Source of the DNA: Eubacteriales bacterium
GTDB taxonomy: Bacteria > Bacillota > Clostridia > Oscillospirales > CAG-272
Direction: 5' to 3'
Assembly (NCBI GenBank): GCA_045635225.1
Contig: JAZRBV010000073.1
Coordinates: 13,864 to 77,863 of the forward strand
DNA: 64,000 nucleotides
Part shown: positions 1 to 64,000 of the stretch, piece after piece
Numbering within the stretch: the first letter of the stretch is position 1
Layout: each line of letters begins with the position of its first letter
The notes under the pieces: generated by a model
What the model saw: the letters and a program-made list of their open reading frames with translations, nothing else
Told to the model about the DNA's origin: nothing
Databases searched by the model: none
Program-made: the position numbers and the translations under genes

Positions 1-1
1 T

Positions 2-55
2 ATGGAAGCAAAGCTCCCCGAAATGCGCGAAATTGTAAAGAAATATTCGCATTAA
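2..55 (+). CDS. C-terminal fragment of an unidentified CDS entering from upstream of the window
   Basis: Frame 2 is open from the window edge (...EAKLPEMREIVKKYSH) to TAA at 53-55 and is followed by the hairpin at 89-120. Too short to assign a function. Confidence 0.3.
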   Translation: MEAKLPEMREIVKKYSH

Positions 56-88
56 GCGGCATTTAATCTTGAAATAATCTAAAAATAC

Positions 89-120
89 AACCCCGACAGA
101 GCTTTACTCCTGTCGGGGTT
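89..120. terminator. Hairpin terminator between convergent genes
   Basis: Perfect 11-bp inverted repeat aaccccgacag / ctgtcggggtt with a 10-nt loop, an A-run on the left and T residues on the right. It lies between the + CDS ending at 55 and the - CDS ending at 141. Confidence 0.6.
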
Positions 121-140
121 GTACATTCTACATAGCAATG

Positions 141-749
141 TTATTTCTTTATTATTTTCTTGCACCAGGTGCGTTGATTGCATTTAGGACATTGCAAGTA
201 CCGAGTCGTTCCTCTGTGCATCGCATTAAGTGCCTGCTTGTAGGTAGGTACAATTTCATGACCGCAATTTTTGCACTTATACGCACCTACGCTGACCTCA
301 AGCTTTAATGCATAGAGGCACGGTACTAAAAACACGGCGCACACACCGACAATGGTGACAAGCTGCCACACTCCTTCGGGTATTAAGAATGCGGCGATAA
401 AAATTCCTGCAACAAGGACTGTCATACTTACGATCATAATTGCCCACATACTAGACCAGATCATCTTGTTTTTCTTTTCTAATTCTTTTGCCATTTCAAG
501 CAGAAGCTGTTCGTTTTTTTGATTATTGTTTTCCATATTAATTTTCTCCCCACTTAATAATTCGTTTACACTGATGCCGAGAATATCACAGAGCTCGAGC
601 ATAATTGAGGAATCGGGCATTGCGATTCCGCGTTCCCACTTGGATATTGCCTTGTCGGTGATACCGAGTTTTTCGGAAAGCTGCATTTGAGTTAAGTTCT
701 TTTGTTTTCTACAATCAGCAATGAATTTCCCTATTTTCAATTGATCCAT
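141..749 (-). CDS. XRE-family HTH regulator, membrane-anchored, with C-terminal zinc ribbon
   Basis: N-terminal NLTQMQLSEKLGITDKAISKWERG matches the HTH_3 pattern. Two hydrophobic helices lie at about aa 98-150. The C-terminus has CKNCGHE...CPKCNQ (two CxxC). RBS aaaggagg lies 7 nt upstream of the ATG. Confidence 0.85.
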   Translation of the reverse strand: MDQLKIGKFIADCRKQKNLTQMQLSEKLGITDKAISKWERGIAMPDSSIMLELCDILGISVNELLSGEKINMENNNQKNEQLLLEMAKELEKKNKMIWSSMWAIMIVSMTVLVAGIFIAAFLIPEGVWQLVTIVGVCAVFLVPCLYALKLEVSVGAYKCKNCGHEIVPTYKQALNAMHRGTTRYLQCPKCNQRTWCKKIIKK

Positions 750-1126
750 AGGCGACCTCCTTTCGCATACAGTATAACCGATGTTTTAAATAAAGTACAC
801 CTACCGTTGGTTTAGTGAGGAGAAGTAAACCGTTGGTAGAGCTTATTAACAGTTAAATACTTATTTATCGGTGATATCATTATATCATACCACGGTAAAT
901 AAATCAAGCTTGCGGCTTGGATAAACAAAAGCACCCGAAAAGGGCAAAAGGGTGCTTTGAACGGGAATTTCGCATGCGAATATACCCGCACTCTACGCCT
1001 GACAAGCAAGCTTTTCGATCTCCGAGAGGGGTATGCGAACCCGCACTCCGCGCAATGCGCGTAGCGAGTTCGATGAGAGTCGGTTCCACCACACGAAAAA
1101 GCACCGCCGATTTGGCGGTGCTCGTG

Positions 1127-1493
1127 TGGTGGAACCGACGGGAATTGAACCCGTGTCCAAAAGCCTCTTGATATGACCTTCTCCGTGGGCAGTCTTATCT
1201 TTTAGAATTCCCCTCGGAAAGCGCCGATAGACAGGCTCTCCCTTGGGTAGCCCTTTTGTGCATGACCGATACAAGAGCGAACTCTCGGTGCATGTTCACT
1301 ACTGATTTGACGCACGGCGGGGGTCGTAGTCCTCCCTCGCGGTACGGGCGGCACTTATGGCCGCGTCACAGCTTACGCTGCAAGAGCAACTTTAGTGTTG
1401 TCGTTTATTTTTTAAGTTGGATAGTTTAACGGGATTGTCCGGCCCGCCACGCTTATCATACCTCAAAACCCCTGTCGAAACCTTTGCGGCCCC
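1127..1493 (-). ncRNA. ssrA: tmRNA (transfer-messenger RNA)
   Basis: The minus strand starts GGGGCCGCAAAGGTTTCGACAGGGG at 1493 and ends GGACACGGGTTCAATTCCCGTCGGTTCCACCA at 1127. The internal tag frame AAC GAC AAC ACT AAA GTT GCT CTT GCA GCG TAA encodes ...NDNTKVALAA-stop (1405->1373). Confidence 0.93.
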
Positions 1494-1515
1494 ATATAAC
1501 TTGAGGGTATGTATT

Positions 1516-1544
1516 ATTATACACGTTTTTTTTTCGATTGTCAA
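1516..1544 (-). promoter_or_regulatory. Consensus sigma-A promoter for ssrA
   Basis: On the minus strand: TTGACA (1544-1539), 17-nt spacer, TATAAT (1521-1516). This lies about 20 nt upstream of the mature tmRNA 5' end. Confidence 0.7.
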
Positions 1545-1726
1545 GTGGTGGGGGCGTGATTTTTGCTTGATTACGTCTAAAATTTCCGCTAATTTGCGCG
1601 TTTTTTCGACAGCAAGCACTTTGAAATTTTTATCGAATAATTTTTACTTCCGCAAATCCTACAGTCTAGGAAGATACCGAAAAATAGGGCGTTTTGTAAA
1701 ATGTGGTTTGCAAAACGCCCCCGAAA

Positions 1727-3184
1727 TTATAATAAAATGCAGATGAGACCGTTAGATCCTTCGTTGATAATTTTACCTAGCGTCTCGCCCAGCTTCTCGC
1801 GCGACTCGCGAGGCATATGCTCGAGCTTTGAGTTCATTCCGTCGCTCACCATATCGTATAGCGATTTGCCGAACATATTATACTCCCATACACACTCTGG
1901 ATTATCCTCAAACTCCTCGGTGAGGAATTTGATCACCTCCTCCGATTGAGCTTCGCTTCCGACAACGGGGCATAGGTCAGCCTTGATATCCGTCTTTATC
2001 ATATGAATTGAATCTGCATGTGCCGAAACCTTGACTCCGTATCCGTTTGCGGATTTGACCATCCTCGGCTCTTCGAGCTTCAGCTCCTTTGCTGTCGGCA
2101 TAACTATACCGTATCCACTCGCCTCAACGTCCTCGAGCGCGCGCTCGAATCTCTCGTATTTTTTCTTTACCGCCGACAGCTCGCATACAGTCTTCAAAAG
2201 CTTGCCGTCATCTCTGATATCCAATCCGCACATCTCGCTGAGTGTCTCGTAGTAAACCTCACGACCGAGCGGCAACTCGAGCTCTGCCGTGCCGTCGCCG
2301 GCATCGACACTCACCTTGATTATCTCCTCCGAATCGCATAGCGCGCGATCGATATCTCCGATCCGTGTCACGTTTTTCGAGAATGTCTTTATGCTATCGA
2401 GCATTTTCATGCGTAGCGTATGCTCGCGCGGAAGCACCGATGTCCATTCGGGCAGGCGAAAGCAGAGTGCCTTGATAGGAAACTCGCCGAGCACCAGCGA
2501 TAGTATTTCGCGTATATCCTTTCCATCAAGCTCTGCACAGGATACCAGCGCGACGGGTGCACCGTATTTTTCCTCGAGCTCAACAGCGAGCGCATGTGCC
2601 GTCTCGCTATCGGGATATCTTGAATTCAGTATAATGGCAAACGGCTTGCCGTGCTCACGCAGCTCGGAAACGACCCGCTCCTCTGCGGGCAGATAGCTCT
2701 CGCGCGGTATATCCGCAATACTTCCGTCGGTCGTTACCAGCATCGCTATCGTCGCGTGCTCTCCGATGACCTTCGACGTTCCGAGCTCAGCCGCCTCCTT
2801 GAAGGGCATCTCCTCCTCGCTCCAGGGCGTCTTTACCATACGTGTGACGCCTTCCTCCTCGCCTCCGAGAGCACCGTCGACGAGATATCCGACGCAGTCG
2901 ACCATCTTCACGTTGAATTCCGTACCGTCTCCCGTGCGTATGCGCACCGACTCGTCGGGCACGAATTTCGGTTCGGTGGTCATCACCGTCTTGCCGGATG
3001 CGCTCTGGGGCATCTCGTCCTGCGTGCGCTCTCTGTCGTACTCGTTTTCGATGTTAGGGAGCACCGCGCACTCGAGAAACCTATGTATAAATGTAGATTT
3101 TCCCGTCCTTACGGGTCCGACGACGCCGATGTAGATATCTCCGCCAGTCCTTTTAGCTATATCCTTGTAAATGCTGTTTTCCAT
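1727..3184 (-). CDS. spoIVA: Stage IV sporulation protein A (spore coat morphogenetic ATPase)
   Basis: N-terminus MENSIYKDIAKRTGGDIYIGVVGPVRTGKSTFIHRF carries the Walker A motif GPVRTGKST typical of SpoIVA. Length 485 aa. RBS ggaggag is present. Confidence 0.92.
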   Translation of the reverse strand: MENSIYKDIAKRTGGDIYIGVVGPVRTGKSTFIHRFLECAVLPNIENEYDRERTQDEMPQSASGKTVMTTEPKFVPDESVRIRTGDGTEFNVKMVDCVGYLVDGALGGEEEGVTRMVKTPWSEEEMPFKEAAELGTSKVIGEHATIAMLVTTDGSIADIPRESYLPAEERVVSELREHGKPFAIILNSRYPDSETAHALAVELEEKYGAPVALVSCAELDGKDIREILSLVLGEFPIKALCFRLPEWTSVLPREHTLRMKMLDSIKTFSKNVTRIGDIDRALCDSEEIIKVSVDAGDGTAELELPLGREVYYETLSEMCGLDIRDDGKLLKTVCELSAVKKKYERFERALEDVEASGYGIVMPTAKELKLEEPRMVKSANGYGVKVSAHADSIHMIKTDIKADLCPVVGSEAQSEEVIKFLTEEFEDNPECVWEYNMFGKSLYDMVSDGMNSKLEHMPRESREKLGETLGKIINEGSNGLICILL

Positions 3185-3216
3185 AATCGCTCCTCCGAAA
3201 TTTTCATCTCAAGAAT

Positions 3217-3246
3217 ACAGTATGCATGAGCCGGGATAATTATGAC
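3217..3246 (-). promoter_or_regulatory. Possible sigma-E-type promoter upstream of spoIVA
   Basis: On the minus strand: GTCATA (3246-3241), 16 nt, CATACTGT (3224-3217), resembling the B. subtilis sigma-E -10 element CATACA-T. Spacing and match were judged by eye only. Confidence 0.3.
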
Positions 3247-3277
3247 AAAAACTGCCGCGACGGTCGGGTCGCGGCAG
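3247..3277 (-). terminator. Rho-independent terminator after the 794-aa glycoside hydrolase-like gene
   Basis: Hairpin ctgccgcgac / gtcgcggcag (3252-3277), followed on the minus strand by TTTTT (3251-3247). Confidence 0.7.
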
Positions 3278-3286
3278 TCAGAATAT

Positions 3287-5671
3287 TTATTTCATTTTTT
3301 CTATTATCACCTTGCCAAGCCTTGGAGCATAGCATCTTTCTTCGAACGATGCCTGTTTATCGGGCTTCGCGCTGTACAGTCCGACCTCCGCTTTGGGAAA
3401 CGTGTTGAAAATAAAATCTTTTTTCGCCGTAAGCTCGTTTGCAGCGGTGTTTGATACCTTGATTTCTATTTTCGCGCACATAGGTATCATATCTCCGGAT
3501 ATCTCCGCTGACATAGGCAAAAGACCGAGATCGCATACTTTTTTTCCATTAAGTGAAACCGAAGCTGAGATCGTTGTATCCTCTAGACGAATACGATATC
3601 GCTCATTCTTTTGCGGCTCATATGGGAGCTTGTAATCGCCGACATACGTAATGCTTCCGGAAAAATCTGAGGTGATCTCGGGCGCACCGATATAACGCTT
3701 CAGCTCACAGCCGCTGTAAGTTACTTCGAATCTTTCGTGCCGGGTAGCGTCGAAATTATCGATTGAAACCGAATAATCGACCTCATCCGATACGGTATCG
3801 ATGATCTCGTCGGTGACGAGATATACAGCTATGTCGCCACAGAGAAGAGTAGGTGAGCATTTATCTCTACGGTAGACGTTTCCGCTTCTCGGATCGATCT
3901 CGTACAGGTGCTGTTTTCCTTTTATATCAAAACATTCGGTAATCGTGTCTATTCCCTCGTTAAAGAAGAACCAAAGCCTCGAATTGTAAATTTTTCTTGT
4001 CATTATGCGCACTTTATCGCTCTTTGGCGTGAGAATAGGAACACCCTTTCCCAAATAAGATGCGATTTTTTCTTTAACGTCATCAGGCATATATTTGCAC
4101 TCGGGAACGACTATGTGGCTATACGTGGCGTCACCGAGCTTGAGTCCGGCTATAGTCACTTCAGCGTCGCGTATTCCGTAATCGTCAATTATGTCGAACG
4201 GGATATTTTCGCTCTCTAAGAGAGTGCCGAGGCGTCCGAAGCTCTCTGTTGCGTCGATAACGCTTTTCGGATCAGCCCAATAATCTGCCGCGGGGTGATA
4301 AAGTGCGGTATCCCCCTCGGCATCACCAAGGGATGCAAGGTAACAAAGCCTCTCTATGTATTCGTGCAGATGCTGCCTGTCGTAGAAGCCGGGCTTCTCA
4401 GGGGAGAATGACGGACGGCACATCAGCGCTCCGCAACGCTTGCTTGACGAGGGCATGCTCATAAAGTTGAAGCGGTTGATACCTCTGATAAGCTGATAAT
4501 TGAGCACGAACTTCATTTCCTCCGGAGTTATGCCGTCACCGTATATTGCGAAGGTCTCGGACAGCGTGCGTACCTTGCCTGTCTGCCTTGCGGCGGATGA
4601 TGCAAGGCGCGGGAAAAATCCGAATTTCTCCGTCTCACCGTCAAGACAGCTTCTTCCGCCGTGGGGATAGCGTATCTGCTCCCATATTACGTCGATTCCG
4701 GGCAGATCGAATTTTCTCAAGCATTCAACCATGCTGAAAGCACCGCAGTACATACCGCCGTATGCAATGTTGTCGTTGTTCAAGTGTCCGCCAAAGACGA
4801 TGCCGCGGTCTCTGCACCAGTTGCGCAACTTTGTAAAGGCGTTGTCGCGGAGTAGCTCGCCGAGCATCCGACCGTAGTCGATCCTTGCTCTTAGCTCCTC
4901 CTCCGTAGTTGCCTCCTCACCGTATCCGTCGAGTGCGTAGATGTAGTCTCTTACGTCATATCCATACCGTTCCTTGAATATCTCAAAGCCACCCTTTGGC
5001 AAGCAGTTTTTCATAACCGCAGGCTCATCGGTAAAGAACACGGGCGTTTTGGCAAACAGCTCGCCGAGTGCCGCTTTGTATCTTTCATAGGTGTTGGATA
5101 TAAAGGTATCGATTGCCGTGGGGTTAGTAAGATCGATCACGTTAGGAAGTATTGTAGATTGCTTTATGTAGTATTCCTTCAGCGTCATATCTTTGTAGGC
5201 GGTGAAGCTCTCGGGCATTCTCTTTTTCTCAAAGAATACCGCGACGGTATCCTCGGGCGCGCTATAGGACTCACCGAGATGGAGATTTCTTTCTCTCGAT
5301 TTGATCATATCGACAGCCGCATCCGGGTACTCTCTCAGCGTGTTATAGTTAGCACCGCCCGACGGCCAGCCACCCTCATCGTAGAGCCAGAAGACGATCC
5401 CCCTCTTATCTGCCTCCTCCACGGTATATCTTATAAGCTCGAAGAATTCATCTGTGAGATATTCGGGGTCAAGAAACGTTCTCAGCGTCTCGGGGCGGAA
5501 ATCCTTGGGCAAGGGAATAATATACGCGCTCTTTATTCCGGCTCGTACCATTTCGTCGAGCCTGTGATCTATAACGTCCTTTGTTATAGGACTTGCCCAC
5601 AGCCAGGAGTATACCACGTCAAACTCGCGCGGTACGCATCTGAGCTTTTTTTGATCAAATTTATATTTCAT
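3287..5671 (-). CDS. Putative large cytoplasmic glycoside hydrolase (GH106 / GH2-sugar-binding-like architecture)
   Basis: 794 aa. The N-terminal YSWLWASPITKDVIDHRLDEMVRAGIKSAYIIPLP...WLYDEGGWPSGGA resembles the TIM-barrel start of rhamnosidase-like hydrolases as I recall them. No signal peptide. Family assignment is unverified. Confidence 0.5.
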   Translation of the reverse strand: MKYKFDQKKLRCVPREFDVVYSWLWASPITKDVIDHRLDEMVRAGIKSAYIIPLPKDFRPETLRTFLDPEYLTDEFFELIRYTVEEADKRGIVFWLYDEGGWPSGGANYNTLREYPDAAVDMIKSRERNLHLGESYSAPEDTVAVFFEKKRMPESFTAYKDMTLKEYYIKQSTILPNVIDLTNPTAIDTFISNTYERYKAALGELFAKTPVFFTDEPAVMKNCLPKGGFEIFKERYGYDVRDYIYALDGYGEEATTEEELRARIDYGRMLGELLRDNAFTKLRNWCRDRGIVFGGHLNNDNIAYGGMYCGAFSMVECLRKFDLPGIDVIWEQIRYPHGGRSCLDGETEKFGFFPRLASSAARQTGKVRTLSETFAIYGDGITPEEMKFVLNYQLIRGINRFNFMSMPSSSKRCGALMCRPSFSPEKPGFYDRQHLHEYIERLCYLASLGDAEGDTALYHPAADYWADPKSVIDATESFGRLGTLLESENIPFDIIDDYGIRDAEVTIAGLKLGDATYSHIVVPECKYMPDDVKEKIASYLGKGVPILTPKSDKVRIMTRKIYNSRLWFFFNEGIDTITECFDIKGKQHLYEIDPRSGNVYRRDKCSPTLLCGDIAVYLVTDEIIDTVSDEVDYSVSIDNFDATRHERFEVTYSGCELKRYIGAPEITSDFSGSITYVGDYKLPYEPQKNERYRIRLEDTTISASVSLNGKKVCDLGLLPMSAEISGDMIPMCAKIEIKVSNTAANELTAKKDFIFNTFPKAEVGLYSAKPDKQASFEERCYAPRLGKVIIEKMK

Positions 5672-5685
5672 AGTACTTCACCATT

Positions 5686-7068
5686 TCAAGCTTTCCCTCT
5701 TGTTAGGAGGCTGTCGCCCCGAAGATATTTTCTCGTCAGGATCATAACTACCGTCAGGAGTGCGGCTGCGGTAAGCAACCAACCTAACGGATAGCATACG
5801 AGAAAATTCTCGGGCGTAGGGTTCAGCGGATAGACCCAAGTCATCCAAACCACGCGGAGCGCACATACGCCGATAAGATTTGATATCATTTGGAAAATAT
5901 TATAGCCGTACGCCTGCAGAGCACCGACGTTGACGGTCATTATACCGTTCAGCGCCGCGGCACCTCCGACGAACAGTAGCCTCAGATAGCCAAACTCCAC
6001 GGCAGCGGGCTCACCGGGCAGGAAAAATCCGAGGAAAAATTTTCCGAGGGTAATTAGGATCACGGTGCACACCGCCATGGTGCTCACGTTTATACCGTAT
6101 CCCGTAAAGAGCGAGCGCTTTACTCGATCTCTCCTGTCTGCACCCATATTCTGACCGATAAAGGTCGCCACGGTGACACCGACGGAATCCGAGATCACGA
6201 ATATGTAGCTCTCAACCTGAGATGCGGCAGACATACCCGAGAGTCCGACTGAGCCGAACGAGTTGATAGCCGGCTGAATTATCAGGTTTGAGATTGAAAA
6301 GCTTGCCGAGGATATCGCCGCGGGAATGCCGTAGCGTATGATCTTAAGGAAAACGTCCCTGTCAAACGTCGGCTTGAAGGGGAAGAGCCTCGTTGCATCA
6401 CTTGCACGGAGCATTCGCCTTACGAATAAGAATGCGCTGACGTATATCGACACCGTCGTTGCTATGGCGACCGACTCGACGGGTCTGTCGGTGACGAATA
6501 CGAGTATCACGTTTAAAGCTACGTTTATAACGCCCGATATGCTGCTGTAAATAAACGGAGTGCGTGAGTCACCGGAGCTGCGTATTACCGACGCCGAAAA
6601 GTTCGCCATCATGGAGGCGGGAACGCTCAGAAAATAAATACGCAAGTACTTGATGGAGTAGGGAAGGATGTCGTCGGGGCATTCGGTCAGGGTCAGCATA
6701 TATTCTGCAAGCCCTTCTCCCAATACCGTTACGCCGATGCCGAGCACGAGCGCGATAACGTACGACGTAGATACCACCTTGCGCAAGCCGTCATCATCCT
6801 TGCTTCCCGTATATCGTGCGGTCAGAATACTCGTTCCCACGAACATGCTGATGAAGAAATTAACGCACATGGATATTATCGAGCCGGTAGCTCCTACTGC
6901 CGCAAGAGAATCCTTGCCGCCCATGATTCCGACGACGAGCGAGTCAGCGGTGCTGTAGAGCATCTGTAATACGCCCATCAGTATCAACGGTATTGCAAAT
7001 TTGATCATAGACGGAAGTATTGCACCCTCGGTTATCGAGCGCACTCTCATCTGCGTATCGTTACTCAT
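5686..7068 (-). CDS. MATE family efflux transporter
   Basis: 460 aa with about 12 hydrophobic segments. N-terminal pattern ILPSMIKFAIPLILMGVLQMLYSTADSLVVG is typical of MatE. It lies 14 nt upstream of the next gene on the same strand. Confidence 0.85.
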   Translation of the reverse strand: MSNDTQMRVRSITEGAILPSMIKFAIPLILMGVLQMLYSTADSLVVGIMGGKDSLAAVGATGSIISMCVNFFISMFVGTSILTARYTGSKDDDGLRKVVSTSYVIALVLGIGVTVLGEGLAEYMLTLTECPDDILPYSIKYLRIYFLSVPASMMANFSASVIRSSGDSRTPFIYSSISGVINVALNVILVFVTDRPVESVAIATTVSIYVSAFLFVRRMLRASDATRLFPFKPTFDRDVFLKIIRYGIPAAISSASFSISNLIIQPAINSFGSVGLSGMSAASQVESYIFVISDSVGVTVATFIGQNMGADRRDRVKRSLFTGYGINVSTMAVCTVILITLGKFFLGFFLPGEPAAVEFGYLRLLFVGGAAALNGIMTVNVGALQAYGYNIFQMISNLIGVCALRVVWMTWVYPLNPTPENFLVCYPLGWLLTAAALLTVVMILTRKYLRGDSLLTRGKA

Positions 7069-7232
7069 AATAAACTCCTATGCGTGCTTGCTGCATCAAT
7101 GGTATTATACATTTCACCCCGTGAAATGTCAATACGAATTTCGGCATTTTCACAAAAGTTATTGAAAAAGAAAAAACGGTGTGATATACTGTATACGCTG
7201 TTAAAAATCACACACGAAGAGAGGAATTTAAT

Positions 7233-9236
7233 ATGCAGATGTTTTCAAGCGAGGATATCGCTCGTATAAAAAAGAGAATATTGGATAATCCCAAGTTTGT
7301 AAGTAATGTGGAAAAAAAGACGGAAAACGTAAGGCGCAAGCTTATTATTCAGAAGAGTGGACTTGCTACGTGGGGTCACTATTTCACCTGCCCCAAGTGC
7401 GGCGGTAAGCTTGTGTACGATTATGATTGCAACGATCATTTCGATTGCTCGGTATGCGGCAACGTCGTGAGCGGCGAGCCCTATATCGGCGCGTGGTGGG
7501 AGTATATTCTTGACGTCACCGTCGAGGCTGCTTTCGATCTTGCGCTTATCTACGTCGGAGCGGAAAAAAGTGAGTATCTCGATATCGTAAAGAATATTCT
7601 TCTCGGATATGCGGACAATTACTGCAACTACGAGGTGCATGGCGGAATTCCGTACAACAACCCGGGTAGATTCGCAGCGCAGGTGCTCAGCGACTGTCAT
7701 CCCATCTATAACCTGGCGAGAGCCTACGCTCTAATTAAGGATGAATTTACCTCCGCTGAGAGGGAGCATATCGAAAACGACCTCTTCAGAGAGGCGGCAA
7801 AGCATCAGATCAAATACCTCACACCTCAGATACATAATCACGAGGTAGTTATTTCTGCCTCTATTGCTACGATAGGATTTGCCATCGACGATAAAAACCT
7901 CGTTGAAAAGGCGCTTAACGACAAGTACGGCATAAAATATCAGATCGATCACGCCTACCTCGACGATAATCTCTGGTTTGAGGGCTCGCTCGGTTATCAT
8001 TGCTACGCACTCGGTTGGATTATGATATACGAGATGATGGCGAAGAATACTCCCGAGTACAGCCTTTTTGCCGACGATCACTACCGTGAAAAGCTTTATG
8101 CCGCGCTTATGTTCCTCGAGAACTTCAACATAGACGGAAAGAGAAACTTCAAATTCAACGACGGTGGCGGATACTACGTAGGAAACAGCAGATTGTACGA
8201 ATATGCATATGCTTATTTCAAGCGCGACGAGCTTCTTCCTTTACTCAAGGCGAGCTACGTCGGAGATGAGCGCGACAACAACCTTTACGCGATCATGTAC
8301 GGAGTGGAGAAGCTTCCCGAGAATATTCCCCCTATAAAGAAGGATTTCTATTTTGCAAAGGGAGGATCCAATCTTGCCGTGCTTCGCGGCAGCGATGACC
8401 GATATCTCGCATTCAAGGCTTTGCCATACGGCGGCGAGCACGATCACTACGACAGACTTTCGATCTCCTTTGGTGCGTTTGGAGAGGGTGTCAGTGCGGA
8501 TTTTGGCACTTCCTCGGGCTACGGCTCGCCTCTGCACTACGGCTATTTCAAAAACACCGCGTCTCATAACACCGTTGTTATCGACGGCGAAAATATGGCA
8601 CCCTGCGACACGGTGGTAAATGAGTATCGCGTGAATGCTCCCGATGATATCTATCTTGATGCCGAGACTCTTCCTCCCGAGGATTATAAGATGCTCGACT
8701 CCTTCACCATCAAGCAGTGGAGTGACGAGGCATACAGCGGCGTGCGTATGCGCCGTGTCGTCTCCTGGCACGATAAGTACTTTATTGACGTCTTCTCGGT
8801 CAAATCGGATAACGACTTAAAGAAGGAATGGACCTGGCACACCGACGGTCGTCTCGTAGCACCGAAGTCGGGCAGATACGTGAACGGCATCTCGCAAAAG
8901 GGCGCGCAGAGCTATATCAAGAACGCCTATATCGACAAGGCAGAGGGCATCGTCAAATGTGAGTATGTGTGTGACGGATGTAATCTCGATATTTATGCAC
9001 TCGCTGACGGTCACGAGATGATCTACGCAGAGGGACCGAATAACCCCGCTGATAAGAATGTTTCCTACCTCCTCGAGCGCTCCACAGCGAAGTGCCCGAT
9101 ATACGTAAACGTAATTGAGGCATATAAGGGTGAGAGTGTGATATCAGGCGTTGAGGCGACGGCTTCTGACGGCACGGTATCGGTCAAGGTTACCGAGAAA
9201 TCGGGAAAGGTCAGAACCCTTGAAGTAAAAATATAA
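7233..9236 (+). CDS. Heparinase II/III-like protein (polysaccharide lyase-like) with N-terminal zinc ribbon
   Basis: 667 aa. Motifs HNHEV, GGEHDHYDRLS and ASHNTVVIDGENM are typical of the Hepar_II_III domain. CPKCGG...CNDHFDCSVCG lies at aa 53-75. No signal peptide. RBS agaggaa. Confidence 0.75.
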   Translation: MQMFSSEDIARIKKRILDNPKFVSNVEKKTENVRRKLIIQKSGLATWGHYFTCPKCGGKLVYDYDCNDHFDCSVCGNVVSGEPYIGAWWEYILDVTVEAAFDLALIYVGAEKSEYLDIVKNILLGYADNYCNYEVHGGIPYNNPGRFAAQVLSDCHPIYNLARAYALIKDEFTSAEREHIENDLFREAAKHQIKYLTPQIHNHEVVISASIATIGFAIDDKNLVEKALNDKYGIKYQIDHAYLDDNLWFEGSLGYHCYALGWIMIYEMMAKNTPEYSLFADDHYREKLYAALMFLENFNIDGKRNFKFNDGGGYYVGNSRLYEYAYAYFKRDELLPLLKASYVGDERDNNLYAIMYGVEKLPENIPPIKKDFYFAKGGSNLAVLRGSDDRYLAFKALPYGGEHDHYDRLSISFGAFGEGVSADFGTSSGYGSPLHYGYFKNTASHNTVVIDGENMAPCDTVVNEYRVNAPDDIYLDAETLPPEDYKMLDSFTIKQWSDEAYSGVRMRRVVSWHDKYFIDVFSVKSDNDLKKEWTWHTDGRLVAPKSGRYVNGISQKGAQSYIKNAYIDKAEGIVKCEYVCDGCNLDIYALADGHEMIYAEGPNNPADKNVSYLLERSTAKCPIYVNVIEAYKGESVISGVEATASDGTVSVKVTEKSGKVRTLEVKI

Positions 9237-9279
9237 CGAAAAAGCTCCCTACCGCGATTGTCGGTGGAGAGCTTTCACT

Positions 9280-10218
9280 TTATTCTATTATCTCAAACGC
9301 TTCGTCTGCGTTAACAAAGGTATAACCCGCTTCCTTTACGAGGCGCGCCGCAAGATAGAACTTCTCGGCATAGTCCGGCTGATATGCGTAGTAGAAGGGA
9401 TAGAAATACTCCTCGTGATTGAATATTCCGAGATACGGGCTTCCGATGATTTTACCCAGAGTTTCGGGCAGTCCATCGAGAGTTTCGAGGTTGAGGCAGG
9501 CGCATCCGCCCATGGAGCAGAAGCCTATGCCGGTCTCCGCGTCGTGTATCGCCGTACCTTTTTTCCACAGTCTTCCGAAGGTCTCATCGTCAACGTGGTT
9601 GTAGGCGCAGATTGAAGAATTGATAGCGGTGTTTTTGCTGTTTCTGTTGTAGAGCATCGTTTCGGGCTTGCGGTTTTGCAGTAGCCTGAAGGAATGTCCG
9701 TAGGGAAGGATAGACGGGTCTCCGTTATATTCCTCTGTGGGTCCGTGACTTACAGATGTGAATTTAATGCCGCAATCCGCCATAGCGCGACAGCCGTCCT
9801 TACTGATCGGAAGCCAATGCGGACAGACTACGTGCGAAAGCGATTTTTCTCCGGCGAAGCGTACTATCTCGCGGTGTACCGCCTCGCAATCAGCCTTGAC
9901 GTCCTCGTAGTCGGCGTTGAGGTAAGGGTAGTCGGGGAATTCCTGCTTTGCATGGAAGGCGAATTTTAACCAATCCGAGTTTGCCTCGAATTCCGCCTTG
10001 TAGCAGTCCGGCACCTCCGAGAGTGTAAACTCGTCGCTTCCGTAGAAAAAGTCGGTGCGGTAGAATAGGTTGAGCTGTACCTTGACACCCGTCTCGTCGT
10101 GCCCCTTCTTCAGCATCCCGAAAAACGGTATGTCAAAGATCGATGCGGGCATCGTCCTCGCAAGATCTCTCATAACGAATATTGTGTCATCAATATAAAA
10201 GCAACAAATCCTTTTCAT
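9280..10218 (-). CDS. Hypothetical protein (possibly carbohydrate-active, unknown family)
   Basis: 312-aa ORF with consistent coding appearance, no TM segment and no signal peptide. I recognised no motif. Confidence 0.6.
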   Translation of the reverse strand: MKRICCFYIDDTIFVMRDLARTMPASIFDIPFFGMLKKGHDETGVKVQLNLFYRTDFFYGSDEFTLSEVPDCYKAEFEANSDWLKFAFHAKQEFPDYPYLNADYEDVKADCEAVHREIVRFAGEKSLSHVVCPHWLPISKDGCRAMADCGIKFTSVSHGPTEEYNGDPSILPYGHSFRLLQNRKPETMLYNRNSKNTAINSSICAYNHVDDETFGRLWKKGTAIHDAETGIGFCSMGGCACLNLETLDGLPETLGKIIGSPYLGIFNHEEYFYPFYYAYQPDYAEKFYLAARLVKEAGYTFVNADEAFEIIE

Positions 10219-10248
10219 AATAAATCTCCTTATCCGATATTTTAAAAA

Positions 10249-11103
10249 TCAATCCTCGTCGAGGAATGCATACCTTTTTATAAAGCTGTCCAGAGGACTC
10301 AGCACCAGCTCCTTCATATACGCCGACGGAGTCTTGCCTACGCGCTTTTTGAAAACTTTTGAGAAATAAAGCGGATCTGAAAAGCCGCAGGAGAAGGCAA
10401 TGTTTGCAACGGTGTCGTTTTTCGTCTTCATTATTTCTATAGCCTTGTTTATTCTGATCCGCGTCAGAAATTCTGTGAAGCCGATGCCGCAGTTCTTTTT
10501 TATGACAGCCGACAGATATTTCTCCGAGTAGAAATATACTCCGCTGATCTCGGATAGCGAGAGGGAGGGATTTGAATAATTTCGGTTTATGTAGTCTGTC
10601 ACCGCATCGTAGAGGTTGGTACTGTTTTTTATCGGAGCAAACTCTCCGCGCCTCACGGCTATCTCTGCAAACGCATAGTAGAGTGCCGCCTCGCTGAGGT
10701 AGTTCGCATTATTTTGATTTAGCCTGCCGACGGTCATGCTGAAAAAATCGCATACCTCGGTGAGGTTTTCTATTATCGGATCATCCTCCGTGATGCTTTG
10801 CTCGCGTAAAAACTCATCGGCACCGTCACCGTCAAACGAAATATAAATATAGGCGAAATTATCGAAATCCGATATCTCGTAATTTACACCGGGAAAGCCC
10901 CAGAATACTGTTCCTTTCCTCAGCGGGTGCTTACGATCGCCAATCTTCAGCCTTGCATAACCGTCCGTGACTACGTTCAGAAAATATGCCTTGTGGCAAA
11001 ACGGTTGCTTCAAGAGATGTATCTCCGTCTCGTAGACGAACCGCATAACGGTTATCTCGCCTCGCACCTTCTTCGGAGGCAGAAAATTGCAAATGCTTTT
11101 CAC
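10249..11103 (-). CDS. AraC family transcriptional regulator
   Basis: The C-terminus has the AraC HTH pattern (ISGVYFYSEKYLSAVIKKNCGIGFTEFLTRIRINKAIEIM...FSCGFSDPLYFSKVFKKRVGKTPSAY). The N-terminus is cupin-like. GTG start with RBS aaaggag. Confidence 0.88.
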   Translation of the reverse strand: MKSICNFLPPKKVRGEITVMRFVYETEIHLLKQPFCHKAYFLNVVTDGYARLKIGDRKHPLRKGTVFWGFPGVNYEISDFDNFAYIYISFDGDGADEFLREQSITEDDPIIENLTEVCDFFSMTVGRLNQNNANYLSEAALYYAFAEIAVRRGEFAPIKNSTNLYDAVTDYINRNYSNPSLSLSEISGVYFYSEKYLSAVIKKNCGIGFTEFLTRIRINKAIEIMKTKNDTVANIAFSCGFSDPLYFSKVFKKRVGKTPSAYMKELVLSPLDSFIKRYAFLDED

Positions 11104-11282
11104 GTCGGTATGCTCCTTTCTTCGGAACTTTCATTAATAGTATATCGAAAAAATATACGCAAGTCAACGGCTCACCGCATCCTTTGGGGAATTTTCCATA
11201 TTTTTTCGCGAAATTCCATTTACATACCGCGCAAAGAATGCTAAACTTGATATATAAACTCTTATTGATAAAGGAGCAACGT

Positions 11283-12353
11283 ATGAAAATAAGGCTTGGT
11301 ATACTCGGTGCTTACAGAGGCTTTGGGATAACCAACGGCTGCCGTAGCGACGATGACTTTGAGGTATATGCCGTTTGTGATAAAAATAAAGAGCGACTTG
11401 ATTCCGCAATGAAAACGCTGGCGGAGGAGGGAAAAACCTCGGTGCTTGCCTTTTCCGATTACGAGCAGATGCTTGCGAGTGATATCGATGCCGTTCTCGT
11501 TGCAACCGACGCACCCCTGCACGTGAAGCATACTTTGATGGCACTTGAGGCAGGGAAGCACGTGCTCTCCGAAATACCCACCATATACTCGCTCGAGGAG
11601 GCTAAGATACTTAAGGATGCGGTAAACGCACATCCCGAGCTCAAATATATGACGGCGGAGAATTGCTGCTTCTGGGAAAACATCCGTTCTATGAAGAGAA
11701 TGTATGAGGATGGCAAGCTCGGCACCGTAGTATATGCCGAGAGCGAATACCTGCATTGCGAGAAAACGCCCGAGGAATATAAGCCCTACGCCGATCCCGA
11801 TTATTGGAGAGCACACCTTCCGGCAATCAGGTACCTTACCCACAATCTCGGCCCGCTTCTCTATATCCTTGACGACGAGGTGGAGACGGTGAGCTGCTAC
11901 GTGCCCGACTTCGATCAGAATAAATACAAGAGCGAAAAGGGAGTAGGAATAGCACTATTCAAAACAAAGAAGGGCGCTGTCATTCGCATCTTCATCTGCT
12001 TCGGTGGATACGTTGGCTGTGATCACAACTTTGCTCTCTACGGCTCACACGGAATGGTACAGACTGATAAGGTCAAGGAGCTGGAGGATAAGCACCTCTT
12101 TGTAAAGCTCTCCGAATTTCCCGAGAGCCGTAAGGCGGCTATCGAGATTCCTGTTAAAATATCGTCAAACGACGGTGCCACGGGACACGGTGGTGCTGAT
12201 GCGAAGATGCTGCGCGAGTTTATCAGGTGTATAAAGGAGGATAGGAAGCCTACTCTCGACGTAGACTTCGGTATTAAAATTTCTCTCCCCGGTATTATTG
12301 CCGAGCAATCCTATAAGAACGGAAACGCATCACTCGCGATCCCGAAAATATAA
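11283..12353 (+). CDS. Gfo/Idh/MocA family oxidoreductase
   Basis: MKIRLGILGAYRGFG is a Rossmann-fold start. Start chosen at ATG 11283 (RBS aaaggag 6 nt upstream) rather than the ORF-track start at 11184. Confidence 0.8.
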   Translation: MKIRLGILGAYRGFGITNGCRSDDDFEVYAVCDKNKERLDSAMKTLAEEGKTSVLAFSDYEQMLASDIDAVLVATDAPLHVKHTLMALEAGKHVLSEIPTIYSLEEAKILKDAVNAHPELKYMTAENCCFWENIRSMKRMYEDGKLGTVVYAESEYLHCEKTPEEYKPYADPDYWRAHLPAIRYLTHNLGPLLYILDDEVETVSCYVPDFDQNKYKSEKGVGIALFKTKKGAVIRIFICFGGYVGCDHNFALYGSHGMVQTDKVKELEDKHLFVKLSEFPESRKAAIEIPVKISSNDGATGHGGADAKMLREFIRCIKEDRKPTLDVDFGIKISLPGIIAEQSYKNGNASLAIPKI

Positions 12354-12360
12354 AAATAAA

Positions 12361-12395
12361 AATCGCCCGATCAGTCAGTATCGGGCGATTTTTTG
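12361..12395. terminator. Hairpin terminator between convergent genes
   Basis: aatcgcccga / tcgggcgatt, a perfect 10-bp stem, followed by TTTTTT. Confidence 0.75.
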
Positions 12396-12420
12396 TATCA
12401 ATAAGTAAACTAAACTTTAC

Positions 12421-12744
12421 TTATTTAAGGAAATCCGCTCTCATAGGAGTGAATATGTCGAGAAGCGCGCCTGCCTCGAGGCATACTACGCCGTGGGGGG
12501 CGTCGGGCGGTGTGATGTATGTATCACCCTTTGCGATAACGGTGGTCTCGCCATTGATCGTAGCCTCGAACTTACCCTCGAGCACGTAGGAGATCTGTGT
12601 GTGCGGATGGGTGTGCATCGAGCCTACCGCACCCTTCTCAAATCTTACCTCAACCGACATAAGGTTCTCGTCATATGCGAGTATCTTTCTCGATACACCG
12701 CCGCCGAGCTCGGTGAGCTTGATATCATCATTTTTTACGAACAT
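12421..12744 (-). CDS. Small cupin, KdgF-like (unsaturated uronate processing)
   Basis: 107 aa. GSMHTHPHTQISYVLEGKFE...GDTYITPPDAPHG contains cupin motifs 1 and 2. Size and sequence pattern resemble KdgF as I recall it. RBS gggagg. Confidence 0.65.
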   Translation of the reverse strand: MFVKNDDIKLTELGGGVSRKILAYDENLMSVEVRFEKGAVGSMHTHPHTQISYVLEGKFEATINGETTVIAKGDTYITPPDAPHGVVCLEAGALLDIFTPMRADFLK

Positions 12745-12835
12745 TGGAATAGTCCTCCCTTGATTGTTTCTTTTCTACATTATATCAAATGTTCACGCAA
12801 AAATCAATACTCGAAATATAAAAATTAAAAAAGCC

Positions 12836-12864
12836 TTGACAAATTATATCCTCTGTGCTATAAT
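12836..12864 (+). promoter_or_regulatory. Consensus sigma-A promoter
   Basis: TTGACA (12836-12841), 17 nt, TATAAT (12859-12864), upstream of CDS 12908. Confidence 0.65.
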
Positions 12865-12907
12865 TCCTCTCGCTTGAATAAAAAATGACACCCGAAAGGA
12901 CACCGAA

Positions 12908-13498
12908 ATGATTGAATTTCTTCAGGAAACCGTTGATTACATAATTGCGATATATACAACCTGCTTCGCTATCGCAGGCATGCAGTTCAAGGATATGAGA
13001 ATGATCATCGTATCCCAGATAGCAGCTAACGGCCTTCTCGCCGCACAGGCTATACTCGGCGGTACTGCATCCGCTAGCGGCATTATCTTCCTCGCTATAG
13101 TGCAGACTATTATCAGCTTCGTCTTCACCGCTAAGAAAAAGGATTTCCCGATGTGGCTGACTCTTATCTTTGCGATAGGCTTCACCGTGATCACCGTGAT
13201 CTATTTCACTAACGCCTTTGATATTCTCGTCTGCGTTGCGGCGTGGTTCTTCGCTATTGCAATAGTTCAGAAAAACTCTGCGGTATGCCGCCTCTATTCC
13301 GCGATCAACACCGCGCTCTGGCTCATCTACGACATATTCGTTATGCCCTCAGGCAGGATCAATCACACCATCATTCTTTGCTTTATCATCGTGGCTATCA
13401 TTCGCCTCGACAGAGCGGAGTGGCGCGGTATGGGTCTCATCAAGACTGCCGCACGCGATCTTGTCAGTGGCATCAAGAATACCTTCAAGAAAGCGTAA
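12908..13498 (+). CDS. Small polytopic membrane protein (YgjV-like)
   Basis: 196 aa with 5-6 hydrophobic helices. RBS aaagga. Family assignment is tentative. Confidence 0.6.
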   Translation: MIEFLQETVDYIIAIYTTCFAIAGMQFKDMRMIIVSQIAANGLLAAQAILGGTASASGIIFLAIVQTIISFVFTAKKKDFPMWLTLIFAIGFTVITVIYFTNAFDILVCVAAWFFAIAIVQKNSAVCRLYSAINTALWLIYDIFVMPSGRINHTIILCFIIVAIIRLDRAEWRGMGLIKTAARDLVSGIKNTFKKA

Positions 13499-13633
13499 TA
13501 CCCGCATTTTCTCGACACGGTACCCCATATACGGCGGTACCGTGTCGCGCTTTTTACCAAAATATTATCCGCTATTGCATTTTTTGCCATTTTGTGATAT
13601 ACTCTAATCAACGTTTATCTAAGGAGACTGCAT

Positions 13634-14848
13634 ATGAAGCTTATATTTATCATTATGATCTTACTCAGCAGTGCGTACTCCCTGATCCTTAACCTCACAC
13701 GGCGTCGCTCTGCATCTAATCCTACACCGAAAAACGTATCCGACGTTTACGATGCCGAAACCTACGCGCGCTGGAAGAACTACAGCGGCGAGCATTGTAC
13801 CCTCGACCTTGTCGGCGACCTCGTATCCTATGCCGTTATGCTGACGCTTATAATTACCGACGCGTTTGCCGCATTTTCCTCGCTATTTCCCTCGGGTGAT
13901 GTATGGCAGATACTTTCCGTTATGATCATCGACACCGCGATCAGTATCGTGGTGACGACCGTGTTCAGCTACGTCAGCACGATGATCATCGAGCAGAAAT
14001 ACGGCTTTAACAAATCCACTCTTCGCACCTTTATTGCGGATAGAATACGCAACGTAATATTAGGCTTTGTTTTGAACTTTGGTATCGCGTGGCTCATCTA
14101 CGTAACGCATAGTTGGCTCGGCGATATGATGATAATCCTCTTTACCGCAATCGTCTTTGTTATAACCCTGTTTATCTCATTCTTGTACCCTCTCTTCAGT
14201 AGGCTTTCGAACAAATTTACTCCTCTCCCCGAGGGTGAGCTTCGCACGAGACTGCTTGAGCTTCTCACGAAGCACGGTTATACTGTAAAGGAGATAGAAG
14301 TGATGGACGCATCGCGCCGCACCACGAAGCTCAACGCATACTTCACGGGCTTTGGAAAATCAAAGCGCATAGTTCTCTATGATAATTTGGTTGAGAATAT
14401 GTCCACTGACGAGATATGTGCGGTATTTGCACACGAGCTCGGTCACGGACTCCACCGTGACGTGCTTAAGAGTCAGCTTCTCAACGTCCTGAATCTCTCC
14501 GTGATAGCCGTCGTCGCTTGGCTTATCGTGCGTGATCCCACACTTTACACCTCCTTTGGATACGAGGGTGTAAATTACGGCTTCGCCTATATACTCATCA
14601 GCATAGCGCTTGGTATGTCCTCGCCTATTCTCGGTATGCTGATCAACGCGCGCAGCCGTGTCGCCGAATACCGTGCCGACAAGCAGGCGGTTGTCGAAGG
14701 CTACGGTCCTGCAATGATCACCGCGCTCAAGCTGCTCGCCAGAGAGAATTTCTCCAACCTCTCCCCCTCACGCCTTAACGTTGTTATGGAATACAGTCAC
14801 CCGCCGCTCGCCGAGCGTATCGCCGCAATTGAGCAAAATATAGAGTGA
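13634..14848 (+). CDS. M48 family zinc metalloprotease (Ste24/HtpX-like)
   Basis: HELGHGLHRD (HExxH) follows multiple TM helices, and EYRAD lies downstream. RBS taaggag. Confidence 0.85.
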   Translation: MKLIFIIMILLSSAYSLILNLTRRRSASNPTPKNVSDVYDAETYARWKNYSGEHCTLDLVGDLVSYAVMLTLIITDAFAAFSSLFPSGDVWQILSVMIIDTAISIVVTTVFSYVSTMIIEQKYGFNKSTLRTFIADRIRNVILGFVLNFGIAWLIYVTHSWLGDMMIILFTAIVFVITLFISFLYPLFSRLSNKFTPLPEGELRTRLLELLTKHGYTVKEIEVMDASRRTTKLNAYFTGFGKSKRIVLYDNLVENMSTDEICAVFAHELGHGLHRDVLKSQLLNVLNLSVIAVVAWLIVRDPTLYTSFGYEGVNYGFAYILISIALGMSSPILGMLINARSRVAEYRADKQAVVEGYGPAMITALKLLARENFSNLSPSRLNVVMEYSHPPLAERIAAIEQNIE

Positions 14849-14901
14849 CATCCATCGGCGCCGCAAATTTTACGGCGCCGATATCTTTTTTTAAAAAACT
14901 A

Positions 14902-14930
14902 TTGCAATTTTCTTTATTTTGGTATATAAT
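14902..14930 (+). promoter_or_regulatory. Sigma-A promoter of the serS T-box leader
   Basis: TTGCAA (14902-14907), 17 nt, TATAAT (14925-14930). Confidence 0.65.
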
Positions 14931-14939
14931 AATTCACGT

Positions 14940-15175
14940 AATAAAAATATACGTTGACGGAAGAATATTTCGACGCAGTCCTACGTAGAGAGCTCGCGGG
15001 TGGTGAAAGCGGGCAGGGCGGTCGGCTTTCCGCTTCCCGAGTATTCGGCGATGAGCCGAGGGCTGTCCTCCCTTATAGGGATATCGAGCGGTGCACTGTA
15101 CGTGCGCAATTTGGGTGGCAACACGGAGCTTTTCGTCCCATTTATCCTAGGGACAGAGCCCCGTTTTTTTGTTTG
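14940..15175 (+). promoter_or_regulatory. T-box riboswitch leader (tRNA-Ser sensing) with terminator
   Basis: Conserved T-box sequence AATTTGGGTGGCAACACGG at 15108-15126. An AGAGA/GTGAAAG-type stem I start lies at about 14988-15010. The terminator stem ends in a T7 run (15164-15170). It sits directly upstream of serS. UCC codon candidates occur at about 15029-15037; the specifier was not resolved. Confidence 0.85.
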
Positions 15176-15201
15176 ATAAATAATTTTTAAGGAGATAAAA
15201 A

Positions 15202-16491
15202 ATGATCGACATCAGATTTTTACGTGAGAATCCCGATCTCGTTCGTGAGAACATCAGAAAGAAGTTTCAGGACTCCAAGCTTCCTCTTGTTGACGAGGTG
15301 ATCGCACTCGACGAGGAGCTTCGCCAGAACAAGAAGAGAGCAGATGACCTCAGAGCTAACAGAAACAAGCTCTCCAAGTCTATCGGTGCCCTTATGGGTC
15401 AGAAGAAGCTTGCCGAGGCAGAGGAGGTCAAAAAGCAGGTAGCAGAGCAGGCGGCAGAGCTTGCAAAATGCGAGGAGCTCGAGGGCGAGCTCAACGAGAA
15501 GGTCACCAAGATTATGATGACCATTCCCAACATTATTGACGACACCGTTCCGATCGGTAAGGACGATAGCGAGAACGTTGAGGTGGAGAGATACGGCGAA
15601 CCCGTGACTCCCGACTTCGAGATCCCCTATCACACCGATATTATGGAACGCTTTGCGGGAATCGACCTCGACAGCGCGCGCCGTGTTGCAGGTAACGGCT
15701 TCTATTATCTTATGGGCGATATAGCGCGCCTTCACTCCGCTGTCATCTCCTACGCACGCGACTTTATGATCGGCCGCGGCTTCACCTATTGCGTACCTCC
15801 CTTTATGATCCGCTCGAGCGTTGTTACCGGCGTTATGTCCTTTGCTGAGATGGATGCTATGATGTATAAGATAGAGGGCGAGGATCTCTACCTCATCGGT
15901 ACCTCCGAGCACTCTATGATCGGTAAGTTCATCGATCAGATCATTCCCGAGGCAGAGCTCCCCTATACTCTCACCTCCTACTCCCCCTGCTTCCGTAAGG
16001 AGAAGGGCGCACACGGAATCGAGGAGCGCGGCGTATATCGCATCCACCAGTTCGAGAAGCAGGAGATGATCGTAGTATGTAAGCCCGAGGACTCTAAGGC
16101 TTGGTTTGACAAGCTCTGGCAGAATACCGTCGACCTCTTCCGCACTCTTGACATTCCCGTCAGAACTCTCGAGTGCTGCTCGGGTGACCTCGCTGACCTC
16201 AAGGTTAAGTCTATCGACGTCGAGGCTTGGTCTCCGAGACAGCAGAAGTACTTCGAGGTAGGCTCTTGCTCCAACCTCGGTGATGCTCAGGCACGCAGAC
16301 TCAAGATCAGAGTGAAGGGTAACGACGGCAAGCCTTACCTTGCACACACCCTCAACAACACCGTTGTTGCTCCTCCCAGAATGCTTATCGCCTTCCTTGA
16401 AAACAATCTCAACGAGGATGGCAGTGTGAATATCCCCGTAGCTCTCCGTCCCTATATGGGCGGTACTGAGAAGCTCGTTCCTAAGAAATGA
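15202..16491 (+). CDS. serS: Seryl-tRNA synthetase
   Basis: 429 aa. N-terminal coiled-coil MIDIRFLRENPDLVRENIRKK, then class II motifs (FRKEKGAHG..., GSCSNLGDAQARR, HTLNNTVVA). Confidence 0.95.
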   Translation: MIDIRFLRENPDLVRENIRKKFQDSKLPLVDEVIALDEELRQNKKRADDLRANRNKLSKSIGALMGQKKLAEAEEVKKQVAEQAAELAKCEELEGELNEKVTKIMMTIPNIIDDTVPIGKDDSENVEVERYGEPVTPDFEIPYHTDIMERFAGIDLDSARRVAGNGFYYLMGDIARLHSAVISYARDFMIGRGFTYCVPPFMIRSSVVTGVMSFAEMDAMMYKIEGEDLYLIGTSEHSMIGKFIDQIIPEAELPYTLTSYSPCFRKEKGAHGIEERGVYRIHQFEKQEMIVVCKPEDSKAWFDKLWQNTVDLFRTLDIPVRTLECCSGDLADLKVKSIDVEAWSPRQQKYFEVGSCSNLGDAQARRLKIRVKGNDGKPYLAHTLNNTVVAPPRMLIAFLENNLNEDGSVNIPVALRPYMGGTEKLVPKK

Positions 16492-17147
16492 GACGACCCG
16501 AGCTCGTAATTATAGCAGGTCCCTCTGCGGTCGGCAAGACCACGATCGCCCACGCTATATTGAAGCTCGATCCGCGCTTCGAGTTCGTTCGCTCCGTCAC
16601 CACGAGAGCAAAGCGCGGAGACTCCTTTGACGACGAGTATCTCTATATCACCCGCGAGGAGTTCCTTGCGCTTATCCCCGTGCGCGGAGTACTTGAGCAC
16701 ACCGAGTATGCAGGTGCGCTCTACGGCACGCCCCGCTCCGAGGTCGAGCGCATTACCGGAGAGGGCAGGATACCACTCCTCGTCCTTGACACCAACGGTG
16801 TCGAGAGTGTATCGGCAATCGACGACATCGCCACCTGCGGAGTCTACGTATACGACGATATCAACGTTATGGAGGAACGCCTCTACGCGCGCTTCCTCGG
16901 TGATAAACCCACCGTCGAGGGGCTGAAAAAGTTCTCCTCGCGCAAGGATCAGAACGTCGCAGACTATAAGCGTATACACAGCTTTGCCCCCGCCTTCTAC
17001 GATTTTATCGAGAATGACGGCACCGTCGAGGATGCGGCACACAACGTCATCAAAACCTACGAGGACTTCTCACGCGGCACATCTCGCGATGACGCGAAAA
17101 TTGCCGAAATCGTGACACGGCTATATACTTCCGTTGCGGATAAGTAA
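16488..17147 (+). CDS. Guanylate kinase-like P-loop kinase
   Basis: IIAGPSAVGKTT is a P-loop, and EYAGALYGTP is the Gmk-type motif. Its ATG overlaps the serS TGA (ATGA). Confidence 0.7.
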   Translation: MRRPELVIIAGPSAVGKTTIAHAILKLDPRFEFVRSVTTRAKRGDSFDDEYLYITREEFLALIPVRGVLEHTEYAGALYGTPRSEVERITGEGRIPLLVLDTNGVESVSAIDDIATCGVYVYDDINVMEERLYARFLGDKPTVEGLKKFSSRKDQNVADYKRIHSFAPAFYDFIENDGTVEDAAHNVIKTYEDFSRGTSRDDAKIAEIVTRLYTSVADK

Positions 17148-17163
17148 ATTATAGTTGACATTA

Positions 17164-17200
17164 AAAAGCTACACCGATCGCTATGGTCAGTGTAGCTTTT
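17164..17200. terminator. Bidirectional hairpin terminator
   Basis: aaaagctacac / gtgtagctttt, an 11-bp stem between convergent genes. Confidence 0.7.
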
Positions 17201-17220
17201 CATTATATATTTTAATTTTG

Positions 17221-18342
17221 TCAAAATCCCGTGCAATCTGCACATACGTACCAGCCGTCGCCGTCATCGTGACAGACGACGTATACTTTCCGTAATCCAC
17301 CCGTGCTGAATCCGTAGGTCTTCTTGATTCTCTTGATGCCCGACGAGGTCGTTACAACGGAATCAACAGAGTTTAGCCTTATTTTATCCGGGTCGACACC
17401 CAACCTCTCGAGCTCATCGCTCTCGATGAGATATGAGTAGGCCATTTTATATTCGTCGGTCTCTGTCTCGTTCTTCAGCACGCCGAGCGTTATAGCAAAT
17501 ATACCTCCGATCAGTATCGCGAGCGCGACTGCTCCTGCGCATATCAGAATGATCGCCGTGCGCTTGTTTTTTCTTGCGTTTTCAGTTTGCTTTGTCGGAT
17601 ACTGATTGATTGTATTCACCATTTCCTCGAGCGGCTCTGTTTTCGTTGTGTTCTCTATGTCCTTCTTCGACACCACGACGGTGTTAGCAAGCTGGTCGCC
17701 GATGGATCTTCCGGATGCTATCATCACCACGCCGTCGATATACACGAGAAAGAATAAAAGGCTCCTGAGTATCAGCTGATACCGCATTGCATTGCATCCG
17801 GTCTGCTTGTTCAGCACGACGAGACCGCATATCCTTTTTCCAATTGATCTGCCGCATAGAAGAAAATCACGCAGAATAAAGAGCACGGGATAGAGCAACA
17901 TAATGCCAAGCATCGCGACGGTGGATAGCGTGCTATCCGCGCCTGTAGGAACGAGTGCGGCAACTAAACCAAGCAGTATCAGATCAAAGAGACCTATTAT
18001 ATTCCAATCAAGAACCCACGCTATTATACGCCGTATCTTCGTACCCGCATCGTTATATAACTCTATGCGTCTTAAATATTCATACCGTGCATTCAGTTCA
18101 CGAATCGCGTCGGGGTCGGGAGTCTCTCCGTCTATTCTGTGCCCCGCCATCAGCTCCTCGGGCGTTACCCCGAGTATTTGTGCAAGTGCGAATAATATGT
18201 TCACCCTCGGTTTTGACGTGCCGTTTTCCCATTTTGACACAGCCGCTACGGTAACACCGAGCTGTGACGCAATTTGTGCCTGCGTCAGTCCCCTCTCCTC
18301 GCGGAGTCGGCATACGAAATTCCCAAAATTATAATCGTTCAT
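17221..18342 (-). CDS. XRE-family HTH regulator fused to an RDD-like membrane domain
   Basis: MNDYNFGNFVCRLREERGLTQAQIASQLGVTVAAVSKWENG is an HTH_3 pattern, followed by multiple TM helices. Start chosen at ATG 18342 (RBS agagg) rather than 18384. Confidence 0.8.
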   Translation of the reverse strand: MNDYNFGNFVCRLREERGLTQAQIASQLGVTVAAVSKWENGTSKPRVNILFALAQILGVTPEELMAGHRIDGETPDPDAIRELNARYEYLRRIELYNDAGTKIRRIIAWVLDWNIIGLFDLILLGLVAALVPTGADSTLSTVAMLGIMLLYPVLFILRDFLLCGRSIGKRICGLVVLNKQTGCNAMRYQLILRSLLFFLVYIDGVVMIASGRSIGDQLANTVVVSKKDIENTTKTEPLEEMVNTINQYPTKQTENARKNKRTAIILICAGAVALAILIGGIFAITLGVLKNETETDEYKMAYSYLIESDELERLGVDPDKIRLNSVDSVVTTSSGIKRIKKTYGFSTGGLRKVYVVCHDDGDGWYVCADCTGF

Positions 18343-18524
18343 TATGTAACCTCTGTTTATATATGCGTATATTTTGAGCGACACGGTGCGTGTCCCTTAG
18401 CTAGATTATAACCGAACTACTTGTGAAAGTCAACGGTAATCGTATTGAATATTAGTTGAAATTGCTTTTAAAAGCTCATTTTATTACGGAAGTAAACGAT
18501 TATTTACATTATAAAAGGCTACAT

Positions 18525-18783
18525 CTACGGCTCAAATGCGGACCTACATCCCGCGCGATGCGCGTGATAGGTCGAATCCAAGGATACCCACAGACAAAAA
18601 TACAGCCACCCGAGTGGGTGTGGTAGCAGGGTATTCGCCGGTGGCGAATATTTTTCGCCGAGCCTTTCGTGAGCTAGCTCCCGTCGGCTTCGGCTCAAAT
18701 GCGGACCTACATCCCGCGCGGTGCGCGGGATAGGTCGAATCCTAAGCTATCCACAGACAAAAATACAGCCACCCGAGTGGGTG
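18525..18783. repeat. Imperfect tandem duplication (2 x 96 nt, period 163 bp) downstream of tRNA-Gln
   Basis: 18525-18620 versus 18688-18783 differ at about 7 of 96 positions. Each unit holds a long quasi-palindrome (ggacctacat cccgcgc...gcgcggg ataggtc) and the right half of the tRNA terminator hairpin. The distal copy is followed by a tRNA-Gln 3'-end remnant (18621-18638). Confidence 0.85.
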
Positions 18784-18795
18784 GCTGTATTTTTG
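18758..18795 (-). terminator. Perfect 17-bp hairpin terminator of tRNA-Gln
   Basis: caaaaatacagccaccc-gagt-gggtggctgtatttttg; it overlaps the CCA end by 2 nt. Confidence 0.8.
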
Positions 18796-18868
18796 GCAGG
18801 GGTAGCAGGATTCGGACCTACGAGTGAGGGAGTCAAAGTCCCTTGCCTTACCGCTTGGCTATACCCCT
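18794..18868 (-). tRNA. tRNA-Gln (anticodon UUG)
   Basis: Minus strand: AGGGGTA TA GCC AAGCGGTAA GGC A AGGGA CTTTGAC TCCCT CACTC GTAGG TCCGAAT CCTGC TACCCCT G CCA. The cloverleaf folds by hand and CCA is encoded. Confidence 0.9.
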
Positions 18869-18887
18869 ATTGAAACTGACCTTACAT

Positions 18888-18916
18888 ATTCTAGCATAAA
18901 ATCGCCTCGGTGTCAA
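18888..18916 (-). promoter_or_regulatory. Sigma-A promoter of tRNA-Gln
   Basis: Minus strand: TTGACA (18916-18911), 17 nt, TAGAAT (18893-18888). Confidence 0.6.
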
Positions 18917-19041
18917 GAGATATCTATACTATTTTATGTGTCATTCGTTTTTTCGTGCACTCATAATTTTAAAAGCTATTGAAAAAAACACTCTTGCGTG
19001 ATATAATATTAAGGTAAAAGAGAAAAAAGGGGATGATCAAA

Positions 19042-19752
19042 ATGCCACGAAGCCTATGCTATAGATACGAGACGCATCTGCACACTCGGCCTGCGAGTAA
19101 ATGCGCGCGTAGATCGGTCAGAGAAAATCTCGAATTTTATAAGAGCCTTGATTACGCAGGCGTTTTTATTACCAATCATTTCATCGATGGCAATGCGGGA
19201 GCTGACAAGTCACTATCCTACGAGGAGCAGATTCGACAAAACTTTGCCGACTATCTGGAGGGTGTCGAGATCGGTCGTGAGCTCGGCATCGACGTATTTA
19301 TGGGAACTGAAATGAGCTACAAGGGCACCGATTTTTTAGTATACGGTCTCGACATAGATTGGTATCTCTCGCACCCGGAAATAATGGATATGAAAAAAAG
19401 CGAGGAGCTGCCGTATCTCGCCGAGGCAGGTGCGCTCATCATTCACGCACACCCATACCGTGAGGCGGGATATATAGACCATATCAGACTCTTCCCGAGA
19501 TGCGTACACGGAGTCGAAATATATAACGCCAACCGTACCGACCTTGAAAATAGAATGGCACGCGAGTATGCAAAAAGCTATTCTCTTATTCCTTTTGCCG
19601 GAAGTGATAATCACGTCGGTGGTGATCAGTTGAAGCTCGGTGGAATCGAATTTATGTCGCCGATCTCAGATGAGATCGATTTTGTAGACCGTATCAAAAA
19701 TCTGGAAGGAAAAATCTTTAAAAAGTTGATAAAAAGGAATATAAAGCCTTAA
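19042..19752 (+). CDS. PHP domain (histidinol-phosphatase-like) metal-dependent phosphoesterase
   Basis: YETHLHTRPASKC and IIHAHPYRE...GSDNH are PHP His/Asp motifs. ATG 19042 is preferred over 19033 because of spacing to the GGGG RBS. Confidence 0.75.
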   Translation: MPRSLCYRYETHLHTRPASKCARRSVRENLEFYKSLDYAGVFITNHFIDGNAGADKSLSYEEQIRQNFADYLEGVEIGRELGIDVFMGTEMSYKGTDFLVYGLDIDWYLSHPEIMDMKKSEELPYLAEAGALIIHAHPYREAGYIDHIRLFPRCVHGVEIYNANRTDLENRMAREYAKSYSLIPFAGSDNHVGGDQLKLGGIEFMSPISDEIDFVDRIKNLEGKIFKKLIKRNIKP

Positions 19753-20610
19753 ATGACAACTAATATTTACAACAACGTGCTTATTTGCCCTAAATGTGCA
19801 GGCAAACTTTTTTCTGTAGGTAACGCACTAAAGTGCTTGAATAACCATTCATACGATAGGAGTCGCGACGGCTACTATAATCTTCTGCTTGCGTCGCGCG
19901 GTGGTACTCACGGAGATAATTCGGAGATGGTCCTCGCCCGCCGAGCATTTTTGTCGCGAGGCTATTACGAGCCTCTTGCCTCTCGTGTTGCAGAGCTCGT
20001 AGCGCTCAATACGAGACCTCTTATGCCTATCCTTGACGCAGGCGCCGGCGAGGGCTATTATACCGATATGATCGAGCGGAAAATGCGTGAGCGAGACGGC
20101 GATAGTACAGTATATGCCTTCGATATCTCGAAGAGTGCAGTGCGCGAGCTCCGTCGCAGGAATTCAGATATATCCGCCGTCGTTGCAGGCTCGTATCATA
20201 TGCCGATAGCCGACGCATCGGTCGCAACGGTAGTTAATACGTTTTCTCCGCTCGCGCGTGACGAAGTATACCGTGTTCTACGTGACGGCGGAATATTCGT
20301 AATGGCTATACCTGAAGAGCGGCATCTCTATGAGCTAAAATCGGCGATATACGATACTCCGTATCTCAACACAGTAGACGATCCGTCACTCGACGGATTC
20401 GAGCTGATTTTTGACGAGCGTCTCACATATGCTATGCAGCTTGATAACCGCGAGGATATATCTTCGCTCTTCGGTATGACGCCGTATGCCTACCGTACAG
20501 GCGAGCGCGGAAGAGAACGAGTCAAGGAGCTGGAGACCCTTGCCTGTACTGCTGACTTTCACATATTCGTATACAGAAAAACCGATATAAAAAGCAACGA
20601 GGAGGCGTAG
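19753..20610 (+). CDS. rlmA: 23S rRNA (guanine-N1)-methyltransferase RlmA-like, SAM-dependent
   Basis: N-terminal zinc finger CPKCAGKL...CLNNHSYDRSRDGYYNLL, then the SAM motif ILDAGAGEGYY. Confidence 0.8.
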   Translation: MTTNIYNNVLICPKCAGKLFSVGNALKCLNNHSYDRSRDGYYNLLLASRGGTHGDNSEMVLARRAFLSRGYYEPLASRVAELVALNTRPLMPILDAGAGEGYYTDMIERKMRERDGDSTVYAFDISKSAVRELRRRNSDISAVVAGSYHMPIADASVATVVNTFSPLARDEVYRVLRDGGIFVMAIPEERHLYELKSAIYDTPYLNTVDDPSLDGFELIFDERLTYAMQLDNREDISSLFGMTPYAYRTGERGRERVKELETLACTADFHIFVYRKTDIKSNEEA

Positions 20611-20614
20611 CACG

Positions 20615-21052
20615 ATGAACCTTTCACACGGAAAATATCTTGGCGTCGATTACGGTGATAAACGCACGGGACTTGCCGAGTGTGATGTCTCCGGTATGCT
20701 CGCCAGCGGTATAACTACCATATCCGAAGGAGGAATGGCAAAGACCGCCGCGCGTGTCGCACGAGAGGCAGAGAGTCGAGGATGTAAGAAGATAATCGTA
20801 GGACTTCCGAAAAATATGGACGGAAGTGAAGGACCGCGCACCGACGTTATCCGCGCATTTGCCGCACTATTGGCAGAGGCTACAGATATCCCCATCGACT
20901 TTTACGATGAGCGCATGTCTACGATGGTAGCCTACCGTTTTCTCGACGAGACCGGCACCTTCGGCAAAAAACGCAAGAACGCGATCGACACCCTTTCTGC
21001 AGAAATAATCCTGCAGGGCTACATAGATAGGGAAAGGCAGATGACGAAATGA
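20615..21052 (+). CDS. ruvX: Holliday junction resolvase-like / pre-16S rRNA nuclease RuvX (YqgF)
   Basis: YLGVDYGDKRTGLAECD...IIVGLPKNMDGSEGP is characteristic of YqgF. 145 aa. Confidence 0.9.
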   Translation: MNLSHGKYLGVDYGDKRTGLAECDVSGMLASGITTISEGGMAKTAARVAREAESRGCKKIIVGLPKNMDGSEGPRTDVIRAFAALLAEATDIPIDFYDERMSTMVAYRFLDETGTFGKKRKNAIDTLSAEIILQGYIDRERQMTK

Positions 21053-22077
21053 AAAAACGTGTTCTGATTATTTATACGGGCGGCACTATCGGTATGTGTG
21101 GCACCGAGCACGGATACACACCTAAAAGCGGATTTCTCTCCGAAGCGATATCGAAAATCGAGGATATGCAGAGCGACGCAGCTCCTGTTTGGGAGCTTTA
21201 TGAGATGGATCCCCTTCTTGATTCTTCCGAGATGACCGTCACCGAGTGGAACAAGATCGCCGACGTCATCGATAGAAACTACGAGAACTACGACGGCTTC
21301 GTCGTTCTTCACGGTACCGATACTATGGCGTACACCGCTTCGGCACTTTCCTTTATGCTCGACGGTCTGGATAAACCCGTCGTCCTCACCGGATCACAGA
21401 TACCTCTCTCAGAGATACGTAGCGACGGCAGAGACAATCTTGTCACCTCACTTCTTATCGCATCCGACGGCATCGCACGCGAGGTTTGTCTATACTTCAG
21501 CGGTAAGCTTCTCCGCGGTAACCGTGCCGTCAAAATGAGTGCCGATCATCTTGTTGCTTTCGACTCTCCGAATTATCCGCCGCTCGCAGAGGTCGGTATC
21601 AGAATAAGATACAATCACTCCGCGATAGGCAACTATCCAAAGGGCGACTTCCGTGTGATACCCTTCTCACGTGTGCCGATAGGCGTACTAAAGATATTCC
21701 CGGGAATTCAGTTCGACCTCTTTGAGACCATTATGACTGAGAAGCTTTCCGGTATCGTACTCGAGAGCTTCGGTGCAGGCAACATTCCCGGCTCCGGCGG
21801 AGATCTGATACCGATAATCCGCCGTGCATTTGAGTCGGGCTCTGTCGTTGCCGTCTGCTCACAGTGCCCATCCGGTACAGTTTCTCTCGGTGCGTACAAG
21901 ACGAGCTCTGCTCTGAAGGCGGCAGGTGCCGTCAGCGCCTACGATATGACGACCGAGGCAACCGTTGCAAAGCTCTATTATCTTTTCAGCTTGGGTATTC
22001 CTAAAGAGACCGTCAAGGCGGAGATGGAGCGAAGTCTTCGCGGTGAGCTTACTGCCATAGATGCCGCTGCGGAATAG
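21049..22077 (+). CDS. ansA: Type I L-asparaginase
   Basis: VLIIYTGGTIGM and VVLHGTDTMAYTASALSF are asparaginase signatures. Its start overlaps the ruvX stop (ATGA). Confidence 0.88.
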   Translation: MKKRVLIIYTGGTIGMCGTEHGYTPKSGFLSEAISKIEDMQSDAAPVWELYEMDPLLDSSEMTVTEWNKIADVIDRNYENYDGFVVLHGTDTMAYTASALSFMLDGLDKPVVLTGSQIPLSEIRSDGRDNLVTSLLIASDGIAREVCLYFSGKLLRGNRAVKMSADHLVAFDSPNYPPLAEVGIRIRYNHSAIGNYPKGDFRVIPFSRVPIGVLKIFPGIQFDLFETIMTEKLSGIVLESFGAGNIPGSGGDLIPIIRRAFESGSVVAVCSQCPSGTVSLGAYKTSSALKAAGAVSAYDMTTEATVAKLYYLFSLGIPKETVKAEMERSLRGELTAIDAAAE

Positions 22078-22232
22078 TATACACTGTTTCTTACAGAAAA
22101 TATAGACTTTTTCCGTCATCATTCTTTGAAAAATTACATTTTTCGTATTTATTGAGACATACCGACGCGCCGAGTCTTCATATTTCACCCCCAATCTCGC
22201 ATATATTGATGTGAGCATTTTTGGAGGTAGAT

Positions 22233-22697
22233 ATGAGACGCGGCGCCTTTATTTTTTTACTTATATATATTTTGGTATGCATGCTCCCGTCCTGTCGTCG
22301 CGAGATTTGCGCGTATGATATTATGGAGGACTTTTCTCGCGGATACGGAATAGAGGGTGTGATATATTCTCCGTCGGTCCGGGAGGGAGAGGACGGATAC
22401 GTTACGCCCGAGCTTCTCTCGCGCATCTACCTTATGGGCGAGGTCATACCGTCGGATTTTGCCGTTATACTTAACTGTCGCGCCGATTACGGTTCTGAAT
22501 GCGGCGTTTTCGTGTGTGACGGTGAAGCAGAACGCGAGGCGGCGCTGGAGATGTGCGAGGAACGGCTTCGTATCCTATCACGTGATGCTGACAACTCGCT
22601 TCTTATCCGTAGCGGAAATACTGTTTTTTATTCTACTCTCACGGATGACGAGCGAGCCGAGCGGCTCTGGAGAAAAATTGTATCCGCCCACACTTGA
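22233..22697 (+). CDS. Putative lipoprotein (DUF4358-like)
   Basis: MRRGAFIFLLIYILVCMLPSC is a lipobox-like signal. ATG 22233 lies 5 nt after GGAGG. The DUF assignment is from memory only. Confidence 0.6.
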   Translation: MRRGAFIFLLIYILVCMLPSCRREICAYDIMEDFSRGYGIEGVIYSPSVREGEDGYVTPELLSRIYLMGEVIPSDFAVILNCRADYGSECGVFVCDGEAEREAALEMCEERLRILSRDADNSLLIRSGNTVFYSTLTDDERAERLWRKIVSAHT

Positions 22698-22784
22698 CTT
22701 TACCGCTCTTTTACTGTATAATATTATAGTCGAAGAATGCTTCGACGCCGCCCGTCGGCTATTAACGTTAAAAAGGATAATGAT

Positions 22785-23978
22785 ATGAATCATCCCGAGG
22801 TTATATTATGTAAATATGGCGAGGTCGTGCTCAAGGGAGCTAATCGCCTCACCTTTGAGTCCGGTCTTGTGAAGGAGCTGCGCCGACGTGCGAGCCCTTA
22901 CGGCACCTTTAAAATATATTACAAGCAGAGCATTGTATATATCGAGCCGCAGGACGATTTTTGCGATATGGACGGTATGTACGAGGCAGCTAAAAAGGTC
23001 TTTGGATTCGTCGGTGTAACTCGCGCCGCAGTTTGCGAGAAGACCATGGAGAGCATTATCGAGACCGTTAGATCCTATCTTCCCGACAAGCTCGCGGGCA
23101 AGCGGACGTTTAAGGTAGATGCCAAACGCTCGGACAAGCGCTTCCCCCTTAAATCTCCCGAGATATCGAGAGAGATAGGCGGTGTGATACTCTCTACCGT
23201 CCGCGGCATTAGGGTTGACGTGCATAATCCCGAAGTCACCGTCACAGTCGAGGTCAGAGACGATCATGCATTTGTCAGAGCAGGGCAGGAGCCCGGTGCA
23301 GGCGGTCTTCCCATTCGTTCTGCGGGTAGGGGACTTCTCCTTCTCTCCGGCGGTATTGATTCTCCCGTTGCCGGCTGTATGATGGCAAAGCGCGGCATGG
23401 AGATAGAGGCACTTCACTTTGAGTCCTTCCCATACACCTCCGAGCGCGCAAGAGAGAAGGTTATGACTCTCGCGCAGGAAATGTGCGAGTACTGCTCCCG
23501 TATCCACGTTCACGTTATCTCCTTGACGCATATTCAGGAGGAGATCCGCGATAAGTGCGAGGAGGATTATTTTACCCTTATTTTACGCGTATTCATGATG
23601 CGCCTCGCCGAACGTGTCGCAAATTTCTATAAATGCCAGGCACTTATCACCGGCGAGAGCCTCGGTCAGGTAGCCTCGCAGACACTCTCTGCGATAGGTG
23701 TTACCGACTCCGTTGTAGACATCCCCGTATTCCGCCCCTGCATTGGACTCGACAAAAACGAGATAGTTATCGAGGCGCGCCGATACGGCACCTTTGACAC
23801 CTCGATACTTCCCTTTGAGGATTGCTGTACCGTCTTCACACCTCGCCACCCGAAAACACAGCCGAAACGTGAGGACGTTATGCGCGAGCTTGAAAAGCTT
23901 GATGTCGATGCACTGCTTGATGAGGCGTACGCTACACTTAATACCGAAACAAAGCTTGTTTATCCCGAATACAGATAA
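22785..23978 (+). CDS. thiI: tRNA 4-thiouridine(8) synthase ThiI
   Basis: ILCKYGEVVLKGANR (THUMP region) and the PP-loop LLLSGGIDSPVA. Start at ATG 22785 (RBS aaagga). Confidence 0.9.
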   Translation: MNHPEVILCKYGEVVLKGANRLTFESGLVKELRRRASPYGTFKIYYKQSIVYIEPQDDFCDMDGMYEAAKKVFGFVGVTRAAVCEKTMESIIETVRSYLPDKLAGKRTFKVDAKRSDKRFPLKSPEISREIGGVILSTVRGIRVDVHNPEVTVTVEVRDDHAFVRAGQEPGAGGLPIRSAGRGLLLLSGGIDSPVAGCMMAKRGMEIEALHFESFPYTSERAREKVMTLAQEMCEYCSRIHVHVISLTHIQEEIRDKCEEDYFTLILRVFMMRLAERVANFYKCQALITGESLGQVASQTLSAIGVTDSVVDIPVFRPCIGLDKNEIVIEARRYGTFDTSILPFEDCCTVFTPRHPKTQPKREDVMRELEKLDVDALLDEAYATLNTETKLVYPEYR

Positions 23979-24090
23979 TAGAATATCCCCGTAAGACGAG
24001 AGCCCAACCGCTCCCGAAATTCGGGGATATTTTGCTTTATACCGTCGGATGTGTCGCAAAATGAGGCGATAACCGTTTATAATTATGCCG

Positions 24091-24963
24091 CTATTTTGCA
24101 CACTCCTCCAGTCCTTGATTGATCAGTGCTATGATCTTGTGCTTGTCGGTGTTCCAATCAGGTGCTATCAACAGCTCGCGCGGACAGTCTCCCGTCAGCC
24201 TGTGAACTACCGTCTCGGGTGAGATATGAGTCAGTATATATACGGCGCATCTCACGTACTCCTCGAGAGTCGGAGGAATATATTCACCGCGCTCGTACAT
24301 CTCGGCGAGCCGCGTGCCGCGCATGACGTATATTGAATGTATCTTTATTCCGAAAAGATCGAATCTTTCGAGATGCTTGACCGTTCTCCTGATGTCCTCC
24401 TCGCTCTCCCCGGGCAGACCGACTATCAGATGTACGCATACGGGGATGGAGTGCTCTGCCAATATTTCCATTGCGTTATCGAACACCCACGTTTCATATC
24501 CGCGATTGATAAGCTTTGCCGTCTTGTCGTTTGCCGTCTGGAGTCCGAGCTCGACCCAAACGTCTACACGTGTCGCAAATTCGGCAATAAGATCGGCGAC
24601 GTCAGTGTCTATGCAATCGGGGCGCGTGCCTATTGCGAGCGCTACTATGCGCTCGTCGCACAGCGCTGCCTCATATCTCTCACGCAGTACCGATATGGGT
24701 GCATAGGTGTTCGTGAAATTCTGAAAATACGCGACGAATAGCTCGCCGTCACGCGCGTTATCGAGCGCGCGCCTTACCTGCTCGGATATACTTTCCGAGG
24801 GTGTGATATGTTCTCCGGCACCGCGTTCGCCACAGTATATACATCCGCCCTCGCCGCATCTGCCGTCTCGGTTAGGGCAGGTGAAGCCGCCGTCGATGCA
24901 GATCTTCGTGAGCCGCCTGCCGTATTTTTCGCGGAAGTATCCGCTCAGATTTTTGTATAGCAT
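24091..24963 (-). CDS. TIGR01212-family radical SAM protein (YhcC-like)
   Basis: GGFTCPNRDGRCGEGGCIYC is the N-terminal cluster. 290 aa. Confidence 0.85.
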   Translation of the reverse strand: MLYKNLSGYFREKYGRRLTKICIDGGFTCPNRDGRCGEGGCIYCGERGAGEHITPSESISEQVRRALDNARDGELFVAYFQNFTNTYAPISVLRERYEAALCDERIVALAIGTRPDCIDTDVADLIAEFATRVDVWVELGLQTANDKTAKLINRGYETWVFDNAMEILAEHSIPVCVHLIVGLPGESEEDIRRTVKHLERFDLFGIKIHSIYVMRGTRLAEMYERGEYIPPTLEEYVRCAVYILTHISPETVVHRLTGDCPRELLIAPDWNTDKHKIIALINQGLEECAK

Positions 24964-25108
24964 AGCTTTTCCTTGAATTTAAACTTTTCTTTCATTTTAG
25001 CATATGTGCGTCTGATTTGCAAGTGAAATACGAAAAAAGTATAATCTCACCGATATTGCACATAATTAGAGTAGCAGTAATGCAACAAAATCTCACGAGG
25101 ATAAAATA

Positions 25109-25339
25109 ATGAAAGATACTAATAAAAAAGATAGAATGGATCTCCCGGCACCCGATCTCTACAATACCCGCAAGAGCGATTTTCCCGGAAGCACGAAGGG
25201 GATCAACACTCCCGGCATAGAGCTCCCCGCCTTTAACCCTCCTGTCCCTAACCGCGCCTGGACTGCTATGAGAGCGGGAGTTGATATCGACGACCTCACA
25301 CCCGAGGAGAGAGCCGATCTCACTCTACCCGGTCTTTGA
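25109..25339 (+). CDS. Small proline-rich hypothetical protein (76 aa)
   Basis: RBS gagga lies 8 nt upstream of the ATG, and the strong hairpin 25353-25394 follows. No recognisable motif. Confidence 0.45.
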   Translation: MKDTNKKDRMDLPAPDLYNTRKSDFPGSTKGINTPGIELPAFNPPVPNRAWTAMRAGVDIDDLTPEERADLTLPGL

Positions 25340-25352
25340 TCCTGATCTGCAA

Positions 25353-25394
25353 AATGCGACACGTTCCGACGAAAAGCACGGAACGTGTCGCATT
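25353..25394. terminator. Bidirectional 16-bp hairpin terminator
   Basis: aatgcgacacgttccg / cggaacgtgtcgcatt, between the small ORF and gpsA. Confidence 0.8.
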
Positions 25395-25396
25395 AT

Positions 25397-26404
25397 TTAT
25401 TCTATCTCGTTTTTAAGCTCGCGGCTCATAAGCGCCATCATAGCCTCGCGCGGTGTTACACCGCCCTTGATAACGTTATACACCGCCTCGGTAATAGGCA
25501 TCTCTACGCTATATTTTTTTGATAGCTCCATAGCCGCCTCCAGGGCGTGATAGCCCTCGACTACCATTCCTATCTTGCGCGATGCTTCATCATAGCTCAT
25601 GCCTCTTCCTATCATCTCACCGCATCTGTTGTTTCGTGAGTGCTGTGAGGTGCAGGTGACTATCAGGTCGCCGATTCCCGCAAGACCCATAAATGTCCTT
25701 CGGTGACAGCCCATCGCCAGTCCCATACGGGTCATCTCGGCTATACCTCTCGTCATCAGCATTGCCTGCGAGTTATCACCGTACCCCATTCCTCGGTTAA
25801 TGCCCGACGCAATGGCTACTATATTCTTGAGCGCACCGGCGATCTCGACACCGACAACGTCGGTGTTGGTATAGACACGCATACAACTGCTTGCGAAAAT
25901 ACGCGCGATCCTCATCGAGGTCTCCTCATCCTTACACGCGGATACGATCGATGTCGGAAGTCCTCGCGCTACTTCCTCTGCGTGAGTAGGTCCTGAGAGA
26001 GCCGCATACTTGAACTGCGAGTCGGGACGAGCTGCCGCAGTCTCCTCCTCGATGATCTCGGTCATCGTCTTGAGCGATACGGGCTCTATGCCCTTTGCTG
26101 CACTCACCAGAATCGCACCTACCCCGAGATAGGGTGCCGCACGACGTGCGGTCACTCTTATGAATTCCGATGGCACGACGTAGAGCACGAGCTCCGCATC
26201 AGCGAGCGCGGATGCTATATCGGTCTCGTATCCCAGTCCATCGGGCAGTACCGCGTCGGGGAGGTTTTTGTGCCTCTTAGTCGAGGAGAGTGTCTCGATT
26301 TCGGCAGAAATTGCCGACCAGAGGACCACATCGTGACCGTTTGAAACGAGCAGCGATGCGAGTGCCGTGCCCCACGTGCCCGCTCCTAAAACGCATATCT
26401 TCAT
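25397..26404 (-). CDS. gpsA: NAD(P)H-dependent glycerol-3-phosphate dehydrogenase
   Basis: MKICVLGAGTWGTALA (Rossmann), GALKNIVAIASG and VEGYHA are typical GpsA motifs. Confidence 0.93.
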   Translation of the reverse strand: MKICVLGAGTWGTALASLLVSNGHDVVLWSAISAEIETLSSTKRHKNLPDAVLPDGLGYETDIASALADAELVLYVVPSEFIRVTARRAAPYLGVGAILVSAAKGIEPVSLKTMTEIIEEETAAARPDSQFKYAALSGPTHAEEVARGLPTSIVSACKDEETSMRIARIFASSCMRVYTNTDVVGVEIAGALKNIVAIASGINRGMGYGDNSQAMLMTRGIAEMTRMGLAMGCHRRTFMGLAGIGDLIVTCTSQHSRNNRCGEMIGRGMSYDEASRKIGMVVEGYHALEAAMELSKKYSVEMPITEAVYNVIKGGVTPREAMMALMSRELKNEIE

Positions 26405-26422
26405 ATAATTTCCTGCTTTCGT

Positions 26423-28954
26423 TTAACTGTGCTTTATTACGAGCGTATCCTTCACCGACTGACGTGTCGCAAATTTTATGCGTTCACCATTCGTCGTAAA
26501 GTCGCATTTTTTACCGTCAACCTCGACGGAATTTAACACGCCCCCCACCTTAACGCCGATTTCCGAGAGCGCAAGCGGCTTTCCGAGTATCCTCAGCACC
26601 GTCTCGCCGTTACCGAATTTTACAGTGCCCCAGCTATCTGCGATACTGAACATAAATTGCGATTCACCCTCGACGAGCGGATAGAATCCTACGTATCCTC
26701 TCGTCATATCGAACTCGAATCCCGAGTAGATATTCAAGAGGGCAAATGACGCCATAGAGCGCGCATAGTTGCTTCCGCATTCTATCTCGTTGTAAGGGTT
26801 TCTGTTTTTGCCGTTATATCTTCCGCGCACGGCATTTATCATATTGACACCGTGTGCCTCCTTGCCCTCCGCGATCATAAGTCCGGCGAGTGCATACTCA
26901 AAGCCGGTCATACATTCCTCACAGTATGGTATCGGTATTGCGGGCACATGTGCTCCCTCAGGATAGGTGCATATCACCGTTCCCGACTCGCCGTTGAGTG
27001 CAAAATTGCGCCACATATTTGTGACCTCGCGCATCGATGGCTTGAAGTTGTTGCGGTACAGCGTATCGAGTGCCGTGTCTTTTTTGTCCTTATCAAATAT
27101 TCCGTCGAGTCCTATGAGATGCGCGTGCCAATCTGCAAGCATCTGATCTATTATGCATCCCTCGCCGATCTGGTACTTTATCTCACCCGTTTCCTCGTTC
27201 CAGTAGCTCTCCCCGTTATATCTTGCGAGCATTTCACGATCCGTGAGGTCGATCCTCTGTATGAAGTGCTCGCCTCCCCAGAGGTTTTCGTTTACCCACT
27301 CGCGACCGCTTCGGTAGATACGTCGGTATTCCTCGGCGCGCACCGCATCACCCACTGCATTTGCAATCCTTGCACCGCAATCGAGTGCAAGTAGGTAGAA
27401 TCCCTCAAGCCACGATGACGGTCCGTACAGCTCCATATCCAGCGTGTGATGCTGACGTCCCTCGAGCACACCGTCGCGATTTCTGTCCCACGCATCGGGA
27501 TTGTCCTCGCTCCATGCATAGTCGAGCATCAGAAATATCGCATCGGCATGTCTCGTAAGCCACTCGGTATCACCCGATATTTTCCACTCTCGGTAGCACT
27601 TGATCACCTCTCCCATCTGCCCGTCGACACAGGCACGGAAATCGTGACATTTTCTGCCGAGTGGCAACCGTATGCGAAATGCGGTTCTTCCGTCCGGGAA
27701 GAGTGCGTATTTTATGTTGTTCTCACGCATCGTGCGTTCGAGGTCGGGGAACAGGAAGGGCAGAGCATAAGCGTAGTTCCATACGTGCTGACAGCTACCC
27801 TCGCAGGATCCCTCCTTCTCGCATACACCCTCCCATGCCCAAAACGAGCCGTCCTCGTATCTGAGGACAGTCGCCGACTTCAGCACCGAGAGGTTTGCCG
27901 TCAAGGCATCGATAGCAACCTCGGGCAGACTGCTCCTACTCATAGCGTTTGCAAAAGTCTCCGATTCTATTTTCAGACGATCACAGTTTTTGAGCGTGTA
28001 CGTTGCCGATTCGACCGAGGTTGCAAAACGCGTAGCGTAATGATTTTTCCAGGTTATATCCCTGCCGTCCTCGTCTTTGTATGGCATCCAGTAGTTGTAT
28101 TGCATGGGCGTGCTCCACGCCATAACGAAGCGCACTCGTCTCGACTCCGTGGGAGCGATTGTCATATATGCCGCTACTGTAGAGTGGTCTTCGACGCCGC
28201 ACGTGTCGTATTTTCTTTCCGGAAGACGATCTAGCTCGGAGAGATTTTTCCAATACGTAGTAACGCCGTCCTGCCACGAGCCTCGGTACCAGTACTCCTC
28301 GACAGACGCGTCGGATGCATCCGTGAGGACGGTCATGTCAGAATATCCGACGTCCTCTCGCGTAAGCTCTCCGTGTGTCATATATACGCCATTACGGTCT
28401 TCATCCTTGACGGTGCGATTGACACTTTTCTTATTTGGATTTTTCACAGTGAAGGCGAGAGTGTATCTCACCTCTTTATCCGTATTATTCGTTATTTCCC
28501 ACTCGAATACTGCCACGGGCAGGGAGGAGTCATACTCGTTTTGCGGTATCATCGGATTGAATGACGTGAGCTTGATTTCGGCAGGGAAGTCGGGTTCGCA
28601 AAAGCGAATGTCCGCAAGAGGAAATCTTCCCTCGAAGCACACGTCGCGAAAATGCGGGAATCCCGCCATACTCTTACTCGGTACACCGAATCCGTAGCCG
28701 CAGAAGCCGGGCGTGTTTTCGTATTCGCCCGAGAGATTTTCCGTAGTGTCGCCGTGCAAAACCCGTACGGCAGATCTGCCGTCGCATTCCGCCTTGATCG
28801 CAAAATGCGTATATCCGTTTTTTGAGTTCTTGTTAGGTCTTCCGAATATCTCGAAATCCCGAAGCTCGCCGTTGCCGGACAGACCGATACAGCCGGTGCC
28901 TATTCCACCAAGCGGAAAGACTACGTTTTTAAGCTTGTCATCGCAGTATTTCAT
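26423..28954 (-). CDS. GH116 family beta-glucosidase / glucosylceramidase-like
   Basis: The N-terminus FPLGGIGTGCIGLSGNGELRDFEIFGRPNK is typical of the GH116 N-terminal domain. 843 aa, no signal peptide. Confidence 0.8.
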   Translation of the reverse strand: MKYCDDKLKNVVFPLGGIGTGCIGLSGNGELRDFEIFGRPNKNSKNGYTHFAIKAECDGRSAVRVLHGDTTENLSGEYENTPGFCGYGFGVPSKSMAGFPHFRDVCFEGRFPLADIRFCEPDFPAEIKLTSFNPMIPQNEYDSSLPVAVFEWEITNNTDKEVRYTLAFTVKNPNKKSVNRTVKDEDRNGVYMTHGELTREDVGYSDMTVLTDASDASVEEYWYRGSWQDGVTTYWKNLSELDRLPERKYDTCGVEDHSTVAAYMTIAPTESRRVRFVMAWSTPMQYNYWMPYKDEDGRDITWKNHYATRFATSVESATYTLKNCDRLKIESETFANAMSRSSLPEVAIDALTANLSVLKSATVLRYEDGSFWAWEGVCEKEGSCEGSCQHVWNYAYALPFLFPDLERTMRENNIKYALFPDGRTAFRIRLPLGRKCHDFRACVDGQMGEVIKCYREWKISGDTEWLTRHADAIFLMLDYAWSEDNPDAWDRNRDGVLEGRQHHTLDMELYGPSSWLEGFYLLALDCGARIANAVGDAVRAEEYRRIYRSGREWVNENLWGGEHFIQRIDLTDREMLARYNGESYWNEETGEIKYQIGEGCIIDQMLADWHAHLIGLDGIFDKDKKDTALDTLYRNNFKPSMREVTNMWRNFALNGESGTVICTYPEGAHVPAIPIPYCEECMTGFEYALAGLMIAEGKEAHGVNMINAVRGRYNGKNRNPYNEIECGSNYARSMASFALLNIYSGFEFDMTRGYVGFYPLVEGESQFMFSIADSWGTVKFGNGETVLRILGKPLALSEIGVKVGGVLNSVEVDGKKCDFTTNGERIKFATRQSVKDTLVIKHS

Positions 28955-28957
28955 AGC

Positions 28958-30202
28958 TTACTCCCTATCGGTATTTTTTTTTGAGACTCTCCACATATAT
29001 GAGTAGACAAATATCGCCGCGATAGAAACGAGTGCTCCCACAAGCATTCCTGCCTTTATACCTACCTGGTCGGTGGTGAGTGAGGTTGCCTCCGCGATCC
29101 TGACACCTATCTCCGACGCCGCAACCTTGTCTGTGATGATACCCACGAGCTGCGGTCCGACCGATGCACCGAGGTCTCCGCCCGATGCCATCATGGCATA
29201 GATGAACACACCCGACGTCGGGAATTTTTCCGCACCCACGATGAGAGAGCCCGGCCACATCATAGATACGCAGAGACCGGTCACCGCACACGCGATAAGA
29301 CCTATCACAGCCGATCCGGAAAACACCGCAGTAAGATAACAAACCGACGCACCGATCGCGCCGAATGTCAGTACCCGTGTCACGTTTTTGCCGTATTTCG
29401 CATATGTAGAGCGGCCGAGGCCGAGCATTACGGAGAAGAGCGCAACGCCGAACACGTCACCCCACACCTTCTCTATTCCGAGAGCCTCCTCGATGTAGCT
29501 TGAGCACCACTGTGCCATAGTACACTCCGCCGCACCGCCGAGAAATATTGCAACGAGACACAGCCAGAGCGCGCGGTTCTTTAAGTATGTTAGCACGCCG
29601 CTTGCACGCTCGGGCTTTTCAAGCTCGGGTAGGGTAGAAGTAGCGTAGAGTACGGAGGCCGTGAGCGGTATCACGGTGAAGATAAGCGAGAGCACCCACC
29701 ATGCCTTGCCGCCTACGAACATTATAAAGAGCGTAGTGAATATAACGGTGCCGACGACTCCCCAGGCGTATATGGAGTGAAGCTTGCTCATCTCTCTCTC
29801 GGGGTTATCTGCGGGAATTGTAGCAATAACGGGACTGATCAGCACCTCTGCAAAACCGCCCGAAGCCGAGAATATTACCGTACCTATAACGAGTCCGAGG
29901 TACACGTTATTCGGGAAAATGAACGGTGCCGCCGAGAATAAGAGCAGACCTATGACCGATAACACCGGCGTCATCTTTACCGCGAGCGGAATATTGAATT
30001 TATGTGAGCAGAATGAAAATACAAGATCAACCGTCAGCTGCGTCACGAAATTAACCAACACGAGGAGACCGAGAAGCGAGAAGGATATCTCATACAGGTC
30101 TCTGAACGTGAGGAAAAGCAGGGGTGAAAGATTGCTGATGACAGACATCGCGACGTTGGTGGCATAGCACGCGTATTTAACGCGGCGGAAATTTGAGTTC
30201 AT
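28958..30202 (-). CDS. MFS transporter
   Basis: 414 aa with about 12 TM helices. It lies 3 nt upstream of the GH116 gene on the same strand. Confidence 0.8.
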   Translation of the reverse strand: MNSNFRRVKYACYATNVAMSVISNLSPLLFLTFRDLYEISFSLLGLLVLVNFVTQLTVDLVFSFCSHKFNIPLAVKMTPVLSVIGLLLFSAAPFIFPNNVYLGLVIGTVIFSASGGFAEVLISPVIATIPADNPEREMSKLHSIYAWGVVGTVIFTTLFIMFVGGKAWWVLSLIFTVIPLTASVLYATSTLPELEKPERASGVLTYLKNRALWLCLVAIFLGGAAECTMAQWCSSYIEEALGIEKVWGDVFGVALFSVMLGLGRSTYAKYGKNVTRVLTFGAIGASVCYLTAVFSGSAVIGLIACAVTGLCVSMMWPGSLIVGAEKFPTSGVFIYAMMASGGDLGASVGPQLVGIITDKVAASEIGVRIAEATSLTTDQVGIKAGMLVGALVSIAAIFVYSYMWRVSKKNTDRE

Positions 30203-30356
30203 TTGGATTTACCGATCAAGCCTTTCTTTTTTGTCAGTAGTATTTTACAATAAAGCGGCGTGTTTGTCAATATATGAGAAAAATAATATTTTTCTTGACA
30301 CGGAGATGCGTTTGTGATAAACTTTAAACGAATAAGTATTTGATAGGAGTCGCACT

Positions 30357-31637
30357 ATGTACGATAACCCGACCTACCGTATGTACAAGGATATACTGAG
30401 AGAGGAGCTTCGCGCCGCGATGGGCTGTACCGAGCCTATTGCTATCGCTTACGCCGCGTCGATCCTCCACGACCTGCTCGGTGGAATTCCGACCTCGGTG
30501 CGTGCCGGCTTCAGTGGTAATATTATCAAAAACGTAAAGAGCGTCATAGTGCCGCAGACCGGCGGCAGACACGGTATCGAGGTCGCGATAGCTTCAGGAC
30601 TCGTCTCGGGCAGATACGACAAACGCCTCGAGGTGCTGACTACTCTTACCGAGCTTGATCTTCCGCGCATCGATGTGGTGCTCAAAGACACTGATATCGA
30701 CGTGCGCGAGATATCCGGTGATTGCACCTTCGAGCTTGTGCTCGAGGGAACTCTCGGTGATCTCGACGGTGCGGTGCATATCAGCGGCGAGCATACGAAC
30801 GTTATTCTTGCACGTCGCGGCAGTGAGATAATTACAGAGAAATATCTTGAAAAACTCGACACGGGTGTCATCAAACGTCAGACTGACCGCTCGATTCTGA
30901 GTGTTAAGGGTATCATAGATTTCGCAGAGCATGCTGACATATCGGATATTCGCGAGCTCCTTCTCGGACAGATAAATATGAATATGGATATAGCGCGCGA
31001 GGGACTTCACGGCGCGTGGGGTGCATCTATCGGTAAGGTCATTCTCTCGATCGGAGACGACGTTTCACGTCGAGCGCGAGCGTATGCTGCGGCAGGCTCC
31101 GACGCGAGAATGTCGGGGTGTGAGAAGCCGGTGTGTATCATTTCGGGAAGTGGAAATCAGGGTATCACCGCCTCTGTACCGGTTGCGGTTTATGCCGAGC
31201 ACCTGAACGCGAGCGAGGACGAGCTGCTCCGAGCTCTTATCGTGTCCGACCTGATCACCGTCCATCAGAAGACGGGCATCGGCACCCTCTCAGCCTATTG
31301 CGGTGCTATCAGCGCCGGAGTCGGTGCGGGAGCAGGCATCTGCTACCTGCGCGGCGGCAGATATAGCGAGGTCGCCCACACCGTAGTGAACGCAGTCGCT
31401 ATTCTCTCGGGCACGATCTGCGACGGAGCTAAGCCCTCTTGCGCGGCGAAGATCGCTATGGCAGTTGAGGCGGGAATACTCGGCTTCGAGATGTCACGCC
31501 TCGGTGAGGAATTCCTCGGCGGTGACGGCATCGTCACAAAGGGAGTAGAGAATACCATACGCAACGTCGGCAGACTTGCACGCGACGGTATGAGCGAGAC
31601 TGACCGAGAGATAATCAAGATCATGTTGGATAATTGA
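30357..31637 (+). CDS. UPF0597 / YhaM-type L-cysteine desulfidase family protein
   Basis: EELRAAMGCTEPIAIAYAAS is the N-terminal signature of the serine-dehydratase-alpha-like UPF0597 family. 426 aa. Confidence 0.78.
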   Translation: MYDNPTYRMYKDILREELRAAMGCTEPIAIAYAASILHDLLGGIPTSVRAGFSGNIIKNVKSVIVPQTGGRHGIEVAIASGLVSGRYDKRLEVLTTLTELDLPRIDVVLKDTDIDVREISGDCTFELVLEGTLGDLDGAVHISGEHTNVILARRGSEIITEKYLEKLDTGVIKRQTDRSILSVKGIIDFAEHADISDIRELLLGQINMNMDIAREGLHGAWGASIGKVILSIGDDVSRRARAYAAAGSDARMSGCEKPVCIISGSGNQGITASVPVAVYAEHLNASEDELLRALIVSDLITVHQKTGIGTLSAYCGAISAGVGAGAGICYLRGGRYSEVAHTVVNAVAILSGTICDGAKPSCAAKIAMAVEAGILGFEMSRLGEEFLGGDGIVTKGVENTIRNVGRLARDGMSETDREIIKIMLDN

Positions 31638-31657
31638 CTTATGAAAGGATAAGTCTC

Positions 31658-32989
31658 ATGAAAGAATTAACCGTAAATTTCGACAAAAGACTTGGCAAAG
31701 TGAAGGTGATGAACGCCGTCAACAACGGCCCTGCCGGCAGTAAGGTGCGCGGCACCGGCAACATCGCTGCGTACGAAGCGCTTAAGATCCCGTATGCGAG
31801 AAATCATGATGCCTCCTTCTATTCACCCTACGGCGGTGAACATACGGTTGACGTACACCGTATCTTCAAGAATTTCGATGCCGACGAGAATGATCCTACG
31901 AGCTACGTTTTCGGCCCTACTGACTCTTACGTTTCCGCTACCTTTAATGTCGGTACCGAGGTGTTCTACCGCCTCGGCGCATCTATCGAGCACGGCTACA
32001 AATACGGTACCTATCCGCCAAAGGATTTCGCAAAATGGGCACGCATCTGCGAGCATATAATCCGCCACTATACAGAGGGCTGGGCGGATGGCTATAGCTA
32101 CGATATCGAGTATTGGGAGATATGGAACGAGCCGGATTGTAGAAATGCCGACGGCTCCAATCCCTGCTGGCAGGGAACGGATGACGAGTTCATCGATTTC
32201 TACGAGGTTGTGGCTAAATATCTGAAATCCACTTTCCCGCATCTTAAAATAGGTGGACCCGCATTCTGCTCCTCGTGGAGAAACGACTTCAGAATGGCTT
32301 TTCTACGCGCGGTGAAGGAGCGTAATATTCCTCTCGATTTTTACTCATTCCACGGCTATTTGAAGGACCCGTGTGAAGTTTTTGGGCTCTCGCGCGAGGC
32401 TGTCGCGAGCTTTTCGGAGCTTGGTATACCCACTCCGGAGCTTGTCTACAACGAGTGGAATTACGTCCGCGCCTGGAGCGGTGAGATGTATAAATATTCT
32501 CGCAGGATGAGCAAGCTCACTAAGGGCGCATCCTTGATCGCGGGTGTTATGTGTACGGGTCAGAAGAGCGATATCGATATGCTTATGTATTACGACGCGC
32601 GTCCGGGCGCTTGGTGCGGCATCTTCAATACCGACACACTCGATCCCCTGAAGCCGTATTATTCCTTCGCCTTCTTCAGAGATGTTCGCGAGCTCGGCAC
32701 GTCGGTCGAGACCGTCGATCCCGATGCGATCTATTCGGTGGCATCTGCAGACGATACCGACGGCGCACTTATGCTGACCTATTTTAACGATGACGACAAT
32801 GCACCGGCGGAGAGGGTGAAAATATCGGTAAATGGCAGAAAGGGTACTACCCGTGTCGAGTTTTATCAGCTTGACGATGCTCACGACGGCGAGCTCGTGC
32901 GCGAGGAGATCTTCTCATCCGATAGCTTTAATATCTATCTTGATATGAAGCTCTATGATACCTATCTCTTGAAATTCGTAACAGAATAA
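31658..32989 (+). CDS. Clan GH-A glycoside hydrolase (GH39-like)
   Basis: YWEIWNEPD is the acid/base motif region. No signal peptide. Start at ATG 31658 (RBS aaagga). Confidence 0.6.
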   Translation: MKELTVNFDKRLGKVKVMNAVNNGPAGSKVRGTGNIAAYEALKIPYARNHDASFYSPYGGEHTVDVHRIFKNFDADENDPTSYVFGPTDSYVSATFNVGTEVFYRLGASIEHGYKYGTYPPKDFAKWARICEHIIRHYTEGWADGYSYDIEYWEIWNEPDCRNADGSNPCWQGTDDEFIDFYEVVAKYLKSTFPHLKIGGPAFCSSWRNDFRMAFLRAVKERNIPLDFYSFHGYLKDPCEVFGLSREAVASFSELGIPTPELVYNEWNYVRAWSGEMYKYSRRMSKLTKGASLIAGVMCTGQKSDIDMLMYYDARPGAWCGIFNTDTLDPLKPYYSFAFFRDVRELGTSVETVDPDAIYSVASADDTDGALMLTYFNDDDNAPAERVKISVNGRKGTTRVEFYQLDDAHDGELVREEIFSSDSFNIYLDMKLYDTYLLKFVTE

Positions 32990-32998
32990 TAACAAAAT

Positions 32999-33042
32999 AA
33001 CAACGGCGGAGCGCCGTAGTAATACGGTGCTCCGCCGTTGTT
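32999..33042. terminator. Bidirectional 14-bp hairpin terminator
   Basis: aacaacggcggagc / gctccgccgttgtt, between the GH39-like gene (+) and the 144-aa ORF (-). Confidence 0.8.
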
Positions 33043-33046
33043 ATAT

Positions 33047-33481
33047 TTAGTTGTGCGGTTCACCGACCTCCCACTCGGAGGGGATGATAGCAATGATATC
33101 GTCGCCCTGATTGTTGGTGACGGATTGTACGATTGAATGACCTGCCATCGTCGTACTCTTCTCCCACACGCCGTTTATCTCGTGATATACCTGCTTGTAT
33201 ACGAGTATGGTCGTAGTGCCGGGCGTTGCACCCTCGAGATCTGCAAGTCTCCACATATAAAGATGGTATTCCATATCGGTCACGTACTCGAAGACGAAAT
33301 CAAGGTTATGAGTGTTTCTCGCTTCGCTTGCGAAGTGCTTTATGTGACCGCCCTTGAGATTATCCGAGCTGTAGATGATTCCCTCAACCACGCCGTTATC
33401 GTCAGCTGCGGTGATATTGTCGGGGATAACGTTACCCTTATGCGGATCGTTCAGTCCGTACCCACCGCGGATATCCGACAT
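33047..33481 (-). CDS. Hypothetical soluble protein (144 aa), last gene of the rSAM operon
   Basis: Clean ORF with a weak RBS (tgagg). No TM segment and no recognisable motif. Confidence 0.6.
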   Translation of the reverse strand: MSDIRGGYGLNDPHKGNVIPDNITAADDNGVVEGIIYSSDNLKGGHIKHFASEARNTHNLDFVFEYVTDMEYHLYMWRLADLEGATPGTTTILVYKQVYHEINGVWEKSTTMAGHSIVQSVTNNQGDDIIAIIPSEWEVGEPHN

Positions 33482-33544
33482 CGCTGCCTCAATAAGTGCT
33501 ACAAAATCCTCACCGGCGACTACCTGGATATGAGACTTTTGCGT

Positions 33545-34654
33545 TTAGTGGCTACCCGTGTCGAGCTTTTCGCCCTTTTCCAGCTGCTTTACATCTACGC
33601 CGTCCTTTTGGCTACAGCCGGCACGTCCACCGCCAGCACACGCACATGCACACGCACAGGCACAGGAGTGACCGCCCATACCTCCGCGTCCGATGCCTGC
33701 ACCTAAGCTTTGGTTAGCACTCGCCGCGAGCATAGCCGCGCGATAGGCGGGGTTGACCGCGCCGTATGCGTGTATCGGATGGCCGTGTTCTCTGATAAAT
33801 CCGCGACCTCTGCCGTAGGATACAAAGCTATCGATTATATACACCTCACCGATACCGACGAGGATTATTATGAGTGCGGCAACCACCCAGACGACATACT
33901 TGTCACCATCAAGCGAGTTATATGCACCGTCGCCGTCGAACGGCTCGTATCCGACCGTTCTGACTTCGCTATTGAACACGCGGTTATTATACTCAACGCG
34001 CAGAGAAAGGTAATCGCCCAGCCCGAGCGAGCCCTCCCACACGTATCTGTCCTCAACAAGCTCCGGATCACCGCCAATATAGGTTATGTCGCCGTCATAT
34101 TCCCAACTGAATCTGTAGTGCTCGACCGGTATTTCGTTGAACCAACCGGGCACGAACTCATAAAAATATCCGTCGCCACCGTCCACGAGCATCTCTCTCT
34201 GCTCAACGGCGAACTTAAATCTTACAGTTTCGCCTGCAAGGTACGATTCCTCGAAGTAGAGCCTTGCCGAAACGTAGTCCTCGTCGGTGTATATCTCAGC
34301 ACCTGCAACATTATCGGACAGCGAGTCTGTAAGAAGCGTGCAGTGTTCGTTTGAAAGTCCGATATCTACCCATTCGAGCGGCTCACTTTCAGATAGCGCA
34401 CGCCACAGTATATCATACTCGATGAGCATATATCCGCTCGTCTCGTCGATATCCACGGTTACGTTGTATTCTTCGATCGTGTCGATTGGCTTCGGCTCGT
34501 AGAGCGATGCAAGCACTACGCCTGTGATCTGTATTGCCAATAGCAGAATGAGCAGAGCAATATTTTTCTTTGGCAGAACTCTGCGTTTTTTCACTATCTC
34601 GGGAGAGTAGTTGTTGGTATCATGGTTAACTTTTTTCTTCTTTTTGTCAGCCAT
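33545..34654 (-). CDS. Two-TM membrane protein (DUF2207-like topology) with Gly-rich cytoplasmic tail carrying S-(C-A)5-GGGRAGCS
   Basis: K-rich N-terminus, TM1 (aa ~33-52), a ~230-aa acidic beta-rich domain, TM2 (aa ~255-275), then the tail ...GRGGMGGHSCACACACACAGGGRAGCSQKD. Its ATG overlaps the upstream rSAM stop (ATGGCTGA). Confidence 0.75.
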   Translation of the reverse strand: MADKKKKKVNHDTNNYSPEIVKKRRVLPKKNIALLILLLAIQITGVVLASLYEPKPIDTIEEYNVTVDIDETSGYMLIEYDILWRALSESEPLEWVDIGLSNEHCTLLTDSLSDNVAGAEIYTDEDYVSARLYFEESYLAGETVRFKFAVEQREMLVDGGDGYFYEFVPGWFNEIPVEHYRFSWEYDGDITYIGGDPELVEDRYVWEGSLGLGDYLSLRVEYNNRVFNSEVRTVGYEPFDGDGAYNSLDGDKYVVWVVAALIIILVGIGEVYIIDSFVSYGRGRGFIREHGHPIHAYGAVNPAYRAAMLAASANQSLGAGIGRGGMGGHSCACACACACAGGGRAGCSQKDGVDVKQLEKGEKLDTGSH

Positions 34655-36026
34655 TGCCGTTACCTCCTCGGCGGCGGAAAGGACACTCCTCCGACTCTTT
34701 TTCGGTCATCGAGCGCAGCTCGCGCGAGAGTGGGGAGGACCATATATCCTTAAAATCGTCGGTCAGCAAATTCCCGAGTGTCGCATCTTCTCCGAGCCAG
34801 CTCTGGCATGGAACTGCATCACCGTTCGGTGCTATTGCCATGTTGGAGAGGCACGCGCCGCACGCCGGCACCTTCATACCCAGACTCTCGAGCACCTCGC
34901 GTCCTACAAGTCCCGGGGAGGTGAAGTCGATCTCCATACCGACACCGTCACAGTATTCCTTAGCATCGCGTAGTATCGCCTCGAGCTCGCAACGTGAGAT
35001 GTCGTACCTTTCTGCACGACCGTCGAGCTTTCCGGTTGCGATCAGACCGCTCACCGTCACGAACCTTACTCCGAGAGAATGAATAAACTCAAGGGTCCTT
35101 ACGTAGTCCGAGTTTGCCCCGCACAGCGGTGTGTTTACGCTTACGTCCAGTCCTGCCGCTACTGCGCTTTCAATGCCGCTTACCGTATCGGAAAAGTGCT
35201 CCGCACCAACGAGCGCGTTGTGTGTTTGCTCGTCCTGTGAATAAAGCGTCACCTGTATACTGTCGAGCCCCGCCTCGCGCAGTTTCGCTGCAAGCTTGGG
35301 GGTAAGTAAAACTCCGTTTGTGTTCACACGCGTGACGAATCGACTTGCATACGCTACAAGCTCCGCGAGATCCTCGCGCATTGTCGGCTCTCCGCCCGTG
35401 AATGTCACCATAGGCACGCCGGCATGCCATAGCTTGTCGATTATTCTCTTCCACTCTGCCGTGGATAACTCAGGTGCGGAAGCTTTATTTTGTCCCGCGG
35501 CATAGCAAAATGTACACTTTTGATTACATTTCCAGCATCCTTCGCCATCTGTCATCGCGCTTATCAAGAGATCCATTCTGTGCGGCGCAACCATGCTTTT
35601 GCTGTATTCACGTATCGACATTTTTTCGATATACTCGTCCGGCAGCTCGCCTCTTGCTACCGTGAAGAGTGTGTTGAGTATTTCGTCGAGATCCCATCGG
35701 ATCTCACCGTCACTTACGGCAGGGTAGAGCCGCTTTACTCTTTTAACGGTGCTCGAATATATTGAGGCGGCATCCCCGTCGGAGATCTCGCGGCCGTGGT
35801 ATGGTGTCACCTCGTCGATAAATGCCGAGAGCAGTGTTGCCCACGACTCGCCTATCGGAAGTATATAGTAGCCGTTCAGTATCACCACGTGCGTGCGACT
35901 GCCTACGAGGCTCTTTTTAGGTGGCAAAAGATGTATTCTCACGACTCCGGGACCGTCCGGATTAAATGTGCAGTGTTTTATCTCACCTTTGCCAAAATAT
36001 GCTTTTATTCTTGTAGCTATACTCAT
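34647..36026 (-). CDS. Radical SAM / SPASM-domain enzyme with ~160-aa N-terminal extension
   Basis: CNQKCTFC (CxxxCxxC) lies at aa ~173-180 of the ORF-track protein, with GGEP downstream. The C-terminal Cys cluster is PACGACLSNMAIAPNGDAVPCQSW...ECPF. ATG 36026 (RBS agagg) is preferred over TTG 36044. Confidence 0.85.
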   Translation of the reverse strand: MSIATRIKAYFGKGEIKHCTFNPDGPGVVRIHLLPPKKSLVGSRTHVVILNGYYILPIGESWATLLSAFIDEVTPYHGREISDGDAASIYSSTVKRVKRLYPAVSDGEIRWDLDEILNTLFTVARGELPDEYIEKMSIREYSKSMVAPHRMDLLISAMTDGEGCWKCNQKCTFCYAAGQNKASAPELSTAEWKRIIDKLWHAGVPMVTFTGGEPTMREDLAELVAYASRFVTRVNTNGVLLTPKLAAKLREAGLDSIQVTLYSQDEQTHNALVGAEHFSDTVSGIESAVAAGLDVSVNTPLCGANSDYVRTLEFIHSLGVRFVTVSGLIATGKLDGRAERYDISRCELEAILRDAKEYCDGVGMEIDFTSPGLVGREVLESLGMKVPACGACLSNMAIAPNGDAVPCQSWLGEDATLGNLLTDDFKDIWSSPLSRELRSMTEKESEECPFRRRGGNGNG

Positions 36027-36027
36027 T

Positions 36028-36861
36028 TTAGTACCTCTGATCAAAGGTTATCACACCGCGCTCGATCTCCTCGACCGTTCGTGCAAGTGCGTGTTCCTCG
36101 TTTGATACGGTTATGCGATCTGCGACCGCCTTTACCTCCTCCACCGCATTGCTGACCGCTATGCCGACACCCGCCGCCTCGATCATAGATACGTCGTTGT
36201 TATAGTCGCCGAGTGCCACGGTGCGCTTCATATCTATACCGAGTATACGGCTCATCTCGCGCAGAAGATTTCCCTTACTGTTGCCCTTTGGCAGTATCTC
36301 GTAGAGCAACTTCTCGGAACGTATGAAATCAAACTCCTGCGCCCTTGGATGTGCGTCGAGAAGCTCCGCTACGCGCAATATCGCCTCCTCGCGCATATCG
36401 GCAAACACTACCTTTGCTATAGGAATGTCAAAGCTTTTTATGTCAGCACCGAGATACGGCATGCCCGTCAGACGTCGGTGTAATGCCGTACCGTCGTTAT
36501 CGTATGGAAAATAGAGCTTGTCCTTACAGTTCAGTATAACGCCCATGCCATCGACCGCCTCAGCAATATCCGCGACGACCTCACGAACACTCACGGGCAG
36601 CAGATTCAGCATCAGATATTTTTCCTCGCCGTAATCGTATATTCCACCGCCGTTTATGCATCCAACCGGTGCATTAGGGCGGACCGTGTCGAATATTTTG
36701 CGTGAAAAATAGGGCATACGACCTGTTATGAATGTAAATTTTCCGCCCTCGGATTTAAAGTATTCGAGTGCGTCGAGGTTCTCATGTGAGACCGTTTTAT
36801 CGTTTTTCATCAGCGTGCCGTCGAGATCCGTGCAGATCAGTATTCCGTCAAACTTACCCAT
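36028..36861 (-). CDS. Cof-type HAD-IIB family hydrolase (sugar-phosphatase-like)
   Basis: ILICTDLDGTL is HAD motif I, with FITGR and GDYNNDVSM also present. Start at ATG 36861 (RBS aaaggag). Its stop lies 1 nt before the rSAM ATG. Confidence 0.85.
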   Translation of the reverse strand: MGKFDGILICTDLDGTLMKNDKTVSHENLDALEYFKSEGGKFTFITGRMPYFSRKIFDTVRPNAPVGCINGGGIYDYGEEKYLMLNLLPVSVREVVADIAEAVDGMGVILNCKDKLYFPYDNDGTALHRRLTGMPYLGADIKSFDIPIAKVVFADMREEAILRVAELLDAHPRAQEFDFIRSEKLLYEILPKGNSKGNLLREMSRILGIDMKRTVALGDYNNDVSMIEAAGVGIAVSNAVEEVKAVADRITVSNEEHALARTVEEIERGVITFDQRY

Positions 36862-36959
36862 AGTAGTACGCTCCTTTATCCTTTCTATCAACCATTGTAG
36901 CACAAATCCCACGGAATCGCAATACCTCAATTTTATTTTTACCATTTTATTTAGTCACC

Positions 36960-36988
36960 TTGACAATCGAGCGCGCGTGTTGTATAAT
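36960..36988 (+). promoter_or_regulatory. Consensus sigma-A promoter for the second heparinase II/III-like gene
   Basis: TTGACA (36960-36965), 17 nt, TATAAT (36983-36988). Confidence 0.65.
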
Positions 36989-37016
36989 CGTAATGAAAAT
37001 ATTTAAGGAGGCATAT

Positions 37017-38858
37017 ATGTCAAGAAGAGTATTTGAGGAGGGGCGTTTTGACCTATCGGGTCGCGTCCTCACCTACGATAGATATCGCCCGTTTATAGAT
37101 CTTGCGGGTGGATTTACTATCCCCGAGGAGCAGAAGCCGCGCATCATCGCCGAGGCTGATAAGGCGCTCGCGGAGGAGATACCGCAGTTGTCGGCTCACG
37201 AGTATATGATGTTTTCCCGCAACGGCAACCGCTCGATCTATGAGTCAAAATATTTCCCACGCCGCACGATGCTACTTACACTCGCCCTCGGCGAGTACGT
37301 TGAGAGGAAGGGAAGATATACCGATAAGATGATAGATCTCCTCTGGCTCATTCTCGAGGAGACCAGCTGGGTACTGCCGGCACATAATCCGAGCCGCGCA
37401 GGCGTCAATTGTTGCCTGCCATACGCCTATGCAGGGGACGTCGACTATATAGACCTTTTCTCCGCAACAACCGCGGCGACTCTCGCATGTGCATATTACC
37501 TTTGTCGCGAGACTATCGAGGGAGTCTCGACTATAATTACCGACCGTATTCTCTTCGAGATCGACCGCAGGATCATCAAGCCTTTTATGAATGATGACTA
37601 TATGCGTGCATGGTGGTGGACCGGCTGGAGTGCCGCAACGAACAATTGGGCACCGTGGATCGTCTCCAACGTTCTCACGGCTACTGCATTCACTGTGCGC
37701 GATCTCACCACACGCACTGCGATCCTCGAACGCACGATGCCGATACTCGATAACTTCCTATCGCGCTACCACTGTGACGGCGGATGTGACGAGGGTCCCT
37801 CATATTGGGGAGCGGCGGGCGGAGCGCTCTACTCGGCGTGCCTCGTTATGTACGATATGACGGACGGATACGTTAGCGTGTATGATGATCCGCTTATCAA
37901 AAATATGGGTGAATACGTTGTAAAAGCCATCGTAACCCCCACCCGTGTATTGAATTTCGCGGATGCCCCCTCGAAAACCTTGCCGAATCCACACCTCGTT
38001 TATCACTACGGATGCTCGGTCGGCTCGGAGTCTATGATGAGCTATGCTAAGTGGAGAATGAACGGCGAGCTTATGAGCGTCATCCCCGACTCGAACCACC
38101 CGTACAGATGGATGCGCTTCTTGACCACACCGCGACTTGAGCCTACTGATATTACAGTACCGAGGAGCTTCTACATCGGCGGTATCGAGGTTGCAGGCTT
38201 CAGAGAGTGTGACAGACTGGGCGACGGTCTCTACGTCGCCATTAAGGGAGGTAACAATGCCGAGAGCCACAATCATAACGACCTCGGTAATGTAATAGTC
38301 TTCTCGGGTACGACACCTATCTTTATCGACGCAGGCTCCGGCACGTATACGAAGCGCACCTTCAGCTCCGACAGATACACCATATGGTCTATGCGCTCGG
38401 AGTACCATAACTGCGCTACACTTAACGGTGTGAATCAGGAAAACGGCATCGTCGCACATTCGACCGACACTCGCTACGATCCGGACGGCTTGATGTCATT
38501 AGATCTCACCGCGGCATATCCTATAGCGGCAGGTCTTGATTCATATAGACGCGCCGTCTCACTCGCCGACTCCACGGTTACCGTAATAGACGATATAACC
38601 TTTAGTGAGCAGGGAACGGTCACCTTCAACTATCTCGTCAGAGTGAAGCCTGAGATCCTCTCGCAGAACAGCTTTGCGATCGATGGCAGAACAGTCACAT
38701 GCGACCCCGACCTCGACTATGCCGTCGAGCCTGTGGATTGCACCTGGCCGGAGGTCGAGACTATCCCTGCCGGCTGGGATACCGACACTCTCTACCGCAT
38801 AACCCTGACGTCACGTGCCCCCATAAAAACAAAGCACTACACACTCACCGTGCGCTGA
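37017..38858 (+). CDS. Heparinase II/III-like protein (second copy, divergent sequence)
   Basis: ESHNHNDLGNVIVF and YHNCATLNGVNQ are Hepar_II_III-type motifs. No signal peptide. Start at ATG 37017 (RBS taaggagg). Confidence 0.72.
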   Translation: MSRRVFEEGRFDLSGRVLTYDRYRPFIDLAGGFTIPEEQKPRIIAEADKALAEEIPQLSAHEYMMFSRNGNRSIYESKYFPRRTMLLTLALGEYVERKGRYTDKMIDLLWLILEETSWVLPAHNPSRAGVNCCLPYAYAGDVDYIDLFSATTAATLACAYYLCRETIEGVSTIITDRILFEIDRRIIKPFMNDDYMRAWWWTGWSAATNNWAPWIVSNVLTATAFTVRDLTTRTAILERTMPILDNFLSRYHCDGGCDEGPSYWGAAGGALYSACLVMYDMTDGYVSVYDDPLIKNMGEYVVKAIVTPTRVLNFADAPSKTLPNPHLVYHYGCSVGSESMMSYAKWRMNGELMSVIPDSNHPYRWMRFLTTPRLEPTDITVPRSFYIGGIEVAGFRECDRLGDGLYVAIKGGNNAESHNHNDLGNVIVFSGTTPIFIDAGSGTYTKRTFSSDRYTIWSMRSEYHNCATLNGVNQENGIVAHSTDTRYDPDGLMSLDLTAAYPIAAGLDSYRRAVSLADSTVTVIDDITFSEQGTVTFNYLVRVKPEILSQNSFAIDGRTVTCDPDLDYAVEPVDCTWPEVETIPAGWDTDTLYRITLTSRAPIKTKHYTLTVR

Positions 38859-38869
38859 AATTTATAAAA

Positions 38870-38911
38870 AGCCCCACCCCGTGTCACGATTTTGTTACAC
38901 GGGGTGGGGTT
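38870..38911 (+). terminator. Rho-independent terminator
   Basis: agccccaccccgtgt / acacggggtggggtt hairpin after the CDS ending at 38858. Confidence 0.7.
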
Positions 38912-39006
38912 AAGCTTGCAATTAATAATTTAAAGCCTGTGTTTGTAGCATACACCCGAGATTTTGATATGCTTCGTTTTTTGATTGATCCTGCCCGATG
39001 GCTACG

Positions 39007-40536
39007 TTAATCTAATGTGATCACTTCGTTAACCTCGAGCACGTCGCTTTGACTAACCGCAAATCCAAAAAATGCGTACTGCATGTCATCTGTACCCCAG
39101 GCGGGAATGTCGGTTCTTATTACAACATAGAGCTTGTTGTCTGAAACGTATAGGTTGTTTACCGTCAATTTTGTTGAACCGGAACCGCGAGTTATCATTC
39201 TTGTGATTATTAATGCATTCTCTTCGAAAAACGCTTCATCATATAGATCTCTTACGTTACTTATATTTTCCTTTTCGTAATCATATTCCGCGGATGCAAG
39301 CAGCTCGTCAAGATAAGCATCGTATTCATTCTTAGATCTGAAGATAGCATCTTTTCCGTTAAATATACCGATAGGCTGGCTTTCTTTATAGCTCACTGCC
39401 TTTGCATCATCGGTATAATACTCGATTCGCGGCATATAGCTTAGGCGCCAATTGCAACTCATATTGATGAACAAGCCTTCAATAAGTGCCTCGCTGTCTT
39501 TTAACTGCTGTACCTTTTGATGCATATCCTCTGTGAATTCATCTCTCTCAAAGATGATGCTGATCATCTTTATAGCATTCAGAGGAGAAACGTTCGCATT
39601 TGCAAAGAGCTTATCCATATCGTGCTTTGCAACAATATCATTGGCAGATGCGTCGGTATCCAGAATCAATATGCATTCGACATAATCTACCGAATGATAA
39701 TAATAATTATTTTCCGGATGCTCTCTGCGCAATTCGTCAAGCTCGTCCCTCAGTGACTGCTCGTAGTCAAGTACGATTTGAGCAACGTCGGGTGACTCCG
39801 TAGAAGACTCGAGCCGATATCCGCAAATATCACAGCTTGATCCTCCGCTCCGATTTTCGTGTTCGCCGTAACAGTAAACCGCTCCATCGATCGAAACGTA
39901 CCAATGATGCGTTTCGTCATATTGCCATTCGTCGGCAAGCTCTGTCATATCACATTTGCAATAATCACATATATAGTCGGTATCTTCATCATAATGCGGT
40001 GCAGTTTCTTCTTCAATATCGCATCCGCACGTAAAGACTGTATAGTGTCCCGATCTACCCATGGAGGTATATGAATAGGTGTGCTGATGCAGATGAAGAT
40101 TGCCGTGAACGGCCTTCAGCGCATCCTCGTTAAAGGCAATGATGATTTCACCGCTGACGGGGCTGAGTGCTTCAAACTGTATAGAGATTTTATCTCCTTC
40201 AATATAACCGCCGGAGCCGTTTATGGGCATTTCGTCATCTGCCGTAAATTCACCGAGCGGTTGTTTCTCGTGGATGATACCTGTATCTTTGTAGCTGATG
40301 CTTACAGCACCTTCTTCAAGGTTTACTTGATAATAGATCGTACCCTCGCCTGAAAGTGTGCGTTCCAGCGTAATAGCGATCTTACTTTCAAAATCATCGA
40401 ACGTGAAAACAGCGCAATTATCATAGTATTCTTTATCAACGCCCGATTTTTTACCGAAAGCATCCTCAAGCATATCGCAGGCGGTGAAAGTGAATGTGAG
40501 CGAGAGTAACACGAGTATTACTAACGTTCTTTTCAT
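39007..40536 (-). CDS. Hypothetical lipoprotein, low-GC gene
   Basis: MKRTLVILVLLSLTFTFTAC is a lipobox. 509 aa with a Cys/His/Asp-rich middle segment (FTCGCDIEE...YICDYCKCDM...SCDICGY). Sampled 60-nt lines have about 40-45% GC, versus about 55-58% in neighbouring genes. Confidence 0.7.
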   Translation of the reverse strand: MKRTLVILVLLSLTFTFTACDMLEDAFGKKSGVDKEYYDNCAVFTFDDFESKIAITLERTLSGEGTIYYQVNLEEGAVSISYKDTGIIHEKQPLGEFTADDEMPINGSGGYIEGDKISIQFEALSPVSGEIIIAFNEDALKAVHGNLHLHQHTYSYTSMGRSGHYTVFTCGCDIEEETAPHYDEDTDYICDYCKCDMTELADEWQYDETHHWYVSIDGAVYCYGEHENRSGGSSCDICGYRLESSTESPDVAQIVLDYEQSLRDELDELRREHPENNYYYHSVDYVECILILDTDASANDIVAKHDMDKLFANANVSPLNAIKMISIIFERDEFTEDMHQKVQQLKDSEALIEGLFINMSCNWRLSYMPRIEYYTDDAKAVSYKESQPIGIFNGKDAIFRSKNEYDAYLDELLASAEYDYEKENISNVRDLYDEAFFEENALIITRMITRGSGSTKLTVNNLYVSDNKLYVVIRTDIPAWGTDDMQYAFFGFAVSQSDVLEVNEVITLD

Positions 40537-40672
40537 ATTTATACCTCCGAAGAAATTTATATTTCTGACTTAAGTATACTATACTCACTCATTTTTGTCA
40601 ATACTGTCACCAGGTGGAGCGGTGCAAAAGCGAGAGTGCGAAAAAACTTATTTTCTTTTTCTGGAAAACCTA

Positions 40673-40701
40673 TTGACAAAGCGCCAAAAAGTTGATATAA
40701 T
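40673..40701 (+). promoter_or_regulatory. Consensus sigma-A promoter of tRNA-Ser
   Basis: TTGACA (40673-40678), 17 nt, TATAAT (40696-40701). Confidence 0.7.
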
Positions 40702-40734
40702 ACTATGGCAAGTCCTTAATTCACCGATTTGCAT

Positions 40735-40824
40735 GGAGAAGTACTCAAGTGGTGAAGAGGCGCCCCTGCTAAGGGTGTAGGTCGGGCAACCGGCGCGAAG
40801 GTTCAAATCCTTTCTTCTCCGCCA
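40735..40824 (+). tRNA. tRNA-Ser (anticodon GCU)
   Basis: GGAGAAG TA CTC AAGTGGTGAA GAG G CGCCC CTGCTAA GGGTG, a long variable arm TAGGTCGGGCAACCGGCGC, then GAAGG TTCAAAT CCTTT CTTCTCC G CCA. 90 nt. Confidence 0.92.
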
Positions 40825-40861
40825 AAAATACGGAATACCCACTCGGGTATTCCGTATTTTT
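40825..40861 (+). terminator. Perfect 17-bp hairpin terminator of tRNA-Ser
   Basis: aaaaatacggaataccc-actc-gggtattccgtattttt. Confidence 0.8.
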
Positions 40862-41121
40862 CTTTTGGTGGAGAGAAAAGAAGGATTTAACCTGAGCGCC
40901 GGAGGCGCAGATAACGCAGCGAAGCTGAGTCGGAGAGCTTGCTCTCCAGCGAGGCAAGCAAGTTGCTCCGCGAGCGTTGCGCAAGAGCGCAACAAAGCGC
41001 ACCGCGCCAAAAGCCAAGAGCTTTTGCGGCTCGCAAGGAGTAAGGTTCAAAAAAGACTACTTTTGAAAATCAAAGAATACCCACTCGGGTATTCCGTATT
41101 TTTCTTTTGGTGGAGAGAAAA
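40833..41121 (+). repeat. Direct repeat: two identical 47-nt copies (period 242 bp)
   Basis: gaatacccactcgggtattccgtatttttcttttggtggagagaaaa occurs at 40833-40879 and 41075-41121. The second copy is preceded by AAGGTTCAAA (41042-41051), identical to the tRNA-Ser T-arm at 40798-40807. Confidence 0.9.
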
Positions 41122-41130
41122 ACGGTTTCA

Positions 41131-41168
41131 TAAACCGCAAATCCGATAGAGAGGACTTGCGGTTTTTT
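41131..41168 (+). terminator. Putative terminator closing the tRNA-Ser downstream region
   Basis: aaccgcaa / ttgcggtt stem with an 18-nt loop, followed by TTTTTT. Confidence 0.5.
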
Positions 41169-41300
41169 ATTATACCTTTTCCACTTTATTCTCTTTTTGT
41201 AAATAAAATTTAAAAAAATACAAAATTCGCAACACAAACGCCGAAAACTATGTTATAATATTAAGTACCGATATTTAGGGACAAAATTTGGGGAGGCGCT

Positions 41301-42164
41301 ATGTTCGGTTACGTAAAGCCTGTTGCGGCTGAGCTGCTTGTTAAGGAATACGATTTTTACCGCTCGGTTTATTGCGGAATCTGCCGCTCTATGAAGAAGC
41401 ATACAGGCGTGCTCTCTAACGTTACCTTGAGCTACGACAGCGTATTTCTTGCCCTTGTGCGAATGCTCTACGTCGATGACTCCGATATTGCGGTGGATAA
41501 GCGCCGCTGTATTGCTCACCCGATGAAGAGGCGTCCGATGCTCCGCGAGAATGCCGCTATCGAATACACCGCGCGTGCGTTTGCCATTCTCACCTACTAT
41601 AAGCTTCGCGACGACATCGCCGACGAAAAGCTCTATAAGCGCGCCGCCGTCTCACTTGCTAAGCCTGTGATGAGGAGTGCCGATATAAAGGCTGATCTCC
41701 CAGAGCTCTCGGGATTTATCGAGGAAAAGCTTGATGCCATAACTGCTCTCGAGAGAGAAGGGTGCGCGAGCGTTGACGAGCCCGCCTCGCTTTTTGGAGA
41801 ACTTTTGGGAAGAGTATTCTCGTGCGGATTTGACGGAGACGATGCACTCGTCCTCGATAGATGCGGATATCATCTCGGCAGATTTATCTATGCTGCCGAT
41901 GCCGCAGAGGACTATGATAAAGATGTGGCTTCCGGTGCGTATAATCCATACGCCGTCTACTACGGCATGAAGCCTCTGACGGTCGAGAACCGCGAGAGCA
42001 TCAAGTGTGCATTGCTTCTCGAATGTAAAAAGCTCGAGAGTGCAGTTAACCTTCTCCCGTTCGGTAACCGCGCCACCATTGAGAATATAATCAACAACGT
42101 GATCTACCTCGGTCTGCCGAAGAGGATAGAGTTTTTAGACAACGGCAGTGATAAAAAGGAGTAA
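41301..42164 (+). CDS. Conserved hypothetical protein (DUF5685-like, from memory)
   Basis: [34 protein letters not shown] is the N-terminal signature. RBS ggggagg. 287 aa. Confidence 0.65.
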
Positions 42165-42169
42165 TTAAT

Positions 42170-42802
42170 TTGAAGGATCCCTATTCCGTCCTCGGTGTAT
42201 CGAGCACCGCGACCGATGAAGAAATAAAGAACGCATATCGCAACCTTGCGAGAAAGTATCACCCCGACAATTACGGCGACGACAATCCCTTGAAGGATCT
42301 GGCAAACGAGAAGATGCAGGAGATCAACGCCGCCTATGAGGAGATACAGAAGCGCCGCTCGAAGAAGAGCAGGGGAGGATACACTCCCGGCACGGGTAGC
42401 GGTAGCACCTCGGGCATCTACTACGAGACGAGGCTTGCGCTGAATAACCGTCGCTTCAACGAGGCGGCTCGCCTTCTCGCAGGCGTACCGTCCGAGGAAA
42501 GAAACGCAGAGTGGCACTATCTCAACAGCGTCATCCTTATGCACAGAGGATATGCAAACGACGCTATGCGCGAGCTCGAGTTGGCTTGCACGATGGATCC
42601 CGGTAACTACGAATATCAGAAGGCAAAGGAAATGTTCAATACCACCGCCCGCGGCTACGGCAGCACCTATTACGGTAGCACGGGTACAGGCTATCAGCGC
42701 CGCACGACCACGGATGACGATGTCTGCAACTGCTGTGCTAACCTCATATGTCTTGACTGCCTTTGTGAGTGCCTTGGCGGCGATATGATCCCCTGCGTAT
42801 AA
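42170..42802 (+). CDS. J-domain protein with Cys-rich C-terminal tail
   Basis: [33 protein letters not shown] is a J domain with HPD. The tail [24 protein letters not shown] has 8 Cys. TTG start lies 7 nt after aaaaaggag. Confidence 0.8.
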
Positions 42803-42805
42803 GCT

Positions 42806-43330
42806 ATGAAGGATACGAAAAAGCTTGCAATATCCGCGATGACGGTAGCACTCGGCGTGGCTATAATGTCGCTCGGCGCACTGGTTGAGGCGCTCGACTT
42901 ATCGGTCTGTATGCTTGCCTCGCTCCTCATCGTAGTGATATATATCGAGATGGGCTCACCTCACGTCTGGCTCATCTGGCTTGCAACGTCTCTTGCCGCG
43001 TGGCTCGTTTTCCCGGGTAGCGTTATATGGCTCGAATATCTGTTTATATTCGGCGTATACCCCATCCTGAAGGCGTATATTGAGCGACTGCCGCGCCGTG
43101 CGTGGCTGCCTGTAAAGCTCGCGTTTATAAACGCTGTAGCATGGCTTTTGATCTTCCTTGTCGACCTTGTTTTAGGCTTCGATTTTTTTGGCACGGATAT
43201 CCTTGTGATGAAGATCATGATCTACGTTCTCGTCAACGTAGCCTTTCTCGCATACGATAAGCTGATCGAGCTTTTTGCACGCCTATACGTTGGAAAATAC
43301 AGAAAGCGATTTGAACGCTTTTTTAAGTAA
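42806..43330 (+). CDS. Small polytopic membrane protein
   Basis: 174 aa with 5 hydrophobic helices. It starts 3 nt after the J-protein stop. The RBS is weak. Confidence 0.6.
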   Translation: MKDTKKLAISAMTVALGVAIMSLGALVEALDLSVCMLASLLIVVIYIEMGSPHVWLIWLATSLAAWLVFPGSVIWLEYLFIFGVYPILKAYIERLPRRAWLPVKLAFINAVAWLLIFLVDLVLGFDFFGTDILVMKIMIYVLVNVAFLAYDKLIELFARLYVGKYRKRFERFFK

Positions 43331-43362
43331 AAGACATAAAATGTAAAGTATGGTATACAAAA

Positions 43363-44688
43363 ATGACTAAAATAGGATTTATATCCCTTGGATGCTCTAA
43401 AAATTTAGTTGATACCGAGGTGATGCTTCACAAGCTTCACACTGCGGGCTACGAGATCACTCCAAACGAGGAGGAGGCTGAGATCATCGTCATCAACACC
43501 TGCGGCTTTATCGAGAGTGCAAAGCAGGAGTCGATAGACTCGGTGCTCGACGCCGCAAGCCTCAAGGAGTGGGGAAAGTGCCGCCACATCATCGCGACGG
43601 GTTGCCTCGTAGAGCGTTACCGTAACGAGGTTATGGATGAGCTTCCCGAGATAGACGCTCTCGTCGGCGTTGGCAGCCTCGACGATATTGTCAAGGCGTG
43701 CGATGCGGTAATGCGTGGCGAAAAGTTCACCTCCTTTAAGGATAAGGAGACCTCTCCTCTCGGCGGCGACAGAATAATTACTACCGAGCCTCACACGGCG
43801 TATCTAAAGATAGCGGAGGGATGTGACAACCGTTGCACCTACTGCGCAATTCCCCTTATTCGCGGCAAGCTTCGCTCCCGTCCTATAGAGGATATCGTCC
43901 TCGAGGCACAGGACCTTGAGCGTATGGGTGTTAAGGAGATCAACCTCATAGCGCAGGATACCACTCGCTACGGACTCGATCTCTATGGAGAATATAGCCT
44001 TGCGCGACTAGTACGTGCCTTGACAGAGCAGACCTCGATCCCGTGGATCCGTCTTCTCTATTGCTATCCCGACAAGATCACCGACGAGCTTATTACCGAG
44101 CTCCGAGATAACCCGCGCTTACTTAAATATATGGACATTCCGATCCAGCACATATCCGATAGCGTGCTATCACGCATGAATCGCCACGGTAGCGGAGCAC
44201 TTATCCGCGAGACGGTAGCGAAGCTTCGCCGTGAGGTACCGGGTATCATTCTTCGTACCACCGCTATGGTAGGCTTCCCGGGTGAGACAGATGCCGACTT
44301 TACCGAGCTTTGCGAGTTTGTAAAGGAAGCGCGCTTTGATCGCTTCGGTGCCTTTACCTTTTCCCCCGAGGAGGGAACCGTTGCTGCCACTCTCGACGGC
44401 GAGGTCGACGAGCAGCTGAAGCAGGACCGATACGACGTCCTGATGCAGACTCAGCTTACCGTAGCCGAGGAGAATAGCCAAAAAAACGTCGGCAAAACGT
44501 TGAAGGTACTCGTTGACGGCTATGACACCGTAGCAGAGGTTTATTACGCCAGGTCCTATGCCGACGCGCCTGACGTTGACGGCAAGGTGTACTTCAAATC
44601 CCCCAGAAAAATTAACACGGGTGCCTTCGTAGAGGTTAAGATCACCGAGGCACTTGACTACGACCTCGTCGGAGAGGTTGTCCTCTGA
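43363..44688 (+). CDS. rimO: Ribosomal protein S12 methylthiotransferase
   Basis: IGFISLGCSKNLVDTE, INTCGFI, the radical SAM cluster CDNRCTYC and a C-terminal TRAM domain. 441 aa. Confidence 0.9.
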   Translation: MTKIGFISLGCSKNLVDTEVMLHKLHTAGYEITPNEEEAEIIVINTCGFIESAKQESIDSVLDAASLKEWGKCRHIIATGCLVERYRNEVMDELPEIDALVGVGSLDDIVKACDAVMRGEKFTSFKDKETSPLGGDRIITTEPHTAYLKIAEGCDNRCTYCAIPLIRGKLRSRPIEDIVLEAQDLERMGVKEINLIAQDTTRYGLDLYGEYSLARLVRALTEQTSIPWIRLLYCYPDKITDELITELRDNPRLLKYMDIPIQHISDSVLSRMNRHGSGALIRETVAKLRREVPGIILRTTAMVGFPGETDADFTELCEFVKEARFDRFGAFTFSPEEGTVAATLDGEVDEQLKQDRYDVLMQTQLTVAEENSQKNVGKTLKVLVDGYDTVAEVYYARSYADAPDVDGKVYFKSPRKINTGAFVEVKITEALDYDLVGEVVL

Positions 44689-44711
44689 TCAATGAAAGGA
44701 AATGTAGAAAA

Positions 44712-45311
44712 ATGAAAAAAGCATCGCTTAATCTTCCGAACACCCTATCCCTGATACGCGTTCTTCTCGTGCCGGTATTCGTGGTAACTCTTCTTTGTAT
44801 GAAGGACTTGAAGATCTGGGGAATAATCGTTCCGATAGTCGTCTACGCGCTTACCGCTCTTACCGATATGCTCGACGGTAAGATCGCGAGAAAGTACGGT
44901 CTCGTTACCGATTTCGGTAAGTTCATCGATCCTCTCGCAGACAAGTTTATGGTACTCGCATCTATGATCACCATTCTTCTTTGGATGGCACTTCGCGGTG
45001 AGATGACCCAGGCTATCGTGTTCGTCGGAGTCGTACTCGTTATACTTCTTCGCGAGCTCGCCGTCACCAGCCTCCGTCTCGTGGTCGCCGGAAAGAGCGG
45101 AATCGTTGTCGCGGCATCTATGCTCGGTAAGATCAAGACCGTCTCTCAGATGGTCGGCACCGTGCTTATCCTCGCTGAGCCTATGATTCCCTTCTTCTCT
45201 GAAAACCATATCCTCTCCTACGTCGTAATGGCTATCATGGCGTTCACGACCCTCTTCTCGGGACTCGATTATCTGAAGGCATATCTCCCACATATCGACG
45301 CAAATAAGTGA
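44712..45311 (+). CDS. pgsA: CDP-diacylglycerol--glycerol-3-phosphate 3-phosphatidyltransferase
   Basis: DMLDGKIARKYGLVTDFGKFIDPLADK is the CDP-alcohol phosphatidyltransferase motif. Confidence 0.9.
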   Translation: MKKASLNLPNTLSLIRVLLVPVFVVTLLCMKDLKIWGIIVPIVVYALTALTDMLDGKIARKYGLVTDFGKFIDPLADKFMVLASMITILLWMALRGEMTQAIVFVGVVLVILLRELAVTSLRLVVAGKSGIVVAASMLGKIKTVSQMVGTVLILAEPMIPFFSENHILSYVVMAIMAFTTLFSGLDYLKAYLPHIDANK

Positions 45312-45332
45312 CACGCCCCCACACTAAAGCGC

Positions 45333-45372
45333 AAAAATAGCGGCAGGAATTTGAATTCCTGCCGCTATTTTT
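45333..45372. terminator. Bidirectional 18-bp hairpin terminator
   Basis: aaaaatagcggcaggaat / attcctgccgctattttt. Confidence 0.8.
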
Positions 45373-45373
45373 A

Positions 45374-45943
45374 TCAAATGAAGAGCTTTCTTATCAGCTC
45401 TGCAAGCTCCTCTGCGAGCTCATTTGCGGGTCTCTCACGACCGGATTCGAGCCACATCTGTATCGCACCCGATACGCCGCCGACCGCGACGCATGCGATA
45501 ACGTCGGGAGAGTTGTGGAGCACGCCGCCCGCATTGACGTATCTTGTGAGGCTTTCGTACGTGTCGACGTAATTCTGCGCCGACAGAGCTGAGAGCACCG
45601 CGGGAAACGCCGAGCTTTCAAATATATTGTTGACAAGCTTCTCATGCTGGGCGATAAATAGGATCATCTGCTTTGCGTATTCGGCAAAATAATCAACCGA
45701 CACGCCTTCCTCCTCTACCTTGTAGAGTGCGTCGAATTTCGCTCTCAGCATTCTGCCAAAGGATGCGATATAATCATATTTGTCGCGATAGTGCTTGTAG
45801 AAGGTAGTGCGCCGGATTCCCGCACGTTCACAGAGCTCTATAACCGTGATGTCGTCAATTGATTTTTCGGACAGAAGAACGAAAAGAGCCGATGCCAGTG
45901 CACGCTTCGTCTTTCTTATCCTGTAATCTTCTTTTTCTGCCAT
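45374..45943 (-). CDS. TetR/AcrR family transcriptional regulator
   Basis: RIRKTKRALASALFVLLSEKSIDDITVIELCERAGIRRTTFYKHYRDKYD is the TetR HTH. Start at ATG 45943 (RBS gggaggag). Confidence 0.88.
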   Translation of the reverse strand: MAEKEDYRIRKTKRALASALFVLLSEKSIDDITVIELCERAGIRRTTFYKHYRDKYDYIASFGRMLRAKFDALYKVEEEGVSVDYFAEYAKQMILFIAQHEKLVNNIFESSAFPAVLSALSAQNYVDTYESLTRYVNAGGVLHNSPDVIACVAVGGVSGAIQMWLESGRERPANELAEELAELIRKLFI

Positions 45944-46122
45944 GTATAGCTCCTCCCGGTTGCGGAATATATTGTTAACAGTATACAACTTTAGATGTCG
46001 CTTGTCAAGCGAAATTCGCACCAAATAATATTTTTTTATAATTAAAAAACTGTTGCATTACGCGCGCATATGGTGTATAATAGACATGTATTTTAAATAA
46101 AAGCGACAGAAAGGAATCCATT

Positions 46123-47505
46123 ATGATCAATAAATCGCTGACCGAGCGTCTTCTCGGTATAGCTCTTGCAGCGGGCGCTGATTTTGCCGAGCTGTATTGG
46201 GAGCTTACGAGAAACGGCGGTATAACACTTCTCGGGGGTAAGATCGACGCTATCTCCGATAACACCGTTACCGGAGTCGGTATACGTGCCTTTATCGGAA
46301 CTCGCACCGTATACGGCTCCACCTCAGATGTAACAGAGGCAGGTCTTCTTGCCTGCGCTCGCTCCGTTGCGGGCGCGATAGGCGACGGTGCCGACGCACC
46401 CTCCGTGGTTCTTACGGAGCGTCGGGTGTCGGATATTCACCCGATTAAGATCGATCCCACCACCGCCGACGTTAAGGATAAGTGCGACCTTCTCAAGCTG
46501 GCGAGCGAGGCGGCGTACAAGTACGATAACAGAATAGTTCAGGCGGCAGGCAATCTCGTAACCGTCGACCATACCATAGGCATCGCAAACACCGAGGGCC
46601 TTCTCGTTACCGACAGACACGTCCGCACGCGTATGGCTATAGAAGCGGTCGCCTCCGACGGAGCAGAGAACCAGTCGGGCAGATGCTCACCCGGACGCGG
46701 AATGGGTCTCGAGGTATTTGAGCTCTTCGATCCCGCGGAGATCGGCAGAACCGCATCCGCACAGGCGATCACCAATCTCACCGCCGACTACTGTCCTGCA
46801 GGACAGATGACCGTAGCTATCGAGAACGGCTTCGGCGGCGTTATATTCCATGAGGCGTGCGGTCATTCTCTTGAGGCTACCTCGGTCGGCATCGGCATGT
46901 CGGAAATGTGCGGCAAGCTTGGTCAGCAGATCGCTAACGAGAAGATCACCGCTATCGACGATGGCACTATTCCCAACGCATGGGGCTCCGTCAACATCGA
47001 CGACGAGGGTAATCCCACACAGCGCAACGTTCTTATCGAGAACGGTGTACTCAAGAGCTATATGGTCGACCGTCTCGGCTCCCGCAGAATGGGTCTTCCC
47101 ATGACCGGTAACAGCCGTCGTGAGAGCTATCTCTACGAGCCGACCTCTCGTATGACAAACACCTTCATCGATAACGGTCCCGATAAAAACGAGGATATTA
47201 TCGCATCTATCGAATACGGTCTTTACGCAAAATCCATGGGCGGCGGTTCGGTCAACCCCCTGACAGGTGCCTTCAACTTCGCTGTTACCGAGGGATATAT
47301 CGTCCGTAACGGTAAGATCTGCGAGCCTGTACGCGGCGCTTCTCTCGTCGGTACCGGTGCCGAGATACTCAAGGATATCGATATGGTAGGTCAGAACCTC
47401 GACGTGGGTCAGGGAATGTGCGGCTCCTCCAGCGGTAGCGTACCCACCGACGTAGGACAACCCCTTATCCGTGTATCGAAAATAACTGTCGGAGGTCGTA
47501 AATAA
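46123..47505 (+). CDS. tldD: TldD family metalloprotease
   Basis: 460 aa. HEACGHSLE is the TldD HExxxH motif, with GNSRRESY downstream. Confidence 0.88.
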   Translation: MINKSLTERLLGIALAAGADFAELYWELTRNGGITLLGGKIDAISDNTVTGVGIRAFIGTRTVYGSTSDVTEAGLLACARSVAGAIGDGADAPSVVLTERRVSDIHPIKIDPTTADVKDKCDLLKLASEAAYKYDNRIVQAAGNLVTVDHTIGIANTEGLLVTDRHVRTRMAIEAVASDGAENQSGRCSPGRGMGLEVFELFDPAEIGRTASAQAITNLTADYCPAGQMTVAIENGFGGVIFHEACGHSLEATSVGIGMSEMCGKLGQQIANEKITAIDDGTIPNAWGSVNIDDEGNPTQRNVLIENGVLKSYMVDRLGSRRMGLPMTGNSRRESYLYEPTSRMTNTFIDNGPDKNEDIIASIEYGLYAKSMGGGSVNPLTGAFNFAVTEGYIVRNGKICEPVRGASLVGTGAEILKDIDMVGQNLDVGQGMCGSSSGSVPTDVGQPLIRVSKITVGGRK

Positions 47506-47506
47506 T

Positions 47507-48850
47507 ATGAATTTTGATAAGCTTAGACTTGCACTCGAGCATGCTCTCGCCGCTCGTGGAGCAGGTGAATACGAAATATACTACGTAGAGGAGGATTCCA
47601 CCTCTATCGAGACTCTCAACAAGGAGGTCAACAGCTTCTCCTCCGGTAGCTCTGCGGGCATCTGTCTGCGCGTTTCTCACGAGGGAAAAATGGGATACGC
47701 CTCTACCGAGCTTATGGATGAGGGTGAGATGGCAGGTCTCGTCGACCGTGCTATCGCAAACGCCCGTGCAACCGAAAAAGAGGATCTCGTCGGTATATAT
47801 GCAGGCGGTGAGGAATACGATCCTCTCACCGAGGTATCCTTCAGCGCAAAGGACGCCTCCGAGCTTCGCGGCGTAGCTATCGATATGGCTGAGAAAATAT
47901 ACGCGGCAGGCGATAACGTAAAGGACGGTACCGCCTCTCAGGCGATCACCGCATCCGGCACGACCCGCCTTTATAATTCACACGGGTTGGCACTTGAGGT
48001 GTCAGGAGGCGTCAACGTAGTGCTGGCGCAGGCTGTCGTTTCCGATGGCACAGCTGCCGAGAGCGACTACGAGATGCGCGAGCTCACCGACGGTCTCGAT
48101 CTCTCTGAGCTTGCAGAAAAGACGGTAAGCACCGCTAACCGTAAGCTTACAGCGACCCTCGTTCCCACCGGCAAATATAATATTATCATAGACGGCAAGC
48201 GCATGAGAATGATCCTCTCCGCATTTGCCTCCGCCTTCTCTGCAAAGAGCGCACAGATGGGTATGTCCCGTCTCGCGGGCAAGGTTGGTGAGAAGATCGC
48301 CGCCGATATCGTCACCGTCACCGACGATCCTCAGCGCGACGGTATGGCTATGCGCACAAACTTCGATGCAGAGGGAGTTCCCGCTCGCAAAAAATCCGTT
48401 ATCGAGGGGGGCGTGTTAAAAACTTTGCTTCATAACCGTGAGACTGCGGCGAAGGACGGTTGCGCCAGCACAGGCAATGCAAGCAAGGCAAGCTACGCCT
48501 CTCCCATCGGTATCCGCCCGTACGCATTCTGTATCGAGCCTGGCGAGAATACCGTCGAGGAACTCTACGCAATGGCGGGTGAGGGAATACTCATCACCGA
48601 GTTGAAGGGACTTCACGCAGGCGCAAACGCGATCACCGGTGACTTCTCGATTGAGTCCTCCGGCTTTATGATCAGAGACGGTAAGCTCTGTGAGGCTGTC
48701 AAGTCCTTTACTGTGGCAGGCAACTTCTTCGAGCTTCTCGGATCCGTAGCTGCGCTCTCCGATAAGGTGGAGGTCGGCATCGGTACCTCGCTTACCACCT
48801 TCGGTTCCCCTGCGGTCCTTATCCGCGATATGAACGTATCGGGCAAGTAA
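47507..48850 (+). CDS. pmbA: PmbA/TldE family metalloprotease partner
   Basis: 447 aa, immediately after tldD (1-nt gap). The GNASK...ITGDFS pattern is typical of PmbA. Confidence 0.85.
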   Translation: MNFDKLRLALEHALAARGAGEYEIYYVEEDSTSIETLNKEVNSFSSGSSAGICLRVSHEGKMGYASTELMDEGEMAGLVDRAIANARATEKEDLVGIYAGGEEYDPLTEVSFSAKDASELRGVAIDMAEKIYAAGDNVKDGTASQAITASGTTRLYNSHGLALEVSGGVNVVLAQAVVSDGTAAESDYEMRELTDGLDLSELAEKTVSTANRKLTATLVPTGKYNIIIDGKRMRMILSAFASAFSAKSAQMGMSRLAGKVGEKIAADIVTVTDDPQRDGMAMRTNFDAEGVPARKKSVIEGGVLKTLLHNRETAAKDGCASTGNASKASYASPIGIRPYAFCIEPGENTVEELYAMAGEGILITELKGLHAGANAITGDFSIESSGFMIRDGKLCEAVKSFTVAGNFFELLGSVAALSDKVEVGIGTSLTTFGSPAVLIRDMNVSGK

Positions 48851-48969
48851 AAGTCTAAAGTACAAATATATTGTTTAATTTTTAACAATCTACTTGACTT
48901 AATAAAGAAATTGTGCTATTATATCTTGTGGCAAATAAAAAATAATTATATATTTAAGGAGAAAACACA

Positions 48970-50286
48970 ATGGCAACTTACAACAAGAAGAATATTGAAG
49001 ACGTAGCCGTAGCAGGTAAGACCGTGCTCGTACGTTGCGACTTCAACGTTCCTATGAAGGATGGCGTCATCACCTCCGACAAGAGAATCGTAGAGGCACT
49101 TCCCACCGTTAAGTATCTTCTTAACGAGGGCGCTAAGGTTATCCTTTGCTCTCATATGGGTAAGCCCCACAACATCTTCACCGAGGGCTTTGGCCTTACC
49201 AAGAAGGAGAAGAAGGCGGTTGAAAAGCTTCCCGAGGCAGAGCAGGCAGCAGCTAAGGCTGAATATCTCTCCAAGGCAGTAACTTCCGATAAGAAGAAGC
49301 TCACTCTCAAGCCCGTATGCGACAGGATCAACGAGCTTCTCGGCGAGACCAAGGTTACCTTTGCAGAGGATATCATCGGTGCCGATGCTAAGGCAAAGGT
49401 TGCAGCTCTCAAGGCAGGCGAGGCTGTACTTCTCGAGAACACGAGATTTGATGCTCGCGAGGAAAAGAACGGAGCTGATTTTGCAAAGGAGCTTGCTTCC
49501 TATGCAGATATATTCGTAAACGATGCATTCGGTGCGGCTCACAGAGCACACGCATCCACCGCAGGTGTAGCTGATTATATTCCCGCAGTTTGCGGTTACC
49601 TTATCGAGAAGGAGATCTCGGTTATGGGTAAGGCACTTTCTAACCCCGAGCGTCCCTTCGTTGCTATCCTTGGCGGTGCTAAGGTTGCAGACAAGCTCAA
49701 CGTTATCGATAACCTTCTTACCAAGGTCGACACCCTCATCATCGGTGGCGGTATGGCATTCACCTTCGCCGCTGCAAAGGGTCTTTGTGTTGGTAAGTCG
49801 CTTCTTGACGAGACTAAGCTTGACTACTGCCGCGATATGATGAAGAAGGCAGAGGAGAACGGCGTACAGCTTCTTCTCCCCGTTGATAACGCTATCGCTG
49901 ACAGCTTCCCCAACCCTATCGACGGTCCTATCGACATCGAGTATGTTGACTCCGATAAGATCCCCGCTGATAAGGAGGGTCTTGATATCGGTCCCAAGAC
50001 TGCAAAGCTCTTTGCAGATGCAGTTCTTTCCGCAAAGACTGTTGTTTGGAACGGTCCTATGGGCGTATTCGAGAACCCCACTCTTGCTAAGGGTACCATC
50101 GCAGTAGCAAATGCTCTCGCAGAGAGCTCCGCAACCACCATCGTAGGTGGCGGTGACTCTGCAGCCGCATGTGAGCAGCTTGGCTTCGCATCCAAGATCA
50201 CTCACATTTCTACCGGCGGTGGCGCATCGCTCGAGTTCCTTGAGGGTAAGGATCTCCCCGGCATTTCCTGCCTCCTTGACAAGTAA
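48970..50286 (+). CDS. pgk: Phosphoglycerate kinase (with ~40-aa insertion)
   Basis: [33 protein letters not shown] and [13 protein letters not shown]. 438 aa, against about 395-400 for typical Pgk. Confidence 0.95.
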
Positions 50287-50304
50287 TTTTTGGTTAAAAT
50301 CTGC

Positions 50305-50454
50305 CTTTTCTTGCATGCTCGCCGTAGGCTTCTACGGCTTCGGCAAGAAGAAGCCGAATTTTTCCTCAAAAATTCCGTTGTCAATTTGGGATAAATCACT
50401 TTTGTGATAAATCGCTTTTCTTGCAAGCTCGCCGTAGTTTTCTGCGGCTTCGGT
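50305..50454 (+). repeat. Two copies of a ~40-nt hairpin-forming element (period 110 bp)
   Basis: 50305-50344 versus 50415-50454 match at 35/40 positions (cttttcttgcaWgctcgccgtagNNttctRcggcttcggY). The first copy plus gaagccgaattttt forms a plausible pgk terminator. Confidence 0.8.
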
Positions 50455-50546
50455 CGCAGAGTGCGCGATTTTGTCAAAAGAAAAAATACAAAACCGAGAG
50501 TCCTTTTACGGTCTCTCGGTTGCCAATATAAAGGCGGATCTAAAAA

Positions 50547-51119
50547 ATGAAGGTGTATTTCATACGTCACGGAGAGAGTGAAGGAAACGCACGCGGTGTT
50601 TACACGGGACAGCTTGACGTACCGCTTACCGATCTCGGCAGGGAACAGGCACTCACCGCACGTGATAAGCTTTCCTCTGTCAGCTTTGACTGCATATATG
50701 TAAGTCCGCTCGTAAGAGCGCGTGAAACCGCAGACATAATCTTCCCGCAGAGCGAGCATGTATGCGATGAACGTATCCGAGAGATAAGTGTCGGTGATCT
50801 TGCAGGCATATCCGGCAAGACATACCGTGAAGAGCATCCCGATATGCTGGAGCGATTGAACGCTCGCGACTATACCCCATTCGGCGGTGAGTGCGATGAT
50901 GACGTCGTGCGGCGCATAACGCCGTTTTTTGCCGATCTGGCATGCGAGAGCTTTGAGACGGTCGCCGTCGTTTGTCACGGCGGAGTCATTCATGCAACGC
51001 TTGAATATGCATTGGGCGTGAAGTTTTCGGCATGGCGCACGAGCCGTCCAAATTGTATGATCGCCGTGTTTGAGCTTTCGGATGATGCATCCTTGAAGCT
51101 TATATCCTGGAATTTTTAG
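50547..51119 (+). CDS. Histidine phosphatase family protein (phosphoglycerate mutase-like)
   Basis: MKVYFIRHGESEGN is the RHG catalytic motif, with VVCHGGVI downstream. 190 aa. Confidence 0.85.
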   Translation: MKVYFIRHGESEGNARGVYTGQLDVPLTDLGREQALTARDKLSSVSFDCIYVSPLVRARETADIIFPQSEHVCDERIREISVGDLAGISGKTYREEHPDMLERLNARDYTPFGGECDDDVVRRITPFFADLACESFETVAVVCHGGVIHATLEYALGVKFSAWRTSRPNCMIAVFELSDDASLKLISWNF

Positions 51120-51150
51120 AAACCGTAACTAATCGAAAGGAAACAGAAAA

Positions 51151-51909
51151 ATGAGAAGAACAGTTATCGCAGGCAACTGGAAGATGAATATGACTCCCTC
51201 CGAGACGAAAAAGTTCATCGCCGAGCTTGCTCCTATGGTAGCGGGACTTGATAAGTGCGACGTAGTGCTTTGCGTTCCCGCAATAGATATTCCCGCCGCA
51301 GTTGAGGCGGCGTGCGGCACCAATATCAAGATCGGTGCAGAGAACGTACATTTCAAGGAATCCGGCGCATACACCGGCGAGCTTTCTGCAAAGATGCTTG
51401 TTGAGGCAGGTGTCGAGTACGTAGTTATCGGACATTCCGAGCGCAGACAGTACTTCGGTGAAACCGACAAGACCGTTAACCTCCGTACCCTTGCGGCTCT
51501 TAACGCAGGTCTCAAAGCTATCGTTTGCGTAGGCGAGACTCTCGAGGAGAGAGAGCTCGGCTACACCGAGACCCTTCTTAAGTATCAGACCAAAATGGCG
51601 CTTACAAACGTAACCGCAGAGCAGCTCAAGAACGTTATCATCGCATACGAGCCTGTATGGGCTATCGGTACCGGTGTTACCGCTACTGCTGATCAGGCAG
51701 ACGAAGGTAACGGCTTTGTCCGCGCGGCAGTAGCAGAGGCGTACGGCACTGATGCGGCAGAGGCTATCACAGTTCAGTACGGCGGCTCTATGAACGACGC
51801 TAACGCCGCAGAGCTTCTCTCCAAGGTCAACGTTGACGGTGGTCTTATCGGCGGCGCATCGCTGAAGACTGATAAGTTTACCGCTATCGTTAAGGCTGCA
51901 AACGCTTAA
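51151..51909 (+). CDS. tpiA: Triose-phosphate isomerase
   Basis: VIAGNWKMN, IGHSERR, AYEPVWAIGTG and GGASL. Confidence 0.95.
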   Translation: MRRTVIAGNWKMNMTPSETKKFIAELAPMVAGLDKCDVVLCVPAIDIPAAVEAACGTNIKIGAENVHFKESGAYTGELSAKMLVEAGVEYVVIGHSERRQYFGETDKTVNLRTLAALNAGLKAIVCVGETLEERELGYTETLLKYQTKMALTNVTAEQLKNVIIAYEPVWAIGTGVTATADQADEGNGFVRAAVAEAYGTDAAEAITVQYGGSMNDANAAELLSKVNVDGGLIGGASLKTDKFTAIVKAANA

Positions 51910-51926
51910 ATTTTTCCGAAAATATC

Positions 51927-51972
51927 AAAAACGGCTATCCGTGCTTAATTTGACACGGGTAGCCGTTTTCTT
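51927..51972 (+). terminator. tpiA terminator
   Basis: acggctatccgtg / cacgggtagccgt stem with one mismatch, followed by TTTTCTT. Confidence 0.7.
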
Positions 51973-51981
51973 CAAAATATG

Positions 51982-52046
51982 TTAATCCATCTTTACATTT
52001 TTGCGTTTCATAACGCGTTCTGTTATATCGTTGTATGACTTTGCGC
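51982..52046 (-). pseudogene. 3'-terminal remnant of a paralog of the 490-aa gene at 55524-56996
   Basis: About 61 of 68 nt are identical to 55518-55585. The minus-strand translation ...SYNDITERVMKRKNVKMD-stop compares with ...SFDDIAERVMKRKNVKID-stop in the intact gene. Similarity ends abruptly upstream. Confidence 0.75.
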
Positions 52047-52105
52047 CTTTGCTTTTTGAACAAATCTGTTTACCCCACATATTTTTGTTGAAAACATTGT
52101 TATTT

Positions 52106-53320
52106 TCATTCTTTTAGTTTGCGCTCGCAGAATTCTTTGAAGTCGGGTGTTTTCCATGACTTGTTGTAATCTCCGAAGCCTTGATCGGCAGGCGTTCTGT
52201 AATCAGGGAGATTGTTTCGCTCTGTCAATACCTCTCTGATGGCCTGAAGGTATTTAAAGCCGAATTTGTGGCTGGGCGCAACGAAATGTCCCTCGTCCCA
52301 TTCGTTCCAGTTGTCGATCATTATAATTTTTTTGCCGTAGGAATCGTCGGGAAGCGAGTCTGCGATCTCTTTCATTCGCTCGAGAAGAGTTCTGTATTTT
52401 TCGGGAGAAAGATACCATATATTGCACCATTCTCTGAATTTACAGCCGAGGTTGTTCCATCTTTCGGTAAATCTCGGCGTAGGGTCGGAGAAGCAGGAAG
52501 GCGTAGGGACGAATCTCTTGTTGTCGATTGCAAGCTGCCTTTTGAGGATATTGCACTGTTCGTTTACGATATCATCCTCATCGGAGTAGAAATCGCAGGG
52601 GGCGTTATAACCGGAATTGTAGCCGAATGTGAAATCATAGCCCTCTTCCAAAAATTCCTTATACCTTGCGCTGTTGGCCTTGCCGGTGGTGCAGGCGGCA
52701 AAGATCATTCCGTCAAAACCGCATTTCTTTGCGTACTCACGGCAGGCATCAAAGGTTTTATTCTGACTTTCGATGCTCTTGAAGCATTCCCGCGAAAGCC
52801 TATCCGGTGAGAAAACGAACAGAACGGGCTTGTTATCTATCAAAAGATAGTTTTCCTTCTTGAAATAAGTTTCCATCCAGAAGGGCATAAGGTTTTCGAC
52901 CATATCTTCCTCGTCCGTACCGCCCCAACGGTGAGACGCCTCGAACATTATTGCAAAATTAAGGAGCTTTTCATATCTAGCGTTGAAAAGTGCCTCGTGC
53001 AGACCGTGTCCGCAACGAAGATCGGCAACCGATACAGGCTTGCCCTCGTTGTCCTTCTTTCTGTACCAGCAGTAAATAAAACAGTTGATACCGTGCTCGG
53101 TAGCCCATTTTATCTCCCAGTCGCAAACCTCGGGGTTTTCCTCGTCATAATAACCCATAAGCGGAGTTCTGTCGGGGTATTCCTCTGCAAGATCGTCAAA
53201 GCCTTCGTGAACTCCTGCCGCACCCTTTTTCCACGCAGCATAATAGTGCGCGGCAACTATTCTGTCACTTTTAGCGGGATTTGGCTCGGGAATATAATCG
53301 CTGAATTTAATGTTATACAT
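52106..53320 (-). CDS. WbsX / GH99-like domain protein
   Basis: PLMGYYDEENPEVCDWEIKWATEHGINCFIYCWY matches the WbsX-family pattern as I recall it. 404 aa, no signal peptide. Confidence 0.6.
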   Translation of the reverse strand: MYNIKFSDYIPEPNPAKSDRIVAAHYYAAWKKGAAGVHEGFDDLAEEYPDRTPLMGYYDEENPEVCDWEIKWATEHGINCFIYCWYRKKDNEGKPVSVADLRCGHGLHEALFNARYEKLLNFAIMFEASHRWGGTDEEDMVENLMPFWMETYFKKENYLLIDNKPVLFVFSPDRLSRECFKSIESQNKTFDACREYAKKCGFDGMIFAACTTGKANSARYKEFLEEGYDFTFGYNSGYNAPCDFYSDEDDIVNEQCNILKRQLAIDNKRFVPTPSCFSDPTPRFTERWNNLGCKFREWCNIWYLSPEKYRTLLERMKEIADSLPDDSYGKKIIMIDNWNEWDEGHFVAPSHKFGFKYLQAIREVLTERNNLPDYRTPADQGFGDYNKSWKTPDFKEFCERKLKE

Positions 53321-53323
53321 TTT

Positions 53324-54418
53324 TCATTCTCCTATTATTAGCGGCAAAATATTTTCTTCTTCAAGTATTGGCTCTTTGCCCTCGACTAAAACTCTGTATA
53401 GGTTTTGGGCAGAACGCTTCGCAATAAGAATGAATCCCTTTTCATTTATATGATCGTTACTGAGACCGAAGTAACTGTCTCGACAATCTCGGTATTCCTC
53501 CCCGGGGGTGATTTTGAACCATCCGTCCTCCTCCTGACCGGGGAAGGTAAGGTATGAGGCAGCCCTTGTCAGTATATATACGTCGGAATTGCTATCGGCA
53601 AAATTCTCTTGTGCTCTCATAACCCGATATATCAACGGAGAGCCAAAGTAATCTACCCTTATTATGAAAAAGTGAGTGAAGCCGATCTTCTTTGCTTCTT
53701 TCCAAAGAACCTCAAGTCTTAACTGATATTCGATGCTCTCATATTTTGCATCTGATTCTCCCTGCAACCAGAAAAGGCATTTGTTGGATAGCTCGTCTTC
53801 GGGATAGGTGCTTTTTGCATCCTCGAAAAAGTCCTTACATTTTTCGAGAAAATAATCTGCCGCCCCTTCCATTCTTTCGTAAATGTCCGGAGAGTAGGAT
53901 GTGCCGTATTTTTCGTTGTAGACTTTGTTCACTGCTTCATATTCCTTTACCATTTCATCGGTAAAATAGTAGCCGATCGGGACTCCGCCCTTTGCAATAT
54001 GAGCATAGGCGCAAGCACCGCCGAGCCTTTCCCATTCTTCGACGAGAAACGGAGCGAGAGTAGCTCCGAGGGGAGCCGTGGATTCGGAATAGATAGCAAA
54101 TGGGTGAACAGATCTCTCGGCTTCGGATTTCAAATTCGACATCGAAGAAGAAAAATAAGCATTTTCTCTGTAATTATTTAGCTTGCTCAGGCCGTTTTCA
54201 TCTACCATATCGGGGGCGTAGGCACTCTTTAGATCAATATAGGAAAACTCTCCTACGGGATAGACTGTCGAAACGAAGCTTCCGCTTTTCGCGCCGAGGC
54301 GCTTAGGGGTGTGCTTATACTCGAAGGAGTTACGAAGACTCACCTTCTTCTTTGGCGGATAGGCGCACGCTCCCACCATATTGGACTGTCCTGCAAAAAC
54401 GAATAGATCGCGTTTCAT
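53324..54418 (-). CDS. SGNH/DUF303-type carbohydrate esterase (sialate O-acetylesterase-like)
   Basis: LFVFAGQSNMVG is the catalytic Ser block, with WLQGESD downstream. 364 aa. Confidence 0.7.
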   Translation of the reverse strand: MKRDLFVFAGQSNMVGACAYPPKKKVSLRNSFEYKHTPKRLGAKSGSFVSTVYPVGEFSYIDLKSAYAPDMVDENGLSKLNNYRENAYFSSSMSNLKSEAERSVHPFAIYSESTAPLGATLAPFLVEEWERLGGACAYAHIAKGGVPIGYYFTDEMVKEYEAVNKVYNEKYGTSYSPDIYERMEGAADYFLEKCKDFFEDAKSTYPEDELSNKCLFWLQGESDAKYESIEYQLRLEVLWKEAKKIGFTHFFIIRVDYFGSPLIYRVMRAQENFADSNSDVYILTRAASYLTFPGQEEDGWFKITPGEEYRDCRDSYFGLSNDHINEKGFILIAKRSAQNLYRVLVEGKEPILEEENILPLIIGE

Positions 54419-54597
54419 TTTTACCTCTCTGTAACGTATTCAATACCTGAAATATCGCAATTTGTTTTCTTCTCTCGATCATTTTGTATGCCTCTTGCAA
54501 AAAATGATTTTTATAACTTGATTTTATCACGGATGAATGTTATAATACAAGTAAAAAGCAAACCTAAATTTGTCTAAAATAAACATTTGGAGCATAT

Positions 54598-55464
54598 ATG
54601 AATAATATTTTGGATAACATTCGCCCGTTTGTAAGATACGCGCATTTGATAACGTTAAACGATTTTCTGTCTTCTAAGAAAATGGTTGCTTACGATTTCA
54701 GACTTTTTTACGTTGTTGAAGGGCGTGGAAAGATAATAGTAAACGATGAGGAATATGACGTTTGCCACGGCTCCTTGATCGTGTGGCATCCCGGACTTGA
54801 ATACTCGATTTTTAATGAGGATGGCAGGGATTTAGTGCTCGCGGGCTTCAACTTTGATTTGGATTTTTTAAACAGCGATAGAAAAGCGCCAATCCTGCCA
54901 AGCAGGCTCGAAAACTACAAAGAGGAAAATATGCTTTTGCCAAAAGGATTCTCCTCGGAGCATCCTTTTTACGAGGTTGTATGCATACATCGGGCGTTTG
55001 AATTTGAGACGGAGCTTATACGTATGGTTTCAGACTATAAAAACAAGCTTCGCTACTATGAGCACAAGCTCTCGGGCAGGCTCCTTTCAATTCTCGTCGA
55101 CCTTATCGATAGGGAAGGTAAGGGGGGAGATGGATACTATGACAACGACAAGATAGAAAAAATACTCGCTGTAATAAAGGAAAATTACAGCGGTCCTCTT
55201 TCAAATGAGATAATAGCTGAAAGGCTTGGATATCATAAAAATCACGTAAACCGACTTATGGTTTTTCATACGGGAACGTCGCTTCACCGTTATCTGCAGA
55301 ATTACAGATTGGAGAGGGCGATAGAGCTTCTTGACACTACCAACTATCAGATCTCAGAGATAGCTACGATGGTTGGATTTGATGATTTTTCGCACTTCTC
55401 CAAATATTTTAAGAAGCGAATAGGCTATCCTCCGAGTGCTCTTCGCAGACTCGTAAATAAATAA
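54598..55464 (+). CDS. AraC family transcriptional regulator
   Basis: C-terminal AraC HTH (IAERLGYHKNHVNRLMVFHTGTSLHRYLQNYRLERAIELL...VGFDDFSHFSKYFKKRIGYPPSA). Confidence 0.88.
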   Translation: MNNILDNIRPFVRYAHLITLNDFLSSKKMVAYDFRLFYVVEGRGKIIVNDEEYDVCHGSLIVWHPGLEYSIFNEDGRDLVLAGFNFDLDFLNSDRKAPILPSRLENYKEENMLLPKGFSSEHPFYEVVCIHRAFEFETELIRMVSDYKNKLRYYEHKLSGRLLSILVDLIDREGKGGDGYYDNDKIEKILAVIKENYSGPLSNEIIAERLGYHKNHVNRLMVFHTGTSLHRYLQNYRLERAIELLDTTNYQISEIATMVGFDDFSHFSKYFKKRIGYPPSALRRLVNK

Positions 55465-55466
55465 AG

Positions 55467-55508
55467 AAGACCGATTTGAGATGTTCGCCTTTATCTCAAA
55501 TCGGTCTT
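55467..55508. terminator. Bidirectional 16-bp hairpin terminator
   Basis: aagaccgatttgagat / atctcaaatcggtctt. Confidence 0.8.
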
Positions 55509-55523
55509 TAAAATTGTAATATG

Positions 55524-56996
55524 TTAATCTATTTTTACATTTTTGCGCTTCATAACGCGTTCTGCTATATCGTCGAATGACTCTGTCGGGTCTTCAAATA
55601 TAGAGGAGCACATAGCGAATGGCGCCCAGAGCGCGCCGTCAAACAGTCCTGCCATACACAGGTTGATACGACCGTCGGTGAGCTTGTAGGCGTACTCTGC
55701 AACCTTTCGTGCATATTCACCGTAGCGGAGCCATGCGGCGGTATATCTGCGCCATGAGTCGGAGCGAAGCCGTCTATCGTGCTCGAGGAGCAGGGGAGAG
55801 CCATCGCCGAGAATGAACGGACCTCTCTGGTGTACGAAGCGACTGCGACTCCAATCCAGAATTGCAAAGCCCTTGAAGACGAGTCCCGTACGTGCGTCGT
55901 CTCCGCGAAGCTTGATTATCTTTTCTGTAAAGCTGAGCGCCGAGTTAAGCTCCTCTTCGCTAACGTGTTGCGGCATATATGCATAAGGGAACGCACCGCA
56001 ATCCTCCCACACGATCTCGATCCTTTTATCTACAGCGGCAATCTTGTCGAGCTCGTTTTTGACCGATGTCGCGTGAAGACCGAATTGAATATGGAGCTCG
56101 GGATCGCGCTCGTAGAGTGCCTCTGCGACATCGTTTACGAGTGCGACCACCGCCTCTGCGATGCTCCTGTTACCGATCTTATCGACGTTTTTCTCGGTGA
56201 AGGATTGGAAGTATATTCCGTCACCGAGACCGCGCCACACGGTGTCGTATTGCTCCACTATCTGCTTTTTCAGATTCTTTAGCGTCTCGGGCTCGATATC
56301 TTTTGCGTTCTCACATTGCCCCTCGCACCAGCCCCAGGCATAGCCCCATATCACCTCTATTCCGAAGGAATGTGCGTATTCCACGATTTCTTTAGCGTTG
56401 ATGGGGGCGTAATCGTTCCATAGTATTATCTGGTTTATACCTACTCGAGCGGAATCGGATATAAATCCGCGATAATCGTTTATCGGGTGACCCCAGGCGA
56501 ATATCGACCTCGTTTCTATTTTCGGACGTCTGACTATGAGAGCCTCCGCAAGGGGTGCCGTATATAGCTCGTGTCTTAAAATGAGAGAGCCGCTTTTCGG
56601 GGAGTGTATCATCGAATAATCGTCGATGAAAGTTGCCGCCGCAAGGTAAAGGTGCTTCGCACATCTGGCGGCTATGACTACGATACTGCCGCCGGCGCAA
56701 GAGGGATTTCTTAAAACCTTAACGGCGTATGCACCGTCGGGAAGCTCGCTCTCTGATATAAATCTACGCACCAGTGAACTTTCGCCGTATGTGCCTATCA
56801 CTATCGCGCTGTGCTCTATCACCGTGTTTTCACTCTCTCGCTCGCAGGGCAGAACGTGTAGCCTATACACCTCGGGTTCGCGTATTATACGCTCGCCTGC
56901 CTCGCGGGATATCAGCTCTATCGCACGCCTTTCCACGCCCTCATATTGCGAGTAAATTATCTTCCACGAGGTTGGTCTGTTATATTGAGTATCCAT
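55524..56996 (-). CDS. Hypothetical protein, probable TIM-barrel carbohydrate-active enzyme (family unknown)
   Basis: 490-aa clean ORF with no signal peptide. It sits among glycan genes. A 3' remnant of a paralog lies at 51982-52046. Confidence 0.6.
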   Translation of the reverse strand: MDTQYNRPTSWKIIYSQYEGVERRAIELISREAGERIIREPEVYRLHVLPCERESENTVIEHSAIVIGTYGESSLVRRFISESELPDGAYAVKVLRNPSCAGGSIVVIAARCAKHLYLAAATFIDDYSMIHSPKSGSLILRHELYTAPLAEALIVRRPKIETRSIFAWGHPINDYRGFISDSARVGINQIILWNDYAPINAKEIVEYAHSFGIEVIWGYAWGWCEGQCENAKDIEPETLKNLKKQIVEQYDTVWRGLGDGIYFQSFTEKNVDKIGNRSIAEAVVALVNDVAEALYERDPELHIQFGLHATSVKNELDKIAAVDKRIEIVWEDCGAFPYAYMPQHVSEEELNSALSFTEKIIKLRGDDARTGLVFKGFAILDWSRSRFVHQRGPFILGDGSPLLLEHDRRLRSDSWRRYTAAWLRYGEYARKVAEYAYKLTDGRINLCMAGLFDGALWAPFAMCSSIFEDPTESFDDIAERVMKRKNVKID

Positions 56997-57064
56997 ATTC
57001 CCAGTGCTCCTTTCAGCTGTTGTTTTTTTAAATTTCCTACATTATATAATATATTGTACCTCTG

Positions 57065-57955
57065 TTACAGATTGCATAGCACCGCGCTTATCACTGCGAG
57101 CAGTATTCCCACTACGCTGAGTGCGCGTATCCTATCACGGAAAAACAGCGCGTCCGTCAGCAGCGTCAGAGGCATGGACATCGCGTAGGAGAGAGGGAAC
57201 AGAACCTCACTGTGTAGCAGACCGGAAGCCAAGGTGTGCAGATACTGTGCTCCGTATAATCCTATAATAGCGATGATAATGTAAACTATAATTAGCGTTT
57301 TGGGGACTTTTGTGTCGTTTTCTGTATTGTTTGCGCCTTTTTTAAACATTCTCAGCAGAATATAGATGATCACCAGTACGGGTATTGTCGTTGCAAACGA
57401 TACCGTATTAAAGTCGGCGGCTGTACCGCCTCCGTACGCCGCATACAGCTTTTGTGACAGAACGCATCCCGCGTTTGCCGCGCCTGCGAGCAGTAGCATA
57501 GGCAGAGCTGAGATAGAGGTAGATCCGCCCGAGCTGCGCGGAAACAGCAGCAACGCCGCCGGCAACAGCAGTGCTGCCCCGACCCACGCGAGCACGCCGA
57601 CCGTCTCTCCGCTGAGGAATAACGGTGTCACCAGCATAGGCACTATCACGCCGCCTGCCATGCAGAATATCTCGACCGTGCACAGCGATGCGTGCTCGGC
57701 CGCGAGCACCCATGAGAAGAGGAGTAGGGCGTTCGCTACGCCGTATCCGACGGCGATCCATACCCCCACCGCGCTCATTTCCCTAAAGCCGATTGCACAG
57801 GAAACCGCAATGGATATCAAAAGACACCCCAGCGAACGTATAAGATTTATCCGCAGGCTATTTTCACTGCCGGACGCGATGTTACCGCATTTTTTCATAG
57901 CGATCATTTTCAAGATAGCGGAAAGCTTTGAAAGAAATAAAAACAAGTAACCCAT
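57065..57955 (-). CDS. Polytopic membrane transporter (DMT/EamA-like)
   Basis: About 10 hydrophobic helices. Start at ATG 57955 (RBS aagggag) rather than 58021. Confidence 0.6.
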   Translation of the reverse strand: MGYLFLFLSKLSAILKMIAMKKCGNIASGSENSLRINLIRSLGCLLISIAVSCAIGFREMSAVGVWIAVGYGVANALLLFSWVLAAEHASLCTVEIFCMAGGVIVPMLVTPLFLSGETVGVLAWVGAALLLPAALLLFPRSSGGSTSISALPMLLLAGAANAGCVLSQKLYAAYGGGTAADFNTVSFATTIPVLVIIYILLRMFKKGANNTENDTKVPKTLIIVYIIIAIIGLYGAQYLHTLASGLLHSEVLFPLSYAMSMPLTLLTDALFFRDRIRALSVVGILLAVISAVLCNL

Positions 57956-58101
57956 AGAAGAATCTCCCTTCGTGATAATTATATACCCATCTCTCGCCGT
58001 TTTCAAGTAACTAACTGACAAAAAAATATAATTTTTCGAAACTGTTGACTATTTCCGTGCGTTGTGATAAACTGTAAAAAAACCACTGTGGGAGCCGAAA
58101 A

Positions 58102-58911
58102 ATGAAGCTGTGTGAATTTTACAAAACCGATTATCGCATCTCATTCGTCAACTGCCTCAGGCAGTATTGGCGACAGAGCAAGATGTGGACCTGCATCGGT
58201 GAGCCGAAGGAAAAACATCTTTTGTTCCTTCTCGACGGTTGCTCCGCACGTTACGATCTTTTGGACGGTCGCGTCCTGCATGTGAGTGCCGGCGATGTAG
58301 TATACGTGCCACGCGGCAGTCAGTACACCGTCACCTTCTCGGATTTTGAGTCCGAGCGCTCCGGCACCGTCGGCGTCAACTTTGATATAGAAAGCGGTAC
58401 GGAGCCTGAGCCGAACGGTATCGAAATATTCACGCTGCCCTCCGCCCGTCCCATCTTTTCCGAGATCGAACTACACGCGCGCTCGCTCTGCCGTGTACCC
58501 TCGCGCTACAATGTGGGTATTTATAATCTTATCTCGCTTCTCGGAGAATGCAGTAACAACAGTCGGGTGATGGAAGGCTTCGGCCTCATCGGCACCGGAG
58601 TCGAATACCTGCACTCACATCTTGCCGAGGACACATCCGTCGAGAGCCTCGCCGCAATGTGTAACATCAGCGAGGTGTATTTCCGACGTCTCTTTCACAA
58701 GTGTATGGGTGCCTCCCCTGCGGGATACAGATTGAATCTTCGTCTCGAGCGCGCCTGCGAGTATCTGGTGCATACCGAGAATAAGGTCGCGGAGATAGGA
58801 ATCTTGCTCGGCTTCGGTGACACCTCCTACTTCATCAAGCGCTTCAGAGAAAGGTATTTCGTCTCGCCGCGCGTATACCGCGAGCAAAATTCTAATAAAT
58901 TAGAAAGTTGA
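58102..58911 (+). CDS. AraC family transcriptional regulator
   Basis: C-terminal AraC HTH (LAAMCNISEVYFRRLFHKCMGASPAGYRLNLRLERACEYL...LGFGDTSYFIKRFRERY). Confidence 0.88.
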   Translation: MKLCEFYKTDYRISFVNCLRQYWRQSKMWTCIGEPKEKHLLFLLDGCSARYDLLDGRVLHVSAGDVVYVPRGSQYTVTFSDFESERSGTVGVNFDIESGTEPEPNGIEIFTLPSARPIFSEIELHARSLCRVPSRYNVGIYNLISLLGECSNNSRVMEGFGLIGTGVEYLHSHLAEDTSVESLAAMCNISEVYFRRLFHKCMGASPAGYRLNLRLERACEYLVHTENKVAEIGILLGFGDTSYFIKRFRERYFVSPRVYREQNSNKLES

Positions 58912-59065
58912 TCTTCTTTCGGTTGATGTTCACAAAATCGCAACCTGATTTTTGTGCACACTATACAAAATCTCAATTCAAAAATCGGCAAAATGACGAT
59001 TGGAAATTTCCTTTGAATCTGTTATAATGTTAGCGTTAGAAAATTTATTTTAAGGAGAAAACAAA

Positions 59066-60199
59066 ATGGCAGGTCTTTCACTCAGACACATTTACAAGAA
59101 GTATCCCGGCGGCGTTACCGCCGTATCCGACTTCAACCTTGAGATCAAGGATAAGGAGTTCCTTATCTTCGTCGGTCCCTCCGGTTGCGGTAAGTCCACT
59201 ACACTTCGTATGATCGCAGGACTTGAGGAGATCACCGAGGGTGAGCTCTACATCGGCGACAGATACGTAAACGATATCGCTCCTAAGGACAGAGATATCG
59301 CGATGGTGTTCCAGAACTACGCTCTTTACCCCCATATGACCGTTTTCGATAACATGGCGTTCGGTCTTAAGCTCCGCAAGGTTCCGAAGGAGGAGATCAA
59401 GAGACGCGTTGAGGAGGCTGCAAGAATCCTTGACATCAACCATCTTCTTGAGCGCCGTCCCAAGGCTCTTTCCGGTGGTCAGAAGCAGAGAGTTGCTCTC
59501 GGCCGTGCTATCGTTCGTAACCCCAAGGTATTCCTTCTTGACGAGCCGCTCTCCAACCTCGATGCTAAGCTTCGTGCGAGCATGAGAACCGAGCTTACCA
59601 AGCTTCACAAGAAGGTTGAGACCACCTTCATCTACGTTACTCACGACCAGGTCGAGGCTATGACCATGGCGACCCGTATCGTTGTTATGAGAGACGGTAT
59701 CATCCAGCAGGTAGATACTCCTCAGAACCTCTATGACGCTCCCTGCAATCTCTTCGTTGCAGGCTTCATAGGCACTCCTCAGATGAACTTCCTTACCGGT
59801 AAGCTTGTCAAGCACGACAACGACCTCTATGCTACTCTCGGTACCACCGAGGTCAAGCTTCCTCCCGAGAAGTCCAACAACCCCGATCTCAAGGAGTACA
59901 TCGGTCAGGAGGTTATCTTCGGTATCCGTCCTGAGGCTATCCACGACGAGCCCATGTACCTCCAGACTCTTGCTGACACCACCATGGAAGTTGACGTTGA
60001 CGTCACCGAGCTTATGGGTGCAGAGATCTATCTCTACCTCGGCTTCGACGGCATGGAGGATGCAACCAACGGTAAGAATATTATCGCTCGTGTTTCCTCT
60101 CGCTCCAAGGCACAGGCAGGCGACAAGATCAAGGTTGCTATCGATACCTCCCGTATCCACATCTTTGACAAGGATACCGAGAAGTGCATCTGCCACTAA
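59066..60199 (+). CDS. Sugar ABC transporter ATP-binding protein (MsmX/MalK/UgpC type), orphan
   Basis: GPSGCGKST (Walker A), [14 protein letters not shown] (signature), [11 protein letters not shown] (Walker B) and a C-terminal TOBE-like domain. No permease or binding-protein genes are adjacent. Confidence 0.92.
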
Positions 60200-60214
60200 T
60201 TCTGCTATTTTCCG

Positions 60215-60246
60215 GGTTGCCGACACACAGTCGGCAACCTTTTTTC
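60215..60246 (+). terminator. Rho-independent terminator
   Basis: ggttgccga / tcggcaacc stem followed by TTTTTTC. Confidence 0.75.
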
Positions 60247-60459
60247 TTTTGCTTGAAACGGGGAAAATGCGCCGTTTTGTAATCTCTTGCTTTCATTTTG
60301 CAGGTATTTGCGGATATTTTCACCGAAAATGGGGTGTGCGGTGCGTGTCCTCTTGTCTCAAATGCACCAGAAAAGCGCATAAGTGGGGGATCAAGGCCGA
60401 AAAAAGTGCAAAAAACGAAAAAAATTTAAAAAAATTTGCCAAAAAATTGCCGATAACTA

Positions 60460-60488
60460 TTGACGACCCTATATTAATTTGCTATAAT
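60460..60488 (+). promoter_or_regulatory. Near-consensus sigma-A promoter preceded by phased A-tracts
   Basis: TTGACG (60460-60465), 17 nt, TATAAT (60483-60488). A6-A7 tracts start at 60400, 60410, 60418, 60428 and 60441. Confidence 0.65.
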
Positions 60489-60531
60489 ATTACTGTAATT
60501 GATTACCGCTATGCGGAGAAAGAGGAAAATC

Positions 60532-62244
60532 ATGTCCGAAGTTAATACAATGTCTAAGAAAGAGATCAACGCTAAGGTGGCGGAGCTCTACAATACCATC
60601 AAGGAAAATAAGAAGAAGGCGGCAGAGCAGTTAGGTCTTTACAAGGCTGCGGCTAAGGATGTTGCCTCCTCCGCAAAGTACTATGAGTCGGCTAAGAAGT
60701 CCTTCGAGAAGAAGGCTAACGCTAAGAATTCCGAGAAGTTCGAGGCTGCACGTGCCGAGCTTCTTAACAACGCACAGGTATACCAGACCGTTGCCAACAA
60801 TATCAACTATCTTGCAAATGCTATCCGTGAGGATTATGCTAACATAGCTAATCTTCTTCCCGAGAAGAAGGCTGCGAAGTACACCGCAGAGTGCGACAAG
60901 TACACCGCTGACCTCACCGATCGCGTACTTAACGTTCAGTCCATCACCGACGGCATCACTCTTCCCGTTGTTGAGGTTGCAGTAGAGGCGGCTCCCGTAG
61001 AGGAGGCACCCGTAGCGCCTGCAGTGGAAGAGGTAGTGGAAGAGGCTCCTGTTGAGGAGGCTCCCGCAGAGGAGGCTGCTCCCGAGGCAGAGGTAGTTCC
61101 CGCTCCCGCAGAGTATCCTGCAGCAGAGCTCGAGCTTGAGCCTAAGATCGCTCCCGTTACCGTTGATGTTTCCGCTGTTGTTGAGAAGGCTATCGCTGCT
61201 ACTATGCAGAAGTTCGTTCTCGCATTCGATAAGCGTATCGAGAAGTTCCTCGAGAACCATCCCGTAAATATTCCCGTAGGCGAGGCACAGGTAGTAGCCG
61301 CTCCTGCAGCAGCACAGACTCCCGCACTCGTTTCCAGAACCTACGGTGCTGACGAGATCGCAGATCTTGAGAAGACCATTCTTGAGGATGAGCAGTTCCT
61401 TATCGACAAGCTCACCGCTATGATGGATAGCCTCAAGTCCCTTACCGCAGATATGGCAGACCTTACCGCAGCTTATTCCACTCTCGCTGAGAGACAGGCA
61501 GAGGCAGGTGACCTTCAGAAGCAGACCAACGATATGCAGCGTCACACTCTTCGTGAACAGCAGGGTATCCAGGTTAACCAGAGAGTTATCGGTCAGGATC
61601 AGGTTACCATTGCTCAGGAGCAGACTCTTCTTCTCGAGCAGCAGAAGTCTATGTCCGAGCGTCAGCAGGCTCTCACCGAGGCTCAGCAGAGCATGGAGGA
61701 GACTCAGCGCGTAGTTGTTGAGACCCAGTCCACTCTTGAAGAGGCTATGAAGTCTGTAATGCAGGCACAGAAGGATATAATCGGCGTACAGCAGACCATC
61801 ATCAACGGCAACAATAAGAATGCCGAGCTCCAGGCTGAGATCGCAGAGCGCCAGGCTGAGGTTCTTGCAGCACAGAAGGAGGCTCTCACCTCTCAGAAGC
61901 AGGTTCTTCGTGAGCAGAGATCCACTCTCGATAAGCAGAAGGATGTTGAAGCAGGCACTCCCAAGAAGAAGACAAGAGCTCGCAAGGCAGCTGAAGAGAC
62001 CGTTGAGGCTTCTGAGGCAGTAGCTGAGGAAGCTGTAGAGGCTCCCGTTGAGGTTGTAGCTGAGGAGACTGCAGAGGCTCCCGTTGAGGTTGTAGCTGAG
62101 GAGACCGCAGAGGCTCCCGTTGAGGCTGTAGCTGAGGAGACCGCAGAGGCTCCCGTTGAGGCTGTAGCTGAGGAGACCGCAGAGGCTCCCGCTGAGGAGG
62201 CTAACATTGAGGAGCTTTCCGCAGAGGAAGAGTTCAACGCATAA
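60532..62244 (+). CDS. Acidic Ala/Glu/Pro/Val-rich coiled-coil protein with C-terminal tandem repeats (unknown function)
   Basis: Start at ATG 60532 (RBS agagga). The protein has an EEAPVEEAP low-complexity tract, a Gln-rich heptad-like region and four copies of APVE(V/A)VAEETAE. The terminator at 62276-62321 follows. Confidence 0.75.
   Translation: MSEVNTMSKKEINAKVAELYNTIKENKKKAAEQLGLYKAAAKDVASSAKYYESAKKSFEKKANAKNSEKFEAARAELLNNAQVYQTVANNINYLANAIREDYANIANLLPEKKAAKYTAECDKYTADLTDRVLNVQSITDGITLPVVEVAVEAAPVEEAPVAPAVEEVVEEAPVEEAPAEEAAPEAEVVPAPAEYPAAELELEPKIAPVTVDVSAVVEKAIAATMQKFVLAFDKRIEKFLENHPVNIPVGEAQVVAAPAAAQTPALVSRTYGADEIADLEKTILEDEQFLIDKLTAMMDSLKSLTADMADLTAAYSTLAERQAEAGDLQKQTNDMQRHTLREQQGIQVNQRVIGQDQVTIAQEQTLLLEQQKSMSERQQALTEAQQSMEETQRVVVETQSTLEEAMKSVMQAQKDIIGVQQTIINGNNKNAELQAEIAERQAEVLAAQKEALTSQKQVLREQRSTLDKQKDVEAGTPKKKTRARKAAEETVEASEAVAEEAVEAPVEVVAEETAEAPVEVVAEETAEAPVEAVAEETAEAPVEAVAEETAEAPAEEANIEELSAEEEFNA
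62041..62200 (+). repeat. In-frame 36-nt tandem repeat, about 4.4 copies
   Basis: The unit gctcccgttgaggttgtagctgaggagactgcagag repeats at 62041, 62077, 62113 and 62149, with a few substitutions. Confidence 0.9.
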
Positions 62245-62275
62245 TTAACACCGTCGGCTCTCTGCCGAGGTAAAG

Positions 62276-62321
62276 AAAAAGCAACTGCCGCTACCCGAGT
62301 CGGGTAAGGCAGTTGCTTTTT
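62276..62321 (+). terminator. Rho-independent terminator (nested hairpin)
   Basis: aaaaagcaactgcc ... ggcagttgcttttt, with inner tacccga-g-tcgggta. Confidence 0.8.
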
Positions 62322-62412
62322 AAAATATTGCACGCTTTTGTGCATGTCGGATATGTGAATTGTACGGTGCAGACTGATCGGTGTGAGATATTCAATCTCC
62401 GACTGTCGGTGA

Positions 62413-62724
62413 TCAGAGAATTACAGCATCGTCGGAGGCTTCGATAGCTTCCATATCGTGCTGTGCCGCTACAAGCTGCACGTGGTATGCATCTATTATC
62501 TGCTCTTCCAGAGACGCTCTGAAATCAGCATTGATAGGATGCACGATATCGCGGTAGGTGCCGTCCGGATTTTTTCTCGAGGGCATTACGATGAAGTACC
62601 TCTCACGCGCATAGATCACCTTGATGTCGTGAACTGCGAGACAATCGTCAAACGTCACCGATACGATAGCCTTCATAGGTCCTTCATCAAAGAATTTTCT
62701 GATCTTGATGTCAGTCAACTGCAT
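62413..62724 (-). CDS. spoVG: Septation / sporulation regulator SpoVG
   Basis: MQLTDIKIRKFFDEGPMKAIVSVTFDDCLAVHDIKVI...FIVMPSRKNPDGTYRDIVHPIN is the typical SpoVG sequence. Confidence 0.93.
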   Translation of the reverse strand: MQLTDIKIRKFFDEGPMKAIVSVTFDDCLAVHDIKVIYARERYFIVMPSRKNPDGTYRDIVHPINADFRASLEEQIIDAYHVQLVAAQHDMEAIEASDDAVIL

Positions 62725-63021
62725 GATAACATTCCTTTCGTTAGTCTACTATGCTCTGTAAACGATATTACGTATATAGTATACAGCCTATATGGTAAAA
62801 TTATACACCTATATCGACTGCGATTTATTAAAGAATTGTAATAAAATTGTAAATAAATTACATTAACACCGAAAATGTCCATTATCTTTCCGAAAATCAA
62901 CTTTTTTTGATTAAAAAGTACATACTCACGCATAATTTGTGCCCTTGAATGTGAAATATATCACATAACCTTCGCGGATTCATACTATGTTAATGCCGGC
63001 AATACATAGAGAGGAGGGACT

Positions 63022-64000
63022 ATGCAGAAATCAAATATCAGCCAGGATAAGATACGACAGATACTCAAAGCTCCCGACACGGTGTTGCATTTCGTAGGGA
63101 TAGGCGGAGTATCTATGGCGTCGCTTGCTCATCTCGCACTTTTGCGAGGGATAAAGGTTACGGGCAGTGATCGCATCATCGGCAAAAATGCACATAAGCT
63201 CGTCGAGCTTGGAGCCTCTATACACGCAGGCCACGATGGCGCAAACGTCCCGGGGGCGACAGCACTCGTTTATTCTCACGCCATCGCACCGAACAATCCC
63301 GAGATGCTCTGTGCTCACACATTGGGCATACCGCTCATATCTCGCGCGAGATTTCTCGGTACGGTAATGCTTGATTATAAGAGTAGGATAGGTATATCCG
63401 GCACGCACGGTAAGAGCACCGTCACCTCAATGCTTAGCGAGATATTTACTCACGCCTCGATGGATCCCACCGTTCTTTCCGGCGCCGAGCTCTCGACGGG
63501 CGATGCCCTGCGCCGCGGCGGTAACTCATATCTTATATACGAGGCGTGCGAATATAAGGACTCGTTTCTGGAATTTAATCCCACCGTTACCGTGGGACTC
63601 AATCTCGAGCTCGATCACGTGGATTATTTTGAAAACATAGATGCACTGAAGCGCTCATTTACCAAGGCACTGGGCAGGGCAACCGACTTTTGCGTCATCA
63701 ACGGTGATGACGAGCACCTCGCCGATGTTGCCTACGACCTGAGGTGCAGGACTGTCAGCTACGGAGAGGGTGAGCGCACCGATTACCGATACCTCATCAA
63801 CACCTTTGGCGAGAGTGGATACGGATTCACTCTCTACCACTTTGGCACGTCCCTTGGCAGCTTTGTTCTGAATATGCAGGGCGTATATAATGTCTCCAAC
63901 GCCGTTGCGGCAATAGTTACTGCGCTTGAGCTCGGCGTGGATATTTCCGCAGTGCGCGAGGCGGTATCTAAATTCCGTACGGTACCTCGTAGGCTGGAGC
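63022..64000 (+). CDS. murC: UDP-N-acetylmuramate--L-alanine ligase (partial, runs off window)
   Basis: My own translation: MQKSNISQDKIRQILKAPDTVLHFVGIGGVSMASLAHLALLRGIKVTGSD...IGISGTHGKSTVTSML. RBS gaggaggg. It is not in the ORF track because no stop lies within the window. Confidence 0.88.
   Translation, partial: MQKSNISQDKIRQILKAPDTVLHFVGIGGVSMASLAHLALLRGIKVTGSDRIIGKNAHKLVELGASIHAGHDGANVPGATALVYSHAIAPNNPEMLCAHTLGIPLISRARFLGTVMLDYKSRIGISGTHGKSTVTSMLSEIFTHASMDPTVLSGAELSTGDALRRGGNSYLIYEACEYKDSFLEFNPTVTVGLNLELDHVDYFENIDALKRSFTKALGRATDFCVINGDDEHLADVAYDLRCRTVSYGEGERTDYRYLINTFGESGYGFTLYHFGTSLGSFVLNMQGVYNVSNAVAAIVTALELGVDISAVREAVSKFRTVPRRLE

Follow-up and report, generated by a model that had tools for sequence, protein, structure and literature searches.

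The functional unit at this locus, judged from genomic comparisons, is a two-gene module shared by many gut anaerobes, which comprises a radical SAM (rSAM) enzyme and a membrane protein with a Cys-Ala-repeat tail. We consider it probable that the enzyme modifies the tail of its partner in place, likely by cross-linking. The module lies on the minus strand of the window, i.e., the entire 64,000-nucleotide stretch of DNA analyzed, and the following features are referred to below (positions are those of the window).

36028..36861, minus strand: Cof-type HAD-IIB phosphatase (TIGR00099), co-transcribed here and outside the conserved unit
34647..36026, minus strand: rSAM enzyme (459 aa) with an N-terminal family-specific domain, rSAM core, and probable twitch-like auxiliary-cluster domain
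35547..36026, minus strand: N-terminal domain of the rSAM enzyme (approximately residues 1–160), which may recognize the partner protein, from AlphaFold2 topology
35505..35528, minus strand: CX3CX2C triad C167, C171, and C174 (CNQKCTFC) for the SAM-cleaving [4Fe-4S] cluster, invariant in alignments A2 and A3
34683..34862, minus strand: putative twitch-like auxiliary-cluster region (C389-x12-G402-x4-C407 and C448; C302 lies upstream), from conserved Cys
33545..34654, minus strand: partner membrane protein (369 aa), predicted order cytoplasmic N-terminus, TM1, extracytoplasmic beta-sandwich, TM2, cytoplasmic tail
33905..34498, minus strand: predicted acidic extracytoplasmic beta-sandwich of the partner (approximately residues 53–250; AlphaFold2 pLDDT >90)
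33602..33664, minus strand: near-invariant tail motif CACACACACAGGGRAGCSQKD (residues 331–351), proposed site of rSAM action, from conservation among homologues
33047..33523, minus strand: 3′ remnant of a secreted-protein gene (product of approximately 361 aa), probably a pseudogene, containing a 144-aa ORF, from clustering and alignment
32997–33044, unstranded: bidirectional intrinsic terminator with a 20-pair GC-rich stem (12 GC pairs) and T-runs on both strands

These genes are tightly arranged. The HAD gene (36861..36028) ends with a TAA at 36030–36028, 1 nt ahead of the rSAM ATG at 36026, and the TGA of the rSAM gene (36026..34647) overlaps with the ATG of the membrane protein gene in ATGGCTGA (34654–34647). 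The membrane protein gene (34654..33545) is separated by 63 nt from the 144-aa ORF (33481..33047). All coordinates, junctions, and overlaps, together with the position of the tail, match their placement in an earlier note on this DNA. The common terminator that the note placed 3′ of the genes was recovered as the hairpin at 32997–33044; this hairpin sits between convergent genes and is hence bidirectional.

Genome scans from both directions support the proposal that the rSAM enzyme and the tailed membrane protein are functionally linked, a proposal that withstood the refuting conditions named in the earlier note for family membership and neighborhood. When the scan was seeded with the membrane protein, a full-length rSAM orthologue (43–65% identical) directly adjoined in 77 of 80 loci and the other three were cut by contig ends, though the tail itself was one search pattern and hence introduces ascertainment bias. 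In the rSAM-seeded scan, which is biased in its turn since it is limited to orthologues at ≥47% identity, the tail motif was present in 53 of the 56 complete downstream genes. The tail is absent from the remaining three loci; one of these, L111, diverges exactly at the tail, reflecting either true loss or a broken assembly. No third gene was conserved around the pair across the scanned loci. The module is widespread among anaerobic Firmicutes of the gut and rumen, and occurs also in Eggerthellaceae and Anaeroplasma.

The linkage extends to joint loss of the catalytic triad and the tail. In three distant pairs (L164, L166, and L167), the CX3CX2C motif of the rSAM protein is degenerate and the homologous partners lack the Cys tail; two other distant pairs (L169 and L171) have an intact triad and keep the tail. 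Fisher's test on this association (55/58 vs. 0/3) gave p = 5.6e-4, with the co-loss sample consisting of three pairs that possibly derive from one or two lineages. Triad-less rSAM homologues nevertheless stay with tail-less partners; the pair hence has some function independent of both the SAM cluster and the tail, which counts against the reading of tail modification.

We analyzed the topology and conservation of the partner protein. AlphaFold2 predicts TM helices at residues 29–51 and 247–284, and the charges are distributed accordingly: the N-terminus carries 11 K+R, the ectodomain 45 D+E against 11 K+R, and the C-terminal part 10 K+R. In one variant, a Nudix domain is fused after the tail motif. 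These three lines of evidence assign the tail to the cytoplasm, bearing out the earlier proposal of a Lys-rich N-terminus, two TM helices, and a tail in the cytoplasm. More than 2161 homologues of the partner were recovered, and none of them falls in a Pfam or NCBIfam family. For the partner itself, no profile in Pfam, NCBIfam, or PADLOC matched at E ≤ 0.01; resemblances are found at the fold level only, where the ectodomain matches ribophorin I/Ost1 and the beta-sandwich at the N-terminus of M1 aminopeptidases.

The tail reads GMGGHS-CACACACACA-GGGRAGCS, and its degenerate DNA pattern occurs once in the window compared to zero occurrences expected by chance. The motif is present in 119 of the top 120 homologues, with the consensus (CA)4-5-GGGRAGC[S/T]xK, and the conserved block reaches an unforced invariant Lys at +7 that is followed by [D/N]-[F/T]-Y. 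The 140 instances surveyed comprise 130 distinct DNA versions and only 4 distinct peptide versions; codon third positions are 43% identical, both Arg codon families are used, and identity of the ectodomain drops to 24–30% among homologues. This pattern of substitution indicates that the motif is under strong selection at the protein level.

Tail-bearing proteins are 240–530 aa in length. We found no free precursor peptide, in agreement with the lack of a short precursor ORF reported earlier, and short tail-bearing database entries proved to be frameshift or partial gene calls. RiPP clusters combine a leader-core precursor with functions for leader removal and export; such a cluster was rejected here, given that the pair is accompanied by no conserved gene of any kind, peptidases and transporters included, and that the motif resides in a protein of this size. 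Searches for a Pfam or NCBIfam model or a published description of the partner, the motif, or the pairing found none, and neither did a search for a described precursor family matching (CA)n-GGGRAGC. The two-gene unit is undescribed.

The enzyme itself is a member of the radical SAM superfamily, as indicated by its score against Radical_SAM (PF04055; 85 bits, cutoff 29.5), its fold match to rSAM structures, and the invariance of the CxxxCxxC motif, identified previously and corresponding to C167, C171, and C174, in all 152 assessable orthologues. Its C-terminal Cys cluster had been described as SPASM-like. The presence of the cluster and a match to Pfam SPASM (PF13186, 40 bits) stand, but the domain is probably twitch-like. 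SPASM enzymes carry two auxiliary clusters and a seven-Cys motif, CX9-15GX4C ... CX2CX5CX3C ... C; in the alignment, the CX2CX5CX3C block is absent, only C302, C389, C407, and C448 are invariant among the auxiliary Cys, and C392 is variable. A full SPASM domain was therefore rejected. Twitch-type enzymes such as BtrN, MoaA, and SkfB have a truncated SPASM domain with ligands for one auxiliary cluster. With its four invariant Cys and best matches to SkfB, BtrN, and MoaA, the enzyme is predicted to hold a single, twitch-like auxiliary cluster.

Searches against curated families placed the enzyme in none of them. No NCBIfam family matched at its cutoff; among the 25 listed of 66 matching families, NirJ2 ranked first (123 bits, cutoff 500) and the pseudo-rSAM/SPASM family TIGR04347 second (115 bits, cutoff 525). 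The SkfB family (TIGR04403) was rejected at 61.8 bits against an equivalog cutoff of 300, even though, among solved structures, SkfB (6efn) is the closest in sequence (E = 2e-22 over the core and C-terminal domain). The best fold matches are SkfB, SuiB, and CteB over 420–450 aligned columns, with anSME also among the top. Enzymes of the anSME type have two auxiliary clusters and act on the motif C/S-x-P/A-x-R; anSME was rejected on the single auxiliary cluster predicted here, a tail without CxPxR/CxAxR, and a PDB sequence match of only E = 3e-7. SCIFF systems, in which a six-Cys precursor of approximately 45 aa adjoins a ScfB-family maturase, were rejected: we found no short precursor, and the NCBIfam matches listed do not include ScfB. 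A prokaryotic viperin or other anti-phage defense role was also rejected, since the PADLOC pVip matches cover core residues 166–300 only (approximately 58 bits) and no defense neighborhood is conserved around the pair across the scanned loci.

The N-terminal domain is specific to this family and a candidate RRE-like recognition domain. The RRE (PqqD-like) is a winged helix-turn-helix that binds the precursor, with a three-stranded sheet followed by three helices. The AlphaFold2 model contains strands at residues 17–21, 29–34, 46–50, and 54–58, then helices at 60–76, 83–100, and 106–124, and full-length fold alignments match RRE-bearing maturases. The predicted topology of strands followed by three helices thus agrees with the earlier suggestion of a peptide-recognition domain, but sequence searches of the RRE type gave no match: no Pfam family, PqqD included, was matched even at E ≤ 10, and no PDB sequence significantly. 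The domain occurs in only 215 clusters among 1.84 billion representatives, always at the N-terminus and almost always in proteins of no more than approximately 470 aa.

In the mechanism that we favor, the cytoplasmic rSAM enzyme, equipped with a recognition-type domain, core, and one auxiliary Fe-S cluster, would dock on the membrane partner encoded downstream. It would then post-translationally modify a block of the disordered cytoplasmic tail, (Cys-Ala)4-5-Gly-Gly-Gly-Arg-Ala-Gly-Cys-[Ser/Thr]-x-Lys, such that the putative substrate forms part of a full-length membrane protein rather than a free leader-core peptide. Given that SkfB, CteB, and SuiB are the closest solved relatives, the most likely chemistry would be H-atom abstraction followed by intramolecular cross-linking, e.g., thioethers from Cys sulfur to Ala carbon, with the auxiliary cluster holding or oxidizing the substrate.

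An unlikely alternative, though the best-placed of those considered, is that the tail binds metal or Fe-S clusters and is not a substrate; it would supply or relay clusters or electrons to the rSAM enzyme or tether the enzyme at the membrane, and the enzyme would act elsewhere, e.g., on a lipid or envelope precursor. Cys, His, Gly, and Ser are abundant around the motif, a composition that would also suit a metal-binding tail, as in the CxC motifs of metallothioneins and the Cys/His-rich tail of SlyD. Alternating Cys would line one face of an extended strand, Lachnospiraceae tails contain extra CAHSSC units with His- and Ser-rich stretches, Oscillospiraceae versions have a His-rich juxtamembrane stretch, and a tail that served the SAM cluster would likewise be expected to disappear together with the Cys of this cluster. 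However, metal-binding low-complexity tails are usually variable, whereas Ala, Gly, Arg, and Lys are here as fixed as Cys, which is a better fit to enzyme recognition. Moreover, four invariant Cys of the enzyme would already ligate the auxiliary cluster, and the closest solved relatives are peptide maturases. Partial matches of the core to the lipid-modifying enzyme GDGT-MAS/Tes would favor a lipid substrate, but no lipid or envelope gene is conserved near the pair.

If the tail is the substrate, the chemistry could still be other than thioether formation, e.g., formylglycine (anSME), epimerization of Ala or Cys (YydG, EpeE), or a Lys/aromatic cross-link (the Lys-Trp type of SuiB); we regard this as rather improbable. 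The rank of anSME and SuiB among the top fold matches speaks for it, as do core-level sequence matches to WgkB and anSME-type families and the invariant Lys at +7 with the residues that follow. Against it, though not decisively, no sulfatase motif C-x-[P/A]-x-R occurs in the tail, the two auxiliary clusters of anSME-type enzymes contrast with the one predicted here, and SkfB ranks first by both sequence and fold.

It is very improbable that all four co-transcribed genes form one modification system, as the earlier note had put forward on the basis of their tight packing and common terminator. The HAD product scores 151.5 bits against TIGR00099 (cutoff 137) and the HAD-rSAM-membrane order is retained in L163, the closest relative (87% identical), but in no other: a HAD gene adjoined the pair in 0 of 80 genome-scan loci, and distant homologues were present in 2 of 80, kilobases away and on the opposite strand. 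A counterpart of the 144-aa ORF was found in 0 of 160 scanned loci. At 90% identity, its product falls into a cluster with proteins of 355–370 aa and aligns to their C-terminal end, homology to the longer gene continues upstream of its ATG, and the counterpart gene in L163 is 5′-truncated with in-frame stops; the region in the window is a truncated remnant of the longer gene, probably a pseudogene. The reported 63-nt gap is correct as a distance, but it is not an intergenic spacer because the longer-gene homology crosses it to approximately position 33523.

The modification of the tail by its paired enzyme may amount to a new kind of protein maturation, at a little under an even chance in our estimation, in which a dedicated rSAM enzyme rewrites the cytoplasmic tail of its own membrane partner into a thioether ladder, a Cys-derived cofactor, or a metal site. 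If so, an extracytoplasmic beta-sandwich would be coupled to a chemically modified intracellular module, and the catalytically dead enzyme-partner pairs would be a derived, tail-less form.

Among known systems, the sporulation killing factor maturase SkfB of Bacillus subtilis is the closest. In SkfB, an additional N-terminal domain precedes the rSAM core, and the C-terminal domain holds one auxiliary cluster; the enzyme described here is predicted to be built in the same way. The cross-link that SkfB makes runs from a Cys sulfur to a carbon in a different residue. The SkfB substrate is a small secreted peptide from a multi-gene operon with export and immunity functions; in contrast, the enzyme here would act on the tail of its 369-aa membrane partner, and no further gene is conserved. 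The sactipeptide, ranthipeptide, and SCIFF maturases CteB, Tte1186/ScfB, and PapB likewise use recognition domains and act on Cys-rich, often repeated motifs, but in these enzymes the SPASM domain is complete, with two auxiliary clusters, and the precursors are free peptides of approximately 45 aa; StsB is the only sactipeptide maturase among the 25 of 66 families listed (79 bits, cutoff 625), with CteB not listed. Modification of a motif inside a full-length protein, as proposed here, is performed by anSME on sulfatases, QhpD on the QHNDH gamma subunit, and HxsB/HxsC on HxsA, a His-Xaa-Ser repeat effector with tandem short repeats (PMC13128918). These systems differ in motifs, enzyme families (HxsC, TIGR03977, 51 bits against a cutoff of 268), and compartments, their targets being soluble or exported whereas the present one is membrane-anchored with a cytoplasmic tail. 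Finally, pseudo-rSAM/SPASM proteins (e.g., TIGR04347) resemble the distant members of our family in having lost the triad while remaining conserved and paired with partners; the enzyme in the window, at 115 bits against a cutoff of 525, differs from them in its intact triad.

The radical SAM enzyme (rSAM, 459 aa) and the adjoining Cys-Ala-tailed membrane protein (the partner, 369 aa) form a self-contained two-gene module, with extreme protein-level constraint on the C-terminal tail of the partner, reciprocal adjacency of the two genes, and joint loss of the tail and the CX3CX2C triad of the enzyme. In the window, the pair lies among four minus-strand genes that the earlier note had put forward as a candidate protein-modification system; the ORF list and the sequence bore out its anatomy of these genes:

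36861..36028, minus strand: HAD gene; its TAA ends 1 nt ahead of the rSAM ATG at 36026
36026..34647, minus strand: rSAM gene; its TGA overlaps the partner ATG (ATGGCTGA, 34654-34647)
34654..33545, minus strand: partner (membrane-protein) gene; the C-terminal part of its product reads GMGGHSCACACACACAGGGRAGCSQKDGVD
33481..33047, minus strand: 144-aa ORF, 63 nt after the partner gene
32997-33044: 20-bp GC-rich hairpin between convergent genes, able to terminate both

The plus-strand genes on either side (36960-38858 and 31634-32989) resemble genes for polysaccharide utilisation. In L163, the most closely related locus, the counterpart of the upstream, divergent one gave a weak match to the heparinase II/III C-terminal domain, and neither flanking gene is linked to the rSAM-partner module in other genomes. 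The nearest relative of the source organism in the genome scan was a Candidatus Flemingiibacterium MAG, with 65% rSAM identity over a contig-truncated match; several other loci reached 61-62% over the full length.

A scan seeded with the membrane protein, using one genome per species, yielded 80 loci from Oscillospiraceae, Acutalibacteraceae, Lachnospiraceae, Ruminococcus, Butyrivibrio, Gemmiger, Anaerovoracaceae, Eggerthellaceae, uncultured Bacilli, and Anaeroplasma. In 77 of the 80, the gene just upstream of the partner was a full-length orthologue of rSAM at 43-65% identity, on the same strand in 75 and divergent in two; the remaining three loci were cut by contig ends. Clustering all ORFs of these loci returned the rSAM and partner families only, with no third conserved gene; ABC ATPases and histidine kinases were rejected as a third member, being ubiquitous and at scattered positions. 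Because the scan had used the tail among its search patterns, the linkage test was repeated from the rSAM side on metagenome contigs. The tail was present in 53 of the 56 rSAM-seeded loci with a complete downstream gene, a count that, like those of the first scan, carries ascertainment bias. The tail-less loci were L090 (different C-terminus), L113 (short ORF), and L111, whose DNA is 86% identical to that of the tailed locus L110 up to the tail and unrelated beyond; we cannot tell whether this absence is a real deletion or an assembly break. In L111 (5251-6300, human-gut lineage), the partner ends in a Cys-free GGGSFGGG-type Gly-rich tail beside an intact rSAM. The triad was kept in all assessable rSAM orthologues (152/152, from 160 loci).

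The partner has more than 2161 homologues at E<=0.001, all unnamed and mostly from Clostridia metagenome-assembled genomes. Clustered at 90% identity, the partner proteins number upwards of 2000 clusters; the module occurs in at least 113 species-level genomes and on many human-gut and rumen metagenome contigs. Neither the partner nor the 144-aa product matched Pfam, NCBIfam, or PADLOC. An AlphaFold2 model of the partner (pLDDT 79) comprises a TM helix (29-51), a confident beta-sandwich (58-223), and a long helix (247-284), beyond which the protein, motif included, is disordered. By fold, the beta-sandwich is similar to two known domains, the luminal one of ribophorin I/Ost1 and the N-terminal one of M1 aminopeptidases; this modelled likeness says little about function. 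Some relatives carry a cleavable-looking signal peptide instead of TM1, and in two (P0114 of L003, 528 aa, and the L012 protein) the tail motif lies inside the protein, with a fused domain behind it (in P0114, a Nudix hydrolase, PF00293); the motif therefore need not be at the extreme C-terminus. Charge distribution, the signal-peptide relatives, and the Nudix-fused variant put the tail in the cytoplasm, where radical SAM enzymes work.

Between the membrane and the tail, Lachnospiraceae partners have, on the cytoplasmic side, an added insert resembling a zinc ribbon (CPxCG...CxYCGRS) together with a GTYRYxSSPNTYxRVxV block, and their Cys units are longer (CAHSSC / CASSC); these features were seen in L119, L122, L134, L151-L154, and many others (e.g., L032, L036). 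Many partners also show a loose juxtamembrane motif, aromatic-x2-5-G-F/GFG, after TM2 (window residues ~275-286, DSFVSYGRGRGF), which tail-less partners share (NDSYKKNKGF, NDSYRKNSGFGF, YINGRGIF). As a lead only, this motif may be a docking site for rSAM; matches to aromatic-x2-5-G-F are loose and uneven among partners.

The tail itself is almost invariant. Among the best 120 of the more than 2161 homologues, which are 41-52% identical to the partner save for one 91% relative, 119 carry CACACACAGGGRAGC and the exception is truncated. Alignment of 128 distinct tails, anchored on GRAGC, gave the consensus (CA)4-5-GGG-R-A-G-C-[S/T]-x-K-[D/N]-[F/T]-Y, in which conservation reaches 99-100% at positions unforced by the search pattern, among them the Ala positions and Lys at +7. 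One Lachnospiraceae subclade has SSGRAGC in place of GGGRAGC (variant tail CASSCACACACASSGRAGC) and is counted among the 53 tailed rSAM-seeded loci. As DNA, the 140 instances fall into 130 different sequences, and they encode only four peptide versions; identity at third codon positions is 43%, and both CGN and AGR codons are used for Arg. The constraint therefore acts on the protein and does not reflect a DNA repeat. The window contains a single occurrence of a degenerate DNA pattern for the tail, where chance predicts 0. The candidate substrate is a block of 18-20 residues, nearly unchanged across bacterial classes and composed of Cys, Ala, Gly, Arg, Ser/Thr, and Lys only. A tail-only protein search gave no evidence of free precursor peptides, returning only entries of 43-83 aa; both short entries looked up (P0253 and P0267) lie behind or inside a partial membrane-protein gene. 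In P0353 (L165) and in P0269 and P0271, two further hits of the tail-only search, half of rSAM, an rSAM start, or a DnaJ-like N-terminus is joined directly to the tail; these are probably assembly or deletion chimeras formed via Gly-rich or repetitive sequence.

rSAM is a member of the radical SAM superfamily, with Pfam matches to Radical_SAM and SPASM. It fell below every curated NCBIfam cutoff, with NirJ2 as best match (123 bits vs. 500), and SkfB (62/300), PqqE (80/381), and HxsC (51/268) likewise short of theirs. In an alignment of 18 diverse orthologues, C167, C171, and C174 (CNQKCxxCY) and the GGE motif (FTGGEPT) are invariant; the only further invariant Cys residues are C302, C389, C407, and C448, while C392 varies. 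The CX9-15GX4C-type hairpin is common to SPASM and twitch domains, and a CX2CX5CX3C block is a feature of full SPASM domains. The enzyme has the former (C389-x12-G402-x4-C407) and lacks the latter; with four invariant auxiliary Cys, it is read as twitch-like and predicted to hold one auxiliary cluster. Apparent in-frame stops in the rSAM genes of L066 and L076 are natural stop codons, so recoding was rejected; an anti-phage defence role was also rejected, as PADLOC yielded nothing beyond generic, core-level similarity to viperins.

Among PDB sequences searched by profile, SkfB came first (E=2e-22), followed by GDGT-MAS, PqqE, BlsE, SuiB, MoaA, BtrN, CteB, and anSME. In an AlphaFold2 model (pLDDT 83.5, pTM 0.86), the N-terminal domain consists of four strands followed by three helices. 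Foldseek against the PDB placed SkfB, SuiB, and CteB on top with 420-450 aligned columns, so that these alignments take in their N-terminal recognition domains. On its own, the N-terminal domain gave no significant match, either in Pfam at E<=10 with eight rSAM N-terminal domains as queries or by profile against PDB sequences, and its description as similar to a peptide-recognition domain (RRE) is therefore a structural inference. The first 160 residues matched only 215 clusters among 1.84 billion representative proteins, always at the N-terminus and almost all in proteins of ~470 aa or less; the domain is thus specific to this rSAM family.

More distant members of the family link the state of the enzyme to that of the tail. 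The triad is missing in six of 27 near-full-length distant rSAM members (>=380 aa). In those listed below, a single triad Cys is lost, not always the same one; P0383, whose full sequence was inspected, retains the Cys residues of the auxiliary cluster. Three of the six were traced to contigs that hold the whole partner gene:

L164:1031-3130, triad-less pair with rSAM member P0383
L166:2501-4621, triad-less pair with rSAM member P0377
L167:2456-4659, triad-less pair with rSAM member P0438

The partners in these loci are homologous, each with either a signal or a TM segment, a beta-sandwich that opens in the same way, and a single TM, and they stop shortly past the membrane without a Cys tail; the pairs look like pseudo-enzyme pairs. 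A fourth (P0442/L168) was left out of the count because its contig ends inside the partner gene. Two members at the same distance whose triad is intact (P0385/L169 and P0393/L171) are paired with tailed partners (SSCACVSSCACACAGGGRAGCN and CACASCACACACAGGGKVGCS); L170, cut off by its contig, was left out. Pooled, the tail accompanies 55 of 58 intact enzymes vs. none of three degenerate ones (p = 5.6e-4, with small numbers and lineages that are not independent). The direction of co-loss is the one expected if enzyme and tail were linked by catalysis, and the persistence of pairs without catalysis suggests that rSAM and the partner probably also interact physically.

We infer that rSAM, perhaps by way of its N-terminal domain, binds the partner, and that the (CA)n-GGGRAGC block is what it modifies. 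Intramolecular Cys-sulfur-to-carbon cross-links are the chemistry that we favour, if loosely, since the nearest relatives of rSAM are SkfB and CteB and since, besides Cys, the block has only small residues. The main rival, that the tail binds a metal or Fe-S cluster and serves rSAM instead of being its substrate, appears less likely given that the non-Cys positions of the tail are also invariant.

The other two genes of the proposed four-gene system fell away. The HAD protein is a Cof-type HAD-IIB phosphatase (TIGR00099, 151.5 bits vs. a cutoff of 137), of which distant homologues occur in just two of the 80 loci, kilobases off and on the opposite strand. The HAD-rSAM-partner order recurs in L163 (rSAM 87% identical), and the gene is best read as a lineage-specific neighbour. 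The 144-aa ORF is found in none of the 80 loci. Its product clusters at 90% identity with 355-370-aa proteins and equals their C-terminal end, lacking the signal peptide, N-terminal domain, and PGGDE-repeat linker of these relatives (~361-aa gene). Homology to the longer gene runs upstream of the ATG of the ORF to ~33523, and the L163 counterpart (L163:7655-8577) is longer, 5'-truncated, and interrupted by in-frame stops; the junction TAAACGCAAAA after the partner stop codon is common to the window (33047-33544, minus strand) and L163. Together, the C-terminal match, the upstream homology, and the L163 stops suggest that the ORF is best read as a decaying 3' remnant of a ~361-aa secreted-protein gene, a pseudogene in L163.

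Neither the partner nor its motif has a Pfam or NCBIfam model, and no account of the partner, motif, or pairing turned up in full-text literature searches, which covered the strings GGGRAGC and CACACAGGG; matches of the CACACAGGG type were DNA primers. As a clean two-gene unit without a described family, the module is easy to clone and test. Once defined, the modification would provide a new substrate class for twitch-type enzymes and a starting point for working out what a large uncharacterised membrane-protein family of gut anaerobes does. Much new peptide chemistry comes from radical SAM maturases, and to our knowledge nearly all those characterised act on small free peptides, whereas the candidate substrate here sits on a membrane protein. 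rSAM resembles twitch-type peptide maturases and meets no curated family threshold. The nearest concepts are radical SAM enzymes that mature whole proteins, such as anSME and QhpD; whole-protein maturation is also carried out by HxsB/HxsC on a His-Xaa-Ser repeat effector (PMC13128918). In contrast to these whole-protein systems, rSAM is proposed to act on an integral membrane protein, at its cytoplasmic tail.

Follow-up and report, generated by a model that had tools for sequence, protein, structure and literature searches.

Genomic islands and prophages integrate into tRNA and tmRNA genes by crossover in the T-loop or at the 3′ end of the gene. Integrases acting at such genes were reportedly divided by K. 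P. Williams, in 2002, into sublocation classes and, to our knowledge, each known integrase has one tRNA target. Cis-mobilisable elements (CIMEs) originate from an autonomous element of their host, with which they have att sites in common. REP/BIME sequences, REPINs (with their RAYT transposases) and the palindromic mini-elements of IS200/IS605 depend on a single trans-acting enzyme.

The window analysed here, a stretch of 64,000 nucleotides from a genome of the Eubacteriales (assembly GCA_045635225.1, contig JAZRBV010000073.1, positions 13,864 to 77,863 of the forward strand), holds three genes of this kind, on which ARAGORN and Rfam agree: tmRNA at 1127-1493 (minus strand), tRNA-Gln at 18794-18868 (minus strand) and tRNA-Ser(GCT) at 40735-40824 (plus strand). 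At all three loci a GC-rich hairpin with a T run, the signature of a rho-independent terminator, comes right after the gene; the terminators behind ssrA (stem 1123-1099, minus strand) and tRNA-Ser (40824-40861, plus strand) were obtained from a pattern scan and that behind tRNA-Gln (18759-18793) from sequence and fold. A sequence-only reading of this DNA had proposed that an inverted degenerate copy of the gene's own 3′ end follows each of these hairpins, and the sequences do read in that way. The tRNA-Ser copy, placed at 40866-40892, really reaches 40902, and the tRNA-Gln copy, placed at 18730-18755, was delimited here as 18728-18758. The perfect 16-nt arms claimed for ssrA exist, but their coordinates were one base off, the true arms being 1079-1094, which pairs with 1124-1139.

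The inverted copies at the three loci are not a product of chance. Local alignment of each reversed 3′ end with its own downstream region gave scores of 25-27; the 47 other tRNA 3′ ends aligned with the same three regions reached at most 19-21, with medians of 14-15. When all perfect-stem, terminator-like hairpins of the genome were collected, extended arms (arm complementarity of at least 22) were present at 5 of the 17 directly following a tRNA versus 4 of 309 others, and three of these four exceptions are the tRNA-Lys terminator on its other strand and a palindrome on contig C85 by a tRNA-like 3′ end, counted on both strands. The earlier reading had named absence from other tRNA loci and lack of conservation in relatives as evidence that would count against the pattern. 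What was found is a systematic pattern that recurs at further tRNAs of the genome (Lys, Pro, Met, Ser(GGA), Glu and Val) and in relatives. The ACCC-ACTC-GGGT terminator loop that tRNA-Gln and tRNA-Ser were said to have in common is also real: the 12-mer occurs five times in the genome, with about 0.4 copies expected by our own estimate scaled to the genome. Four copies lie in the Gln and Ser(GCT) loci, two in each because of local repeats, and the fifth lies within an apparent coding sequence. The motif is not general: when the 53 module-bearing tRNAs of relatives were loosely searched for similar terminator motifs, only 2 gave a match. A search for a conserved terminator sequence carried by the element found no enriched stem 7-mers, and loops were alike only in Gln and Ser(GCT).

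The inverted copy turned out to be merely the first arm of a larger, non-coding module of about 150-330 bp. Followed in the sense of the tRNA, the gene gives way to its terminator hairpin, then to the inverted copy, which covers the T-arm and the acceptor 3′ strand, and to a short GC hairpin. Next come the 5′ half of the T-stem in direct copy, a structured cargo and the 3′ end, again in direct copy; another terminator completes the unit. The ssrA locus contains the following features:

1127-1493, minus strand: tmRNA gene (ssrA) with tag DNTKVALAA (ARAGORN; Rfam RF00023, 160.5 bits); consensus promoter at 1544-1516
1092-1126, minus strand: terminator hairpin right after the tmRNA CCA (scan stem 1123-1099), which would be module-borne in the insertion model
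1064-1091, minus strand: degenerate inverted copy covering the T-arm and acceptor 3′ strand of the tmRNA (score 26 for its own gene, cross-tRNA maximum 19)
1047-1063, minus strand: short GC hairpin, the module's apical hairpin, which separates the inverted arm from the direct one
1036-1046, minus strand: direct copy of the T-stem 5′ half, with TTCG at its end
969-1035, minus strand: cargo belonging to family A (model R1), whose conserved, structured core is about 70 nt long (nhmmer E=6.9e-18; alignment A1 and covariation)
950-968, minus strand: degenerate direct copy of the 3′ end of the tmRNA, beginning with the 3′ half of the T-loop (the displaced original end)
926-955, minus strand: second terminator-like hairpin, presumed to be the ancestral terminator
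905-925, minus strand: flank motif TTTATCCAAGCCGCAAGCTTG, found directly after the tmRNA terminator in module-free relatives

Intact counterparts of the direct copy at 950-968 are present in three relatives (L162, L168 and L188). At the tRNA-Gln locus the first unit is followed by another:

18794-18868, minus strand: tRNA-Gln(TTG) (ARAGORN; Rfam); promoter at 18916-18888
18759-18793, minus strand: terminator hairpin with the ACTC loop (sequence and fold)
18728-18758, minus strand: degenerate inverted copy covering the T-arm and acceptor 3′ strand of tRNA-Gln (score 25 for its own gene, cross maximum 21)
18715-18727, minus strand: short GC hairpin of the tRNA-Gln module
18702-18714, minus strand: direct copy of the T-stem 5′ half (GTAGGTCCG) of the tRNA-Gln module
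18634-18701, minus strand: cargo of the tRNA-Gln module, a family A core (nhmmer E=2.1e-15; alignment A1)
18618-18633, minus strand: direct degenerate copy of the tRNA-Gln 3′ end
18525-18617, minus strand: second, older unit (blastn self-matches)

The older unit is made of half a terminator, an inverted copy, a GC hairpin, a direct T-stem copy and the truncated start of a core, and self-comparison by blastn gave 93.5% identity with the first unit over 93 bp, with a period of 163 bp. The tRNA-Ser locus bears a cargo of a second family:

40735-40824, plus strand: tRNA-Ser(GCT) (ARAGORN; Rfam); 12/12 promoter at 40673-40701
40825-40861, plus strand: 17-bp terminator hairpin with the ACTC loop (scan stem 40824-40861)
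40866-40902, plus strand: inverted degenerate copy of the tRNA-Ser 3′ end, extending into the variable arm (score 35 with a 35-nt query)
40903-41039, plus strand: cargo of about 140 nt from the second family (D), sitting at the apex with the inverted arm on one side and the direct arm on the other
41040-41051, plus strand: direct copy comprising the 5′ half of the T-stem and the T-loop (AAGGTTCAAA)
41075-41121, plus strand: second copy of a 47-bp perfect direct repeat (first copy 40833-40879; blastn 100% over 47 bp)
41132-41168, plus strand: distal terminator-like hairpin that closes the locus

The 47-bp repeat contains the 3′ part of the terminator and the start of the inverted copy. A ACAAGCTYGCTTGT-type hairpin is common to the family D and family A cargos, and a wider search of the genome for the shared central hairpin motif returned chance near-matches only. 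The family D cargo is kept, with compensatory stem changes, in same-genus loci L002, L004, L006, L008 and others, and the inverted copy of tRNA-Ser in relatives tracks each species' own T-stem variant.

The same anatomy exists at no fewer than 13 tRNA/tmRNA loci of the genome. The family A core is present in 21 copies, and 16 of them follow a same-strand tRNA or tmRNA gene at a distance of 76-441 nt. Outside the genome, 132 loci yielded 167 copies, of which 106 stand behind a same-strand tRNA (commonest distance 69-95 nt), 34 are at locus edges and 27 have no nearby tRNA. The core was detected in 88 of 100 genomes of the genus versus only 6 of 150 others in the order, with 0 to 20 copies per genome within the genus. 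Other cargo types occupy the same slot of the module, and one variant module departs from the rule by using the antisense of the 5′ end of a tRNA, in which TTCGA likewise occurs.

Around 16 of the 29 same-genus tmRNA loci are filled and around 11 are empty. The flank motif ATCCAAG is located 43-46 nt after the gene in the empty loci, and at 264 (L162), 301 (L168) and 478 nt (L188) in filled ones, where it is preceded by the last 16-19 nt of the gene in near-perfect direct repetition. These direct repeats measure 19 nt in L162 and 16 nt in L168 and are near-perfect in L188; the window copies at 950-968 and 18618-18633 are degenerate. In L168, the terminator after the displaced copy closely resembles the terminator of empty loci. 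Because filled loci retain the ancestral 3′ end, terminator and flank beyond the module, the module is an insertion at the T-loop that provides a new 3′ end. One detail counts against this reading: the right junction has one or two bases more than a conservative T-loop crossover predicts. On this comparative evidence, the inverted copies probably belong to small non-coding hairpin insertion modules sitting in the 3′ ends of tRNA and tmRNA genes. The left boundary of the insertion is in the T-loop of the gene, after TTCG, and the module brings a replacement for the T-stem 3′ strand, the acceptor 3′ strand, the CCA and the terminator, while the original 3′ end, terminator and flank are shifted distally. 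The last 16-19 nt of the gene are repeated directly on both sides of the insert because the original end is pushed distally, and tandem arrays arise by repeated insertion. The possibility that cargo had hit pre-existing empty scaffolds was rejected: an uninterrupted direct copy follows in only 1 of 47 foreign tRNA loci with an inverted copy, and in none of the other 46, in a sample that is biased towards core-bearing loci.

The sequence-only reading had also considered palindrome growth by template switching, taken here as a replication process at terminator hairpins that reverse-copies upstream sequence without any element. Such a process would account for the terminator being the centre of the first palindrome and for a direct-inverted-direct order that resembles fold-back triplications. 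It fits poorly with an extension that is specific to tRNA terminators (5 of 17, and essentially none of about 305 other terminator hairpins) and with discrete units that are bounded by direct repeats and carry a conserved cargo. Since the gene-proximal terminator of L168 is not the ancestral one either, passive growth is considered very unlikely.

As insertions, the modules have much in common with tRNA-gene islands and prophages. Both go into the 3′ portion of a tRNA or tmRNA gene, and in both the insert restores the 3′ end of the gene, the displaced original end stays as a direct repeat and serial insertion leads to tandem arrays. Judged as tRNA-gene integrative elements, the modules show direct repeats of the 3′ segment and empty orthologous sites with a displaced flank, but an adjacent tyrosine integrase is missing. 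They further differ from islands in being non-coding units of 150-330 bp with no integrase inside or adjacent, in that one related module family serves at least 18 tRNA targets, and in carrying an extra inverted copy of the target and a structured cargo exactly at the junction. The direct repeats of tRNA 3′ ends could also be the decayed att scars of prophages or islands that integrated by means of their own tyrosine integrases and were later reduced by deletions to remnants with duplicated tRNA 3′ ends. The genome encodes 15 tyrosine recombinases, including one on contig C2 that is separated by 3.3 kb from the tRNA-Ser(TGA) modules, and classic attR-type tRNA-Ser fragments starting in the anticodon loop occur on C11, C72 and C28. 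This origin is nevertheless unlikely, as random deletions are not expected to leave a covarying 70-nt core in hundreds of copies, nor to place the inverted arm, the hairpin, the direct arm and the cargo in one fixed succession at 18 or more tRNA types. Integrases are not enriched nearby, and the core is absent from the IMG/VR viral contigs and phage records searched.

The near-identity of cores behind different tRNAs also goes against att scars and indicates retargeting. The nearest core from another locus lies behind a different tRNA in 49 of 77 cases, with up to 97% identity, and cores that are 95-97% identical sit behind different tRNAs. Similarity within a Glu/Arg pair ends at the T-arm halves, and within the genome cores that are 84-91% identical have unrelated flanks. 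The arms, on the other hand, match the adjacent tRNA specifically. In the 81 foreign loci that were scored, the mean score of the inverted copy was 22.1 with its own tRNA versus 12.9 with others (own tRNA best in 74 of 81), and that of the direct 3′ copy was 17.8 versus 10.1 (own best in 80 of 81). In L048 and L162 the inverted arm is rather degenerate even though the direct repeats are perfect, and therefore a well-paired stem may be dispensable. A further proposal of the earlier reading was that the inverted copies are relics of convergent pseudo-tRNAs; in the form considered here, the pseudogene and the live gene would once have used the same bidirectional terminator. The terminators are indeed symmetric, with A and T tracts on both sides, and the inverted copy of ssrA retains the CCA. 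However, it is the last 25-35 nt alone that are copied, always from the adjacent gene and without 5′ halves, and a direct copy of the same segment, split by cargo in nearly all cases, follows within the unit. A complete convergent tRNA was found in none of the 29 tmRNA and 9 tRNA-Ser loci of relatives, and such an origin is scarcely credible.

The structure of the core provides information on the molecule in which it works. Its three helices are 91.6% paired versus 30-57% when the partners are slid, and 57 double-change cells were counted versus 21.5 in shuffles. The core pairs in 121 distinct copies comprise 1906 Watson-Crick, 15 G-T, 31 A-C and 80 other mismatched cells, with neither wobble excess nor strand bias. 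Covariation that is almost purely Watson-Crick, without an excess of wobble pairs, points to core stems that act as DNA hairpins rather than as RNA. The earlier reading had suggested that a read-through strand could pair the tRNA 3′ end with the inverted copy, and such pairing is feasible, with single-strand DNA folds of the three modules giving z-scores of -7.7 to -10.6. It had also suggested an RNA processing or quality-control structure, and in the wider form of this explanation the modules are functional RNAs, transcribed by read-through or from their own promoter, whose arms pair with or mimic the tRNA 3′ end for processing, quality control or regulation. Strong single-strand folding, the covarying core and the constant location of modules on the strand of the tRNA speak for such RNAs. 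Strictly Watson-Crick stems (15 G-T versus 31 A-C among about 2030 cells) do not, and the modules lie behind strong terminators, with no strong promoter-like site inside them according to a consensus scan. Presence varies between species, many complete genomes of the genus and many orthologous loci being devoid of modules, and older units decay. No Rfam family matches: the gathering scan of the window recovered the tmRNA and the two tRNAs only, leaving the modules unmatched, and an E-value scan of the ssrA module (700-1130) gave chance-level matches only. A role as functional RNA is consequently improbable.

Regarding the enzyme that might move the modules, reading them in full revealed hairpins and arms between att-type flanks and no space for a recombinase gene. 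Neither recombinase nor transposase was found beside the three window loci, where Pfam identified HTH, HTH/RDD and DUF5685 proteins, and clustering of 641 ORFs within 3 kb of the 167 foreign copies produced no family present in more than six loci. The 15 tyrosine recombinases could not be tied to the modules. The single Y1/HUH transposase gene (PF01797, C43:80749-81105) was rejected as the mobilising enzyme, being devoid of cores and REP-like flanks; the best R1 match in its 3.4-kb locus had E=0.068 and only one weak inverted repeat surrounds the gene. A slightly relaxed core pattern had no match in IMG/VR viral contigs and the ssrA module had none in phage records, and among neighbours, IMG/VR viral contigs and phage records there was no autonomous partner with the same att and core. 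Full-text literature searches retrieved no description of such elements or of an enzyme that would account for them.

Like CIMEs, the modules have att-type repeat flanks, no recombination genes and a presumed mobilisation in trans; unlike CIMEs, they have no autonomous partner found so far, and the palindromic target copy and covarying cargo are features that CIMEs lack. They resemble integron attC sites and the CTX phage attP(+) hairpin in being imperfect palindromes that can fold on one strand into a target-like duplex, in keeping the inverted arm beside the junction and in conserving structure while sequence varies. The junction of the modules (TTCG...GCGAA) differs from the attC R-box and from dif, and their arms copy the tRNA gene. 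The modules may recombine as single strands. As with REP/BIME, REPIN and IS200/IS605 mini-elements, they are short, non-coding, hairpin-forming and intergenic, exist in tens of copies per genome and are often located behind terminators. Unlike in RAYT systems, the one Y1 transposase gene of the genome is not flanked by cores, and REPs neither copy the ends of neighbouring genes nor associate with tRNA genes.

These observations allow a mechanism to be outlined for the insertion modules. The cargo occupies the position of the T-loop, and in single-stranded form the arms pair to give a long hairpin that reproduces the duplex target and from which the cargo branches off. It is at the DNA level that the structure would work, whether as a palindrome or through folding of a single strand. 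The modules are probably non-autonomous, with a recombinase or nuclease acting in trans at the near-universal T-loop sequence, and cargo cassettes may be exchanged between modules on different tRNAs through the T-arm halves, used as short homologies or recombination sites. How arms fitting no fewer than 18 targets arise is not accounted for by the insertion model. Segments matching the tRNA (the new 3′ end, the inverted arm and the direct arm) alternate with segments that do not (terminator, GC hairpin and cargo), and therefore simple capture or templating fits poorly. It is conceivable, though doubtful, that the modules represent a class of mobile DNA in their own right. Such non-coding cassettes, shaped as hairpins or dumbbells, would be able to home to the T-loop whichever tRNA or tmRNA gene they meet, with arms written from or selected against the target and an exchangeable cargo, and the enzyme moving them, supplied by the host or in trans, would be one with no previous link to mobile DNA.

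The modules form long palindromes and repeats beside tRNA genes and probably break assemblies, since many matches lie 100-250 nt from contig ends; they can also be mistaken for pseudo-tRNAs or prophage att scars. Because the arms of one family match at least 18 targets, the targeting rule is not explained by known integrases, and this provides a concrete starting point for searching for the enzyme and for the way in which the arms are made. If the proposed explanation is true, the last 16-19 bases and the terminator of tRNA and tmRNA genes would be replaced by tiny non-coding elements in a large group of uncultured gut Clostridia.

Directly 3′ of each of the three tRNA-type genes in the window lies a symmetric terminator hairpin, and past it a degenerate inverted copy of the gene's own T-arm and acceptor 3′ strand can be read. 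ARAGORN and Rfam place the genes as follows:

1127-1493, minus strand, tmRNA (ssrA)
18794-18868, minus strand, tRNA-Gln(TTG)
40735-40824, plus strand, tRNA-Ser(GCT)

This bears out the sequence-only reading, which had described a hairpin followed by an inverted 3′-end copy behind all three genes. The perfect 16-nt arms that it reported at ssrA exist, one base away from where it put them (1079-1094 and 1124-1139), and the inverted copy that it ended at 40892 behind tRNA-Ser begins at 40866 and reaches 40902. The host genome (3.26 Mb, 91 contigs, 48.6% G+C; the window is C73:13864-77863) is that of a spore-former, with SpoIVA at 1727-3184.

The inverted-copy signature was searched for behind each of the genome's 47 tRNAs and behind its tmRNA. 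For the window's three genes, the reversed 3′ end scored 25-27 against the gene's own downstream region, compared with 19-21 for the best of 47 other 3′ ends. The suggested scan of the remaining loci recovered the signature behind tRNA-Lys, Pro, Met, Ser(GGA), Glu and Val as well. Palindrome growth had been proposed as one origin of the pattern. Among 326 perfect-stem terminator-like hairpins of the genome, extended arm complementarity (cut-off at least 22) was found in 5 of the 17 directly behind a tRNA versus 4 of the 309 others, and three of these four exceptions likewise derive from tRNA-type 3′ ends. Extended arms are therefore nearly confined to tRNA-type ends, and general palindrome growth at terminators does not explain them. 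On another contig of this genome (C85:150-500), a tRNA-like 3′ end that ARAGORN does not call (T-arm, acceptor strand, ACCA) has a terminator, an inverted copy and later a direct copy behind it, which is the module signature.

Behind each gene the inverted copy opens a larger module, of which it forms the first arm. In the sense of the tRNA, the order is gene, terminator, inverted copy of the 3′ segment, short perfect GC hairpin, direct repeat of the T-stem 5′ half with TTCG at its end, cargo, direct repeat of what remains of the 3′ end, and second terminator; three tRNA-matched segments alternate with three that do not match. Direct repeats can be perfect where the inverted arm is degenerate. 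Single-strand folds of the three regions are far better than those of shuffled sequences (z = -7.7, -10.6 and -10.5). Units are frequently repeated in tandem, with greater decay in the distal units of the arrays:

Repetition of module units behind tRNA genes
tRNA-Gln: two units, period 163 bp
tRNA-Glu(CTC): period 169 bp
tRNA-Pro(CGG): period 284 bp
tRNA-Arg(CCG): period 365 bp
tRNA-Ser(GCT): perfect 47-bp direct repeat, 40833-40879 and 41075-41121

In the spacer of about 200 nt between the two tRNA-Arg(CCG) units (L025, G000:C38:46200-46875), GTGATGTT / AACATCAC recurs about eight times, in either orientation, resembling iterons or arm-type binding sites.

The cargo of the ssrA and tRNA-Gln modules is the family A core of about 70 nt, found by nhmmer in 21 copies in the genome, 16 of them 76-441 nt behind a same-strand tRNA or tmRNA. 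Aligning 19 copies (A1) gives support for three helices, which are 91.6% paired versus 30-57% when the partners are slid, and 57 double-change cells versus 21.5 in shuffles. Other genomes contributed 121 distinct copies, in which there are 1906 Watson-Crick pairs, 15 G-T, 31 A-C and 80 other mismatches, so that wobble is not commoner than any mismatch. In an RNA helix under selection, G-U would normally be tolerated on the RNA's own strand. Given that wobble shows neither excess nor strand bias, we read the stems as DNA hairpins or palindromes probably under selection. Behind tRNA-Ser(GCT) the cargo is another and longer one, family D, at the apex between the module's arms (40903-41039). Family D is kept in same-genus genomes with compensatory changes, occurs away from tRNAs too, and has in common with family A an AAGCTYGCTT-type central hairpin. 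Other cargo is also held in the T-loop slot, such as a 49-nt hairpin and a 165-nt element. Two tRNA-Ser(TGA) fragments that start in the anticodon loop (L012, G000:C11:1150-1900; L022, G000:C72:17650-18390) appear as attR-type remnants of another kind of integration; they carry cargo in their T-loops, which on C11 is the 165-nt element, and have no inverted arm.

Comparison of tmRNA loci within the genus demonstrates that modules insert and are gained and lost, that direct repeats accompany them and that the ancestral end is displaced. About 16 of 29 such loci are filled and about 11 are empty. At empty loci, an ATCCAAG motif follows the terminator at +43 to +46; at the filled loci L162, L168 and L188, it lies at +264, +301 and +478, and ahead of it the last 16-19 nt of the gene are copied almost perfectly in direct orientation; in L168 the terminator after this copy closely resembles that of empty loci. 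The insert therefore brought the 3′ end and terminator that the gene now has, and displaced the ancestral ones. On the left, the junction falls after the T-loop TTCG; the target-derived right part starts at the T-stem 3′ strand in family A and at A58 with the 49-nt cargo, and the right junction has one or two extra bases.

Within the genus, 88 of 100 genomes carry the family A core (1-20 copies each); elsewhere in the order, only 6 of 150 do. When 185,579 species genomes were scanned by pattern, the only matches were in metagenome-assembled genomes labelled uncultured Clostridia, Eubacteriales, Oscillospiraceae, Ruminococcus or Bacillota, most of them from the ruminant gut and a few from human samples; among the 167 cores of these loci, 106 have a same-strand tRNA upstream, 69-95 nt being the commonest distance. 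Core matches in metagenome-assembled genomes are often 100-250 nt from a contig end (for example G085:C88:173-279 and G032:C43:131-237), which suggests that repeats of tRNA plus module may break short-read assemblies.

Arm specificity, strict Watson-Crick covariation and cargo exchange are shown too. Over 81 module-tRNA pairs from other genomes, the inverted arm scored 22.1 against its own tRNA versus 12.9 against others (own best in 74), and the direct 3′ copy 17.8 versus 10.1 (own best in 80). The conservation check in relatives that had been suggested gave a positive answer, the tRNA-Ser inverted arm tracking each species' own T-stem variant. One module of the window's genome is built on the antisense of the tRNA-Ser(CGA) 5′ end, a segment that also has TTCGA. 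In 49 of 77 cases, the closest core at another locus belongs to a different tRNA, with identity up to 95-97%. The pair Glu(TTC)/Arg(CCT) shows this most clearly: besides the core, the two loci resemble each other over about 9 nt of T-stem half to its left and 5 nt to its right, after which similarity ends; the inverted arm of the Arg(CCT) module still matches tRNA-Arg. Two tandem Glu units of the window's genome have arms 94% identical and different cargo. These cases indicate that cargo moves, or is exchanged, between tRNA-specific scaffolds. An uninterrupted direct arm is rare (1 of 47 scaffolds, in a sample biased to core-bearing loci). A family A module with tRNA-Gln(CTG) arms (L014, G000:C84:23190-23930) is not beside that tRNA; it lies directly behind an ORF whose C-terminus, by eye, resembles a putative large serine recombinase.

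The genes adjoining the three window loci encode HTH, HTH/RDD and DUF5685 proteins. XRE-type helix-turn-helix genes stand on the same strand behind the ssrA module (141-749, minus) and the tRNA-Gln module (17221-18384, minus), the latter also carrying an RDD domain. No protein family recurs near foreign core copies, and the single Y1 transposase gene of the genome has no cores around it. The core pattern matched no IMG/VR viral contig, nor the ssrA module any phage record. A consensus scan found a strong promoter at each of the three tRNA/tmRNA genes and no strong promoter-like site inside the modules. A second element family occurs directly behind tRNA/tmRNA terminators of relatives, at tmRNA (L163, L170, L177, L182, L184, L189) and tRNA-Ser (L005, L009) loci. 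It consists of a TATCCAAGYCGCAGRCTTGG hairpin with small hairpins arrayed behind it, every one of these flanked by motifs of the GTATATCATC / GATGATATAC type (TGTAATC / GATTACAT in another genus); its left-end hairpin alone remains in the window (905-925).

The modules would insert at the T-loop region of a tRNA or tmRNA gene and restore that gene, being built as long hairpins that copy their target. They may act as folded DNA, in which they would resemble integron attC or CTX phage attP, and would need a trans-acting enzyme that recognises the near-universal T-loop. They behave like tRNA-integrating islands and CIME-type non-autonomous derivatives, but neither the integrase that defines the former nor a cognate autonomous partner of the latter was found here. 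Rfam holds no family matching them, and the literature search returned no description of such modules. In conclusion, the best-supported reading is that the modules are non-autonomous, non-coding integrative elements, and there is a real chance that they constitute a class of their own.
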